Shown here: positions 1 through 64,000 of the stretch, piece by piece
How positions within the stretch are numbered: the stretch's first letter is position 1
Layout: each line of letters starts with the position of its first letter
Translations under genes and position numbers: made by a program
Origin: Trichoplax sp. H2
Taxonomy: Eukaryota
Assembly (NCBI GenBank): GCA_003344405.1
Contig: NOWV01000101.1
Location: forward strand, 124,001 to 188,000
DNA length: 64,000 bases
Reading direction: 5' to 3'
The notes under the pieces: model-generated
What the model saw: only the letters and a program-made list of their open reading frames with translations
Databases searched by the model: none
What the model was told of the DNA's origin: nothing

Positions 1-337
1 TACGTAGCATGACGTACTTTCATGATGTATCATGCATAGCTAGTTATAATGATACACAAGCAACGCCAAGTATGCACCGAACAAAATTGATAACAGTATT
101 TCAAACCCGGGACTTCTATAAGAGAAAATTGTTCAAAGTCCCTGTCCAAACTTACAAGCGGACAGTAGTTTATACAAGACAACTAAGGCTTTTATACAGA
201 CTCTACAGTACAGTACAGTAGTTAACTGTGATCGTTGCAAAAAGTTTTCAACTTTCCTAGGTAATATTGAATCTATAAAAGCACAAAGTCACTGGATTGA
301 CTCTAGATTATACAATATAGTTCGATGTATAGTACTA

Positions 338-799
<462 letters not shown>

Positions 800-1622
800 T
801 TAATTTAAGCTAATTGAATTAAATATGGAGATCAACGGGAAAAATTTTCAAGGAAAATTCGTCCTACTGCTAGCACAAGTAATGTACAGTACGATCATTC
901 ACTATACTATGTACTGTACCTTACAGTGTACAGTACAGTACAGTAGTCGTTGGTCAGCAAGAGTTTGAATGTGCAAAACGACTTGTCATTGCTGTTAGGG
1001 TCACCTCTTTGACGACATGGGTTTGTCTCCTGCTATTGAAGCAATCGCTTCACAGTACAGTACAGTACAGTAGTCGTTGGTCAGCAAGAGTTTGAATGTG
1101 CAAAACGACTTGTCATTGCTGTTAGGGTCACCTCTTTGACGACATGGGTTTGTCTCCTGCTATTGAAGCAATCGCTTCACTCAAAGGTATGACCATTTAT
1201 TTTGCACATTCTATTTGTCGTGCTGTAACCTAATACAGTACAGTACAGTACTGTAGTACAGTACTACTAGTTGACTGCGTAGAGATCACGCCACTGGCGT
1301 TGGCCCATCAGGGCGTTACAGGAAGAAAGTACATAGTACTGTACTGTACAGTACCTGTTAATACTGTGCACTGTAGAGGACTGGAGACTTGGCTTACTAT
1401 ACTGTTCAGTCATTGCGCAGAAAAGCTTGGAGTACACGTGATAGCTAGAAGGCCAAAATTGCAAATCTTGCAAGCAATTTCACCACCTAAAGATTCGACA
1501 GTCTTGTATAGTATCGCTTGACTAGGGATCATTTTCTATTTTACGCTACTTCAAGAGGAAATAAGATTGTCAACTACCTCAAATCAGTCAGAGTCATCCT
1601 ATNNNNNNNNNNNNNNNNNNNN

Positions 1623-2029
<407 letters not shown>

Positions 2030-2394
2030 TTAATTTAAGCTAATTGAATTAAATATGGAGATCAACGGGAAAAATTTTCAAGGAAAATTCGTCCTACTGT
2101 TAGCACAAGTAATGTACAGTACAGTACAGTACGATCATTCACTATACTATGTACTGTACCTTACAGTATACAGTACAGTACAGTACACTCGTTGGTCAGG
2201 AAGAGTTTGAATGTGCAAAACGACTTGTCATCGCTGTTAGGGTCACCTCTTTGACGACATGGGTTTGTCTCCTGCTATTGAAGCAATCGCTTCACTCAAA
2301 GGTATGACCATTTATTTTGCACATTCTATTTGTCGTGCTGTAACCTAATACAGTACTGTACTGTAGTACTGTACTACTAGTTGAATGCGTAGAG

Positions 2395-2404
2395 ATCACG
2401 CCAC
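2395..2404 (+). promoter_or_regulatory. Sterol regulatory element-like motif ATCACGCCAC upstream of IDI1 (duplicate at 1285-1294); E-box CACGTGAT at 2555-2562
   Basis: Fits the SREBP consensus ATCAC(C/G)CCAC and lies in the IDI1/MIURF divergent intergenic region. Confidence 0.45.
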
Positions 2405-2763
2405 TGGCGTTGGCCCATCAGGGCGTTACAGGAAGAAAGTACATAGTACTGTACTGTACAGTGCCTGTTAATACTGTACACTGTAGAGGACTGGAGACTT
2501 GGCTTACTATACTGTACAGTACTGTTCAGTCATTGTGCAGAAAAGCTTGGAGTACACGTGATAGCTAGAAGGCCAAAATTGCAAATCTTGCAAGCAATTT
2601 CACCACCTAAAGATTCGACAGTCTTGTATAGTATCGCTTGACTAGGGATCATTTTCTATTTTACGCTACTTCAAGAGGAAATAAGATTGTCAACTACCTC
2701 AAATCAGTCAGAGTCATCCTATCATACGTCAGAAATTGAATCAATTTGAGCCAAGCTTGTGGA

Positions 2764-2931
2764 ATGGAAGTGCCAACAAGAGTCGTTGCATTGCGATTTT
2801 ATAGGTCTTTGCTTCGTAGTGGAGCTAAATTACGTTATACGGATAGAGATTTCTATCGAAGATTAATTCGAACAGAATTCGAAAAAAATCGAAACCTTAC
2901 TAATCCTAAAGATATCAAATTTCAAATAAAA
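2764..2931 (+). CDS. MIURF: Duplicate of AltMIEF1/MIURF exon 1 next to the N gap at 3055-3074; probable assembly duplicate
   Basis: Same sequence as 3302-3469. Block ~2536-3054 is repeated at ~3075-3591. Confidence 0.75.
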
Positions 2932-3301
2932 GTATGCCATTACCAATAGTTCGGCTTACTAATGTCCAGTATCTTTGCAATTTTATTTCAACACGTTGAC
3001 AACCTGTGCAATAGCATTATTACTACTGTATAGTTTACGCGTATGCTATTTCAGNNNNNNNNNNNNNNNNNNNNGCAGAAAAGCTTGGAGTACACGTGAT
3101 AGCTAGAAGGCCAAAATTGCAAATCTTGCAAGCAATTTCACCACCTAAAGATTCGACAGTCTTGTATAGTATCGCTTGACTAGGGATCATTTTCTATTTT
3201 ACGCTACTTCAAGAGGAAATAAGATTGTCAACTACCTCAAATCAGTCAGAGTCATCCTATTATACGTCAGAAATTGAATCAATTTGAGCCAAGCTTGTGG
3301 A

Positions 3302-4395
3302 ATGGAAGTGCCAACAAGAGTCGTTGCATTGCGATTTTATAGGTCTTTGCTTCGTAGTGGAGCTAAATTACGTTATACGGATAGAGATTTCTATCGAAGA
3401 TTAATTCGAACAGAATTCGAAAAAAATCGAAACCTTACTAATCCTAAAGATATCAAATTTCAAATAAAAGTATGCCATTACCAATAGTTCGGCTTACTAA
3501 TGTCCAGTATCTTTGCAATTTTATTTCAACACGTTGACAACCTGTGCAATAGCATTATTACTACTGTATAGTTTACGCGTATGCTATTTCAGTTCGTGTT
3601 GTATGATAGGACAAGGCCCCTATGTGAATCAATCAATTCGACCTGAAATAGTGTACTTATGCTATACTTTATTAATATTCAGTGGTTCCACCAAGTCCTA
3701 ACGTAGGTATAATAATAGATAAGTTGCAAAATTTTACTAAACCTTATACAGAATACCCTATAGGATCACGCTAGGATACATGTCTAAAGGGTTGTTATAA
3801 TATAATGCATCACTTCGCTATGTCAATTTACTATTGCCTTTCGAACGCTACATCTTTCCATTATGAAATGGATCCTGTGAGCGAATAGTAAGCATATTTT
3901 CAAAAGGAATGGTCGTCCGGTTTACAAAGCTTTAAAACTCATAGTATGGAAGTGAAATTGAATACGATATTTTCTCTTGAATTCCTATTTGAGATTGCAA
4001 ACATACCAAATTATTACCCACTTAAACAGTCAAAATTTGTGATTCTTATGAAGTTAATTACGTAATTATCTAAACTGTTCACTTAAACTGTATTAACTCT
4101 AGGAGCAAATGCCCTTTAGGGTACTGTAAGCATAATGCACAGCACAACAAAAGTATTATAAAGATATTGTACTGTATGGTTAATTTTATTAACGTTGTCC
4201 TGATATTAAAACCCTTGCGACCATAAGTAAATACTATTGGTTCTACCTCAATGCAATAATATCTTTCACTATTGTAAATCTTAATATTAAAGCAACTTTT
4301 CTACAGCGCTTTACCTCATAAACTAACTTTTCGAATATTTATTATCCCAGAAAGCAAAGTTCCTATGTAATAGAAGCTTGAATGGCCTGATATAG
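3302..4395 (+). CDS. MIURF: AltMIEF1 / MIEF1 upstream-ORF-like LYR microprotein, 70 aa; exons 3302-3469 and 4351-4395
   Basis: Spliced product MEVPTRVVALRFYRSLLRSGAKLRYTDRDFYRRLIRTEFEKNRNLTNPKDIKFQIK|KAKFLCNRSLNGLI*. It has a LYR-like FYRSLLR and the LRYTDRDFY motif recalled from human AltMIEF1 (70 aa). Phase-0 GT-AG intron 3470-4350. Confidence 0.88.
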
Positions 4396-6389
4396 AGATT
4401 TTACTAGTTGATAATTCAAGCAGGTAATGATTAACTAAATCTTTATTTCTAAAGTTTCATAGCTTGAACTCATTAAACGCTAAACTTAACTTAGGCCGAG
4501 TAATATTTGTAATCTGAATTAGTACGGTATATATAGATTAAGTTTTTAATGGCATATGAATCACCTACTTAACTACTTATGTTTTCATAGATTTATGCAT
4601 TAAAACATTACACCTAAAAGATGAAACCGAACATTAATGGCAAGATATCAATACATAGTTAAATTTACCAATGGTGTATTTACTGGCGGAGTTCTTATGG
4701 TTTTCCTGTATTGACACATGCCTAGGACAGTAACTAAACCGACAATAAAATCTATCACAGGTCGCCAATACTATACTTGCGATAGAATAACATAAAATAA
4801 GTTATAACTATATACTGCATATACAGTGCAAATTCCTGGATTAGTAATTGTAATTTCATTACTGTTATATACTTATTATTGACATGCATTGCAATTGCTT
4901 TATAATCAAATTATTTTGTATGAAATGATAAAAGGCATATAAGACTAGAACGATATACTCGTACGTATGTGGTGTATACGAGTATACCTGACCAATGTCA
5001 TCGTAGTGTGCTAGGCTTGTATTATAGTAATATAGTTTGTATACATGTCCATCATTATTGGTTGCCATGATCTATGCAATGCTAGAATCGGGCAGAAGTA
5101 CTTTACAATGCATTACATTATATTAATATACGCGTATGTTATAAATATATCTGTAAGTATGTAAGCGTTGCACAGAATACTGCCCTCCACATCAATAAGA
5201 ATAGCGCTTTTGATATGGATCTCACATTGACACTCAGTGAATATAACAATTATAAGAAATCGTAAAATTGAAACTAAGTCACTAAAATTAATACCAAGTA
5301 GTATCTCAATACAATCTTGCTGTAGAACAGTTCTTGGAATCTGCAACAAACTACAGTATTTATATTGCAGTCTTATAGCAAATGCCTTTTATAAGACATA
5401 ATTATGCGATGCAAAATAAATAATCTCATTTTATACCTCGCTTAAAGGAATCAATCAATTCTTGCACTCTAAATGATAACGACAGTATCTACCCTAACCC
5501 TAACATTGTGCACTACCTGAAAACTATTATAATTCAACTAAACTGCATGTGAGTTTCATCTAATACCTAGAATTAGCTGTTCTGCAATAGCTAGAACGAT
5601 CGATCGATCTGATGGTTGTAACTTTAGGCAGTCATCACTGATTTGAAACTCGCTCTGTGTAAGATATCCGAACTATTGTAATAACAGCCAAAAACCGAAC
5701 CTCTGACACTCCTACCAAAGACTACAAATAAAGTAAGGGGAATTTCATAGCACAACTATGAAAACACTTTATAAAGTACTTGATGGTTCACCTTTTAAAA
5801 GTGAGATTTTATCTATTATGCTGATTATGTCCTTCCTACTGTAAAACGTTTACTGTATGCAAATAGAATAGGAGCAGGTTTCTAGCGCCGATTTTAGTAA
5901 CATCGCCAATAGTCTTACACTATTTGTGTACGTTACTCAATGAGTTTAGGCTTAGTACTTTTCTCTATCAGTTGTACTGTACAACAGTAATTCAATAAAA
6001 ACACTACCTTTTCGTAGAGTTGGAATTTATATATAAAATTTTATAAACTTCTTAATATGCTTATTAGCACCGAGTAATATTTGCTGAAGCAAAATACTGC
6101 GGCATTTTTCATGTATTTGAATAAACCATCTACCTACGCTAATTGCAAATATGACAATAGCAAGCCATAAAAAATTGCAAAAGTGTACCGGAGCTTTGAC
6201 CAGTATCTATACTCCAGTTACGTCATAATGGCACGTATTATAATCATCTAATATAGCACAAATATGTAATACCTCAGACAGTTAAAAATGTAGCTTATGA
6301 AGTGGTAATGGAATAGAAATATAAATAACGAGATAATGATAAAGTTAAGCATTGCACTGCATCATAAGTAATCTTCCGGAATGACAACA

Positions 6390-8403
6390 TTAGTCTGTTT
6401 TCCATGCATAGTCAAGAAATTGCATAATTTTCTCATATAATGTAAAGACAATAGCAACATCCAGGCAAACACGTCCAAGGCGAGGAGTTGTACCTTTATA
6501 GAATCTATCGAAATTGCGGATACAAACGGTTAGTTAGTACAGCAACTTAATCATCCTCATGTTATCACTATAGATGAGAAAGAGTAACTTACGCGAAGAA
6601 ACCTTCATTTCTTGCAATCTTTTGGACACAGTCGACAAATCCCTTATATTTGTGAGCATCGAGACCCTGAATTTTAAAAAGAAGACGTAAGAATTTGTAT
6701 CATAAATAGTGGTTTAGCACAATACGTATATAGTACCTGCATTCTAGTTTTTACGACATCAAGCGGGGTATTTCCAAAGACACTAGCAGCACCAGCGATA
6801 AATCCACTAGTAAACGTTTGCCAAATCTTAGCTTTTTCTTTGGAATCTCCCTGTAAGTACGACTTGATCCGGTTATAAACGAAAAAGCGTATCATTTGGT
6901 TGGAACCCTGCTTCAATATTGTCGCAGTTAAGCCTTGATATGTTCCTCGAAATCCTGTGTTTATCAATTAAAAGTATATAATTAATGACTCAAGACTTAT
7001 GAAACTGTTTAAATATATGAGATATGAACTACGATTGAAGTTTATAATATAAATTTTTGACGCGAGTGTCATTTTAAGCAAGACATATTATGGTGATAAT
7101 AGGCATTAGGTACATGTAGGTAATCAAGGGTTTACCTTCCTCTCTTACAATAGTTCTAACACCATGAAAGAACCCTTTATACTTTGGATTTGGTTGAGTT
7201 TGATCGTGAATAAACTTAACTTTTACAGTCTCCATAGGACAAACAATTAATATTGCTTCACCAACACCTGCACCTAAACCACATAACAGCGTTCTACCGC
7301 CACTTAGATTACCCTTTTCATCGACTAGGCGATTTCTCAAAAATTCATACACGGAAAACCTGTATGGAAAATGAGGTACTATAAACGTACATATACAAGT
7401 AGTACCGATTATAGAATCGGTAAGCAGAAATAAACCTTAACAATGCTACTTTCAATTATCATGCACTCCTCATTTACCTCACAGATGCCTTGGGTATAGA
7501 ACCATATAATAAAGAGCTTAATCCTCGATATAAGCCTAGGAAACCATGATTCTTGACAGTTACTTTAACACAATCTATAGGTCCTTTATACTGCGGTTTC
7601 GCTGAACGCTCATCTAATTGTAACTGTGTCTTGACGTATTCTGTAGGAAATGTTATACATATCTCCAGACCACCAGCAATTCCACCTGCATATTAATAAT
7701 ACAGAATATACATCGATTAGAAACTTTGCAATTCCGTACCACGTACATAACCATAGCACCATGATTCAATTTTTCTTGATTGCATATCGTATCACATCTG
7801 TAGCCAATACTAGCCAACGTCACTACTAAGTACACTAAACGGAGGAATTAACTAGTTTATCCAATGGAATGTACAGTGTAATATTGTACTGGATTATCGT
7901 TTCAATTCGGTAGTTTATCCTAATGCCCGTAGGTAATTTTCGAATCGATCGGAGTAGAGACCCCGAGAATCTGATATACTCTCTAGATCGGAGGCGTAAC
8001 GTAATCTTGTAAGGTGTACAGTACAGTACATGTACACTATCCGGCACTGAAGGTACATACAGTACATTACAGTACTGCACAGTACAACGTTTAACTATGA
8101 AAAGTAAATTCACGCCAACAAGTATCAAGCTAATCATAACATTTCAATAACATCATCATGGCGCATTCACCATTACACGGAAGAATTATAGGATCATCAA
8201 TATGATAGCATCATTGGAAATGGACAAGTTGACTAACCTGCCAAGATTGCTTTTACAGGATGCTTTTTCTTGCCTCCAGCGGGAGCAGCCGCTGCTACTA
8301 TATTGCGGCCTAAAAATGGATGAATCTTGTTCTTTGGTGGATTATTAATCAAGTTTTTTTCATTTATTCCAGGTGTGGAAGCCTTGGTCATTAACAGCTC
8401 CAT
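6390..8403 (-). CDS. SLC25A1: Mitochondrial citrate/tricarboxylate carrier; exons 8403-8238, 7685-7478, 7359-7136, 6954-6737, 6666-6593, 6504-6390
   Basis: [91 protein letters not shown]...WKTD*. All introns are GT-AG and in frame. Start may be 8403 or 8391. Confidence 0.97.
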
Positions 8404-8917
8404 ATTACACTACAACCTTGCCGTAATATGTAATGTTCTATTAAAAAAAATTGAAAAGCCTGGCGTTAAACCAAACTAAACCGAAGAGGTTAATAAATGA
8501 TTAAGCGCCGAGGCCAAAGGTTTCATAGAAAACTTTGAAATCCCCAAATTCGGTCTTTAATACCCGTGCTGCTATCAGAGCCTACGGTGGCTGCTTCTAC
8601 AGTACAGTACAGACAATTACAATACAATCTGTACGCTCCTTCCTGGCAACTCCCACGTTGATGAACCAAAGCAAACCACGCTGCCCTTTATTACAGTACT
8701 CGGTGTCACTGGCATGGTCGCTCTCTTTTACTACCCGACGGTTATACAGTGTACTGTACTGTAGTACTGTAAGAGCCAGTCATACCACATTACAGTACTG
8801 TACATCACTGGATTGACGTGTACACTGTGTAGTTAAGGTCACAGGCAGCTACGCCTGCTCAGTGTTCACAGTTTGGTTTCAAGTCCTGCGCAGACAGAGC
8901 CAGAGGTAACATGTAGC

Positions 8918-9033
8918 TTAACCCCGAGTAACCCCGAGTTACAGTACAGTACTGCAGCGCTTTAGAATTTTGCTTAACCACCATACTGTAGACGAATTGG
9001 ATTAACCCCAAGTAACCCCGAGTTAGAGTACTG
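8918..9033. repeat. Two copies of TTAACCCC(G/A)AGTAACCCCGAGTTA in the SLC25A1/GRN intergenic region
   Basis: Direct repeats at ~8918-8941 and ~9002-9025, each a dimer of a 10-bp unit. Confidence 0.7.
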
Positions 9034-9779
9034 TAGAGTACTATAGAATACATAAAAGAAAGAAACCACAGTAGAAAATTAAATTAATTAGATTAAAATT
9101 GTCGTGGATCAAAGATATAATCCATCAACACTAAAAATAGCTTCAATTTAGCGCTAACTCTGAATGAAATACTATACTATAAATATTGTATAGGGTTACG
9201 CTTGATGATTTTCTTTTATTTTCTACCTATTGAATCTGACCATCGAGGTAGAAAGACTTTATTTTTCACCTTTAATATTATTATTACCAGTTCAATCTGG
9301 TTCAATGAACTTATTGTGTACAATTGCAAATTACTGTACTGTACAGTATAATTAATTAATTAATTACAGTGTACACTGCGTTACAAATTGGCTTACCAGG
9401 AAGAGTTGGTGTGCATGTTTTAGGGTTAACCATGGACGTACGTACGGTACAGTAGTTACTCATAAACAGTATTATACTGTACGAGTATGTTAATATGTTC
9501 TACTGCTTCTTATATTTTCCAATTGTCAATAAAACAGATAGACTTGTCGCAATTGGTTTAAAAAAGCTTACAATGCAAAACAATGTCCATTGTAGAGTAT
9601 AATAGCATTTAGCATTTACTGTACTGTATTCTTTCAGTACACTACAGCACAGTACACAATCAGAATCAGAATCTCTGATCACATGATGCAATAGAAAGCT
9701 TCTCCTTCTCCTGCTCCCGTGACGCGAATAAAAAGCGAAAAATTGCATGATAGTCACGAGTCTCATTATTTAGCTCATC

Positions 9780-9940
9780 AGACACAGTACAGTACAGTAA
9801 CTGTACCCGTACTGTGCTGTACAGTACTGTACAGTACAGTGCTCTTCTACTGTACTGTAAGTGTACTGTACTGTACTGTAAAACTGTACAGTGTACAGTA
9901 CTGTACAGTACAGTACTCACTCTACAGTACAGTACTTCAA
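9780..9940. repeat. CAGTA/TACTG microsatellite island
   Basis: Dense CAGTA, TACTG and TGTACA units, upstream of the probable non-coding first exon of GRN (possible donor gtaag at ~10107). Confidence 0.9.
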
Positions 9941-11612
9941 TACGGTGCGTTGATTGCATGATATTTAAATACGGTTAAACAAATAACGCCGAGAAGTCTT
10001 TTATGTCTATAGTGTCTGAAGAATTTATCATTTTGGATTAAGTTAAAGCAAGTATTTCTTGTCGAGCCAACTTAGCTGAAAGAAAGCTTGAAGCCTAGAA
10101 AAATTTGTAAGTTTAAAAAAATTAGACAGCTATAATATTATAATCCATCAATGCTTTAGGAGAGTGAAAGTTTTATCATTGTACTGTGCTCAGTGCTCAC
10201 GCTCAAATATTAGCAATCTTGATATCTTTTTTTGTAAAGTTTTTGCAAAGCATCAGTGCAGTGCTGTCAGGGTTGAGTGCAATGATATTGAAAATGTCTG
10301 TTAATTCCTGGATAGAAAGAGAAATGGGATCATAGCTAGGTCTAGGACTATCGAATTACGAATATTGTTGCTCATAAGCTAGCAATTAGGAAATGAAAAT
10401 AGTCGTCATTATGAACCGTTTGATGTGAGCATCGAAGCAGAGCTGCTTCGATATTTTCCTTTTACTGTATACAAAAAGCAAAATGAATTGAGTAGTCATC
10501 GAATATACCAACTTTAGCAATAATCATAGCCTGTTCTAACATACTGTACTGACGTTAGAAGTAATAAATTAACTTGTAACTACACCAACTGCTGATTGGA
10601 GATGGAGCACTCGATCGCATTCATCACCTTTCCGATCAAACCTTGTTAGTAAGTCATAAATACATGATCCTTCGATGAACTAGTACTGTACAGTGTACAG
10701 TACACAACAGCAAGGAAACATACTCAAAACAGACTCTACACACTGGTGTACTACTGTACAGTATTGTACTTTCTATCAGCATTTACGGTACTGTAACACG
10801 TAGAGTTTTTTCTTAACTCTATGACTGCACTGTACAGTACAGTATGATGTCATCTTAACTGTACGGTGTGTGAATCACGCGAAGCGACTGAATCGAACCA
10901 AACGTTCTTAGTACGCTACGTTACCATAGAGCCGAGCTTCTGACAAGAATGTGATGCTAGTAAATTAATTAATAGGATATAGAAAGATTTGACCGTACAG
11001 TATATGGAATCTTTTGACGATACTAATACTTGCAAACTACTGGAATAGTGAAGCAATTGATTACCTTAAAAAGTAAAATAAAATGAAACTAAACTTACTT
11101 ACTTGTCTTCACCATGTGTAAAATCAGCACAGTACCATTGACTGAATATCAATATCTATAACGAGAATCCTAGTACAGCCATTTAGCGTTAGCGTACGGC
11201 CTTTGTCATAATTTACAAGTATGTACGTATTGTACTTGGTATGATTTATGATCACTAAAATTAAACCTAACCGTATCGATTTAAACATTAAAGCGGCAAT
11301 CTTCTACAATACATTTCTTAATATACGCATTGAGTAGTGATTGATTGTACCGGCACTGTTGGTTGCACAGTTTCATAAGAATACTTAAATTGATCGATGA
11401 AATTAAATTAATAATTCATTACATGTTATTATAATCAATATTACTACGGAGAACAGTTCACTTTTTGCCTATTAGATGACAATGCTTCTACTCTGATCAT
11501 TGTATTTCACTGTGCTAAACTATGAATCTGAATCCCATGCAGTATGTGTGTAATACTATAATAGTTCGCAGATTTAAAAGTGTTTTCCTTACTCTTTCCT
11601 TTTATCAGGATA

Positions 11613-13130
11613 ATGAAGACCATTTTAATAACATTAGCCGCTGTCTTAGTGGTTGTTAATGCTGCCGTTTGTCCAGGTGGGCAATCTGAATGTCCAGCTG
11701 GTACTACCTGCTGCAACCTAGGTAGTGGTCAGTATGGATGCTGTCCATTCCCTAACGCTACATGTTGCGCGGATCACGAACACTGCTGCCCTGGTGGATA
11801 CACATGCAATACTGGTGCTGGCACTTGCCAAGTAGGTACTACAGTAATTACTATGCGAAAGAAAATTCCAGCTACACCTGCTCCTGCCAAGAATGGAGTA
11901 TGTCCTGATGGTCAGTCTGAATGCCCGACTGGAACAACCTGTTGTATATCAGCCTCTGGTGCTTACGGTTGCTGCCCATTCCCTAATGCAAGTTGCTGCT
12001 CAGATAAAGAACACTGCTGCCCAAGTGGTTATACATGTGATGTTTCAGCTGGTACATGTACAATGGGTCCCTTGCAATTACCTATGTATGCTAGATTTGA
12101 TGCTAAAAAAAATAACAAAAAGGTAAAGGTTAGCCAACCAGCTAGTAATGGAGTTTGCCCAGATGGTACTTCGGAATGCCCAGTAGGTACTACATGCTGC
12201 AAGTCAGCTTCTGGTTCGTATGGTTGTTGCCCATACCCCAATGCTACTTGCTGCTCCGATATGGAACACTGCTGTCCTAGTGGCTTTACTTGTGATGTTA
12301 GCGGTGGTACCTGCCAAATGGGTACTGTAAAATTGCCTATGTTCGCTAAATTATCACCAAAAAAGGTCAAAGCTCCAGCAGCTAACGGTGTTTGCCCCGA
12401 CGGTATCTCTGAATGCCCTAGCGGTACCACTTGCTGTAAATTAGTATCAGGATCATATGGATGCTGTCCTTATCCCAACGCTGTTTGCTGTTCCGATCAT
12501 GAGCATTGTTGTCCTAGTGGATACACATGCAATGTTGGTGCTGGTACGTGCCGAGCAGGTAACATCGAAGTGCCCATGTTTGCCAAATTTTCCGTCAAGA
12601 AAGTAAAAACTCCAGCATCTAATGGTGTCTGTGCTGATGGCCAATCAGAATGCCCTGCAGGCACAACATGTTGCAAATTAGCTTCCGGCAGTTACGGCTG
12701 TTGCCCATATCCAAATGCTACCTGTTGCTCCGATAACGAACATTGCTGCCCTGGCGGATATACATGTAATGTTGGTGCTGGAACTTGCTCCATGGGTACT
12801 ATCAAGCTACCAATGCTAACTAAAATTCCAGTTATGAAGCGTGCCCCAAGCCCAAAGAATGGAATGTGCCCTGGTGGTCAGTCCGAGTGTCCATCAGGAA
12901 CTACATGCTGCAAACTAGGATCCGGCTCTTATGGTTGCTGCCCTTTCCCTAATGCAACTTGCTGCTCCGATATGGAACATTGTTGTCCATCAGGATTCAC
13001 TTGCAATACCGGTGCTGGTACGTGCTCGTTGGGCAAGATAGAACTACCAATGTTTGCCCGAATCTCTGCCAAGAAAGTCGAGAAGTCTAAAAAACCCAAG
13101 AAAAACTTCTTCAACATGTTTATTTTGTAA
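11613..13130 (+). CDS. GRN: Progranulin: signal peptide plus six full 12-Cys granulin modules in a single coding exon
   Basis: MKTILITLAAVLVVVNA signal peptide, then six C..C..CC..CC..CC.D..HCCP..C..C modules. Acceptor tttatcag at 11608 precedes the ATG. Confidence 0.95.
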   Translation: MKTILITLAAVLVVVNAAVCPGGQSECPAGTTCCNLGSGQYGCCPFPNATCCADHEHCCPGGYTCNTGAGTCQVGTTVITMRKKIPATPAPAKNGVCPDGQSECPTGTTCCISASGAYGCCPFPNASCCSDKEHCCPSGYTCDVSAGTCTMGPLQLPMYARFDAKKNNKKVKVSQPASNGVCPDGTSECPVGTTCCKSASGSYGCCPYPNATCCSDMEHCCPSGFTCDVSGGTCQMGTVKLPMFAKLSPKKVKAPAANGVCPDGISECPSGTTCCKLVSGSYGCCPYPNAVCCSDHEHCCPSGYTCNVGAGTCRAGNIEVPMFAKFSVKKVKTPASNGVCADGQSECPAGTTCCKLASGSYGCCPYPNATCCSDNEHCCPGGYTCNVGAGTCSMGTIKLPMLTKIPVMKRAPSPKNGMCPGGQSECPSGTTCCKLGSGSYGCCPFPNATCCSDMEHCCPSGFTCNTGAGTCSLGKIELPMFARISAKKVEKSKKPKKNFFNMFIL

Positions 13131-14269
13131 ATTAGATCTTAATTGTGTCATTTGTGAACTACCGGCTATTAGGCTGTAGCAAAGTAAATTCATTCCTTAA
13201 AATCTTGCAAAAGTAGTAGATATTTTGTGATTGTAATGCAAAATTCTATGCTGTAGTACTGGCTATGACTAAAATAAAGCTACCCGTATTTCTTTATTTA
13301 TATATTCAGCGAGGCAATGTGTGAACTGTAACATGCAAACTCTAGAAATTTTACTTGCATGTGATGAAAAAAAGTTAATAACTATAATCTGGTGTAGTCG
13401 ATAATTACTTACAACAGTAACTCTGAATTAATAGAAACTTAGCTATTCCACACAATGAACGGTGACAATAATTCGCATACATTTAAAAATTCTACTTTTA
13501 GCACTTTAGTGATTTGGTAAAGCAAAGTAGGCTAATGATTACACATACTGTATTATGCATTGTGGATAGGGCTTAAGATGCAACTAAACACGCACACCTC
13601 TAAAATGAAATAAAAGTGATCTAGTAATGTGCTAAAAGTGTAGTTTGAACTTAAAAGGCTATTAGTTTCGTAAGCAAAAATGTCTCCTCGTTTTAATGCG
13701 CTTTTGATATTTAAACCAAATTTGCCTGTAGAATTTCAAGATGCAACTGAAAATATATACCTATAAAATGAAATAAAGTAAAGTAATTCGAATTTGAGCT
13801 ATTATCTTTGCAAAGGGAAACCTTCTCAGTTTTTAGTGCGCTTTTGACCTCGACGTCAAATTTGCTTATAATCCTGATAATGTCTTTACCGTAACATCGC
13901 ATGAAATGTTTGTGGAAATATAAAAACATACCCATCAAACAAAACGATTAATATTTATGAAAGTTAATATCTTATAACACAAAGAATTTCATCCTAAATT
14001 AATGATACGCTAGCTGCGCATCAGCAACACTGAGATTTTGGACTCTAGAAATTTTCTATCATTCGTTTAGTACATTAAATCGTTAAAATTACAGCTATGT
14101 ATGTGTATCCTTACGCAGTATGTTTAGCACAAGAAGCAAAGAAAAATTTTTTCGAACAAACAAATTTATTCGAGAATAGATTGGTATCCTATTATACAAT
14201 GTATCGCCGACAGGAAAAATATATATCAGCAGATTATAAACATACAGTCTTGATATATTTTATAATATT

Positions 14270-17090
14270 TTAAATACTGTTACTGCTTTCAATTTTAGCA
14301 ACGTCCAGCTTAATTTCCTCTTCTGCTAGGTAGTTGTCATGATCAGATGGTAATGGGGCATTTCGAAATTCTTTCTGGAAGTAGTTTAAGAGTGCTTCTT
14401 GGCATGCCTGCAACAAATAGGAGTACAGTATATCAATATCTAATAAAAGATTGTTGATAGTATTCTCAGGTCATAACATTCTCCGACTAAATGACCATAA
14501 GGTAGCATTGTATGCATTCTGCGTAGAAACTTACAGCACTTTTGGCTGCTTTGATAGATGGTCCAGCGCCTAAAATTTTTGGTAGTATTAAAACAGAATA
14601 ATTACTAGAGCGGTAGAAAAAAATACTACTGCGGATTGCAGATAGTCCATTTTATAGTATAAAATAAATTATACTATTAGAATCGATAATTGACATAAGT
14701 ACCGTACTTGGATAAAAAATTTAACTACAACAATACAGCAGTAACGTTTATGTACGTCTACGATGATTTTTATCTGATATCATATGCTAAACTACATTGC
14801 TTGAATAAAAATATTGACGCCTAGACAGTAAATGTTGCAAACCTTCTGATAAGAGTTTACTGCCACTAAAAGCACCTACGACATATGTAGGGAAATGTGT
14901 TGCTCGACCACTTTCTCTCAAAAGCCTGGTATAAGATGGTAGGTAATAAATTATGCAGCACAGTGACACGATTGTGTAATGTAATCGAAAAATCATCATT
15001 TGTTAATACTTTCACACCTTGCCTCCAAAGGCTGCATTCGTTGCATCTTCAGAATCGCTGTAAGCATAAAAATCGGGTGTTCAATTTTGATTATATCGCT
15101 GAATTCTCTTCCATACTGTTGGACTAAAATAAAATCTTGCACAAAAGAGCGGGCTTCAATGGGACCCTTTATAAAGAATGTATTAATTAACGAAAGAATT
15201 TTCAAAAGCTACATATGCTTTCGGTTATACAATATACACTAACCAGATCCATATAAATAGCTCCAACAATAGCACAGAACACGTCAGATATGATTCGAGT
15301 TTTGACAGGGTTATATAAAAGGATCTGTAATAGTCAATCCAAGAAATTACTAAGAAATAGGCTAACATTTACTACTTATTTATGAATACAAATTATAATA
15401 TAGACATGGATCGCCGCTGGTATAATGACCTATTAACTAGTATAAAAAAATTTCAGATCCAACAGTTACGATAGACTAACCTTACTGCGAATAAGGTCTG
15501 CGATACCTAAATAATGGGCTATGTTTACCATTCCATCACGATTCATAAAGAAATTGATCATATCACTAAAAGGTAAGGTATCAAGAAATTAGCACGGGAG
15601 AAACATTTTGTCAAGACTGCCAGATAGCAAAAAAAATCAAATCAAATTATAAATCAGAGATTATTTTAGCATCGGATTTCTATGCTTTTAAGTCATTAAA
15701 CCGGAATGTTAATGTAATGAGTAGTATCACATCGTACGACATTTCTATTCATTGAAATAGAGGTAATCGTACCTATTACAAATGATAAGATACTTACTAA
15801 ATATGTGATGATTTTAAATTGGGATAACGAACGTAAACATATTCCGTTACAAAGTGACGCATAGCATTGTAACCTAAATTGTGAGAGATACATTTAAGAG
15901 TGATATCGTTTATGCGCGATAAACAGCAGTTATGGACTCACAGGTCATTTCAATTGATTCATTAATAGGGATAGATTGCTAACAACAATTACTATGATAT
16001 ATCTGCAATGATATTGCACTCACCTAATATTGTAAGTCTATCATTACTTTGGTAGACGTCTTCTACAGATTTAAAATCTGCAACACCAGTTCCAGTATTG
16101 TAATCGTTGTCATCCATGTAATTAACATCATCATTTTGATGAAGGAAAGAGTGATGAGTTAATGCCATCCTAAGCCTGTCTTCAGATACATTTTGTTGGA
16201 TACGCTTCATGAAAGCGCTCAATTCTGCATCGTAATTCCTAATTAACAATTTAATTCAGCATCAGACTACAGTGGTTATTTACATGGATTTGTAACAGTA
16301 AACTTACAAAATTAATTTTTTGACGTAGCCTACTACCCATCTTATTAGATGCAGAAGAAATGACAGCTACAGTAAGCTACTACAGGTACTTGGTTAAATC
16401 ATTGATGTAACTTGTAAGTATACATTAGGTTAATTCTAATCTTTGCGTATGTTACTCAAGTGATGTGAAACATGTGTCGACAACGCTATTATTTCCGTTG
16501 TTATCCTATCTAAAATCAAGCAATTAAAATTGATAGAATAACTTGCATTTAATTTAGCTAGCTTACCAATTGGCATAAGCAGAACGAGGCTTAAATTTAT
16601 CTAGGTTATCACCAGAAGATTGATCGGAAGAGCTACGTTTTCTTGATCGTTTGTGAATGGGACGACTTGCTAATGACCTACATGGTACTGCTCATAAAAA
16701 TCATACACATCGTCAAGGTTAGTAGATAGTGATACTTGTCGTTACAGTCTACAATACAATACAGATACTCAGTCCACACTATAAATAGTCACTTCTTAAC
16801 ATCATAACAAACTGATTTTAGTGGCGCCATTCTACAGTAGTTGTCTTGCATGGCCTTGATTGTATGCAAGTTCATAAATCATTTGGCCATCATTAAGCAA
16901 GTTGAAGCGAGTCAGTTTACAATCATCTGTAGAGGTTTACCCGTATCTACTGATTACTAATCTACTCAGCCTTACCTTTATTTATTATATTTTGAAAGTT
17001 GTTATAATTTGCGGTGGAACCGAGCGATTTGCATGTTAATAATTGAACTGAACATCGACCGACTTGAATCAACTTGAAAATTCCAGCCAT
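14270..17090 (-). CDS. MRPL44: Mitochondrial ribosomal protein mL44 (RNase III-like plus dsRBD), multi-exon; 5' exons less certain
   Basis: Spliced KPRSAYANW|NYDAELSAFMKR, DVFCAIVGAIYMD, EHPIFMLTAIL and RLLRESGRATHFPTYVVGAFSGSKLLSEG|AGPSIKAAK. Presequence-like start MAGIFKLIQVGRCS at 17090. Confidence 0.88.
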
Positions 17091-18480
17091 ATTGGAAGTA
17101 GAGAGGCCTGGAAAAACACATGCAGTCTACAGTTGCCCGACCACCGTTGGAAGGATACAGTACAAACCGTACAGTCTGTACTGGACTATCTGTAACGTAC
17201 TGTACACTGTAGACTCTGAACAGGTGTGAGTACATGTGCTGCAGCGAGACTGGCAAAATAATATGGCGAAATTTATGCCATGCATTTTTTACATCATTAT
17301 CATTTTAATGGCTTTGAACACGTTTTAAATTCATTTAAAAAGTTTAAAAAATAGAAAAAGGTCTAAGCTATTGTCCGAAGTTTTTATATAGGAATTCAAG
17401 ACAGGTTTATTGCTGTTTTTTAAGTTTCCCTAACGCGAGCTCTGCCCATAGTAACGAACATTGCATTACCGTTACCATGTTACTTCTTGCAGTATGTTGA
17501 GAAGCAATTTTTAATTGTCATCACTTGTCCAAATACAGTAAATTCCTACGATAAGCTTTAGATAATTAATAATTCAGCCCCTCTTCAATCTATGTTGTCT
17601 CCTACTACAATTGCAGTCCAAGTATACAACAAGCATCCCTGGTTGCATATTGTTATGTGTTAACAAAGTGCAATACTATTCGATACACTAATATCGATGG
17701 TCACTGCATGCAGTTGTAGCTATAGCTGTAGTAGTGCAGAAATCATGGATTTCTCCCGGTAACGCCACGTTGTATGGTAAAAGACTGGAAGTACTGCTCA
17801 TCAATTGCACATTCTCTAGTGATTCATCACAGCTGCAGCAATATAGGAGTGCAATCTTCTTTATAGGCCAGCGTAATTGAGGAAGACTCTTTTTCGTTTT
17901 CTCTAGACTTTAGAGAATCTTTGAACTCAATCAGTCTTTACCAAAAATAGTGTCACTTATAGTGATGATTTCATGGTATAGCCATTTATTGTGCTGACGA
18001 CATCACTTTTGCTAATAATTTAAATTACCTATATGGCATACTGCAGTAGTATTCATATCTAGCAAAATGGATGTCGTAGAAACACCATAAGTGGGCGACT
18101 CTAAAGATGACATCATTTTTACACAGACGAATGAGACTACAGTACTGTATATCCACTATTCGTGTACAGAGTGTACAGAATGACAGAACCATTCCTGTCC
18201 GTTAAGTAGTGTATGGTGTAGGCTGATTGTTTATTGCTTTTAATATGACATTAGCCTGTCGGTGCAAAATCTCTATCAGCGTAGCCCTCCTCAGGGTGAC
18301 ATACGCTGGCAACGCTGCAAACGAAGGCTCGAGATCTTGCCGTTCCTGCAGCTTGTGCAAGCTTACATGAAATTTCTCTTTGCTTGTTACTTGGATTATT
18401 AGTTATTATTCTATCGAATTAATCTATTAGCCAGATAGGACAGCCTAGTTCAGTGTAAGCCTTGAAAGCATAACTCTATC

Positions 18481-19861
18481 ATGTTTCTAACTTTAGCTTT
18501 GTTAAGTCGTCGTTGGACGCCTGGTAAGCAATGGATTGGGTAAGTCTTTGCACACGGGTGCTTGTTCTACTTTTTCAATTACAGTAACTTATTTTAAAAG
18601 TCCAATGCAATCGTAGATACATTTTTAGACATTGCACCCACGCGGAATAAGAATGATGATGCGTACTGTTAAATAGTATTTATGTATTTGCTAATCATTA
18701 CGATCGCTTACATTATCTTATGCTTTGGATATTGTAGCAAACATCGAAGAATTCAAAAATTTAGTCAAAACAGGAAATTAAATAAAGGTCAAAGATCCGC
18801 TATTATGCGTAGAGTTGATTATCTTATTAGTAGGCCCTATTTAACAGTGGTAAGTATTCTGTTTTGAAGCTTGTATTCAATAGAGCATTTCCAAAGAATA
18901 AAACTACGGCAATTTTAGTCGCGATAGAAAATTTTAAAACTTTATAAAGTTGTCATCGATATCGATCGAACACACAAATGATTCAGAAAATTAGTAGTTT
19001 ATTCGATAGGCTATCGATACTGTTGTCCTTTTGAATACAGTTACTATTTACCTAGTTGATACTATTTAATAGCGAATCCAAAAACATACCTGTGCAGACT
19101 AAAGCTATCAGTTTACTCGATAGCTTGTAGATACTGCTGTATTGCGAGGGTAGTTACTATCTGCAATGGTTTATGCAATACTGTATACTAAATGTAAAAG
19201 AATATGTCGGTGTGTACGGTGTGGACTAAAACCATTACTTTTCTCGATAGACTAGAAGTACCGTTGTCATCTTGAGTGTAGTTGCTATACACGAAGTTTA
19301 TACTGTTTGATACTGAACGCAAAAACATGTCTGTGTCTATCGATACTGAGCATAAGATTAAACCAGTAGATTAATTATTCGACTAACTATCGATACTGTT
19401 GTCATTTTCAGTTTAGTTATTCTATACAAAGTTGATACTCTTTGATACTGAGCGTAAGACTAAAACCATTAGTTTTCTCGATAGTCTATACAGTTAACTG
19501 TAGATACTACTGCCATTTAGAGTGCAGTTACTATACACGAAATTTTTACTCTCTGATACTAAATATATCTATGAAGCTTTATGCTAATATCTAGTCGGAG
19601 TACCTACAATTCCTTCAGTGAGGCATTGATACTAGTTTGTAACTGATACACTAATTTTAACCATAATTGCTCTAATATTGAATTTGGCACCTCTATAATT
19701 AATTAATATACTACTCATTGCAGGAAGAAGAGCTCGAATCAAGTTCAATCAGCAAGAACCAGTTTAGTTATGAAAAGATGATGAAGAAGAGAAAAAAATT
19801 CGTTACCTTCAAGTCTGGCTATGCTCATTTAAGTTTTTTAAATCACGGTCAAAAGTATTAA
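18481..19861 (+). CDS. MRPL57: Mitochondrial ribosomal protein mL63 (MRP63), 102 aa; exons 18481-18539, 18738-18849, 19724-19861
   Basis: Spliced [30 protein letters not shown]...LISRPYLTV|EEE...AHLSFLNHGQKY*. Matches recalled human [23 protein letters not shown]...LSMPYMTREQE. Canonical GT-AG sites in consistent phase. Confidence 0.9.
18985..19560. repeat. Degenerate tandem repeat, about five units of 100-135 bp, in MRPL57 intron 2
   Basis: Recurring core actaaaaccattagttttctcgatag..ctatcgatactgttgtcat..gtagttactatacacgaa at ~18990, 19098, 19225, 19358 and 19459. Confidence 0.7.
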
Positions 19862-21957
19862 ACATTAGAATTCAAATTATTACAAAGACTGTGCCTGTCT
19901 TCTCTCTCAACTATCAATACAAAATCTGTTGTTAAAAATAATACGAAAGATGTAAATGATAATGGTGAGGACGAGAACGGTCTATACCCAATCGAAGATA
20001 CCCCTCACTTCAATCAGGCTATCAGTACGTTTTATTGGAAACAGCAAGAATGACCAGCCATTCCTTTTACAATATTCTTACTGTTGTTATAGTAATTACA
20101 GACTACTACGATATGCTTGTTTCTGATTGTAAATAAAGTTACTCAGATCGACACTATCTTGTAAAGCTTTTCTAAAGATATTATACGCGCAGATAGATAA
20201 ATGCAGCGGTGGGTATGCGTATATATCTGATCGCTATTAAGCATAGCATTTAAAGATATAGTACATTTTTAGAAATACACTGTAGTAGACCGCAGCCTAA
20301 ATAAAACACTCAACTTTTTTATACATCATTGAATAAAACAGACATCCATAATATAGGACCACAAAATTCTAGTTCAAAAATATTAACGATTTGTATATGC
20401 TGCAAGACAGTATCAGTTATTGCTGAAGTATTATTGAATAAATTTCTGCAAGAGCAAAGGGATAATCATCACTTGATAACGTAACATCGAGATATGTACA
20501 TGAAAATTAATTAAAAGCAATATTTGATACCTTAGATGGTACGTGACTCCAACTATACGCGTACAGAAATTATGTTAACGAGTGTTTTATTCGGTTTATG
20601 ATATACAGAAGGTATCAAACAGATTAAGGATCTATTTATAGCTATTTTCGCATTAGCAAAGCAAAGACAGGTGCATTATTGGATCAATGCGAAGACAAAT
20701 GACCGGAAAGGTAGACAATATCCGGAGTAGTAAAGATTTTTAAAGCAATATACTGTATATATCTAACCTAGCAATATCGATTATGGAAAAAATCGATGTA
20801 TTAAAAATTAAAACAAATGCAATCTATCCTGCTGTATATTCTATTCAATTAAAACTTTCCCTAATCAGTTCTAACACGTATGTTAGAGCAAAGTGAGCTT
20901 AGTAGACTGTAAAGAAACCAATTATTAAAATAAATAAAGTAAAAGACTTACGTAAATTCAATAAACCTCTATTCGAATAAACAACAACATAGCTATAAAG
21001 CAATTAGAAAATTGCTACGATAAATTGAGGATTTACATCATTCCTAAGACCAACTCTAGATAAGGTGAAAACCTCAAAATATTGTAGCAGTATAGAGAGA
21101 AAAACAGTGCAAAAGACACGTCTCATATTATACATAATATTTTTCGAATAACTATAAACAACAGTAACTTAAGCGGAATATTTTAGCTAATTGCTGTTTA
21201 TCAATAGCAATAATATCATCCATGACAATAGTTTATAATATAAATCTGTCAATTTCTACTTGAAAGAGCTAGAATTATTGATTACTTTACGATTTAACGA
21301 TCTTTCCTTAAAAATACAAGATACAACGGGATTAAGAAGAAACTTTACATTCCATATCTATTAGCTATCGTCAAAGAAGCCGCCAACTATATTGCATATA
21401 TTAAATATCATTTACTGCCATACTTCTTGAATATGCACTATACACTTATAAAAGATTCATAAATTACTGACTATTTAATGAATTGAAACCCTCATTTTTC
21501 AATCGTAGAGATGCAAAGGCTACAAAGAAAAGTAAAACTTTTACATTATAATACGAATAAGCTATTACCGTCGAAAGCCATATTCTGCCTACTTTACATT
21601 CGTATATTATGTTATTTCACCTATTCTATTTACATATTATGATTTCCTGTTATTTACATCGAAAATCGTAGGTAAGATATAAAGAAAAGGTAACTTTCAT
21701 ATGCAAGTACGAATCGATTATTATTGTCGAATATTATTTCCACTCAATGAATATAATCTTATTATTTTATATTATTTTATACATTGTACGAGTTTTAACG
21801 CGCTATACGTAATTTCATGTCCAACTATTTTTATATGAAAAATCTCGAACTTATTAGCATTTGATAATTTTAGTTACATCTTGACTAAAAATGTGTTAAA
21901 TATGAGAGAATGTAGAAATAGGAATCTTCAATTCAATATGCATAAACTTACGTATCA

Positions 21958-22962
21958 CTATTTACTTCTGATACTTTCATGCACTTTACACCTTCGATTA
22001 CATTTCAAGAATTGTTTAAATTGTTCCTTAATATTTCTATCATAGGTTAAAAAAATTAAAGGATTAATAAAAGTTAACAGTAGAGTTAGCGGCACTGTAA
22101 TATTACTCAGAACGTAGACTGAGAAATGATATTGCTCCAACTGTCTTAGCGAAATTGTGGAGTAAGAGAGAACCATAGTTTTAATAAGATGTGGTAATTG
22201 ACATAAAAGAAAGACACTGGTAGTTAATACCAATACATGTATAAGATTGCGCTTTTGCCTCATTTCTAACTGTTTTCGCTGATTAGAAAGGCAACCAGGC
22301 CGGATACGCCGTAAAATATATTTAACAATTTTAGTATAATTATAAGCCATGAGTAGACATGGCAAAATAATGACCATAATGACGAAAAAGGTTAGGTAAT
22401 ATTGAACACCAGAATTGCGCTGGTAGATATCACAGAATACCGGAGCATCAATATAAGAATCGGTAAAAATTATATCGGGTATACAAACTAATAGGCCAAT
22501 AGACCAAATAGATGCAATAACTATAGCCATAAATTTCCTATTGGTAAATCGAGATTGGTAATTAAACCATGTTGATGAGACGATAACATCATAACGTTCA
22601 CAACTAATAACAGCTAGGGTTAAATTACATACACTTGAAAATGTATCACTAATATAAAATGATAATTTACACATTAATGAACCACTTTGATAACTGAGTT
22701 TCGTACCAGGTGGTGTAAAAGCTAAAAAAGTTAATCCAGCTGGATAGACGAAGGAAAAAAGACAGCTTGCAAAGGATAAGTTCCAAACTAGTATGTAAAC
22801 CGCTTTATGTAATTTTTTCTTCATGGTAATGATATGAAGTAAAATTATATTCAAAATCAGGCCTAAAATAGAGCTTGGAAGGCCGACAGCAACCGTTATC
22901 GATATTGGAACAATACTACTAACATTAGTGTTACTTAGATTTACTGTTAATGACAAATTCAT
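21958..22962 (-). CDS. Intronless rhodopsin-like (class A) GPCR, 334 aa
   Basis: Seven hydrophobic segments, N-terminal N-glycosylation sequons, TM3 Cys, CERY, LCQLP and NPLIF motifs. Confidence 0.93.
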   Translation of the reverse strand: MNLSLTVNLSNTNVSSIVPISITVAVGLPSSILGLILNIILLHIITMKKKLHKAVYILVWNLSFASCLFSFVYPAGLTFLAFTPPGTKLSYQSGSLMCKLSFYISDTFSSVCNLTLAVISCERYDVIVSSTWFNYQSRFTNRKFMAIVIASIWSIGLLVCIPDIIFTDSYIDAPVFCDIYQRNSGVQYYLTFFVIMVIILPCLLMAYNYTKIVKYILRRIRPGCLSNQRKQLEMRQKRNLIHVLVLTTSVFLLCQLPHLIKTMVLSYSTISLRQLEQYHFSVYVLSNITVPLTLLLTFINPLIFLTYDRNIKEQFKQFLKCNRRCKVHESIRSK

Positions 22963-24433
22963 CTTTAAGCTTCAAGTTACTAGATGTCGTGATCGCCAAG
23001 TTAAATAACTGCTCGATAACTTAATCTTAAAGACGAGTATTAAGCTTTGGTAATTGCTCAGGCTGTAATTAGAATTGAAAATTAATTTCGAGACTATTAG
23101 CTCCGATGAAAAACACGGTCAATTAAATTTGGAAAAATCAAATCTATACCTTCGACGATAGAATAAGTAAGATTCAAAAGATTGAGAAAAAATTTCCTCA
23201 GAATGATGCGCTAAGGATCAGAATGGAAGGCTGAAAATTTAGTTAAAATCTCTTTCTACATACATTGGGATAAATGTCCTTAATAAGCAATAAATTGAAA
23301 ACTATTCAATGTTGAGATCTTTAGAATAAATAGCAGAGATCTGAAAACGTAGGATGGTGGTCAATGATAAAGCAAAGTAGAAGAGTTTCCAGAAAGAGAT
23401 CGAGAATTCTCCGTATAGCTTCAAGCTGATTTTTATACCCAACAAGTTCAGAAACTGAGCATATCAACTCTCACTATTCGTTTCTAAATACTCTCTACTA
23501 TACAGTAGTTCTAAATAATGCAATGGTATCTGTTATATATGAAAAGAATTAATCCTTCTAACAGATAATGAATGAAAGAGATTCAGTATTGTATAAATTT
23601 GCTCATGCAATAGCAGGACGTGCCAGGAAAACCTAATTGCCAGAGAGTAGATGGTAATCTAATACGAGTTAGCTTGAGGGCTTTAATGGCGATTTAAAGC
23701 TAAGTAACATCAAAATAGTCCAAAGCTTCTCGTAATTTCTTTCACTATATTTTTTATAATATAGGAGAATATCTATATAAGAGGTAACTATTCGTGTCCG
23801 AAAAAAATATTTAGGGCGCTAAAGGCTTGAATGAAATTAAATACCAAATTGATAGAGAGTAAATAATTTTTACTTACACTAATGATTTAATGAGGATATA
23901 GGAATTAGACGAAGTTAAATGACTAAAAGTTTAACCTAATCCGTCTTAAATTTGTAACACAATTATTGCTATAAGAAGTAATTTTTAACTTTAGGTAAAT
24001 ATTAATAATTTTAAGGTTAAACTGAAACCAAGCACGTAGGTGAGTAGACAGATACCAATCAATTCTTCCTCAACTTAATGGCCGTAATAGTCATATTATT
24101 ATCGGGGCAAAATCAGGTAATTCAAGGATTTCTATTCCTCTTTATAATATCATTAAAAACAAATTGTAGTTTAAAGAAATAATTTTCAATTTTACGCGGA
24201 TATCCAAGGGACTCAATGATAGAAAGGCCTTAAATATCCATCGATAAGAAGGCGATTAATTCTTACTTAGCTTAAAAGCTCCAAAGATAATATAAGATGT
24301 GGGACAAAGTGATTTAAATTTCAGTCTACTTATTCCCAATATTGTTTTGATGCGAACTTGTCGTTGTAATAAGTAATTTTCAGCTGTAGATAGTGATCAG
24401 TAGGCCCTTAAAGCTGTAGTGAAATGAGATCGC

Positions 24434-24730
24434 CTAATCGAGTAGCATCGATATCGTAATAGTCAATTCTTTCTCGGTTTGTAGGCTTTCAAAGAATGTG
24501 ATAACCCGATCAATTCTTTCTCGATTTGCAAGTCTGAATGAAATGAAACAACCTGATCGAGTAAGTGCCGTAATAAATGATTCTTTCTTGTTTTGAAAAT
24601 TAAAGGAAGGAGATAACCTCTTCGAGTAGATATGGTAATAATCAATTCTTCCTGGGTTTGAAGACTTTAATGAAATGGGATAACTTAGTCGAGTAGATAT
24701 CGAGATTGTCAATTCTGGCTCAGCTCGCAG
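24434..24730. repeat. Degenerate ~65-bp tandem repeat, 4-5 units, intergenic
   Basis: Recurring tcaattctttctcggtttg...aatg..ataac...tcgagtagatat.gtaat. Confidence 0.6.
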
Positions 24731-27700
24731 ACATTGGAAATTAAACGAAGTTTTAGGTGATTCAAAAATTCAATCTATTCCTCTTTAATCTCATTTATAA
24801 GCAAATGGATTTATAATAAATATTTTTGAACTTTCGATATACGTACATCAGTGGCATCTCATGACCAACTAGAATCAATCTTGGCAATCTAATCAATCAA
24901 CTTTAGTCTAACCAGTCTTCAAGCCAGCTCAAGGCACATTACGACACAGGAAGTAGTTTTACTAATCGGTCTGCCTAGTATTTTTATTGATTTCAGATTT
25001 GAAACTGTACAAAGTGATTTGCAATATCGGAAACAAAATTCAATGATTGTAGCACCCGTAGAGGTAAAAGAAAAAATGATGTCAGTACAAGGCGGTCGTT
25101 AGTTTAACAAGAACAGATTTTTTTCACTAATGTTAATACAATCAATGCATCTCTCGCTAATTTGGACGTTGATTAACTTGTATCCATTTATAACTAATAT
25201 ATTGGGAGTAGTCCTTTTGTCATTTGAAATAATCTTTCGGATAAATAGATCCAATTTCTATAGTACAAACGATCACCATGACAAAATGATTGCTATCTTA
25301 ATAGATTCGTATGATTGCTTAAATAATTGCATTTATTATCAGCTAATTAAGGTATGGTCAATACTGTTAGGTCTATTTTTCAAGCTAGACAAATAAAATT
25401 TCCTTTAATATTGATACCATCCCTATACAACATGCATTTGTATTCAGATAAGGGGTAAAAAGCTACTTCTTTTTCAAACAACATCCATTTTCTCCTCCTT
25501 TACATTACCCTTTCATTTCTATGATGCAATCCTGTCACAAAGCAGCTTTGCAACAAGATAACGTAATGTGCGATCAATAGTCAATTCCTTGAACCACGTA
25601 TCAAGGAACGATATCTACACTATCAGAAACACTTTTGCTCTACTAACAGACTACTCAAAGACTTAGACGCCTGGTATTTTACGTTAAACACTAAGTTTAA
25701 GAATTTACTTTATTACACGATATACGGCATTTATATATTCTTCCTCAATAGTTTATGAGTCATACATAGTACGATTAACTTTGGAATCATTCACTGAATT
25801 AGATATTAATTTTAGCTACTGCTCCCTTAATGCAGACAACAGTATTTACGAACATAGACATCTGATGACTAATACAGAATAGTCAGATTACGATATGTCC
25901 TATCACGGAACATTTCCATGATAATTTACAATCTACCATAAGTAAGTTATTATTAAAATGATTCGAACTGTACAAGTAAGTAGATGATTTGAATTCCCCA
26001 TTATAACGATTAATTTCAGTATATGTATATGTATCACTGTCATAAAAAGTTAGTGCTATATTAAAACATAGTATATCCAAAATTAGAAGTTAACTAAATA
26101 AGGATAGGCTAACAGAATTATCCTAGCATAGATATTTCTATTCTAATACAGTATATAACACTGTCACAAATCCATACAAGCAAAATAGGTGAAATCTATC
26201 TCTATCCGGTACAGAGTAAATATATTATCAATCATATCCGGTATCAAGTAGAGATTAATTGGGGTCAAACTTTATCAATTCTTCTCTTCGAATCAATTGA
26301 AGTAACACCGCATATGTTCTGTAATCGATAATATCCACGTCTCAGTTATTGTAATCAGGCATCTAAGTGATCGATTTCAGGTAATTAATATAGAAATGTT
26401 AATTTATCGATCTGCTTTGGTCTTAACGACGACAGATTCGTTCCATTTTGGGTTATCACCACATTTTGGCAATGGATGGACGCTTTTACATGTATGGACG
26501 ATTGAATTAATGATTAATCTTCTCATTCGTGATTTTTATTAAAACTACATTTTAAATAGATATTTATCATTTCCTTTACGTTATATCTGATTGTAATACT
26601 AGACCGGTTAGACTTTAGATGAAGATGATGTAATAATAATGGATAGATACTTACAATAAACATACATGCGATTTCAAATATAATCCTCTCATTTAGTAGT
26701 TCAATCACGTTATTTTATTCAGATATTCCAATTTTTCCATCTATTTTTATACATACATTACAGTAGATTTATCTAATTTAAGATTATGATGATGTAATCA
26801 TATACCCGGGTATATATTTAGATATAGAAATTAATTAACATACAATCTTCTCATTAGTAACTGTCGGGATTGGCGCTAAATTATTGGTTTACAAACATTG
26901 TAAAATGAAAATATTCGCAAAATAACCCGCCCATGGATTGCATCTAAAATTGACAATTAAGTTGAGTATGAACTCCATGTTTAAATTTATATCTAGCCCT
27001 TTTGTTATTAGTTTCGATAGTAGATCCCTAATAGAAATATCGATGTGATAAAAATGCTCAAGGAATTTAAAAAAATTATCACAGGAACTAACAACTAAGT
27101 CACTAATCTACTTTGTTACTAATAATAGTGGTAGATTCACTAGGTTCAGATTATAATGCATATTATACAGTAGCATAATTATAATGCTTACGTACAGTAT
27201 TTGGAAATTGGTTAGATTTTAATTACAGAGAATTTAGATCATATGAATACATGCATGCCTCCTCTTTATTACTGCAGTGAATCGTAAAGAGAAGAATTTA
27301 TTATGATAAAAGGTCCAGAAATGATTGCTGATCGATTATATCTAATTGATTCTAAATTCAATCATAAAAGCACTAGCACTGAAGTAATATGAGTTTATCC
27401 GGATTGATTTTGCTACTGATTACTGAAGATAGTAATAGAAGTAGCCATAATGATAAAAGTGCCTAGAAAATCTAGAAATGATTATTGATTGGTTGATACC
27501 TAGTTTAAATCTCAGTTGAATCACGAAAATCCTTTGAAATCATTTCTGGGTCTACTTCGATATTAGTCACATAAAGCATGAATAAGAAGATGCAAGACGA
27601 TAATTGGTAAAAGTGCCTAATAAGGAATTTAATTGTCAACATCGACATGACGCTCGGTATAAATATCTTTAATTTGAGATTTAAATCTAATTATAGATGC

Positions 27701-29026
27701 ACTTACTTCATCCATACTTTATTTTGTTTATTAATTATAATAAATTTGTTAGTAAATTCCAATCGTAATTCTAACCAATTTTAGACATGAAAAAAGGCCG
27801 AGATAATTTTTTAATGTGAATACTAGGATCAATAGCAACTCAAATTTTGTAGCGGAAACGATTTTATATTAAATCAGCAGAGAAATGACTTGGTGAAAAT
27901 TCAATATATAGTACCAAAATGTATCTTGTTGTCCTTAGATATCGCTAAAAGGTTACATAAATCTCTACGTAAACAAGGACGAGATTCAGCAGTGATTACA
28001 GAATAAAGCCAGGCAAGGGAAAGCTTCACACCTTGATATAGGTAAATATACTGCTGTAGAGATGGCATGGTACGCAATGGTAACTTACGACTGGTATACT
28101 GTATATTGTAATGGCTGATTCATCGATCTAATCTGATCTTATCACGGTTACGTAAACCTTAATATGAATTTTTCTGCTATCGTATCTATAGAGTAATAAA
28201 TGGTGCACCAACGACATGAGTAGGGTTCATCGCCTAATACGCATTTCGAATTGACAAAAATTTCCGATGGGATTATGCATATACAGAATTAGCATGCACA
28301 CTAATGTCCGATATCTTGTCTTTATTTCAATATATCTTCAGAATTTCTCTCCTACCATATATACATTAAGAAGCTAGCAAATAGAAATATTTATTATCTT
28401 CATTGAAATTGATCTGATAACCCTATTTCAGTATACACACTTCAATGATAAACTTAACTGTACAGTAAAAAGTTTTTGCCAACTGTCACATTAGTTACAA
28501 ATTAGATAGCAGTGAAAAATAAAACTGTACAAAATGTTGTCGTCAGTATCAATGACCGGTAAGAAGCGACCATTCTGCGGTATTTATCATATGACTAATG
28601 GGAAATCGCTAACATGCCAGCAGCGATCAATCATTAATAAATTCTATAACAATAATAATAGAAATATCCCTAACCACATAAAAAATGTAATATTGCTTAA
28701 CAACGGCGGCTTTTTTAAAATGTGCTATCGTAGTTATGTGATATAATAATAGGTAAATAATATTTAGCTTTAGCAATAAGTACATTACACTATATTATAA
28801 TTGCAATTTCAGATAACGGATACATGGCATAATTCACGTGATAGATATTTCCGTTAGAGAACCCATTGGCCTACTATATAACTATACATATCTAGCTAGT
28901 TTTTGACAAGCCTAAGGACGTTAAACATCACTATTAACATTTCTTTATAGTTAAAAAATGGGTCAGCTTTCGAGTTCGCCAGGGAATGCGAAATTAGTAA
29001 GATATTGGCATCGAACAATAACTCAA

Positions 29027-32000
29027 TTAAGATTTTTTTCCTTTTTCTATATCTTCAATCAAATTTAATATCTTTTGCTTTTGCTTCTTGTTGAGGTGAG
29101 ATCCAACTCCGTGTAGAACCAAGTTTGAAAGGTGCTTAGATGAGTATTCCTGAATAATATAACCGAAAACCACAAAATTACAATAAAAATATGCTATCGT
29201 ACGAATAAGCCTTACTGTGAACGAAAGTTAAAATGAGAAATGGAAAGAAGCAAATTCTTTTCATTAATATAACAAACTTTATGAGAGCGAATCCATTTTT
29301 CAATTTCAGATTCAGTTAAATAATAGGCTTTGACGTAATTTTCTACGTATTCTTTTTCTGGTATTGGCCTATAAAAATGTTAATATCCGATATAGCTCAT
29401 TGAATTTAAAGCATTATACTACCTATAGCTCACTTTGTTAATGCAGTAAAATAATATTACTTCAGCTAAAGTTTTCTAATATACTTCATTACGGTATGTC
29501 TCAAGTTAATTGTAAAAACGTTCTACCTCACGGTTGTCATTTTCTCGAGCTGCAACAAGTATTGCTGAAAATCTAATTGCATTAAGGCTCTGCCTTCATT
29601 GCTGCATTTCTTTACATTACTGAAGCTAGAATAAAGGAAATTATCAGAATAAAGATATTCAATCACTATATCGCCAATTTTACTACAATTGATAATTTAC
29701 AGAGTCTTGTTAGCTTACCCATCAACAAATGTCTTATTAGCTAACTTTATGCAACGATCCCATAATATATTATATACTTCAATCGGCAATAACACTCTCC
29801 TGAAGTTACAAATATAAATTATTATTAATGTCTGAACCTTGTCGACCCACAAACCAAATACTGCTTATTAGAACTTAACTAACCGCGCCAAACTTTTAAA
29901 GTATGTATCGAACCGCCAGAATTCCTATATAAAGAGAACAAATCATGAAGTCAAATTCTACAGATATTTATTTATAAACATCCTTTTCAATACCTGTATT
30001 AATAAGTCGACGTAACTGCTGTGTTGTGACATAATTTCCTTAACGTCCCATTTAACATTATTCATAGCTAGACGAATCTGTAAATGAAAATGTATTACTA
30101 GAACCTAGACTGCAGCAAACAATTAGCGTTCTAAATTCATATATACCCCATCGTATTTAATCGATTTTGCTGAGATTGTTTGATATATTGGTAAACGAAT
30201 CTCCCGTACGATTCCGATTGTCTGAGTCAATAAAAATGTTTAAATGCCTTATGAATACTAAAAAGCAAGAAATTTTGTTTTGGTAATTTAAGCTAGGCTC
30301 ACCTGAGAATAAAACTGGGACAAAAAAGGGCGTTTTGAAGAAGGAATCATTGTTTCAAGGTGAAGACGAAGAAGTTCAAGTTTATCAGCTAAAAAAATCC
30401 TGTTACAGAAACAATGAATAACTAGCTCAGTACTTGATCATAATAATCATATTTCACCGAGTAAAAAATTACTTACACAGACTCAGTGGCAATGATTCTA
30501 CATGCTAATCCTCGTTGAGTTCCAGCATCAAATAGGGTAGCATCTAATGACATCCGTGGAAACTGAACCTAAATGTATTAATTTTAACGTTAACAAGAAC
30601 AGTCAATTCTTTGTATACTTTTAATAATGCGAATGTTATTATCACAAGCTGCTAATTTTTAGCTAACCTTAATATCATCGACACTGACACTAACAGATTC
30701 CTAAAAAAGAAATCACATAATGCTTGAATATCATCTCTTATAGCGACGTATTGAGAAAAGATAAAATGGCATAACCGTACTTTTCTGTACTGTACTTACA
30801 CTAGCATGCGAAGATTGGATCATGTTATCCTTTATCCTCTTTAAAGTTGCAGCAAGTTTACTGCTTAGTTGATGATTGTTACTAATCTGTAGAGAACGAA
30901 TTAAATTAATAGGATTAAATATCAGCATGAAATAATAGAAGCAACTCATTGATTAAGCGTACCGTTTCATTAGAAAAGAAGGAAAATACCTACAAATTTA
31001 TATACAGAGGGAGAAATGATTTTTTAGGTATACATAAAATTAGAATAATGACAGAATGGAATTTATTAACGTGGTATTATAGCTGCTTACCGTAAATAAA
31101 TAGTAATCAAAAAGCTGAGTCATGCTAATGAGAACATCGAAAGCAATTGGTGATAGCGCATGCATAATGTGCATATATCGCCCTGTGAAGAAACATAATA
31201 ATAGCTCTAATAACGTCTTAAAGTTTATATAGCTATAAGAGAACAAACTTTTCGTACCAAAAAACCGAATGGTAGTTAAAGTTGTATTGGCAACAACCGA
31301 AGAATTTTGTGAAAATTTTACATCGTTGGTCTCCCCAGCCTTGTAGTTCCTATTAAACGAAGAAAAATGAAGCTATGATTATTATGATACCAAATTAAAC
31401 TCAATGAAATATTTACTATAAACGTATATAGCAATACCTAGATGGCGTTTCACCGGTTTGCTCGTCGATAAAATCTTGTTTAAGTTCGTCTGTAATATTA
31501 TAAACCGAAAAAAAGAATTAAATAACGCAACTACAAGCACTTAGCAAATTTGATTTACTTACCAGGAATGTCATCTTCATCATTATCATTATAGATCGTT
31601 TTACCTTCTTCGTCTACCTCAGGTTCATCATTTGATGGCTATAAATAAATTTATTATGATATTCATTACCAATAATGCAGAATTGAAAAAGAGTACGATT
31701 TAAGTTTATAGGCCATATTTTAATTAAGGTAAAATGGTTCGCCATTTCATTACTGAAAATCAGCTATAACTACGAAAAACATACCACCAGCATAATAAAA
31801 CACACGTATATGGGTATTGGGGTAAATACTACAATTTATTGTTAATCAAGACTACCTCGAGCCATAATCTGCATAGCAGGAAATAACACAATATTACCTT
31901 ATCCGTGGAAACGACGTCATCTGGGCTATTATCTTCAATGATACAATCAAAAGGGCTCTCTAAAACGTTATATTTCTCAAAAATTCCTAAATGATGATAA

Positions 32001-35000
32001 ATAAATCTTAAATTGATAGTCCAAGTAAAATACCATTAACCTCACATCTCATACCATTCGTGTCAGATTTCGATTTGTTCGCGTCTTGAACAGCAGTTCT
32101 TAAAAATCTAAACTCCTGCATTATTAATTATGATCGTATTTAATTAATATATATTAAATATTAGAACTTTATCACTTTGAGATATTATAATAATAATTAC
32201 TTGAAGGTTGAATATATTAAATCCAAGCTCTAAAGGGCACACTTCCCATGCTTCATTCTCTAGGTACATTCTTAACTCGTCTAAACGAGCTCTAAAGCGC
32301 ATTTAAAATTTTTAAATGTTAGGTAAGAATCTACTTATTTTTATATCAGTAGTTTTCATTATGTTAGATGGTGAACGCATAACAACCAGAAAAGATAAAT
32401 TAGATTTTATTAGCGTGTATTAAGTACATATAATTACCGGTGATGCGATTTGAAATAATTAATACTCTGAGTACGAATTGTTTCTTGTAAGGTTTTCGAT
32501 TTACTTCCGCAAAATTCTTCACCCACTAACATTAACCTTTTAATTATTTTGAAAAATTAAATTAAAAAATTGAAGTAATTACCAAATTAAAGCAACTGCA
32601 AAAACTAGCTTTGTTGAAGTCTTCTACAATTAGTAAGTTCTACAAAAGTCCGATGAAAGATATAATAATCATACTAAATTATCACCTATTAGTAAGATCG
32701 AGAATGAATAACAGATCTTCAAATTTACTAAATGAGGAAAAGTCTGTGCCAAACAGTAGGAGTTTAACTTTCATTTGAACATCCTGAAATACGTATGATA
32801 AAAAAATGCATTAACAAATTAGTATTTAAACACATGTAATTGGTTCACATCAAGTGGATAATATGTAAATAAAATGTGGTCTACTTGAGTAAATGCACGC
32901 AATACTGAATAGTTGTTGAGCAATAACCTACTTGCCACACTCGGGTAAAACCAGTCTCTAGCTTCTTTAAAACATACTTCTTGTTGTAATCGTTTTCAAT
33001 ATCAGCTATACTAGGGTAAGAGTCTAATTTCGGTACATTTTTTTCTTCGTCTTTATGCCATTTCATGACGTAATAATAACTATGCATTATGTACCACATT
33101 TCCTATAAAAGTATAAAGCGCTACTGTTAGAGATATCTCTCTAACGCCTTGAGGAGACGGCATCGAAGTTATCTTTATGCAACTTAAGAAGTTCGTAAAA
33201 TTAAACTGATACCGTTACACGTACTTTTGATAAATGAATCAAACATTCGATGAATCGCGAAATCGGAACTTTCTGTTAAAATTTATTAGAGCATTGATTA
33301 ATAAACAATTTCAAAAGTAGAAATTATAGTCACCAAGGACATACTTTACACAAATCCTGATAGGAAAATTTTTGAGCTTCCTCTTTTATCAGCGCTTCTC
33401 CTTTTTCCTACAATTTCAGATAAATGATTAATTAATTGATAAATATATTATTATTAGCCAAAAATGGGTCGTAACGTAATCTGAACTTAAGCTATAAGTA
33501 CTTACCTCTACATGTCCGGTAACTACACTAAATGCAGTATTGTGAATAGCACTTGTATAATGCATATGTAATTGATCCATTGCAGCCTAATATTAAAGAC
33601 ATTGTAACTGTATCATATCCAATCATATGTATATTTATTTATCATGATATGCAATCAGAATAGGCTATACCCGATTCTTTCCAAGTAAACTGTAGGCGTT
33701 TTGAATAGTTGTGTATGTTTCTGAGTCAAATTTTGAACAAATCTTTGACAAGGCAACATCTAACTTTTCCTAACATAAAAGATGCAATATGCTCTCATTA
33801 CGTTATTTAATGAGGATCATATATTGTGTAATTTTTAGGTTTTAAAATTAGCATACTTCGATTATATCCTGCGTATCTCCAAGATTATGACTTAGTTCAC
33901 TAAACAGATAGACAAATAAATTAATAAGCATAAGGTAGCGAAAATTTTTAAACCAAATAGGTAAGATTCTTACAACAGAACTTCTATTAGAATATTAACA
34001 TTGGCAATTCAAAAGAAATTCTAGAAAAGATATGTTCCAATTATAATACCTAATGCATGAGAAATAATGATAAGTACTTGCTGCCTGTTGACACTCCCTA
34101 CAGAGTTGAATAGCTCCACAAAAATCTCCATTCTAATCAACAAATTTTGTTATAAAAACTTTTAATAAATGATTTATTTATATGTTGATCGTCAAGTTAT
34201 CAAGGTGTAGCGGCAAGTGATAATTTTAAAACTTACCTCTAATAGCTCTCGTAGATGAATATCCGTTTTTTGCTATTATGAATAAATAAAAATAATATGA
34301 AATTGTAAGTCCAATGTCGTTCCTTGTGTAATGGTATAAAATTAAAACCTTGAACCTACCAATGTTTTGATAGTATGAAAATTTTGCAATAGATAAGACA
34401 AGAGCTGTTTTTTTCGATGTTTTCCAAGAACTCCTAGACCTGCTCCACTAAATTTTTCTCTCGAAAGAGTTAATTTTCTTTAAATAATACAAACAGAGAT
34501 ACTTTAGATAGTGGATAATCTCTATACTACGTTTTCCAACTTATACTAGTTATTACTTTCTTCCACTGGCACACAAAACATTGGCTCTTTCCAGATCTTC
34601 CTGAAGATCCATTACCCTTTGCAGTTCCTAATTTGAATATTGCAATAGAGAAAGTTTAAAAATATTACATAGCGACATAATTAATTAACCTAGTGTGCTA
34701 TCAATCAAATATGCGATAATTTATAATACTAAAATTCGGATTAACAGATAAGGTGTATCCCAAACGTCAAGTTATTTGAAGTAAACTTTCGCATAAGTCG
34801 ATAGTTTGATAAGTTGTTACATTAGCAGATGACTCTCCTATAACGAATGAAATTTTGGCTTACCCCCATGTAAGCGGTATGATTTTCTAGAACCAACTCA
34901 GACAGTTTCTTTGTAACCTAGATAAAGTATCAAAAGTTATGATTTACAAAAGCATTCGAAAATTTCATAGGCTCGACATTAATTTTCAATCCATGTATAA

Positions 35001-37710
35001 TTTATTAATTGAGTATAACGATTGAATAAGATGTAGATTTATAAGTAAATGTTAATCTTTCGATAATATTCATCATATGAAACATCTTAGCCAATAAATC
35101 GGTCTATATTAACTAGCTAAGCTCATAACTATCGACAACCAATTTTACCCTAAGCACTTACAGATTTTAATTTCTTCTGAAGTTCAGTCCTTTGGCTTTC
35201 TATTATTTTTAGGCTTAATTCATGAGGCAATTTCTGCAAATTTTATGATTAAGAAAACATCAGTACTCTATTCTTACATCAATATAAATGGATAATATGT
35301 ATGGTTTACGCGTGTATCCAATATCAAAAAACACAACTACTAAGGGTGTAATACTATCATTATACTAGAACTTGCCTTTAATTCATGTGAACACGAATCA
35401 AAATTGGAGATTAAGAAATATTGCTGGTCTATTTCACGAATAACCTATCAAAACGCAATAATTCCAAACAACGTTGACATGTTGATCTTACTAATATAGT
35501 CAAATTTATTTAATGAGAGTAATCTTATTATGATAACTTAAGACACACGTCCGTGTTATTATCTAGCGATCTAAGCAAGGATAGCTAGAGCTCATTTTGT
35601 AGCTATAATACCTCGTCATGATCAACTTCATCTTCAATTGCTGAATCATCCTACAGTTAAAGAAACGGATTAGCATCTATTCCAAATAGAATAAATGTAG
35701 CAAGTAATTTCCCTTAATGATTCGAAATATCATCTGATTAATGACATCAAGACAAGAAGGATAACGCTAATAAAAGTATAATTAGTCTATAGTATTTGTT
35801 ATTAAGTTCATTTCTACTATCGTCAATTTACAGTAAGAACCAGCTGACAGAAGATAACCATCTCTAATGACTGTTTAAGAATAAATTTTAATCTGATCTA
35901 AAGTCGATGACAAAAGAAAGAATTAACTATTCAAAATAAATGAGGATTCAAATTTAATATAACAAAATATGCCGAGATGTTGTATCTACAGTACATTAAA
36001 ACTATACTTGATGATTATTAATTATTATCAATGGACTGCAAGCCATGATGATCATTTTCATTTTTAATACTCTTTATGTTATCTATAAATCTTTCAATTA
36101 CTGGATTACTAGCAATTGGACAGTTTTCTGTCACTTTAATTCTAAAAACGAGAAAGTGACATCGTTGGTATTTATCTTGATTTACTCCACTTGTCGGCGT
36201 ATCAAACTATGATATCGTGTTCAATTCATTTTATAATGAGCTAGAGTGTAAATGCTCTGCATCACTGTACTATAAAAATAACCCAATAGATCGAAATGAA
36301 GGTACGTATATTCAATTGTTATTCGTCGAGCGTGAAAAAATATTTGCATCATTTATAGGAACACCAATCCTTTCATTTTACGAAACGGAAATATCTTGAG
36401 TCAATGGATTGGATAGATTTAAGGCAATTCAACAGGAGAGGGCGACAGTGATCTAAGTAAATTATGATCACTTATGATTACCCCATATGCCATTGATTTG
36501 AAGGGCTGATATTTTATTCCCTTTGTCTGTATTGTACTGGCTGAATAATTTATGGCATTGGATAGGCGGATGTAATAGACGAACGTTCTAGCATGGATTG
36601 GATAATTTCACCATAGCCAATGGCGCAATAACGGCATAGAAATAGAATTACAGTCTAGTCATAACTATTTATCTCTTTCTCTGTCTGTCTATTTTAGTTT
36701 GTTACATAATCATATTGATCGAGTTTACTGATTTTTATACGGTGATAGCTGTATACGCATACACTATTTACCAGTTTTAACATTTGCTAGTGTACGCTTA
36801 TTATATATCATTATTGGTTTAAAGATCAACAAGAAAGTGACCTAGAAGATTAAAATGCAATGAAGATTACATGTAATTGGACAAACCTTAGTCACGCTAA
36901 AGGTTGGCGTTTGGCTGATTTCATTTTCACCTGTAGCTGATTGACCGCGGTCTTTATTCTGCTATCCATGAATAATGATAAAAAAGCAACAAATTTATAA
37001 GGGATTCCGTGATTGACCATTTACCATACAGTCGCTGACTAAATAAATAAAATACGGACAAAGAAAGTGTGCTATGATCTCGGACTATATGCTAGTCATG
37101 GTTAACCAATTACTATGATATCATGTCGATAACAATCATGCTAGTAAAATGGGCTACTTCTATTCGATTGAATTCTCTATCGAGTGGCGAAACGACGCAT
37201 GCAAGCATCCATCGTAGCAGAACTAGACATGCTATTGCAAGGAAAACTTTCAATAACATTGACTCCGTTGCCTATTGTAGCATTGTACTGTACATGCCTT
37301 TTCTATTAGCAACTATACGAAAGTAAACCATTCTAATGCAAGACAATTTCATCTTGATATCCAGTATCGTCCAATCTAGAATAGCGGATAGTCCAAAATT
37401 ATAAATTCAATGCTACCTAGACCATCATCATGGATGGTTTGATCCTATCTCCTATCTACTCGTTTGTACACTCTACTCTCTCGACACGCATCGTGTCGAA
37501 TGCTTGAATGGAAATGATAGAAAGTGCCATCTTCAACTATACATAAAGCAAGCGATTGGCTCAATTGTTGTGGCTCTCACTCGTTTATTTTCCACCGTGA
37601 AGGGAAATCATAGTAAGAAATCTATCAATTGATTCTTTAGCATGTATTTGAAAGATAGAAGAACTTACATCACGATGTAATAAATGGCGAACTCTATCTT
37701 TCAATGGCAT
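29027..37710 (-). CDS. VPS50: Syndetin / VPS50 (EARP complex subunit), many short exons
   Basis: [86 protein letters not shown] and [11 protein letters not shown]. Likely start [14 protein letters not shown] at 37710; TAA at 29027. Confidence 0.93.
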
Positions 37711-37935
37711 TCTGCAATCAATTATCGACCATCAGTCCATCACAGACACCAGAAGGCATGCGACTACCAGCCCTTCATCAAGGACGTGCTGGACATAGGT
37801 ACTACTAGACTAGACCTTGTATGGTGTGGATAATGAGTAGCGTACAGTATGGAACCGCAGTATGTTATGATACTGTATATTGTACAATCATCTCTGCTCT
37901 CTATTACACTAGTACGCATCCTCTGTATGGCTGAA

Positions 37936-38571
37936 GTATCGTCAACGTACAGTACTCATACTGTAGATAACTATCATGTACTGTACACTGTAAGTGTGGC
38001 ATCGTAGTGTTGTACAGTCCAGCACAGTACATCCAGCTACCATAGTGAAAGCAGTACTGTAATGTAGTGAAAGAGACGTATTTTTCTGTCGCTTCTTCTC
38101 CACTACAGTACAGTACTGTAGACTGTACGCACCTGCTGAGCATGCGTAAAGCTTGATCAAGATGGTGCGGATTTTGCGATTAACATGCAGACTTTGTACT
38201 AATACTTTACAGTACTACAGTACAGTAATTACTGTATACTATCGTATCGTCAACGTACAGTACAGTACAGTACAGTACTCATACCGTAGATAACTATCAT
38301 GTACTGTACACTGTAAGTATGGCATCGTAGTGTTGTACAGTCCAGCACAGTACATCCAGCTACCATAGTGAGAGCAGTACTGTACTGTAGTGAAAGAGAC
38401 GTATTTTTCTGTCGCTTCTTCTCCACTACAGTACTGTACTGTACAGTACTGTACTAGTACTGGATGACTGAAGGTACAATACTGTAGACTGTACGCGCCT
38501 ACTGAGCATGCGTAAAGGGTGATCAAGATGGTGCGGATTTTGCGATTAACATGCAGACTTTGTACTAATAC
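37936..38571. repeat. Tandem duplication (~270 and ~330 bp) rich in CAGTA, in the VPS50/ANKZF1 divergent promoter
   Basis: 37936-38206 is similar to 38244-38571, with SNPs and a CAGTA-rich insertion. No N gap lies between them. Confidence 0.9.
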
Positions 38572-38655
38572 TGTACTACAGTTATCCTATACTGTACCCT
38601 ACGTCTACACTACTGTACGGAACACTAAATGCATCGGAGTCAAATACAACGCCCA

Positions 38656-38677
38656 ACTCCAATCAATTGATTGGAGT
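38656..38677. promoter_or_regulatory. Perfect 22-bp palindrome containing two inverted CCAAT boxes
   Basis: ACTCCAATCAATTGATTGGAGT equals its own reverse complement. Confidence 0.6.
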
Positions 38678-39078
38678 CAACAGCAATCACTTCCATGATT
38701 TCATGACGTAATGATTTCAAAGTTTCTCCATCTTGTAAGCAGTTGCTTGACACAGCATTAAAACTCAAATTAAACTTACTCATCGCTAGAACGTGTAGCT
38801 AACATATACGAGTAGATAGATTGACATACAATTTCCTAGCAAAATTTTATTCAAAATTCATTATCGTCTATATAGGAGGTAAGAAATCAAACGTCAAATC
38901 ATCATTTCGTTACCATCTCCGTCTCTAGATAGGATGCGTAATTCGTACTTGATTGATAGACAGTATTTAACCATACTAGTTTTACAGTAATAAAATACAT
39001 GTTCAAGTTAAAACTATCCATCTGATATCTTTATCGACTCTACTGTATTGCTATGCTAAACATCAACAGTTCAAAGAG

Positions 39079-41303
39079 ATGGAAAAAAAATTGGCGAGGA
39101 TAGTTAGTCTATTCGATAGCAAAACTGAAGAACTCCTGGTAGGCCTAAATTTGGATAACGAAAACCTTAAATCGGCCGAAAGTAATAACAATCGTAAGTA
39201 AAGGATACTAAAACATTAGCTTTATAATCATAATTATAATGTGCAGTTGTGTACTCTATTCTCTATATCGCCCTCGCTATTAAGAAATCAGATACTAGGT
39301 ATGCTCATGGACCACTAGAAGGATACCAATATATTTCTAATGGTCCATTGTATGCCATACACAGTATATACAGTACACTACTGTAATGTAAATAATTTTA
39401 ACTTTAAAAATCTTATCTATATTACAATCAACACAAGATAATATCTACTAACGGATTCATATGTATGCGTACAGTATATTGTAGATTATACCCAATTGTC
39501 AATCTACGAATATTGCTAGTCATAATAAATGCTTCATCATCGTATTTTTATTGCTTTTTCGGATATAGAAGATGAGGAAATAAGGTTACCAGCACATGAC
39601 CTATGGTCAAGAAATCATCCATTCGTACAAGGATTAACGTGTCGCCAATGTGGAGCAGCTTTCGACAGTGTTTTTGATCAGGTGCATACGATTTGCGGTT
39701 ATATATTACTTCACGTATAGAATTGTTAGCAAATTGAACTACGTATGCATTACATCAGCTACCATTGCTATCATGATAACACGCGATTACAGGTATCATT
39801 TTATGAGTCATAAAGTTCTTATATTGGTCGAATTGTAGTCGAGCACTATAATAAAGCATTCTAAAGTATTATCAAAAACTGTCATCATTGCATTTACTAA
39901 CTAATATCATTCAATTGCAGCGGCAACACTTTAAATCAGACTGGCACGTCGAAAATCTTAAACGAAAACTAGCTAATCTTACCATTCTAACAGAAAATGA
40001 ACATGACGAATCAATAAGTAATGAATATAATAAATAATAAACATATTCCTAAATCATGTCAGTACTGGGCAATTTTATAATGTATTCTAAAATTAACATC
40101 CCAATCCTACTTAAATTGGACAAGAACAAGATTCAGCTATCGATAGTGATGCGAATGAGGAAGATGAAGATAATGAAGGAAATATTGTCGATGACTCTAT
40201 CTTGGAAAAAAGAGATGGTTCTCCTTATCTCTGGTTTCGGAACTCCAATGGAAATTTAATATCAATACATCGAGTACTATTATCTGCAAGAAAGGTGACG
40301 TCTTTTATGAGTTTAATCTCTGCCATTTAATACCTTCAAAGTAAATTCCGGTGTCATTATGTTTGGTTACAGGAAACGACGACAAGTGAATTAATATCAA
40401 ACAGATTTCATCAGCTACTGAGCCGAAAAAATCATCAACTTGTTAGCATTTTAATGATAGATAGTTGCCGATTTGCAGGGGCTGTATTTCAAGGGTAACA
40501 ACGCTGAGATTTTTCGTTACATTGTTTATAACCATCATAAATATAAATCAGTGAATCAGTGCGTTTATTACACCTATTACTAAATATTAGGGAAAAAGTT
40601 TTGGTACATAAAAGATTGCGCTATTATACCGTCAGAGCTCAGAGTGGTACCAGACAATCCGCTCACGATAGTAAATGCAACCGTTTGAAAAGGTTTCAGT
40701 CTACTCCTCATTATCTAAAAATCGCCTACAAAGTATGAAACTATACACTATCCTGCTTCAACATTTTGTCTTATTCTATTAATTGTATAGATCTGTAGGA
40801 GCTAACATTAGAAGAGCAAATGAAGCGTCACTCATAAATGTATGTATGATCATATCCATTTAGTAATAAAATTACTTGAGGCATATAGTAAATGTGATGC
40901 AACGTAGAATGAAATCAAAGGATAATCATAGAAATCTCATACAACAGAACACTCAAAACCTATTAATTTCTTGGAGCGATCAAATCACCCGCAGTAATCT
41001 TATCTTTATTCGATGTCCGCCAACGCAGAAATTTGTTATATTTGGTGGTAAAGAACCAATTTTGAATAAAGGTTCGTATGCCTATTTGGTACAGGACGTA
41101 TGTATATTGTTGTAATTACGTATTCATCAGATTTTAATACTTTATTAAAGATATCAGATTAGTCTTCTTATCAAAACTTAGTTAATGTTGTTTTAATAAC
41201 AGATGATGAGAGGATTAGATATATTCCGCTTACAACAAGGGCACCTTCTTCCAAGGAAGTGAAAAGAATTTATTCTACGCTTTTTTCCATCCGAGTGGAA
41301 TAA
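39079..41303 (+). CDS. ANKZF1: ANKZF1/Vms1-family protein, short form (C2H2 finger plus VLRF1 domain), 330 aa; exons 39079-39193, 39569-39681, 39921-40017, 40125-40294, 40373-40494, 40591-40692, 40791-40839, 40948-41071, 41203-41303
   Basis: CRQCGAAFDSVFDQ|RQHFKSDWHVENLKRKL, FAGAVFQG, HKRLRYYTVRAQSGTRQSAHD, SVGANIRRANEASL and DERIRYIPLTTRAP. Exons sum to 993 nt in frame. Confidence 0.9.
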
Positions 41304-42279
41304 AATCTCGAAGCGGTTGCAATTTATTCAATTTTGATACTGTCATTTGTCAATCTAAATATGAATACTTACATTTTAAAATTTATAGCAATTTTGTTCT
41401 CATAATCTGCTTTTTGCGGAGCTATATAAAATATTATCTTATTAGTGTGTTACCAATATTAATTTACTTGCCGTATCGTATGGGTTACTACAGTTATTGT
41501 AGTACAATGAATGTGCCCAAATTCCAATCCCATACAACCGTACGTGAATATAGAGCTACCAGCTCCTCTTAATTATATGCAGTAATTATCATACACGAAT
41601 CTGCTACTTCTGTACAGGATACCGCTGGATTATAATCGCGGTTGCATCGTTAATATAATTTCATCTTATTCTGCTATATGATGTAAATAGAATAGATATG
41701 ACCATTTTATTAACTAATCATCATAAATAAGAATATACATACGGTAATTGTAGGCATCGGTTAGATGCACTGCGACAAGATATGTCATCTACAGCTTATC
41801 GATGATTATCCTTATTACACCAGAACTATTTCCTCGATATGAAATTTTTATATATATTATCGTTACAAACAGTATTTAAACATCGGAGTATGCTACAGTA
41901 TAAGCAACGTATGAGTACATTTTATTATATTTTCAAATAGTTATTTTCGCTAATGTAAAATTTAAGATAATGATTTTTATAAACGTACGGTATATACGAG
42001 CATATACCTTGTACTGTACTTAAGTGTCTATAAATCTACATCTCTAATGTTGAGTAATTCATTAGTATTTTCGAAATAAAGATGGGAGGATTGACTGTTC
42101 GGCGAAAGCACGGCACTGTATGCGATCGTATGGGTAACAGAGGTTTAAGTATTCTTGGAAATTCTTATATTTAGAATTTCCTAGATCATATCCTATTATT
42201 TATTCCTTCATATAAAGTGAGAACACAGAACCACTATTATTATTCTATATTATTCGTTAGCTAATCATGGATTATCATA

Positions 42280-42485
42280 TTGTACTGTACGACTCGTCCA
42301 GTTGTATCAGTCTGTATACTGTACTGTACTGTACACTATCGTACTGTGTTGTACTGTACTGTACAGTTCACAGTACAAAAATTTACGCAGTGTACTGTAC
42401 TGTACTGATTCATACAGTACGTATGATACTGTACAGTGTACAGTATCGTATGATCTTTCCAGAACGAGTGTACTGTACTGTACGA
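42280..42485. repeat. TACTG/CAGTA microsatellite island at the CFAP221 promoter
   Basis: Dense gtactgtactgtac arrays ending ~65 bp before the ATG. Confidence 0.9.
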
Positions 42486-42516
42486 TGTGTTTTATATAAA
42501 AATCGGTACTGACGTG

Positions 42517-42530
42517 GTAACCATGGAAAT
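42517..42530 (+). promoter_or_regulatory. RFX X-box-like motif
   Basis: GTAACCATGGAAAT matches GTHNYYATRRNAAC at 13/14 positions, 20 bp before the ATG of a motile-cilium gene. Confidence 0.55.
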
Positions 42531-42550
42531 CATGTAATTTAAGAACCAAG

Positions 42551-45500
42551 ATGGCGTTAGAGGTGAATACAAATCATCCACTTTCATCTTTAGACTCAGA
42601 GATCTTCACGCAACCATTACATGAAAAATCTGTGCCAAATCATCTTGTCGAAACAAGTAAGCTACAGTATGAATAAAGTTAGCTTCACGAGAATTATAAT
42701 ACGCATAGTGTACTGTTTAATCACAAATTAGCGCATCAGAAGCTCTTCAACAGGATCATTAGGATGTAGCTTAACTACTAAAACTACTGCCAACGTAAAC
42801 GATGTGATTTGTTTATAACATCCACATTTATGAATAACTATTCTTCAGTTTTATGGGCATCCGTTGACAGTTTTTAACAAACATAATAATCGTATCAGTA
42901 AAGCACCTGTAGTTTTCAATATTACGATAAATTGTTATGAGAAACCTACTCATATATTAGAATTTATATATATATATGATAAATATACAGAAATGATATA
43001 ATGCCATGTCATTTGTTATTATAAAGTTAAAAATGTTTCGGTCAATCTGTAAGATTACTCTCTCAAGAACACACTTGCTATACTCTATTTCGATTTAAAA
43101 CTTGAAGAACCAAGACTACTTAGAATAATTATTTGTCCTATTGAATAACAATTATCAGTTCGTTGGAATTAAGCGCCTATTGCATAAGCTTCCGAATCTT
43201 CTTATTCAATTATTACGGAAATTTCTTTCAGAAATATTTGGCCAGGTTGCTCATAATGCTGTAATTGAAGCTAAACCGTCCGAAGTTCATTTCGCAGGAT
43301 TTCAGATCGGCAAGACAGAAAAATATAAATTGGTAATCTCCGTAGATATATAAAGATTTTATAGCTGAATTCTTGGATGCAAGCAATTACGAGTGAAAAT
43401 ATAAAATCACTCAATCATATCATTTTAGAAACTTTAGTCTTACATTATAGTAGCTATGGTATCATATTCAATTCTAATTATTTACCGTTACGAAAACAGA
43501 AACTTACCAATATCTCGGCGGATCCTCAACGTGTTCATATTATACCGCCAACAACCTCATATTTCAAAATAAGCTATGAAAAACAGGTAAAGTTAAGTCA
43601 ATCCGAAGTTAAATGAGCAAATTTACGTCAGTATGAGTCGCTGCGTTTATATTTGTTCGATAAATTTATCGAATATGTTATCCTATTTGATATTCTTTTA
43701 CTAAATCCAAACTAAACAGGCCCGTCTCGTTCCTGGTTTAAGTATTGAAGTCAATGTTGAACTTTTCCCAAAAGATTGGATCTATTACGATGACTGTATT
43801 CGTGTACACTGCAAAGTAATCTAAGAATCAAGATAATTGACTTTTAATAACTGTGATTAATATGACTATTCTCTTAACAGGATGACGAGAATCTATTGAT
43901 ACCAATTCATGCTTATCCAGTACTTGTAAAGTCTACTGATTTTCCAAAGAAGATTAACTTCCCTAAAACACCGTTAGCTCATAGGTAAAGATGGGTTCGA
44001 TATCAAATATGTATGTCTAATGTATACTGATTTGAATGATTTATTATACATCGAACACCTCTAGTTTTTCAAAAACTATTCCTCTTCGATCAAATATTCC
44101 AGTTGACTTTGAATTTGAAATTAAAATAATAGAATCTAATGATGCATACGTAATAAATCCCATGTCAGGCAAGAATTTATTTTTATCACCAACTGATAAG
44201 TCTGTTTTCCGAATATAGATGACGAAAACATATTAAATTCATATTTCTTTGGCTCTTTTAGGTTGCGTGGCAGCTAACAGCCAGGAAGACATCGTCGTTA
44301 CTTTTACCCCGAATGATTACGCAACCGCCCACATGAAATTTCAGGTAACATAAATAATCGCAGTGATGATAACGAATGCGCATAGATAGATCGCTAAAAG
44401 TCATTTCATAATTTTTAATTAAATATGCTATAGTCGTATTTTGATGTACTTTACTTGTAAAGCGAGTCTTGATGCAAGACTAAAATAGATTTTATTAATT
44501 AACTATTATCAAATATTAGATATTCGAATTAATCATTCCATTTCATTGCTAGCTCTTAGTTTCGCAATTCAATTCAGAATCGTTTGTATGCACGGTAATA
44601 GGATCGTCAGAACCTGGACTTGTTAGGTGTGTGATTATTAATACACTTATAAATTAAATTATCGGTATTATTTTTGATTTGTTCAATAAAACCAATTAAT
44701 AGCTCTTAACGTGTATATCATATATACATACATATATATTTATACAAATTTATTGGTATCTAACGTGTGACACACCGTTATGACGGCCTGTATTCATGAA
44801 AATTTTAGGAAAAAATTAATAGAAGAACATGAAAAAGAGAGTAGTCAAACTTTTCAAGACAACGATATCATAACAATTCCTGGCTATGATTCTATAACTG
44901 ATCCATCGTTGCTGAAGCCATTAGAACGCTCAAAGTATAAGAAAGCTATGAAGAAGACTGTAAAGGTTCAATCTGGTCTTAAGGTAGATATGCATGTACA
45001 AGTACAATTTACAAGTATCCAGCACGTTTAGTTTCATCTGAGCACGAAAATTTATAAAACCAAAATTGTTCAATTTAAAAATACTATTGCGTAAAACAGC
45101 CAGGACAGAAAATACTATCGCAGTAAGAAATGTACATTAAGTTAACGTTAACTACACTGTACTTGCAATGGAATGCTGATTAATTAATTAAGCCAAATAA
45201 CAATACTTGCGGGCAGTGAAATGGCTGCTGGACTCCCCAACACTTATTGCTCACAATATACAGTACTGTACAGCATAATAATTATAATTGGCAATCTAGC
45301 AGACTATGCCTAACAGTACTTACAGTATAACAGTTCTGCAGTACCGTGCAGGGTACGATCAATATACCGTACTGTACAGTATATTTTTTGGAAGCTTGTT
45401 AAATTAATCAGTAAGCAATCTCGGTATACTACTGTACAGTACAGTAAGTAACTGAGGCCATTTGTAGACAAAAACTCGCTCGAAGCTTGCATTGCTCAAG

Positions 45501-48500
45501 AAATAGTGACATAATAATTTTTACTTTATTGACACTTAGCAGTAGGGTAGAATGGTCAGCAACCATAACAAAGTCGTCGCCGGCTCTGCTATGCGAGAGT
45601 TTTAATTCATGGAATAGTCATACTCTCGGATCATCATGTGTATCCTTAATCTGTGTCTCATTTAAGAGACAACAGGTAAGGATCACCCTACTGATAACGC
45701 GACCGTGCCAAATCATCCGTTATTATACTGGAGACCAAACCCCTTCAGTTATGGGATAGATATTTTGCATATTTCATGACGGTACGGTGCGTTTCAGTAT
45801 CAGTACTGTACAGTAATGCAATGCCTTGTTAGTACTGTACTTTACAGTACGTAAAAATGTATGTACTGTACAGTATGTACTGTACAGGATGCAGCACGTA
45901 CTGTACTGTACAGTGTACAGTACAGTGCACTTTTGTTGTACGTCTTTCTCGATAACTGCAGCATTCGAAATTTATTTCATAAAATTCCCAAAATTGTTCA
46001 GTTATTTACAGTTAAAAGCCCGCTTTTACTATTGCTGGTCTTCTACGTACCGTATACATATTTATATATATATATACACTGAATGCGATATAATGTACAC
46101 AAAAATTACGCACAGTGACGTATTACAACTCATTCGCAAAAATGAACAAATTTACCCGGACAGACTAAGCACTAAATAGTGTCAGGCATGCCAAAAATGA
46201 AAACCAAAACTTTAGTTATACAAAATACGCGTATATGCAACTACTATAATTAGGTATATAAAAATATTGGATTGTTTCGACACGGTTATTTGTTGTATAT
46301 ATAGACGGGATTTACTCAAAAGTTTGCCCATCCCCTCGAATTATAATACTCGCATTCATAGACTTACTAAAGGATTATCGGAAAATGAATGAATTACTTG
46401 TTCAGTAATCCTTGATTTAGATTTCTCTAATTAAATGATTTTACGGTCACACCGTATTACCATCTAGTATAGCTACTGCGGTTTAAAAATTCGCAATGAA
46501 AGCGAAATTGAAATAATCTATTAAATACTGGCTATATTAAATATTAATTAATACATATTCAATGTAAAATTATTAGCAGACGTCCCATACTATTGTACTG
46601 TAATTGAATCAAATTTGCTAGTCTGTTAGTATTATAGGCGTACGAAAACTGATATTATACTGTATAATAAAATTAAATAAAGCCGTACATTTAAATTTTT
46701 TTTCTTGATAAATGCACAGTTGTAGGCTAAACATACTGACAAATTTTGTAGTGTATATGATGCATAAACCCGTACGTATAACGCGTATACAAGCTTACTG
46801 TACTACCTTTGTTATAGATATTCTATAGGAAACTACAACCATTAATTAACGTCACTACATCATTTTTAGGGCATGGAAGATATGAAGGTACCGCTTACCT
46901 TGAGTTGTCCTAGTGAAGTAGCACGCGTCCTAAATCAAAAAGACGGGAAAATGAATGTTAAAGAATTAAAACAAGGTAACCTATATTGCATTTACTTCAA
47001 AACTTTTAATTCATCTAGATTCCGTACTATATCTACAATAGTTGAAAACAGATCATAGAAAATACGCGTAAATAGAGTTACTGTCAAAATTTGTATAATG
47101 GGCACATACTGGCATAATACGATGTGCATTGTGATGTGTTTGTGGACAGTTGTACGAGCACACTTACCTGCAATAGAAATCATAGACACACAGCAAAAGA
47201 AAATAAACTTACTAAATTCAATTACCACACCTGGTGAAGGAAAGGAAATTATATCTACACTCTACAGTGATTCTTACGATTTTGTGAGATACTATTGAAC
47301 TAATATAGTAATTAATATAAAGTAAATCCATCAGAACATATATTAATTATCTATTAATAATATAATTTATACTATACAGGCCTAAATAGAACAAGCAAGA
47401 TTCTAAAAACATATTACTTATAGCCGCATATTAACTAAATCTTTCTTTATTTTGCCCTCTTTTTGTCACCTTTAAACGACGTACGCGTATGATATCCAAC
47501 AATAAATCAATATATAGCTGTTGAAGTAGTCTCGAAATCGGAAGCTAACAGGCAGCTGAAGGTTAACTATACGTACTATAAAAAATATTGTTATCTTCCA
47601 GTTAATTATAATCGCTTATCCGTCATATGGTAAACGTGCTTCAATTCTCAATTAATCTATATTCTTTGTAGGAGGCATTTTTCGAACAGCAAGTGCGTCA
47701 ATTTGTTATGGAAGAAAGAGCAAATCAACTACGCTGGTTTGTATTCGATGGATCACTAAATATATATGAATGAAATAGTGAACAACGATTTGATGCTAAC
47801 TTTATCATTAAACTAAAGTGATCAACTAATAAAATTATCACAGGATGGTACATCGAGGAGATGAGAAAATGACAAGTGAGCAACAGGAAATAATTCTAAA
47901 AAGCAGACAGCATTCGGAAGAATCATACAAAGTAAATATTTGCTATGAATTAAGAGCTAATCCTCTTACTGATCTCACTAAATCATATTACTTTAATAGA
48001 TATTTCGAAAAGAATCCATAACATTAAATGAAAGTAATAGGAACGCTGTAAATTGTTCGTATCGTAGAATATTTAGAAATGCAAACGAGGTAAAATTAAC
48101 TATTTCTACTTGTTCTCTCTCAATTTACTAAAGAGTTACAGCTTAATCTAGCGTAAATCAATGCAATCAAATTTCATATAAAATTACTAAATGTCTACGT
48201 AAAATAACAAATCGTTGTATTATTCTAGCTACCAAATTGTCAGCCATCATTTGACGTTTACAGTAACGATAATTGGGCGAAACGACATTCTGTTTTACAA
48301 CGATTTATTCAAGCTGCCCGAAAGGTATACATTACTTGATTGTAAACGCACATGTTGATACAAAGCAATTATTCCGATATCAATATTTTTTAACTAAAAT
48401 CTTTGGATGAGTAACATTATTGTTGGCATTACACGATAGATTATTATAAGAGAAAGAGCACAAAAGCATCTAGAATCATTACAAGTTCTTGTCGATAACT

Positions 48501-51172
48501 GGCGACGTGGACATCATCGCCCTATATCGCCTGCGACAGGTAAAATAGTACCTTGATAGATTATTGAATTCATATTATTCCAATTAAAAGTGACTGGTAA
48601 CATCAAGCTTTCGAGGCTAAGTGACTTTATTTTATATAAAGATGAAGAAGGAAGTTTCGAATCTTTAGATGTAGTACCGTTATCTATACGGCCTGATCGA
48701 GTATTAAAATTTCGAGTACCTGTCTATTCGGTGAAAGACGAAATGGTATGTTTACCTATTATGAAGAGAATTGAGGATAAGTTTTGATATCGTACCTGAA
48801 GAAATTAGAAATATCCCGCAATTACTATTTTTTTTCGCGTAATAGGAACCTGATGCAATTGGTAAAGTGCAAACAGACACAAACGGTCTAACATCAAAAC
48901 ATTTACTTTCGTACTTTGATCTCAAGGTAAGTTCGTCATGTTATTTTGCTACTTTAACTAAGATTTACATCTCTGTAATAATTATTGCTTTTGTAAACAT
49001 ACGTATTTATCCTAAATAGGTGCCACAGCAATATCGCGTTATGGGCTATCAGCCACATGCCATTCAATCTTCTCTTGAAGGATATATCACCCCGAATACT
49101 TCTGTATCACTACGTGTTGGAGCAGAGGTGATATAATAATACAACAATAATATGTCACTGCCCTTGCCTTTATAATTAATTAATACTGGCTCCATGTCGT
49201 CCGCTATTTCAAAATATGGCTCTAGCTGTATGTTAAATTGTAATTACATCGATATGATATTACCAAATTCAAACTTTTAGGACGAACTGATTGGTTTGCC
49301 AGCAGTTGGTGCAAATTCTGCTGATTATAAAGCTAACCGAGTTGATGCTGATTTAAAAGTACCTGCAACTAAAGGTATTGAAATAAAAACGATTAACGAG
49401 GAACCGAACGATCTTGATGATATCGAAGAAGGTGCAGAGGAACGACAAATGGTTGAAATTCCAATGGGGATTCTCAAGCCAGTAGAATACCCTCCTATGA
49501 CCATCTTTGTAAGTATTTACTAATCCCAGATTTATACTGTACATTGAACTAGATCTTCCAAGTAATAATATCAATCAAGTCATAAATTCTTTACTATACT
49601 AATATATTTTTCGGCTTATTCTATTTACCAGAATCCATACCCTGGAATAAAAGCTTATTACCCGCCGTTAAAGTATTCTGAAATTGATGAAGATTATTAC
49701 TTTTGTCCGCTACCAAGATTTAAGCAACACACGTCTATGAACCCAACTGGCAACCAAAATGCAAAACCTTTCTTAGATAGAAAGGTAAATGCATCAGAAG
49801 CTGTTCTAAAATCTGTCACAGCCTATATCAAGCTATATTGTCAATTCATGGACTTAATTGATTAGCATTTAAAATTCGAAAATAATAGTAGTGTTGTAGA
49901 AAGTACCAGACATCATTACTAGTAATAAATGTAGCAATTACAGGACTGCATGCAATTATTTACAACTGGTATTAGTATAAGAGCATACATATAAGTTCTA
50001 ATTGAATAATTTATTTTATCTGCACTAGAGTGTCATTCCAGGTATTATGAAATGGAAAAGATTTTCTAGTCAGAGTCTACTGGCATTAAATTCTACGCCC
50101 ACTATTTCAAGCGTTTGGGTGCCACGATGGTAAAATAGTTATACCTCATGCCAGTATCGAAAAGTCATTGACTAAGTCACTCTTATCTTTTAAACTGCAC
50201 ATTAGGACTGATCCATTTGATGACGATCTATTACCTAAAGAAGGACCTCCATTATTAACTGAATTACCGGAAGATGATCGTATATATTTGGAGGATAAGT
50301 AAGCATGCATCTCACGTTAAACTGATTTCAGCACAATTCATAATTTATTCATATTTATCGTAGGAGACTAAGATACATATATACCTTTAGTAAATATTTT
50401 TACCCATGCAAGTCAATCTATAATTATTTGATTCAGGGAAGAGAGAGATACTGATATTCCATTGCTGACACCAGAGATGGTAAGAGCAGAATTTCCAATT
50501 CTTGAGGAAATTGAGAAAGATAGAGAAGATTTCAGGTATATAAATGCTAAAGCTACAAATGCATATAAGGCAGAAAAATAATTTTATTTTGTGATATACG
50601 ATAGAGTAAAGTTAGTCTAAAATGGGTTTAGTTAATTATCAAATTAACAAATCAGCTTTCGAAAATTTGGGTTTATTTTAGTTTTTATGAATACTTATCA
50701 TTAATTCAATATTTATTTTATGCTGCTAAAAGCTGTAACGTCGAAATAAAATCACACATTACGCCAAATAAATAGTATCTCTTTTGAAATATGAATATAT
50801 CGCTACTTAGTAAAAATTTAAAGCAATGAAGTGATCTTGATAACAATATCCCTTGTACTGATTTTTTTGCGATAGTGTTCCACTGGAAAATAATAAATTA
50901 CCGACTAGTAATATCCCAGTTGGTAAATATGGTCTAAAATCAAGGTTAGTTAATCCTTACTGTGATGATGATAGCATATAATCGTAGATGAGTAGCAAAA
51001 GAGAATGATAGAGTATCTAACGCCTCTTTGTCGTGTTCCATTTAGAGAAAAATGTAGTAGGCAACTAGAACACCTGATACTAGAAAATTCAAATATTTTA
51101 GGTGGAAAAGTGGAAAACAAAATGGATACCTTCAATGCTCAATTAACTCACCCAGGAACAATATTAAAATAA
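42551..51172 (+). CDS. CFAP221: Cilia- and flagella-associated protein 221 (PCDP1), multi-exon
   Basis: VPNHLVET, VIEAKPSEVHFAGFQ, RVHIIPPTTSYFKISY, RLVPGLSIEVNVE, YYDDCIRVHCK, LLIPIHAYPV, VLNQKDGKMNVKEL, EERANQLRW and RFIQAARK. Stop at 51170-51172. Confidence 0.92.
45554..45695 (-). ncRNA. SNORD118: U8 (SNORD118)-like box C/D snoRNA, antisense within CFAP221 intron 44984-46869
   Basis: Minus strand reads ATCAGTAGGGTGATCCTTACCTGTT...CAGATTAA...ACATGATGAT..GAGAG...TGAATTAA..CTCT...CTGA. These blocks occur in the same order as recalled vertebrate U8 (AUC...AUCCUUACCUGUU...CAGAUUA..ACAUGAUGAU...UGAUUAA...CUGA). Box C at 45631-45637, box D at 45556-45559, three hairpins, one with G-U pairs and a GCGA tetraloop that form only on this strand. 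Confidence 0.85.
45720..45772 (-). promoter_or_regulatory. snRNA-type promoter of the U8-like gene
   Basis: Minus strand: PSE-like TATCCCATAACTGAAG at about -64 to -48, TATAATA at -32 to -26, octamer-like ATGCAAAA just upstream, then a CAGTA island at 45800-45930. Confidence 0.55.
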
Positions 51173-54100
51173 TTAAATTTATATGTGGTTTATAAATCAC
51201 TATTTTATAATTTGCACACATTTTATATATCGGCAATTGATAGTGACAGGATCGATATCGATTCTTTACAGTATGGCTGAACATGCCTATTGTATCAATA
51301 TTTTGCGTTACAAAATGTAAAAGTATTCTATAACAATAATACAAAAACCAGTACTGCAATACTAATGCACAGATTAATAGCCCTGAATTGGGTTCTTTCT
51401 GTGCTAACTTATAAAATAATTGAAGTAATTAACTCAATGTATAATACAACATCATATATAATCAGGATCGATAAGACTAGAATGTTCAGATATACCTTTC
51501 GATGCAGACTGTTTGAAGAGTTTTTACGCACTTATAGCAAATAAATTTTGTTAATATTATTCACTGTACAAATTCTTTTTCAATATAAATAAAACCCTTT
51601 TAACAGCAGTTACTCTTCTAGTTGTTCATGCATTGTCTTATGAGTAACAGGGAAGATTTTATTTGGTTTAGTGTCTAAGCGTAATTTACTATTACGTTAC
51701 TAAAGTAGTCCAGCTGAAATCCACGCGAATTTGTCTCTGGATATTATTGGTTTTTGGATATTACAAAAGGGATGAATTTAAGATCAGAAATGATATTAGA
51801 TATAATCATTCAAAAATTCGATTTCAAGACAGAAGATAATAAATACCGCGCTATCAATTAAAAAATAAAAATTACCATATGAAAAATTGTTGATTCTACT
51901 ACACGTTCTACCTTGTATCATTACTTATAAGAAATTTTCTTTACCGATTTATCGCTAACTATAAAGATCATTCCATTACTATCTATGAGTTCCTAATAAT
52001 TATAATTCATTTTGGACAAATAGATTGATTAATCATGATCGAGTAATAACAAACTTCTGTTTGATTTTCGGTTGCTATCCTACTATTTAATATAGGCTTA
52101 AACATTACATAACAATGTCGCAAACTAGGAGTGTAGCATATCAACGTAAATAGAACTAGAATGCAACAACTTTGTTTATAAATCTTTAGCTTTCGACATT
52201 AAAATATTGTTCTTTGATATAGGATATGTCAGTTATCTATCGTATCTTGTATAAATGAACTTCATTATTAAACATATGACGGAAAATGGTGCAATAATTA
52301 ACAGTCGTCCTATCAATTATATTTAGATTGAACAGTTGTTATGTGTATCTACTAAAATATTCATTTCGCTATAGTACAGCGCAGTAGTTACCAGATGATA
52401 GCAATTATTAAGGTGATGTGGTACAGTACCGCGCATATATATGAGCTTAAATATCTAGTATACGTATGTGTTACTAACTGTACGGGTACGAACTGTAAGT
52501 GAATTGGTATATAAGATTGAGCTCGTAAAATATGAAGGTATCTTCTTTACAGGGATCTACTCGTATGTGTTAGATTGCGTTACTATATTGATTAAAGACT
52601 TACCAACGGTGATTTTAAAAACAGGAATAAAGTATTTTAAAGTTAATTTATCTTCTGCTTAACTGATAAATGAAAAGAAATGTAAAATCGTACATTATTA
52701 TATAGAGTGAATTTTTACACAACCACACGCATTAACTGAATGTACTCGTACTACAACCTAATTGCATCACAAATACAATATTAATTTAGTCGTATTAATT
52801 ATTTCTCCTATCATCCATTAATCATTTTATGGATTATGTGATCGTACAAAAAGAGTTACATAATAATTCCTTTTCTTAAAAGCTGGCGTATTGTCCTTTC
52901 ATCATTGCAATAGAAATAACTGTCATTTAGTGAGGCGACTGATTGAAAAATTAAGCATGGCTGCTTTTACAAGAGTCATAAGTCCAAAATTGTTAAGCCA
53001 TGATGTATTACTGATTGTCGAGATAATACGATTGTACTAGAATTAGGTCATATATTACCGCAATTCGGATAAAGCTAACTAGCTTATCATTATCGCTATA
53101 GATGAAATTTAATTTTTAATACCGTAAATAAATATTTATGATAACTTACTAGCCATTCCGATTTGGTACCATGTAAAATTATGTGCTATTACTGAAGCAA
53201 GTTTCTACTAGACTTTGCTTAAAGTCTTTGAACATTCTCAATTGAAATACTATAAGCCTCACAGCATATGAATAGCTCTAAAGCTCTTTCCATTTAATAA
53301 ACTACCTCAAGTCAAGATTGAATTCTTTATCAGCTTAAATAAGAACTAAATTAAAATCATAAAACATGACCAAGTAGGCGTATCTTGTGCTTGAGTTCAT
53401 TGATTCAGCCATTTATTACGCTAATAACCAAAGCCTAACAGCCATACTACTATTTATCTATATTTAACATACAACAATAACTTATCTGCTTTAATATTTA
53501 ATTGAAAATAGTCGTTTCTCTACAAGTTCGAATTGTATCCTGTTATTTTTTAGCCTAGCAATATTATTCAGTAATGCCATAAACTAGATATCAGTAACAA
53601 TGACGCTAATAAAGCTATAAGCAATTTATTTATTCGTATACTACTAAATAGTTTAGCGTACATTTAAGTATACCTTTTATCATATTAGATACTGATACAA
53701 CAACATTAAAAGTACTTACCATCTCCTAAATTTGCATTATTGCAAGCATTTTTCGTAAATATCTATTTACTACTATGATAGTAATAGCTTTCTCTTAATA
53801 TTATTGTAGCTTTAGTTTCTATGTCTTGTAGGACTGAAATGAGACAATCTACAGTACAGTAATTAACATTATCCATAATCATAATAATTCGATTGTACGC
53901 TAGATTAAGTTTATATGTTAAAGTATACGCATATGTTTATATTTATTTTCGTGAAAGTTCATATCAACTTTAGAAAGAATTATATTGTTGTTTGCAATAT
54001 TAGTTGCTATGTGTATTAATATTCAAATCAAAGAATTATCTTTTCGTGTAACAATTTTAAATTCCGTAATATATCTAACTTATGAAATAGTGTATAAACT

Positions 54101-55454
54101 TTTGAATTCTTATATTTTGTATTGATTGTGTGTGGTATTTAGTAATTAACGAGTGCTACTAAATGCGTACATAAAGAATTCGAATCTGTGTAATAAGAAC
54201 TGCCTTTTCGAAATCTAGTATCTTCTCTACTCAGGCTATAATTAAGAGTTATCAATGAAATCCGTTCGCTATTTATGGTCATAATATGATTGTAGTTATT
54301 GTTTATTTTCTTGAAATCTTCTTGGCATTAAACTATTCAAACACTTATGGCATAAATCGTTATTTACCATAGATAGGCAAAATGTGGCAACCTTTATTGC
54401 TCACACAATCTTCAAAGTAATGATTACTAATACGATTATTAGCCTTTCCAACTTTTTGAATCTATACTTTTTGTGTATCAAGATTTTCGCTTGTAGTCAA
54501 GACGTTGCAACTATTGCCACCTATAAAGTTATTTAAATCAATGACTACCGTACTTGTGCTATTAAAATTTTTTAACCTATTAAAACCATTTTATAGTTTA
54601 TTGTTATTTACTTTACATGGATATACATCACATTTAGTCAACATGCAATCACTTAAAATTCAAATTTAATTTAACATTAAAACAATCTGCACCAAGTACT
54701 CCTTGCCATAGATTAATTATATAACGGCAATAAAGGTAGTCCAAGCAATATATTAGGTTATTCGTATCCATTTGACATCCAAATAGTGTTGTAGCTTATG
54801 AATCTTTGCTACCTACAGACAAGGGTGATTAATTTTATTGCTTGTATAATTTATTCAAACATATTCAACATTAAAAAAATATTCATACTCTATTATTATT
54901 CGCAAAACGTATCCGAACGTGATCATTTTTGTTTCTCAGAAAGCTAAGCAAAGCGTTATATTAGTGAAAGTAAACTTTTCTAGTCTTTGATATCGAAATT
55001 CCTTTGTAGATCATCCTTCTAAATATTAAATAAAGTCAAGAGGTGACTTTTATCGCTCAGGAAGTCATTTGAAGTTGTGATCAGTTATGTGATAATAGTT
55101 TACTAATCACCAACATCATAGTATCATTTTAGTTTAGCACAGTTTGTTAGCTACAATCAGAGTATAACTGTTCCATTCCTCGTAGAATTATTCAAAGTAA
55201 TAGCTACACAATTGATTGAATCTATTTCAACCTTTCTGGTATTAAAACAATTTGGCTACCGTAATCATTTTGTGGTTGCTATAATAGCTACAATCTAACC
55301 ATATCACGGTTTTTTGTCTATCCGTAAAAGTGAAAAAATACGATTATCTTCGGTATTAATAAATGAACACATACAACATTTTAATATGAATTTTACTGTG
55401 TCAGTTCGATAATAACTGAGTCCAATTAAAATATTAATTCTCTTATAGATATAG

Positions 55455-56645
55455 CTATGCTGTGGCAGTTATACTCCGTAATGATATGTTGTAATTGGAT
55501 TTTAAGTTTTGCCTTGATGTAGCTAAAGATGGATTAGTTATAGAGTGATGACTAAATCGGGTGCAACCGCAAGTTACCAGTAGATAATCCAGGCTGTGAT
55601 TTGTTATACAGATAATGAGTAAGGAATTAATTAAAGGATATGCAACAACAGATGTAGTAGCTATATTAAGAAAAATGATATTGTCAGCCGGCCTTAGAAT
55701 CGATGGCCACAATTCGTACATAGCTAAAGGCAAAACGCACAAGATACCTACAATAACGAATAGAAAGGCGAAAGTTATAGTATTTTTACGATACCGGGCT
55801 AAATTTTGTATAATGCGTGGTTTTAATCCTTTTCGTCGTCCAGTAAAAATAATCCATAACCGATAACCAAGGATGACATAAATAACCAAAGTAATAGCGA
55901 ACGGGAGGCAATAAGATAGAGTAATTGAAACTATAGTTAGATATTTAGCCACGTAATATTCTAATGGCAGGGTAAATTGAAGGCAATTGCACAAAGTTAC
56001 TTGGACATGAGTTTCAATAGCGTTTGTTGCAACAGTTGATAAGTATATCGTTGGTATTATATCGTCGTCAGTAGTAATGTTAGTAGTAGTATTATAATAA
56101 CTTCCGTTATGAGAATAGTACGGACTGTTTGTTGAAAAATTAGTAGGATTACTTAGTGAAGATGTATATACTAAAGTCGTCGCCGGGCGTTTTTGGGAGC
56201 GATACCCAGCAATATAACCGTAAAGTCGCACTATCATTATGAACAGAGCTACGATCCAAATGATCATCATCCTGCGTTTTGTATGTAACTTTGTTGCTCG
56301 TCGTCGCCACAGTGGACTTAGCATGCGAATAAAACGATAGTGGGCAATAGCAACATTTGTCCAAGCTATTACAGTGATCGCATACCAAGTTAAAAAGTGG
56401 CTTACCTTACATAAAATGATATGAACCAAAGGCATTGTACTTACAGATAGAATACCAGATGTACTCATGATGATATAAATCATACTTAGCGTAAGAAGAA
56501 TATCGGTAACAGCAACATTAGTCAAGACATAATTGAATCCATTTTGCAAATTGCGTACACGAAACATCATCAAAATGACCAAAGTATTTACAATCATTGA
56601 TAAAAATAATAGAATTGCCATGATGATGAAGAATGTAAGATCCAT
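55455..56645 (-). CDS. Intronless divergent class A GPCR with a long extracellular loop 2; start at 56645 or 56690
   Basis: TM1 Asn, NVAVTD (TM2), CK (TM3), HYRF in place of DRY, YCLP, LCVLP and NSLLI in place of NPxxY. Confidence 0.88.
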   Translation of the reverse strand: MDLTFFIIMAILLFLSMIVNTLVILMMFRVRNLQNGFNYVLTNVAVTDILLTLSMIYIIMSTSGILSVSTMPLVHIILCKVSHFLTWYAITVIAWTNVAIAHYRFIRMLSPLWRRRATKLHTKRRMMIIWIVALFIMIVRLYGYIAGYRSQKRPATTLVYTSSLSNPTNFSTNSPYYSHNGSYYNTTTNITTDDDIIPTIYLSTVATNAIETHVQVTLCNCLQFTLPLEYYVAKYLTIVSITLSYCLPFAITLVIYVILGYRLWIIFTGRRKGLKPRIIQNLARYRKNTITFAFLFVIVGILCVLPLAMYELWPSILRPADNIIFLNIATTSVVAYPLINSLLIICITNHSLDYLLVTCGCTRFSHHSITNPSLATSRQNLKSNYNISLRSITATA

Positions 56646-59600
56646 CTTGCTTTCTTTTTCTTTCTTGCAATCTCTCTCTCCCTCTTTCAACCTCTATAGT
56701 ATACAGTACGTACTTTATTATCAGCACTAAATTCTTTTCGGTTGAAATGGTCCGAAAAAAATGCCGCTGAGCTAGAAAATTAAGTACACCAAATTTAGAG
56801 TAATATGGTCACGCAATAACGAAAATAATGATCCAATTTATCATTATACGAGTACATATAATGTCCCAGAAAGGATAGATAGGCATAAGTAAAAATAAGC
56901 TTTCGAGATGAAAGTAAATACAATCAAGCAGCTAGTTTCTACTTTAGTTTAAAATCAACGAGCGGAAAATTCTTTTGATTTGCGCCAATTAATAGATATA
57001 CAATAAAAATTTTAATTCCATCTGGTTAGTTATTAGTAGATCTTGTAACATCCAATCAAAGATATCATATGCAGATTCGGAATAGCCAACATCATCAATA
57101 AAACAATGCTATTTATAAATTTGACTTTTCCTAGATTATCAAGGTGTAACCCTTTTACTCTGTAACGTGGTATTGTCTTGCTTTGAACGTATCCGTTAAT
57201 TTTAGCTAAAGCGAACTTTTGACCGTGCTTTCTTATTAAGGTAATAATTGACCGCTTTTAAAAAATTGTTTTTTATTTATTCTTCGCGTTTAATAATTTT
57301 GCTTTTCTCAAGATCTACCAATTTCTATTCAAAGTGTATATCTTCTGCTATAGTGCAATATTGTGTCAATTCCGGTTTAGCATCGGTTTGAGCAGCTGTC
57401 TGGTTTGAAAGTATACCCTTATAAGAGCATCGAATATATCAATACTTTCGGTACTGATGATGTTAAATTTTTTATTATCATAAATATTGGATAACGGTTG
57501 ATTTTCCGCAATCCTATATACTAAATGGCAACCGTTAAAGATAGAATTACATTGGACTATTCAAACTGCAACAGTAATACGGACAATTCTCGATACCTTA
57601 AAGTCATCAGTCTCAAAATAATCTTCTGTAGATTTCTTTTTAATTATAATTCTTATCTTACAAAAGTTTAATAATGTGATTTTATGATGTTGTTTTAAAG
57701 CGCTGTCAAAATTAAATTAAAAATTAAATTAAAAATCTTTAATTAATATTGAATTGAAATCTTGACATGTTGAACAAAAGTAATTATTTTTTTTTATCGG
57801 GAACACAATAACATCTAGGCAATTTTTTTAAACTTAAGCCATTGATTGAAAGGAGATTAAAGTTTGACGTCATTTCAGTCATTCTAAAGGATAATCCGAT
57901 ACCTAACTAATACTCTAATAAGATACATAAGAGGAAGAGTACGGAGAAGGAGAGAAATATTGATATCAATTTAGTAATGAAAAATGTAAAGAGTAATTGA
58001 GTCAAGTTATTAAAATGTAGAATTGTATAGTAGTTAATCTCAATAAAAGATAGAAGTAAGTACCATATGTATTAGTGATATAATAATCTGCTTGATGATC
58101 AAGCTTTTATTTTGCAAAATGAAGACATACTCATACACATGTTATAGGGTACCACAATAAAATCAATTTACGTATTAATTTGTAATTAATTGGATTTACA
58201 TCTCCCTTGTTTCTCATGATTGGAGTATCTGTACGTGTTGCGTCATACACTTGCACAAAGTACACAGAACGGTAATGTGCAGGAAGCAGCATAATTTAGA
58301 AGTTGTTGATGCAATCATTTAGAGAGATTTAAAGATACACTAGATGGTAGAGATAAACTTTGTTATTTTTTCAACAATTTATGAATTCGAAGTACAGTTC
58401 ATATAAATAAATAATAATGAAAGGTTACAATGGTGAGTTGAAATTTTTCTCGAAATAGTTTTAACCGTATCTACTCATACTATTTTTACTAAAAAAGCTG
58501 ATAAAATTATTACCGGTGTTTATCCGCTCCCCTACTACTAATGTATACGTACACTATAGTAGACTCAGAAGGTAACTTTGCAAATTTTGATAAATTAGTT
58601 GACTCTAGAGATTGAATTTATCATTCCATCTTGACTAAGTAAGCAAGTTTATTTATCATAATGCTCAAAGGCTGCACATTTCGCCAGGAATTTATGAGTA
58701 GCATTGTGATGGAAATACAGTATACATGGCATTATTGCTACTAATTTGAGATAAACGATTGTTATTGAGTAGGTCGATCGCGTGGGCACGCTGGAAGAAT
58801 CTACACATATGCTAATCAGTACTATAAATGTCTTACAAAAGACATCGTAAATATTTAAGATCACTTTTATGGGATTAATTTAAAGTTAGGGTTAGGGTTA
58901 AGATTTTAATTGTATTATAAGCTATATGAATCTGAAAATAGAAACGAATAGGCTTTTAAATAAATAGCAGTATAGTTATTATGTTCGGTAGAAAAGCCAG
59001 ACAAAGCCAACGTTCTTAATTTTAGAATAGTGTTCATGTACAGTGCAATAGTGTAACTGTACAGTTGGGTATATGTTATATATATGTATATAGTCTGTTG
59101 TAAATACAGTTAAGGTTGGTTTTATTGTAATAAAGCTTAATTCAGGCTTTAAATCCAGTTAGACTGATTTATTATTGACCCTTAAGAAATGACTTTACTA
59201 TACTGCTCTACGTTGAAACAGATATGTTTTATGAATATGAGAGTCCCACACAATTCAAACCAAGCAAGTTGTTCACCTTAGTACCCGAAGGAAAGGGGAA
59301 GAGGGGAGGAAACACAAAGCACATGTGGTAACCCTTTGGATGTGGAAAGGAAATATTATTTCGCTATCATTATGGCTATTCCTCTTATGTGTTAAATAAT
59401 AAGAAAGATAGTAATTTGATAACTATCTGTAGTCGTTACAGCTAATAACAGTATTAATGAGCAGCGAAAGTTTTACAGTAATTTAAGTAAGCACTGTGCG
59501 ACGTAGATTAGTCGGTTACGCTTAATAAAGTAGTTGTAGATGATAGCTGGTGTGATGAAACGGTATACTTGTACTATTCGTGTAGTGTCGCATTAACAAT

Positions 59601-59850
59601 TTTAATAGCTCAAACTTCGAGTTAGTCGATTGCGAATCTTCTAAGGGATCCAAAGCCTACTCATTACGCTATCCAAATAAGATTATTATGCTATTCGAGT
59701 GCGTATTTCTGAATACCAGACAATCTCGTGTACCTTTGCTGTACCATGGGCTAGTAGATATATCGCGCATCTAGTAGTCCATGGCTGTACGTTGTCGCGA
59801 ATAAATTGTGTAGTACAGTCTATTCCAGCTGGATCTCTTTGCTGGGTCAG

Positions 59851-60460
59851 ATTTGATTCTTGTCCACTCATACATTTACTAGTAAAACCTTTGAGGTAGA
59901 TTGATTACTCGAGGTATTAATATTAATAATTATATCATTGTTATGAAAAGTAATTTCATTTATTAATATTACTAAAGATTATCGATAGACATGATATTTT
60001 ATGTGCGTCTACAGTATATATATAATATATGTTATGTATGTAAGAATACAGTGACTTGTTGTACTGCACCTAACGTGTTAGCATAAGATAAGGTAATGAA
60101 TTACTAAGATAAGGGTATAATACGCCATTACAGCTATACTATTTAAATGCAGNNNNNNNNNNNNNNNNNNNNTTTGATTCTTGTCCACTCATACATTTAC
60201 TAGTAAGACCTTTGAGGCAGATTGATTACTCGAGGTATTAATATTAATAATTATATCATTGTTATGAAAAGTAATTTCATTTATTAACATTACTAAAGAT
60301 TATCGATAGACATGATATTTTATGTGCGTCTACAGTATATATAATATACACTATAGAGGGTATATCATTGTTATGAAAAGTAATTTCATTTATTAACATT
60401 ACTAAAGATTATCGATAGACATGATATTTTACGTGCGTCTACAGTATATGTAATATACAG
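59851..60460. repeat. Duplication flanking the N gap at 60153-60172; probable assembly or haplotype overlap
   Basis: ~59852-60030 is repeated at 60173-60350, with a further partial copy at ~60361-60458. Confidence 0.85.
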
Positions 60461-60969
60461 TACTGTACAAGTGTACAGTACATGTGTGGTATGTGCAATG
60501 GTTTTGTACCATAAGTAATGAAGCATGTTGATGTATACTGTATGTACAATGTCTTAACATCTTTATCGAAGCTGCATTTTACAGTAATTCAAAATGAACT
60601 ACTTCATTATCGAGCGCATATTTTATATAACATGTTTTATGCAATATTCTTCATATGCACTTAGGCCTCCAGCGATTAGCGACGAGTTGTTGAGTAGTGA
60701 TCTGGAAATTGAAGTTTTTTCTATAGTTCGTAACCAAGATACTTACAATAAGGCGTATGCAGTTTGTGAATGTTCAGTTTCGGTATTTTTAGCTAGACAA
60801 TAATGGCTACACGAAATACGAGATAGCATCATTCCATCGAGATTACGGTCAAAGAAATTGTAGCCGATACGATGAAATATTTGAGTTGCTTGATTATACA
60901 ATACAAGTTTATTTCATCGAATCTCACGGATGATCTTTAACCTCCAAGCAAATATTACGGTGGACTGGT

Positions 60970-61500
60970 GGAGTGAGTACAGTACAGTGTACAGTACAGC
61001 ATGTAACAGTCTTTTTGAGATGTACTGTACACTGTACACTGTGACAAGTGCCGGCTCGGCCCAAGAATTTTCCTTTTTAGTGTACTGTACTGTACACTGT
61101 GTACAGTACAGTACAGTACAATACACTGTACTGTCGCACGGTGGCGGGTAATGAAGAATGTGGCAAGTGCCGGTCCGGCCTAAGAATTTTCCCTTTTACA
61201 GTACAATCGTGTACTGTACAGTGTACAGTACAATACACTGTACTGTAGCACGGTGGCGGGTAATGAAGAATGTGCCGGCCCGGCCTAAGAATTTTCCCTT
61301 TTACCTTGACGTAGTGTACAGTACAGTACAGTACAGTATAGTACAGTGTAGACTGTACAGTACATTGTACAAGTGTACAGTACATGTACAGTACATACTG
61401 TACAGTGTAGCAAGGTGGGGCGGTAATGAAGAATGTGCAACTCACACGTGGATAAACTTATTATATACGGTACTGTACAATTGTTCAGTACAGTACTCAG
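60970..61500. repeat. Composite repeat upstream of ABCF2: GC-rich ~60-bp unit interleaved with CAGTA microsatellite
   Basis: gcacggtggcgggtaatgaagaatgtg...ccggcctaagaattttcccttttac at ~61136 and ~61247, with partial copies at ~61044 and ~61409. Confidence 0.85.
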
Positions 61501-61877
61501 TATGAAGGATCAGTTATTTCATTCAGTCTGCTGTACTGTGCAAACCCTAAAATTACATACTGTGTACTGTACGAGAATTTGTGGTCAGGGTCTGGAGGGA
61601 GTCTTCGTACTGCAGCATTAATTAATTGGAGGAACCAATGGTCTAAAAAGTTAATGTGCTCTAGTGATTTCATCCTTTCTGCTCTACTTTATCTTAATAA
61701 GGAATTGAACCCTACCAACCAAGTATTAGTACTATCTCTTGACTGTCATTATTGACGATTATCTATCAAGATTGACCATACAAGAAAATATTTTTCTCTC
61801 TTCTAACGTTATACTCGTACAATTATTATTAGTCGGATAAAAATCACTCTTTCATCAGTAACTTGACGATAGCAACC

Positions 61878-64000
61878 ATGCCCTCTGAATCGGCTAAAAA
61901 ACGACAAGCCAAAAAGAAGCAACAAGCCAAGGCCAGATCGAAAGGTGCAGCCAAGTCGACGAACGGCTCTGATTCTTTAAAACAGTCTACAATCGATAAA
62001 GGTTGGTCGTCTACCGGGGTCTTAGATAGCCACGCTCAATCCCGTGATATCCATATCTCCAATTTTTCTCTGACCTTTCATGGAGCGGAATTATTGACTG
62101 ATACAAAATTAGAACTTAATTATGGTAGAAGATATGGGTTAGTTGGCTTAAATGGTTGCGGTAAGTAATTTCTATCATTTTTGTTAATGGATTAAGTACT
62201 TGAATGGTGTTGCCGGGAATGATAATCGAAAGTTTAAAAATCCATCTTTCAATTTTCACTATCGCCTTCACGACTTCATTCAATACGTAGTGGGACTACA
62301 TACTGCACATACCATGATACCGTATACAGTACTGGAGCCGGAGGCCATACGGGAGTCAACTCCCTGCATAGCTGAATAGTCCACACTACTAGTGTACTAC
62401 TGTACTGTACAGTACAGTAGAAGCACACAACAGCATGAAGCGATTTTTCATTGATTCGATCACGACATTGTCACACCACTGTGAATAATGGACGGTACGT
62501 ACGCGTACACGTGATCGTAATCGTACCGACAGTATGAAATAGTCTGCATGAATCGAGTTAGATGGCCTTTCACTATAGTCTATGAATACTGCCATCGCTT
62601 TTTTGCATCAAAGTAGAATATCGACTGTTATTCAAAAAGTCTCATTCACTTTGACGTGATATTGCAATACTGTACTACTCTGCTGCAATATACTGTAGAC
62701 AATATTGAAAATGAGGTTAGGATAACTTAAGGTCGTGTTTAGATATTAACCCTTTCGTGTGTGTTACTGTCAGCCATTTTTAATAGTCCGTTCTGTACTG
62801 CATGTACTGTACGAGTACCGTCATCAGTCAGCGCATTTAGCAATGACTAACGATAAATTCAATTGCGGTTTTGTAATAACGTTTCAGTGTTGAAATCAAG
62901 TAAGAATCCATCGTTAAGCGTGACAGGTTTGATAGGGTATGATACTTTGAATGGTTGATAGAACAAAGATACGATAATGTACTTGTAAAGTTTATACTGT
63001 AGTTACATCCTGTACTGTACTGTACAGTACAGTAAATGCAACTGGTGTAGATTGTACCGGAGACTAGAGCTACTGTGCTGCCTGATGGCTACAAACTTAG
63101 TGATTTGATATCACATGAAGCTCTGAATTTGACAAAGTTGACGTACTATTATTCCCTGTGCAAGCTATAAATTGATTATCCATTATTGACAGTTGACTAT
63201 TCGTTGTCCTTTAGCAATGGATTGAACAATTTATGTATGATACCTACGAATGTATGTTATAGTATACAGTAGGTAGAGTTAGCAATATTGCAATGCTAGA
63301 ATATCTCCATCTCCACGCATCATATAGAATGATTATAATATTGAAACACACTTTTATAGGTAAATCAACACTATTAGAATGTCTAACATATCGAGATATT
63401 CCAATACCGGATCATATTGATATCTATCACTTATCGGAAGAGATGGGTAAAAGCCAGAAAACCGCTATTGAAGCTGTTATGGAAGTTGACGAGGAGAGGA
63501 TTAGGCTTGAACAAGAGGCAGAAAGATTAACTGCTGAACTACAAAAGGGAAATGACAGTGCTCATGATCGCATAACCGAAATTTATGAACGTTTAGATGA
63601 ATTAGATGCTGATAAGGCTGAGGTAAAAGATTACGTAAATTATTTTATGCCATACTAACTCAACACATATCTCCTGAGCATTCATATCTATGTAATAAAT
63701 GAATGCAAATTGTATTCAATCTACAGTTAATGCCATAGTGTACTATTATATTTTACTGCAAAAATAGAAAATTTTTTTATCTGCACATTCGATCCTCGCC
63801 ATGGAAAATTTCTATACGTATTTTTGTTAAGAGTATAATATACTACCTAATTGACATTATTCGAAATTGTTGCGAAGGTTAGCAAAGTATATATCCTTCG
63901 ACAATGTGGTAACCTTTTACGTTATACCACAGTATTTGAATAGATGCGATAATATTATTGCGTATTGATTCATTGCTAATAAATATTGTAGGTGAGAGCC
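61878..64000 (+). CDS. ABCF2: ABC-F family ATPase ABCF2, 5' part; exons 61878-62160, 63360-63622, 63992->64000
   Basis: [59 protein letters not shown] (Walker A), [12 protein letters not shown] and [16 protein letters not shown]. Confidence 0.96.

What the first reader, a model, noticed from the sequence alone, without database searches (positions are those of the whole stretch)
45554..45695. U8 (SNORD118)-like snoRNA gene hidden antisense in a CFAP221 intron
Seen: a ~142-nt minus-strand unit with hairpin 1 (ATCCTTA/TAAGGAT, CTG/CAG, TGTCTC/GAGACA), box C ATGATGA, and hairpin 2 (CGAGAGT/ACTCTCG, loop containing TGAATTA). Hairpin 3 (CATAGCAGAG/CTTTGTTATG, two G-U pairs, GCGA tetraloop) is followed by box D CTGA. 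Known: vertebrate U8 is an independently transcribed, capped C/D RNA needed for 5.8S/28S maturation, with the blocks AUCCUUACCUGUU, CAGAUUA and ACAUGAUGAU and an LSm-binding UGAUUA loop; it is best characterised in vertebrates. Inference: this is a U8 orthologue in an apparently early-branching animal, invisible to ORF annotation. Being antisense to the host gene, it cannot be processed from the intron.
Basis: partly seen in the sequence, partly recalled or inferred. Interest (0 to 1): 0.85.

Follow-up and report, generated by a model that had tools for sequence, protein, structure and literature searches.

The report
U8 snoRNA gene in an invertebrate
A small RNA gene on the opposite strand inside an intron of a cilia gene is a good match to U8, the RNA that helps large-subunit ribosomal RNA mature and that many papers still call vertebrate-specific; here it sits in a non-vertebrate animal.

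Summary
The Rfam U8 model (RF00096) matches 45555-45697 end to end at 60.9 bits (gathering 41, E 1.6e-8). It is the only Rfam family to reach its threshold in the 64-kb window. The RNA folds far better than shuffles (z -5.4). The host is a plus-strand CFAP221-like gene, and the intron 44984-46869 is confirmed by spliced RNA contigs. I found one new feature. The 5' end (CAGUAGGGUG) pairs with the 3' trailer 5-14 nt past the predicted mature end, with 9 Watson-Crick pairs plus one G-U. Only 6 of 20000 shuffles reach this. Human pre-U8 has the same kind of 5'-end/3'-extension duplex. A TATA-like box lies at -32 to -26, and no T-run follows the gene. Not shown: a discrete transcript, cap, copy number, pairing with this species' 28S, or the phylum. 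The organism is a non-vertebrate animal with no close annotated relative, so "early-branching" is untested. No relatives' U8 genes could be fetched. Verdict: a genuine, probably functional U8 gene and a new member of a known family.

The parts
45554..45695 (-). Predicted mature U8 snoRNA, about 142 nt, starting at A 45695. The Rfam match runs 45697-45555.
   Evidence: RF00096 at 60.9 bits (GA 41), full model 1-135; fold z-score -5.37. The exact ends are inferred, not mapped.
45684..45693 (-). 5' end segment CAGUAGGGUG. It pairs with the 3' trailer in the predicted precursor. It lies in the region that binds 28S in vertebrate U8.
   Evidence: (precursor MFE). The 28S role is by analogy only.
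45671..45683 (-). Conserved block AUCCUUACCUGUU.
   Evidence: identical to the Rfam consensus at all 13 positions.
45680..45688 (-). Near-palindrome GGGUGAUCC. It lies where the Rfam consensus reads GGuUaAUCC and where the 2025 preprint places the palindromic homodimer domain of human U8.
   Evidence: Read. The domain is named. This is inference by position and was not tested.
45651..45675 (-). Stem-loop 1: 9 canonical pairs (CUG/CAG plus UGUCUC/GAGACA).
   Evidence: no non-canonical flags, and the stem letters differ from the consensus while pairing is kept. Also seen.
45642..45648 (-). UAAGGAU, which pairs with AUCCUUA (45683-45677). This 7-bp extension of stem-loop 1 is specific to this sequence and arises from insertions relative to the Rfam model.
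   Evidence: (inserted letters shown in lower case), and the MFE structures.
45631..45637 (-). Box C AUGAUGA, within ACAUGAUGAU, which is identical to the consensus.
45594..45628 (-). Stem-loop 2: a 7-bp stem CGAGAGU/ACUCUCG and a 21-nt loop with UGAAUUAA at 45609-45602. The loop is like the LSm site but has one extra A.
   Evidence: Rfam flags 4 non-canonical pairs in its own version of this hairpin.
45564..45593 (-). Stem-loop 3: 10 pairs including 2 G-U. The loop CCGGCGACGA matches the consensus GCAACA at 4 of 6 positions.
45556..45559 (-). Box D CUGA.
45540..45549 (-). 3' trailer segment UACCCUACUG, complementary to the 5' end (9 Watson-Crick pairs plus 1 G-U).
   Evidence: precursor MFE -56.9 against -51.0 kcal/mol for the mature form, and 6 of 20000 flank shuffles reach 9 pairs; this is the only complement of that 9-mer in the window.
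45518..45533 (-). GTCAATAAAGTAAAAA, a loose likeness to an snRNA 3' box, about 21-36 nt past the predicted 3' end.
   Evidence: Read. The 3' box consensus is recalled from memory, so this is inference only.
45721..45727 (-). TATAATA at -32 to -26 relative to A 45695.
   Evidence: Read. It is unchanged in the related organism's contig. Its function is inferred.
45763..45770 (-). ATGCAAAA at -75 to -68, one letter off the octamer motif of vertebrate snRNA enhancers.
   Evidence: Read. The octamer motif is recalled from memory, and this may be chance.
44984..46869 (+). Host intron (GT..AG) of the CFAP221-like gene. It holds the U8 unit on the opposite strand.
   Evidence: (spliced RNA contigs in X19 and X20, loose ends at 44984).
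44809..44983 (+). Upstream exon of the host gene.
   Evidence: contigs of 1107 and 1794 nt cover 44805-44984; AG at 44807-44808.

Best explanation
This is a genuine, probably functional U8 (SNORD118-type) box C/D snoRNA gene of a non-vertebrate animal. It lies antisense in a 1.9-kb intron of a CFAP221-like gene, so it must be transcribed from its own promoter. That promoter is most likely an snRNA-type RNA polymerase II promoter with a TATA-like box at about -30. The primary transcript probably runs at least 16 nt past box D. In that precursor the 5' end (CAGUAGGGUG) is held in a 10-bp duplex with the trailer, as in human pre-U8. Trimming of the trailer then frees the 5' end. The mature ~142-nt RNA carries box C and box D for the core snoRNP proteins, three stem-loops, and the invariant AUCCUUACCUGUU block. 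By analogy with vertebrate U8, its 5' domain is expected to pair with the pre-rRNA around the 5' end of 28S and so chaperone 5.8S/28S maturation. Shown here: the family match, structure, boxes, trailer duplex, host intron and strand. Inferred: the polymerase, the ends, the cap, snoRNP assembly and the rRNA function.
For:: RF00096 at 60.9 bits (GA 41), E 1.6e-8, full length. It is the only one of 4227 families to reach gathering in the window. Stem-loops 1 and 3 are fully canonical, yet their stem letters differ from the consensus; no competing family. The next hit on the same stretch is TtnuCD26 at 20.3 bits against GA 90; z -5.37, with 0 of 200 shuffles folding as well; the 9 WC + 1 G-U duplex between 5' end and trailer is reached by 6 of 20000 shuffles. 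The 9-mer complement occurs nowhere else in the window. Adding the trailer switches the MFE to this duplex (-56.9 against -51.0 kcal/mol); in human pre-U8 the same kind of duplex was validated by a compensatory double mutant. TATAATA lies at -32 to -26, and there is no run of 4 or more T until about 80 nt past box D, which argues against polymerase III; in a closely related organism's contigs, 0 of 8 fixed substitutions and 0 of 3 fixed indels over 45102-45779 fall in the 162-nt pre-U8 unit. A second variant there changes A 45624 to G, which keeps the stem-loop 2 pair as G-U; the host gene is on the plus strand and the intron is spliced.
Against: No discrete ~140-nt minus-strand RNA is shown. 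The RNA-library contigs cover the unit and the flanking intron at similar low depth, and contigs carry no strand or end information. The LSm-type loop reads UGAAUUA rather than UGAUUA, which interrupts the GAUU motif that describes as highly conserved and mutated in patients. Rfam flags 4 non-canonical pairs in its version of hairpin 2. The nucleotide before box D is G where the consensus has U. The conservation signal against the flanks is weak: by my arithmetic P is about 0.11 for substitutions alone and about 0.05 with indels. No relatives' U8 sequences were obtained, so there is no covariation across species, and the trailer duplex rests on one locus. Copy number in the genome is unknown. 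Pairing with this species' 28S could not be tested.
Confidence: 0.8

Rival explanations
1. It is a silent or decaying extra copy (pseudogene) of U8, and the working gene lies elsewhere in the genome.
For: No proof of expression. The LSm-type loop has an extra A, and the position before box D is not consensus. Copy number could not be checked because no genome is held. One search reports that zebrafish has five U8 copies, so multi-copy families exist.
Against: The copy is full length, with both boxes and all three stems intact. A TATA-like box lies at the expected distance. A significant trailer duplex lies outside the mature RNA, which a retro-copied pseudogene would not carry. No fixed difference falls in the unit between two related organisms, while the flanks differ at 8 sites. 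A DNA-run contig runs from inside U8 into 174 nt of upstream flank without a break, at a depth (58.5) like single-copy neighbours.
Confidence: 0.12
2. It descends from U8 but has taken on another role in this lineage, for example as a structural or regulatory C/D RNA that no longer chaperones 5.8S/28S folding.
For: Lineage-specific insertions create a 7-bp extension of stem-loop 1 that sequesters the invariant 13-mer. The LSm-type motif is altered. The rRNA pairing is untested.
Against: The blocks that are invariant in the Rfam consensus are retained letter for letter: the 13-mer, CAGAU and ACAUGAUGAU. This is what continued selection for the ancestral role would give. The masking of the 5' end by the trailer matches the known maturation pathway.
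Confidence: 0.06
3. It is a chance resemblance, or one of the hairpins created by the palindromic TACTGTACAGTA repeats that fill this intron.
For: The intron is full of such palindromes. They attract many weak microRNA-model hits (12.7-22.8 bits, all far below gathering).
Against: The U8 unit lies between the repeats and contains none of them; the repeats are at 45370, 45430, 45804 and 45864. E is 1.6e-8 for the whole window. 0 of 17 loci that share the two conserved blocks by chance score as U8.
Confidence: 0.02

Closest known systems
Vertebrate U8 snoRNA (SNORD118; Rfam RF00096)
   Same: Same order of parts: free 5' end, invariant AUCCUUACCUGUU, stem-loop 1, CAGAU, box C in ACAUGAUGAU, stem-loop 2 with an LSm-type loop, stem-loop 3, and box D near the 3' end. 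It is an independent gene rather than an intron-processed one. [quoted passage not shown]
   Different: It is 142 nt against a 135-position model, with insertions after stem-loop 1 that create a 7-bp extra stem over the 13-mer. The loop reads UGAAUUA instead of UGAUUA. The stem-loop 3 loop matches the consensus at only 4 of 6 conserved letters. G precedes box D. The host organism is not a vertebrate. Papers up to 2025 describe U8 as vertebrate-specific.
C. elegans CeR-2 RNA (candidate U8 orthologue, PMC2943600; passages read)
   Same: It is a non-vertebrate, TMG-capped C/D RNA with three stem-loops, an LSm-like loop matching 6 of 8 positions, and a 5' end able to pair with the 26S 5' end. It affects ITS2 processing.
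   Different: According to that paper CeR-2 could not be assigned to any family by sequence. The present RNA passes the U8 covariance model outright. CeR-2 has experimental support and this locus has none.
Yeast snR190 and T. brucei TB10Cs4C4 (functional analogues)
   Same: They are C/D RNAs that act as chaperones or processing factors for LSU pre-rRNA rather than as plain methylation guides.
   Different: They show no sequence or structure homology to U8. The trypanosome authors state that all their searches for a U8 homologue failed. The present RNA is a homologue, not only an analogue.

Membership tests
U8 snoRNA (RF00096) | Covariance-model score at or above Rfam's gathering score, over the full length | tested here: met
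   60.9 bits against 41, model 1-135 of 135, E 1.6e-8; same score, E 1.6e-10 on 651 nt.
U8 snoRNA (RF00096) | Invariant 5' block AUCCUUACCUGUU followed by stem-loop 1 and CAGAU | tested here: met
   13 of 13 letters identical, 9 canonical pairs in stem-loop 1, and CAGAU present.
U8 snoRNA (RF00096) | Internal box C (AUGAUGA) and 3'-terminal box D (CUGA) | tested here: met
   box C at 45637-45631 and box D at 45559-45556. The position before box D is G where the consensus has U.
U8 snoRNA (RF00096) | Stem-loop 2 carrying the LSm2-8 binding motif (UGAUUA in the Rfam consensus; 'highly conserved GAUU') | tested here: inconclusive
   the loop reads UGAAUUAA with one extra A inside GAUU, and Rfam flags 4 non-canonical pairs in its own hairpin 2. 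A 7-bp stem CGAGAGU/ACUCUCG does enclose the loop.
U8 snoRNA (RF00096) | Stem-loop 3 with a conserved loop sequence (one search says the loop is conserved across evolution and essential) | tested here: inconclusive
   the stem is met, with 10 pairs including 2 G-U. The loop GCGACG matches the consensus GCAACA at 4 of 6 letters. Figure S9D of the preprint is not held.
U8 snoRNA (RF00096) | [quoted passage not shown] | tested here: met
   9 WC + 1 G-U pairs, reached by 6 of 20000 shuffles, and the MFE switches to this duplex; the complement is unique in the window. notes that this duplex is not evident in zebrafish, so it may not define the whole family.
U8 snoRNA (RF00096) | 5' end complementary to the 5' region of the species' own 28S rRNA | not testable with these tools
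   There is no rDNA in the window, no genome is held, and the single read-laying run was already spent.
U8 snoRNA (RF00096) | Independently transcribed, capped (m7G to TMG) polymerase II product with a 3' box | tested here: inconclusive
   Being antisense to the host intron forces an own promoter. TATAATA lies at -32 to -26, no early T-run follows the gene, and a loose 3'-box-like string is present. The cap and the polymerase cannot be tested here. No other snRNA gene of this genome was available for a promoter comparison.
U8 snoRNA (RF00096) | Expressed as a stable ~140-nt nucleolar RNA required for 5.8S/28S maturation | not testable with these tools
   One search gives only contigs from RNA libraries, with no strand, ends or level.
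Other Rfam C/D snoRNA families | Score at or above that family's gathering score on this stretch | tested here: not met
   the only other C/D hits are TtnuCD26 at 20.3 bits (GA 90) and sno_ncR3 at 13.8 bits (GA 88, plus strand, in the flank). No other snoRNA family model matches this stretch at E up to 10.

The most novel reading that the evidence does not exclude
U8 and its precursor architecture, in which the 28S-binding 5' end is masked by pairing with the 3' trailer until trimming, are much older than vertebrates. This lineage adds a second mask, a 7-bp extension of stem-loop 1 over the invariant 13-mer. If so, the 5'/3' duplex that is hit in most leukoencephalopathy (LCC) patients would be an ancestral maturation checkpoint rather than a human peculiarity. 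U8-dependent 5.8S/28S folding would then be a general animal feature, testable in a simple organism.
Probability: 0.45. Interest if true: 0.6.

Novelty: new member of a known kind. Interest (0 to 1): 0.42.

Why it matters
Ribosome-biogenesis and LCC papers up to late 2025 still call U8 vertebrate-specific. One review table says 'only in metazoans', and a 2010 paper stated that no invertebrate homologue was known. A non-vertebrate locus that passes the U8 model in full and also carries the precursor 5'/3' duplex argues that the U8 pathway is older than usually stated. It also offers an outgroup for deciding which U8 domains are ancestral. The value is limited for two reasons. The curated Rfam model finds the gene unaided. 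A 2011 survey of unusual animal snoRNAs, which I could not read, may already list non-vertebrate U8 genes.

Tried and rejected
(1) Expression. I laid two RNA-library runs and two DNA or unknown-type runs on 44700-46000. The RNA contigs cover 45102-45779 at depth 3.5-10, without stopping at the U8 ends, against about 55 for the neighbouring exon. Contigs give no strand, ends or level, so this neither shows nor excludes a U8 transcript.

(2) Relatives. A two-block pattern search returned 11 metagenome loci, 5 prokaryote-genome loci and 1 viral locus. 0 of 17 are U8, so all are chance matches. No cross-species alignment, covariation count or model of my own was therefore possible.

(3) Whole genome. 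None is held, so I could not count copies, fetch rDNA or compare with other snRNA promoters.

(4) Phylum. For IDI the best named hit is 66% identical (Branchiostoma), and the two top hits at 81% and 85% are unnamed. One GPCR has a single homologue. For granulin the best named hit is 53% (a crinoid), and sponge, mollusc and coral hits score alike. An IDI tree of 30 rows used the query, 24 named rows and the 5 top unnamed rows, and left out the other 91 listed rows. It puts the query in a well-supported six-row clade in which the other five rows are unnamed. Atlas look-alikes of two GPCRs lean weakly to Cnidaria. The phylum is unresolved.

(5) Bacterial-type promoter and terminator scan. It is not relevant to a eukaryote and gave nothing usable.

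(6) Pfam on 10 host-gene ORFs. It gave only two sub-threshold Ig/ASH-like hits. The CFAP221 assignment rests.

(8) Papers not held: Marz et al. 2011 and Tomasevic & Peculis 2002. Three broad literature searches returned only off-topic papers or no papers.

Full report
**Observation.**
- AUCCUUACCUGUU at 45683-45671.
- Stem-loop 1: CUG/CAG and UGUCUC/GAGACA, with an outer AUCCUUA/UAAGGAU stem.
- Box C AUGAUGA at 45637-45631.
- Stem-loop 2: CGAGAGU/ACUCUCG, with UGAAUUA in the loop.
- Stem-loop 3: CAUAGCAGAG/CUUUGUUAUG, with two G-U pairs and an inner GCGA loop.
- Box D CUGA at 45559-45556.

**Family match.** A scan of the whole window against all 4227 Rfam families gave exactly one match at gathering level. 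It is U8 (RF00096) at 45555-45697, minus strand: 60.9 bits against a gathering score of 41, E 1.6e-8, covering model positions 1-135 of 135.

A permissive scan of 45300-45950 listed 30 matches with E up to 10. Only U8 exceeds its threshold. On the same stretch the next best is a Tetrahymena C/D family at 20.3 bits (gathering 90). The other matches are microRNA models hitting the palindromic repeats in the flanks, far below threshold.

The 144-nt RNA folds at -51 kcal/mol, against -30.0 +/- 3.9 for 200 dinucleotide shuffles (z -5.37, none as good).

In the Rfam alignment, stem-loops 1 and 3 have no non-canonical pair, although their stem letters differ from the consensus. That pattern is what a homologue under structural selection should show.

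As a negative control, a pattern made of the two most conserved blocks found 17 loci in metagenome, prokaryote-genome and viral collections. None of the 17 scores as U8. The blocks alone therefore do not produce the match.

**Setting.** Three plus-strand ORFs upstream (43129-43353, 43365-43616, 44036-44218) each have CFAP221 (PDB 9ijj chain L) as their best solved-structure hit. The E-values are 0.1, 0.0018 and 0.00024, and the hits fall at collinear chain positions 46-75, 64-109 and 176-211. Pfam gave nothing above threshold.

Two RNA-library runs contain spliced contigs that cover 44805-44984 and continue with letters found at 46871. With the GT at 44984 and the AG at 46868-46869, the intron is 44984-46869 on the plus strand.

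The U8 unit lies in the middle of this intron on the other strand. It therefore cannot be released from the intron and needs its own promoter.

Upstream, TATAATA sits at -32 to -26 from A 45695, and ATGCAAAA sits at -75 to -68. Downstream there is no run of four or more T for about 80 nt, which argues against polymerase III. A loose 3'-box-like string lies at 45533-45518. The 3' box and octamer consensus motifs are recalled from memory.

**A new feature.** The 5' end CAGUAGGGUG (45693-45684) is complementary to UACCCUACUG (45549-45540) in the trailer, 5-14 nt beyond the predicted mature 3' end. The match is nine Watson-Crick pairs plus one G-U.
- Adding the trailer switches the minimum-energy fold to this duplex (-56.9 against -51.0 kcal/mol).
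- Only 6 of 20000 shuffles of the 45-nt trailer reach nine pairs, and only 2 of 2834 45-nt tiles of the window do.
- The 9-mer complement occurs nowhere else in the window; the only other match is the 5' end's own opposite strand.

A 2020 preprint (passages read) showed that human pre-U8 forms exactly this kind of duplex between its 5' end and 3' extension. The authors validated it with a compensatory double mutant and reported that it is hit in 29 of 33 patients. They also noted that it is not evident in zebrafish. [quoted passage not shown]

All of these have a counterpart here, with four deviations.
- The LSm-type loop has one extra A, which interrupts the GAUU motif.
- The stem-loop 3 loop matches the consensus at 4 of 6 conserved letters.
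- G precedes box D where the consensus has U.
- Insertions after stem-loop 1 create a 7-bp stem that sequesters the invariant 13-mer.

**Variation.** Contigs from a closely related organism cover 45102-45779. They differ from the window at 8 fixed substitution sites and 3 fixed indels. None of these falls in the 162-nt pre-U8 unit, which is 24% of the covered length. By my arithmetic P is about 0.11 for substitutions alone and about 0.05 with indels, so this is weak support.

One further low-depth contig carries two changes inside U8. The first is A to G at 45624, which keeps the stem-loop 2 pair as G-U. The second is a one-letter insertion in the loop. This is a second allele or a second copy.

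**What is not shown.**
- Contigs cannot show strand, ends or level. The RNA-library contigs cover the flanking intron as well as the unit, so expression is unproven.
- No genome is held. Copy number, other snRNA promoters and the species' 28S were out of reach.
- No relatives' U8 genes were obtained.
- The organism is a non-vertebrate animal, but I could not place it in a phylum. The 'early-branching' claim is therefore untested.

**Comparison and novelty.** By every sequence and structure test available here, this is a member of the U8 family. Functionally it is expected to act like vertebrate U8.

Papers read in part still call U8 vertebrate-specific: a 2020 preprint, a 2025 NAR paper and a 2025 preprint. 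A 2023 review table says 'only in metazoans'. A 2010 paper said no invertebrate homologue was known and proposed C. elegans CeR-2 as a candidate. My searches of the held library for U8 homologues or orthologues found nothing further.

A 2011 survey of unusual animal snoRNAs is not held. I recall that it covers U8, and it may already report non-vertebrate members. The figures of the two preprints are also not held.

I therefore rate this a new member of a known kind. The possibly new point is that the precursor 5'/3' duplex is present outside vertebrates.

Noticed in passing
window 45370-45381, 45430-45441, 45804-45815, 45864-45875 (and 9 other sites): The palindromic 12-mer TACTGTACAGTA occurs 13 times in the window against 0 expected. 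Four of the 13 flank the U8 unit almost symmetrically: the inner copies lie 113 nt downstream and 107 nt upstream of the RNA. Related repeats reach word depths up to about 53000 in DNA runs, so this is a very abundant genome-wide repeat. Whether it is linked to the U8 gene, for example as a mobile cassette or a regulatory site, is open.
   Followed up: partly
window 45573-45654: In RNA-library run X19 two contigs of equal extent differ at two places inside U8. One difference is 45624 A to G in RNA sense, which keeps a G-U pair. The other is a 1-nt insertion in the stem-loop 2 loop. This is a second allele or a second U8 copy in the related organism.
   Followed up: partly
window 335-799 and 1574-2029, minus strand: Two near-identical copies of an isopentenyl-diphosphate isomerase exon lie 1.2 kb apart. 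The second is interrupted by unknown letters, read as X in the translation. This is either a tandem duplication or an assembly artefact.
   Followed up: no
window 11565-13130, plus strand: An uninterrupted 521-codon frame encodes a signal peptide and about seven granulin repeats. The best named relatives are only about 50-56% identical.
   Followed up: partly
window 21958-22971 and 55455-56693, minus strand: Two intronless rhodopsin-type GPCR genes. The first has a single homologue at E <= 1e-5 in the 5.8-billion-protein search, 60% identical. Atlas look-alikes lean weakly to cnidarian receptor clusters.
   Followed up: partly
L005 350-1808 and L013 2579-4038: Two of the chance pattern-hit bacterial loci each carry four DUF805b RNA motifs with identical scores, so they are the same or nearly the same sequence from two collections. 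They are unrelated to the finding.
   Followed up: no
window 45531: The related organism has G>A on the plus strand here, which is C>U in the trailer, inside the 3'-box-like string. By my recollection of the 3' box consensus this change brings the string closer to it.
   Followed up: no

Follow-up and report, generated by a model that had tools for sequence, protein, structure and literature searches.

The closest described system is the precursor of the human U8 snoRNA (pre-U8). In the available text of two reports, human pre-U8 is cut by Integrator upstream of a 3′ box and is later shortened from 161 to 136 nt by loss of a 25-nt 3′ extension (10.1101/2019.12.12.874594, 10.1101/2025.10.10.681432). 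This extension pairs with the 5′ end of the RNA (Badrock et al., 10.1101/2019.12.12.874594), the double mutant n.8G>C/n.*5C>G restores pre-U8 processing, and most patients with LCC (leukoencephalopathy with calcifications and cysts) carry a variant in the duplex (10.1101/2019.12.12.874594, 10.1101/2025.10.10.681432). A preliminary description of the locus studied here had drawn on the human pairing, its role in maturation and the LCC variants, and the accessible parts of both reports bear these facts out. Badrock et al. describe, in the same available text, five zebrafish pre-U8s as having no extensive 5′/3′ pairing potential (10.1101/2019.12.12.874594) and mention the U2 snRNA precursor as one whose 3′ extension pairs with internal sequence (10.1101/2019.12.12.874594). 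The CeR-2 RNA of C. elegans is a proposed U8 orthologue (PMC2943600); the part of its description available to us mentions no trailer pairing.

The U8 Gene and Its Flanking Elements

The window, that is, the whole 64-kb stretch of DNA that was analysed, contains a single Rfam match, which cmscan assigned to U8 (RF00096) at 45555-45697 on the minus strand. The alignment is full-length (model positions 1-135 of 135) and its covariance score of 60.9 bits exceeds the curated gathering score of 41 (E 1.6e-8), supporting the identification of the locus as a U8 gene in the preliminary description; the coordinates are those of the Rfam span rather than mapped RNA ends. Boxes C (ATGATGA, 45631-45637) and D (CTGA, 45556-45559), both on the minus strand, align with the consensus boxes and lie where the family has them, the former internally and the latter near the 3′ end. 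The 5′ motif GATCCTTACCTGT (45671-45683, minus strand) was placed by the Rfam alignment, the repeat listing and folding. In the Rfam sequence alignment, the window is identical to the upper-case consensus letters of the pre-rRNA-binding 5′ motif of U8, AUCCUUAC..GU, and in the predicted fold GATCCTTACCTGT is also the outer part of stem-loop 1, via pairing with 45643-45649. The 12-nt core of GATCCTTACCTGT, ATCCTTACCTGT, is identical in 10 of 10 U8 sequences compared, an identity that holds by construction, as the core was part of the search pattern. The Rfam alignment also places an LSm-site-like loop (TGAATTA, 45603-45609, minus strand) in stem-loop 2. This predicted loop reads UGAAUUA in the window, one nucleotide longer than the Rfam consensus UGAUUA, and reads UGAGUUA in L017 and L028 and UGACUUA in L008, which are among the metagenome loci described below.

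Flanking elements were recognized by eye, all on the minus strand. Upstream lie a PSE-like element (CCCATAACTGAAGGGG, 45740-45755, at about -58) and a TATA-like sequence (TATAATAA, 45720-45727, about -30 to -23); a CCCAYA motif, also found by eye, is present at -58 to -60 in four of six U8 lineages. Downstream, GTGTCAATAAAGTAAAAA (45518-45535, 21-38 nt past box D) is a candidate snRNA-type 3′ box, because the other U8 loci have A-rich AAAG-like motifs about equally far downstream (15-30 nt past box D in all six lineages, by eye, and always beyond the trailer arm). Inspection of the sequence revealed no run of at least four T within ~40 nt downstream of U8, which makes a Pol III stop ahead of the trailer arm less likely. 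A bacterial-type promoter/terminator scan, irrelevant to a eukaryotic gene, flagged nothing but a small GUAGGG/CCUUAC hairpin.

Contigs from four of 24 sequencing runs (X19, X20, X3, and X12) cover the locus. Because they also cover both flanks, they behave like DNA and cannot mark the end of a precursor. A 66-nt contig from the RNA run X19 has its end at 45537, 3 nt beyond the core of the trailer arm, and was discounted as a lone contig. Variants at 45415, 45469, 45498, 45531, 45624, 45706, 45709, and 45733 spare both arms of the duplex, at a run divergence (~1.4%) that is too low for variant-free arms to carry meaning.

Complementarity of the 3′ Trailer to the 5′ End

On the minus strand, CAGTAGGGT (45693-45685) and ACCCTACTG (45548-45540) are exact reverse complements, and the 9-mer occurs at only these two sites in the window, once per strand. 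They are the cores of a 5′ arm (45684-45697) and of a 3′ trailer arm (45536-45549), the latter lying outside the Rfam U8 span, with its core beginning at the eighth nucleotide past box D (45559-45556). The preliminary description had reported this placement and the 9-bp core correctly; its numbering of the core as nt 3-11 presumes a start at A45695, and counted from Rfam position 1 (45697) the core spans nt 5-13. A G-U pair (G45684:U45549) extends the core, and past a mismatch (45694:45539) there are three further A-U pairs (45695-45697 with 45538-45536). Pairs form at 13 of 14 positions, and the repeat listing gives the duplex as 13 nt with 92% complementarity. The first ~12 nt of the RNA and the sequence just past its predicted mature 3′ end are thus complementary over ~10 bp, as in human pre-U8. 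When 45530-45697 is folded to minimum free energy (-57.7 kcal/mol, z -5.67), the helix closes the entire structure, with pairing probabilities of 0.94-1.00 for nt 5-13 of the RNA. On the 5′ strand, the predicted closing helix runs directly into stem-loop 1, all bases being paired, and on the 3′ side a multiloop lies between the two.

A chance or neutral complementarity, in which the arm would be accidental and functionless and may have arisen once in a common ancestor with the second lineage described below, draws on the shortness of the element (9-13 nt) and on the palindrome-rich window, which lifts the local rate of such matches. Sampling of the window with the same geometry (198,105 samples) gave a probability of 0.0077 for at least 9 perfect base pairs, a rate inflated by the palindromic repeats of the window. 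Many of the palindromes contain CAGTA/TACTG. The duplex energy of -17.3 kcal/mol had a p of 0.0033 against 6,076 32-mers from the window and of 0.004 against 3,000 shuffles, and the duplex a p of 0.0007 against 10,000 dinucleotide shuffles. A chance origin of the window duplex is therefore unlikely across the four nulls (p 0.0007-0.008). The duplex was also stronger than those of 45 of 45 pattern-matched non-U8 control loci (best control, -14.7), a set of 27 metagenome, 17 genome-contig and 1 viral-contig matches in which several duplicate each other.

We consider it probable, by analogy with human pre-U8, that the pairing of 45536-45549 is a closing helix confined to the precursor and, jointly with this, that the U8 of the window is an independently transcribed gene of a non-vertebrate animal. 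The animal is probably a cnidarian; as a lead on the taxon, the neighbours of one GPCR in the Atlas come mostly from cnidarians.

The Pairing in Other U8 Lineages

A metagenome scan retrieved nine further U8 loci in five lineages, which were told apart by U8 divergence alone; the remaining 27 of 36 matches were not U8 and were left out as such. Scans of genome contigs (17 matches, none U8-like in 5′ context) and viral contigs (one match, not U8) retrieved no further U8 locus. An ORF listing of the nine metagenome loci revealed no clear genes, and an Atlas search with an ORF of L018 yielded nothing usable for the taxon of its lineage (best score 0.81). Counting the window, the duplex was strong in two of the six lineages, ambiguous in one and absent in three.

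The second strong case is the lineage of L017, L018 and L026. Its trailer, CACCCTACTGATG, begins about 1-2 nt past box D and, opposite nt 2-15 of the RNA, forms a helix of 13 bp with one bulge (-20.0 kcal/mol; shuffle p 0.0003-0.0007, dinucleotide-shuffle p 0.002). Pairing probabilities are 0.96-1.00 except at two U, each a possible bulge, where they fall to ~0.5, and the L017 duplex is also stronger than all 45 controls. The U8 body of this lineage is 55% identical to that of the window, as compared to 54-59% for the vertebrate-like L005 and L012. Outside the arm, the trailers and promoters of the window and L017 are at a random level of identity (0.49-0.50), yet the ACCCTACTG core is shared by both (9/9 identical). 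That the same arrangement is strong in a second, deeply diverged lineage, as far from the window as the vertebrate-like ones, indicates, as far as can be judged from sequence, selection on the trailer.

Terminal 5′/3′ stems are usual in ordinary box C/D snoRNAs. The arm could in the same way belong to the mature RNA, making U8 ~15-20 nt longer and giving it a permanent terminal stem that a helicase would open, and the L017 arm, beginning as little as ~1 nt past box D, would suit such a stem. A permanent helix would, however, keep the 5′ end from pairing with 28S rRNA and, in the available accounts, human U8 sheds its extension. The Rfam model furthermore ends 1 nt past box D in 10 of 10 sequences, and 7 unpaired nucleotides separate box D from the arm in the window. 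We consider an arm retained in the mature RNA very unlikely.

The ambiguous case, L028, gave p values of 0.04-0.08, and 3 of 45 controls equalled or exceeded its duplex. Of the CTGAT motifs at the 3′ end of this locus, the arm GCTGATGA is the third. Since the 5′ end of U8 is inherently complementary to the box D/C-like sequence CUGAUGA, the trailer could instead signal 3′-end formation or termination, or offer proteins an additional box D/C-like site, with the 5′ complementarity as a by-product. The row of three CTGAT motifs in L028 fits this explanation, as do the CTGA in the arms of both L017 and L028 and the TGATGA in that of L028. The CTGA inside the arm of L017, L018 and L026 even mimics box D to a greedy pattern search, which mistook the one for the other in L017. 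The window arm, on the other hand, contains neither CTGA nor TGATGA, and the ACCCTACTG core that it has in common with L017 bears for the most part no likeness to a box, its partner being AGGGU of the 5′ end. A by-product of another trailer function is thus hardly probable.

The three lineages without a duplex (L005, L012/L033, and L006/L008; p 0.52-0.98, pairing probability ~0) include the two vertebrate-like ones (L005 and L012/L033). Hence, the duplex is not universal among U8 genes. A Fisher combination over the five replication lineages gave p = 0.024.

We tested for covariation on a 10-sequence alignment (the window and the nine metagenome loci) with 500 shuffles. The score was not significant (0.140 versus 0.125 ± 0.009), 24 of the 500 shuffles being as high. 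Paired cells made up 75.9% of this alignment, equal to the shuffled 74.6%; sliding the partner by 1-3 columns reduced the in-register value to 31-52%. One compensatory pair was identified, between nt 2 and the trailer, with U:A in the window in place of the C:G of L017 and L028. The preliminary description had proposed that the pairing was kept by compensatory change. What the alignment contains is conservation of both arms and this one compensatory pair, and the covariation result does not sustain the proposal. Of the two arms, only the trailer is informative, because rRNA binding would in any case conserve the 5′ arm. Within L017, L018 and L026, none of 10 variable sites in 80 nt falls in the 12-nt arm, an outcome with an estimated chance of ~0.2 and thus not significant.

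This lack of significance, the covariation score and the three lineages that lack the duplex are what a chance or neutral complementarity would lead us to expect. Such an origin would nonetheless have to account for two separate rare events (p 0.0007-0.008 in the window and 0.0003-0.002 in L017), each yielding a duplex that beats every control, and for an arm core that is fully identical amid trailers and promoters at 0.49-0.50, a pattern unlike neutral decay. We therefore regard accidental complementarity as improbable.

A Putative Precursor Helix and Its Significance

As a precursor-only closing helix, the pairing would operate as follows. The 14 nt at 45536-45549 would be part of a short stretch by which the U8 primary transcript extends past the mature 3′ end, and the nascent transcript would be cut upstream of the 3′-box-like element. 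The extension would then fold back on the first ~14 nt of the RNA, and a 10-bp helix plus three A-U pairs would close the whole molecule. The sequence is capable of this folding, the closing helix dominating the predicted ensemble. By analogy with human pre-U8, the helix may mask the pre-rRNA-pairing 5′ end and control how fast the 3′ end is trimmed; once cut back to a few nucleotides past box D, the RNA would lose the helix and its 5′ end would be free.

The preliminary description had suggested that the pairing is ancestral in animals. This is not supported as it stands: three of the six lineages are without it, and the zebrafish pre-U8s are described, in the published text available to us, as having no extensive pairing potential. 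An ancestral animal origin is possible, and we put forward only tentatively that the duplex is an ancient part of animal U8 biogenesis, older than the cnidarian/bilaterian split, homologous to the human LCC duplex and repeatedly lost. Zebrafish-like lineages and some invertebrate ones would be examples of such losses. If the origin is ancient, U8 would be far older than the label “vertebrate-specific” in the U8 disease literature that we searched, and the timing of U8 maturation by the duplex would become open to study in non-vertebrate models. An equally long duplex on the same 5′ nucleotides in a non-vertebrate, and again in a second, deeply diverged lineage, would mean that the pairing is selected and recurs, and is no peculiarity of humans. 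Its natural variants (other distances from box D, a bulge, or absence of the duplex) would offer material for asking how 3′ trimming and 5′-end masking are coupled. No basic concept is changed, the mechanism having already been proposed for the human RNA. A non-vertebrate U8 duplex is nonetheless moderately interesting, given that the U8 disease literature searched calls U8 vertebrate-specific. Our literature search for pre-U8 pairing outside vertebrates found none; a survey of U8 across animals was reportedly published by Marz et al. in 2011.

Comparison With Known Systems

As far as it is described in the text available to us, the U2 snRNA precursor resembles the proposed U8 precursor of the window in being a small-RNA precursor made by Pol II with a 3′ tail that base-pairs with the body and that correct processing requires, but it is another RNA and the partner of its tail is internal rather than the 5′ end. 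CeR-2 is, like the RNA of the window, a non-vertebrate U8 candidate, whose 5′ end can base-pair with that of 26S rRNA; in the available description, it was assigned by features in common with U8, whereas the RNA of the window passes the Rfam U8 model. The zebrafish pre-U8 paralogues are U8 genes whose 3′ extension is functional and which, unlike the window, lack extensive pairing potential in the published account accessible to us; the vertebrate-like L005 and L012/L033, which lack the pairing, resemble them in this respect.

The closest likeness is to human pre-U8 (SNORD118), although the organism of the window is not a vertebrate. According to the available text, the human pairing starts at extension nucleotide *1, whereas the arm starts 8 nt past box D in the window and ~1-2 nt past it in L017. 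The human duplex is backed by processing mutants, whereas that of the window is known from sequence and a predicted fold. Within the same published description, the two agree in RNA family, in the 5′ nucleotides involved and in a helix of ~10 bp, and in both the partner lies within the first ~20 nt past the mature end, a predicted one in the window, and upstream of a 3′-box-like motif, in the window the candidate recognized by eye. By letter matching, human n.2T, n.3C and n.8G would correspond to Rfam model positions 1, 2 and 7, all of which are paired in the predicted helix of the window.

A U8 gene with complementary 5' end and trailer

We identified on the minus strand of the window (45555-45697) a match to the U8 snoRNA family RF00096 (60.9 bits, where the gathering score is 41; E 1.6e-8) that spans model positions 1-135 of 135 and is the sole Rfam match to reach the gathering score in the whole 64 kb (cmscan). 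The minus-strand sequence contains the conserved 5' motif GATCCTTACCTGT (45683-45671), box C (ATGATGA, 45637-45631) and box D (CTGA, 45559-45556). The window is animal DNA and carries a six-repeat granulin gene in an uninterrupted ORF (11565-13130, plus strand) and two single-ORF rhodopsin-type GPCR genes (21958-22971 and 55455-56693, both minus strand). The closest Atlas clusters of one of these receptors are most often cnidarian, which we take as a lead only. Two near-identical NUDIX-domain ORF pieces (335-799 and 1574-2029, both minus strand; the second broken by an N run), read as putative isopentenyl-diphosphate-isomerase-like sequences, reflect a tandem duplication or, alternatively, an artefact of assembly.

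The preliminary description had noted a 9-bp duplex between the U8 5' end and the trailer, and reading off the minus strand confirmed that the 5' arm core CAGTAGGGT (45693-45685) is the exact complement of the 3' trailer arm core ACCCTACTG (45548-45540), which starts at the eighth nucleotide past box D, beyond the Rfam span, where it had been placed. The 5' arm corresponds to nt 3-11 if the RNA starts at A45695, as first counted, and to nt 5-13 from Rfam model position 1. The helix extends through G45684:U45549 and, past a mismatch (45694:45539), through three A-U pairs (45695-45697 with 45538-45536); a repeat search scored it as 13 nt with 92% complementarity. No further copies of the 9-mer were found elsewhere in the 64-kb window. 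In the minimum free energy (MFE) fold of 45530-45697 (-57.7 kcal/mol, z -5.67, none of 200 shuffles as stable), the helix supplies the closing stem, and the partition function gave nt 5-13 a probability of 0.94-1.00 of pairing with the trailer. On the 5' strand the predicted closing helix abuts stem-loop 1 (AUCCUUA:UAAGGAU) with zero unpaired bases between them; on the 3' side the two are separated by a multiloop. A small hairpin in the U8 5' region (GUAGGG:CCUUAC, 45676-45691, minus strand), also present in the MFE folds of the metagenome U8 loci L005 and L012, would compete not only with the trailer helix but also with binding to rRNA.

Sampling the window with the same geometry (20 nt, gap, 40 nt) returned at least 9 perfect base pairs in 0.77% of 198,105 samples, a rate inflated by the many TACTGTACAGTA palindromes in the window. 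The duplex between the first 20 nt and a 32-nt trailer (10 bp plus the three A-U pairs) had an energy of -17.3 kcal/mol, with p = 0.0033 against 6,076 window 32-mers, 0.004 against 3,000 shuffles and 0.0007 against 10,000 dinucleotide-preserving shuffles. As negative controls we used 45 matches to the U8-like pattern from three collection scans that are not U8, some of them mutual duplicates; their best 5'/trailer duplex reached -14.7 kcal/mol (mean -6.0). The TACTGTACAGTA palindromes also cluster on both sides of the U8 gene (45353-45446 and 45803-45887), and the very high contig depth at such repeats (up to ~49,800 at 45902-45928 in sequencing run X3) points to a high-copy repeat family.

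Recurrence of the pairing among related U8 loci

Scanning the collections with a pattern that joined the conserved 5' motif to boxes C and D yielded 36 metagenome loci, 17 genome contig matches and one viral match. U8 reached at least the gathering score in 9 of the 36 metagenome loci (cmscan); the other 27, the genome contig matches and the viral match were not U8. By sequence, the nine loci fall into five lineages: L005 (101 bits); L012 (97 bits; a further copy is truncated by the contig end) and L033 (95 bits); L017, L018 and L026 (71-72 bits); L008 (64 bits) and L006 (63 bits); and L028 (65 bits). Scores in the first two lineages are vertebrate-like, and the other three resemble the window in score and 5' sequence. 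Identity of the U8 body (nt 28 to end) was 0.55 between the window and L017 and 0.54-0.59 between the window and L005/L012, the former not above the latter. The loop aligned with the LSm site (window 45603-45609, minus strand) reads UGANUUA, one base longer than the consensus UGAUUA, in all four non-vertebrate-like lineages (window, L017, L028 and L008).

The complementarity extended to related U8 loci in part: among six lineages including the window it was strong in two, ambiguous in one and absent from three. The trailer of L017/L018/L026 is CACCCTACTGATG from the first nucleotide past box D and pairs with RNA nt 2-15 through 13 bp and one bulged U (-20.0 kcal/mol; shuffle p 0.0003-0.0007, dinucleotide-shuffle p 0.002). 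Pairing probabilities were 0.96-1.00, and ~0.5 at two U residues, either of which can bulge. These trailers share the ACCCTACTG core with the window, 6 nt nearer box D, and outside it their identity to the window trailer (0.50) is at the random level. L006/L008 (-5.1 kcal/mol; shuffle p 0.67-0.79; pairing probability ~0), L012/L033 (-4.3 to -4.5 kcal/mol; p 0.52-0.80; ~0) and L005 (-6.1 kcal/mol; p 0.61-0.63) had no duplex; in L005 the pairing probability was near 0 when the extension was 22 nt long, and nt 1-6 reached 0.3-0.7 when it was lengthened to 28 nt. Fisher combination over the five replication lineages gave p = 0.024, mainly due to L017. Chance or neutrally retained complementarity is unlikely: two separate rare events (window and L017 lineage) speak against it, as does an arm conserved where the rest of the trailers is unalignable.

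In L028, GCTGATGA pairs with nt 1-8 through six Watson-Crick and two G-U pairs (best extended duplex -12.7 kcal/mol; shuffle p 0.04-0.08; pairing probability 0.83-1.00 for nt 1-8). This pairing is ambiguous because three of the 45 controls equal or exceed its energy and because the arm is the third of three consecutive CTGAT motifs at the 3' end (4506-4560, minus strand). The U8 5' end UCAUCAG (nt 1-7) is in all lineages the complement of a box D/C-like CUGAUGA, so the L028 match may be a by-product. UCAUCAG can likewise base-pair with either box, C or D, within its own RNA; in the L012 MFE fold its partner is box C. The trailer could have another role, for instance as a signal for end formation or as a site resembling box D/C; we give this little credence, and no box of this kind is present in the arm of the window.

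Conservation of the arms and flanking elements

We aligned 10 pre-U8 sequences with MAFFT, imposed a 14-pair helix and counted pairs; four of the 10 rows are close duplicates of others, so these counts are not independent. In register, 75.9% of 112 cells paired; displacing the partner by 1-3 columns lowered this to 31-52%. When the letters on the 3' side were permuted among the sequences, 74.6 +/- 0.9% paired (89 of 500 as high), and the covariation score was 0.140 versus 0.125 +/- 0.009 (24 of 500 as high). Support for the helix thus comes from register-specific conservation of both arms and not from significant covariation, and the suggestion that compensatory change had kept the pairing was not borne out. 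Double-sided changes occur at nt 2 (C:G in L017 and L028, U:A in the window) and nt 3 (G:C in L005, yet this locus has no helix overall). Within the L017/L018/L026 trailers, 10 of 80 sites vary and none of the 12 in the arm, a difference not significant alone.

Inspection of the upstream DNA by eye showed, in four of six lineages (window, L017 group, L006/L008 and L028), a PSE-like CCCAYA around positions -58 to -60 together with a TATA-like, A/T-rich box close to -30; the candidate region in the window is 45720-45755 (minus strand). No TATA-like box was seen upstream of L012/L033 and L005; L012/L033 carries a putative vertebrate-type PSE. An A-rich AAAG-like motif, also found by eye, follows box D by 15-30 nt in all six lineages, always downstream of the arm (GTGTCAATAAAGTAAAAA at 45535-45518, minus strand, in the window). 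Runs of at least four T were absent within ~40 nt downstream, which argues against a Pol III stop ahead of the arm. The sequencing runs yielded nothing usable as RNA evidence. RNA run X19 contained a 66-nt contig identical to window 45537-45602 that ends 3 nt past the arm core; one contig alone does not count as evidence of where a precursor ends.

Comparison with human and other U8 precursors

The arms are complementary, their match is rare, it dominates the predicted folds and it recurs in one deeply diverged lineage. We regard the window helix as probably a closing helix like that of human pre-U8, present in the precursor alone. The trailer arm would be transcribed as part of the U8 precursor, mask the U8 5' end, pace trimming and be removed during maturation. 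It is improbable that the arm belongs instead to a longer mature U8 RNA. Whether such a duplex is ancestral in animals is more doubtful, though it is a possibility we entertain.

U8 is termed vertebrate-specific in reviews and in a 2025 preprint (10.1101/2025.10.10.681432). CeR-2 of C. elegans was put forward in 2010 as a U8 orthologue (PMC2943600), and a table entry in a 2023 review places U8 snoRNA release 'only in metazoans'. U8 genes above the Rfam threshold are present in the non-vertebrate window and in three non-vertebrate-looking metagenome lineages (63-72 bits: L006, L008, L017, L018, L026 and L028); the searched papers from the U8 disease field apply the 'vertebrate-specific' label (10.1101/2025.10.10.681432). 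Two U8 copies ~840 nt apart on the short, vertebrate-like L012 contig (170-302 and 1011-1073, plus strand) form a tandem U8 cluster, an arrangement also described in zebrafish, which has five copies (10.1101/2019.12.12.874594); the five zebrafish pre-U8s are described as being without extensive pairing potential (10.1101/2019.12.12.874594).

The pre-U8 duplex is already known in human, and a literature search (Marz et al. 2011 and supplements aside) turned up no publication on 5'/3' pairing of pre-U8 in non-vertebrates. The human precursor of 161 nt, generated when Integrator cuts ahead of a 3' box that is only loosely defined, is trimmed to 136 nt (10.1101/2019.12.12.874594; 10.1101/2025.10.10.681432). 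In keeping with the role that the preliminary description ascribed to the human duplex, this duplex was demonstrated by combining n.8G>C with n.*5C>G, a double mutant that restores processing (10.1101/2019.12.12.874594). The letters of human n.2T, n.3C and n.8G match the Rfam consensus U1, C2 and G7, which suggests that they correspond to model positions 1, 2 and 7, all of which are paired in the window helix.
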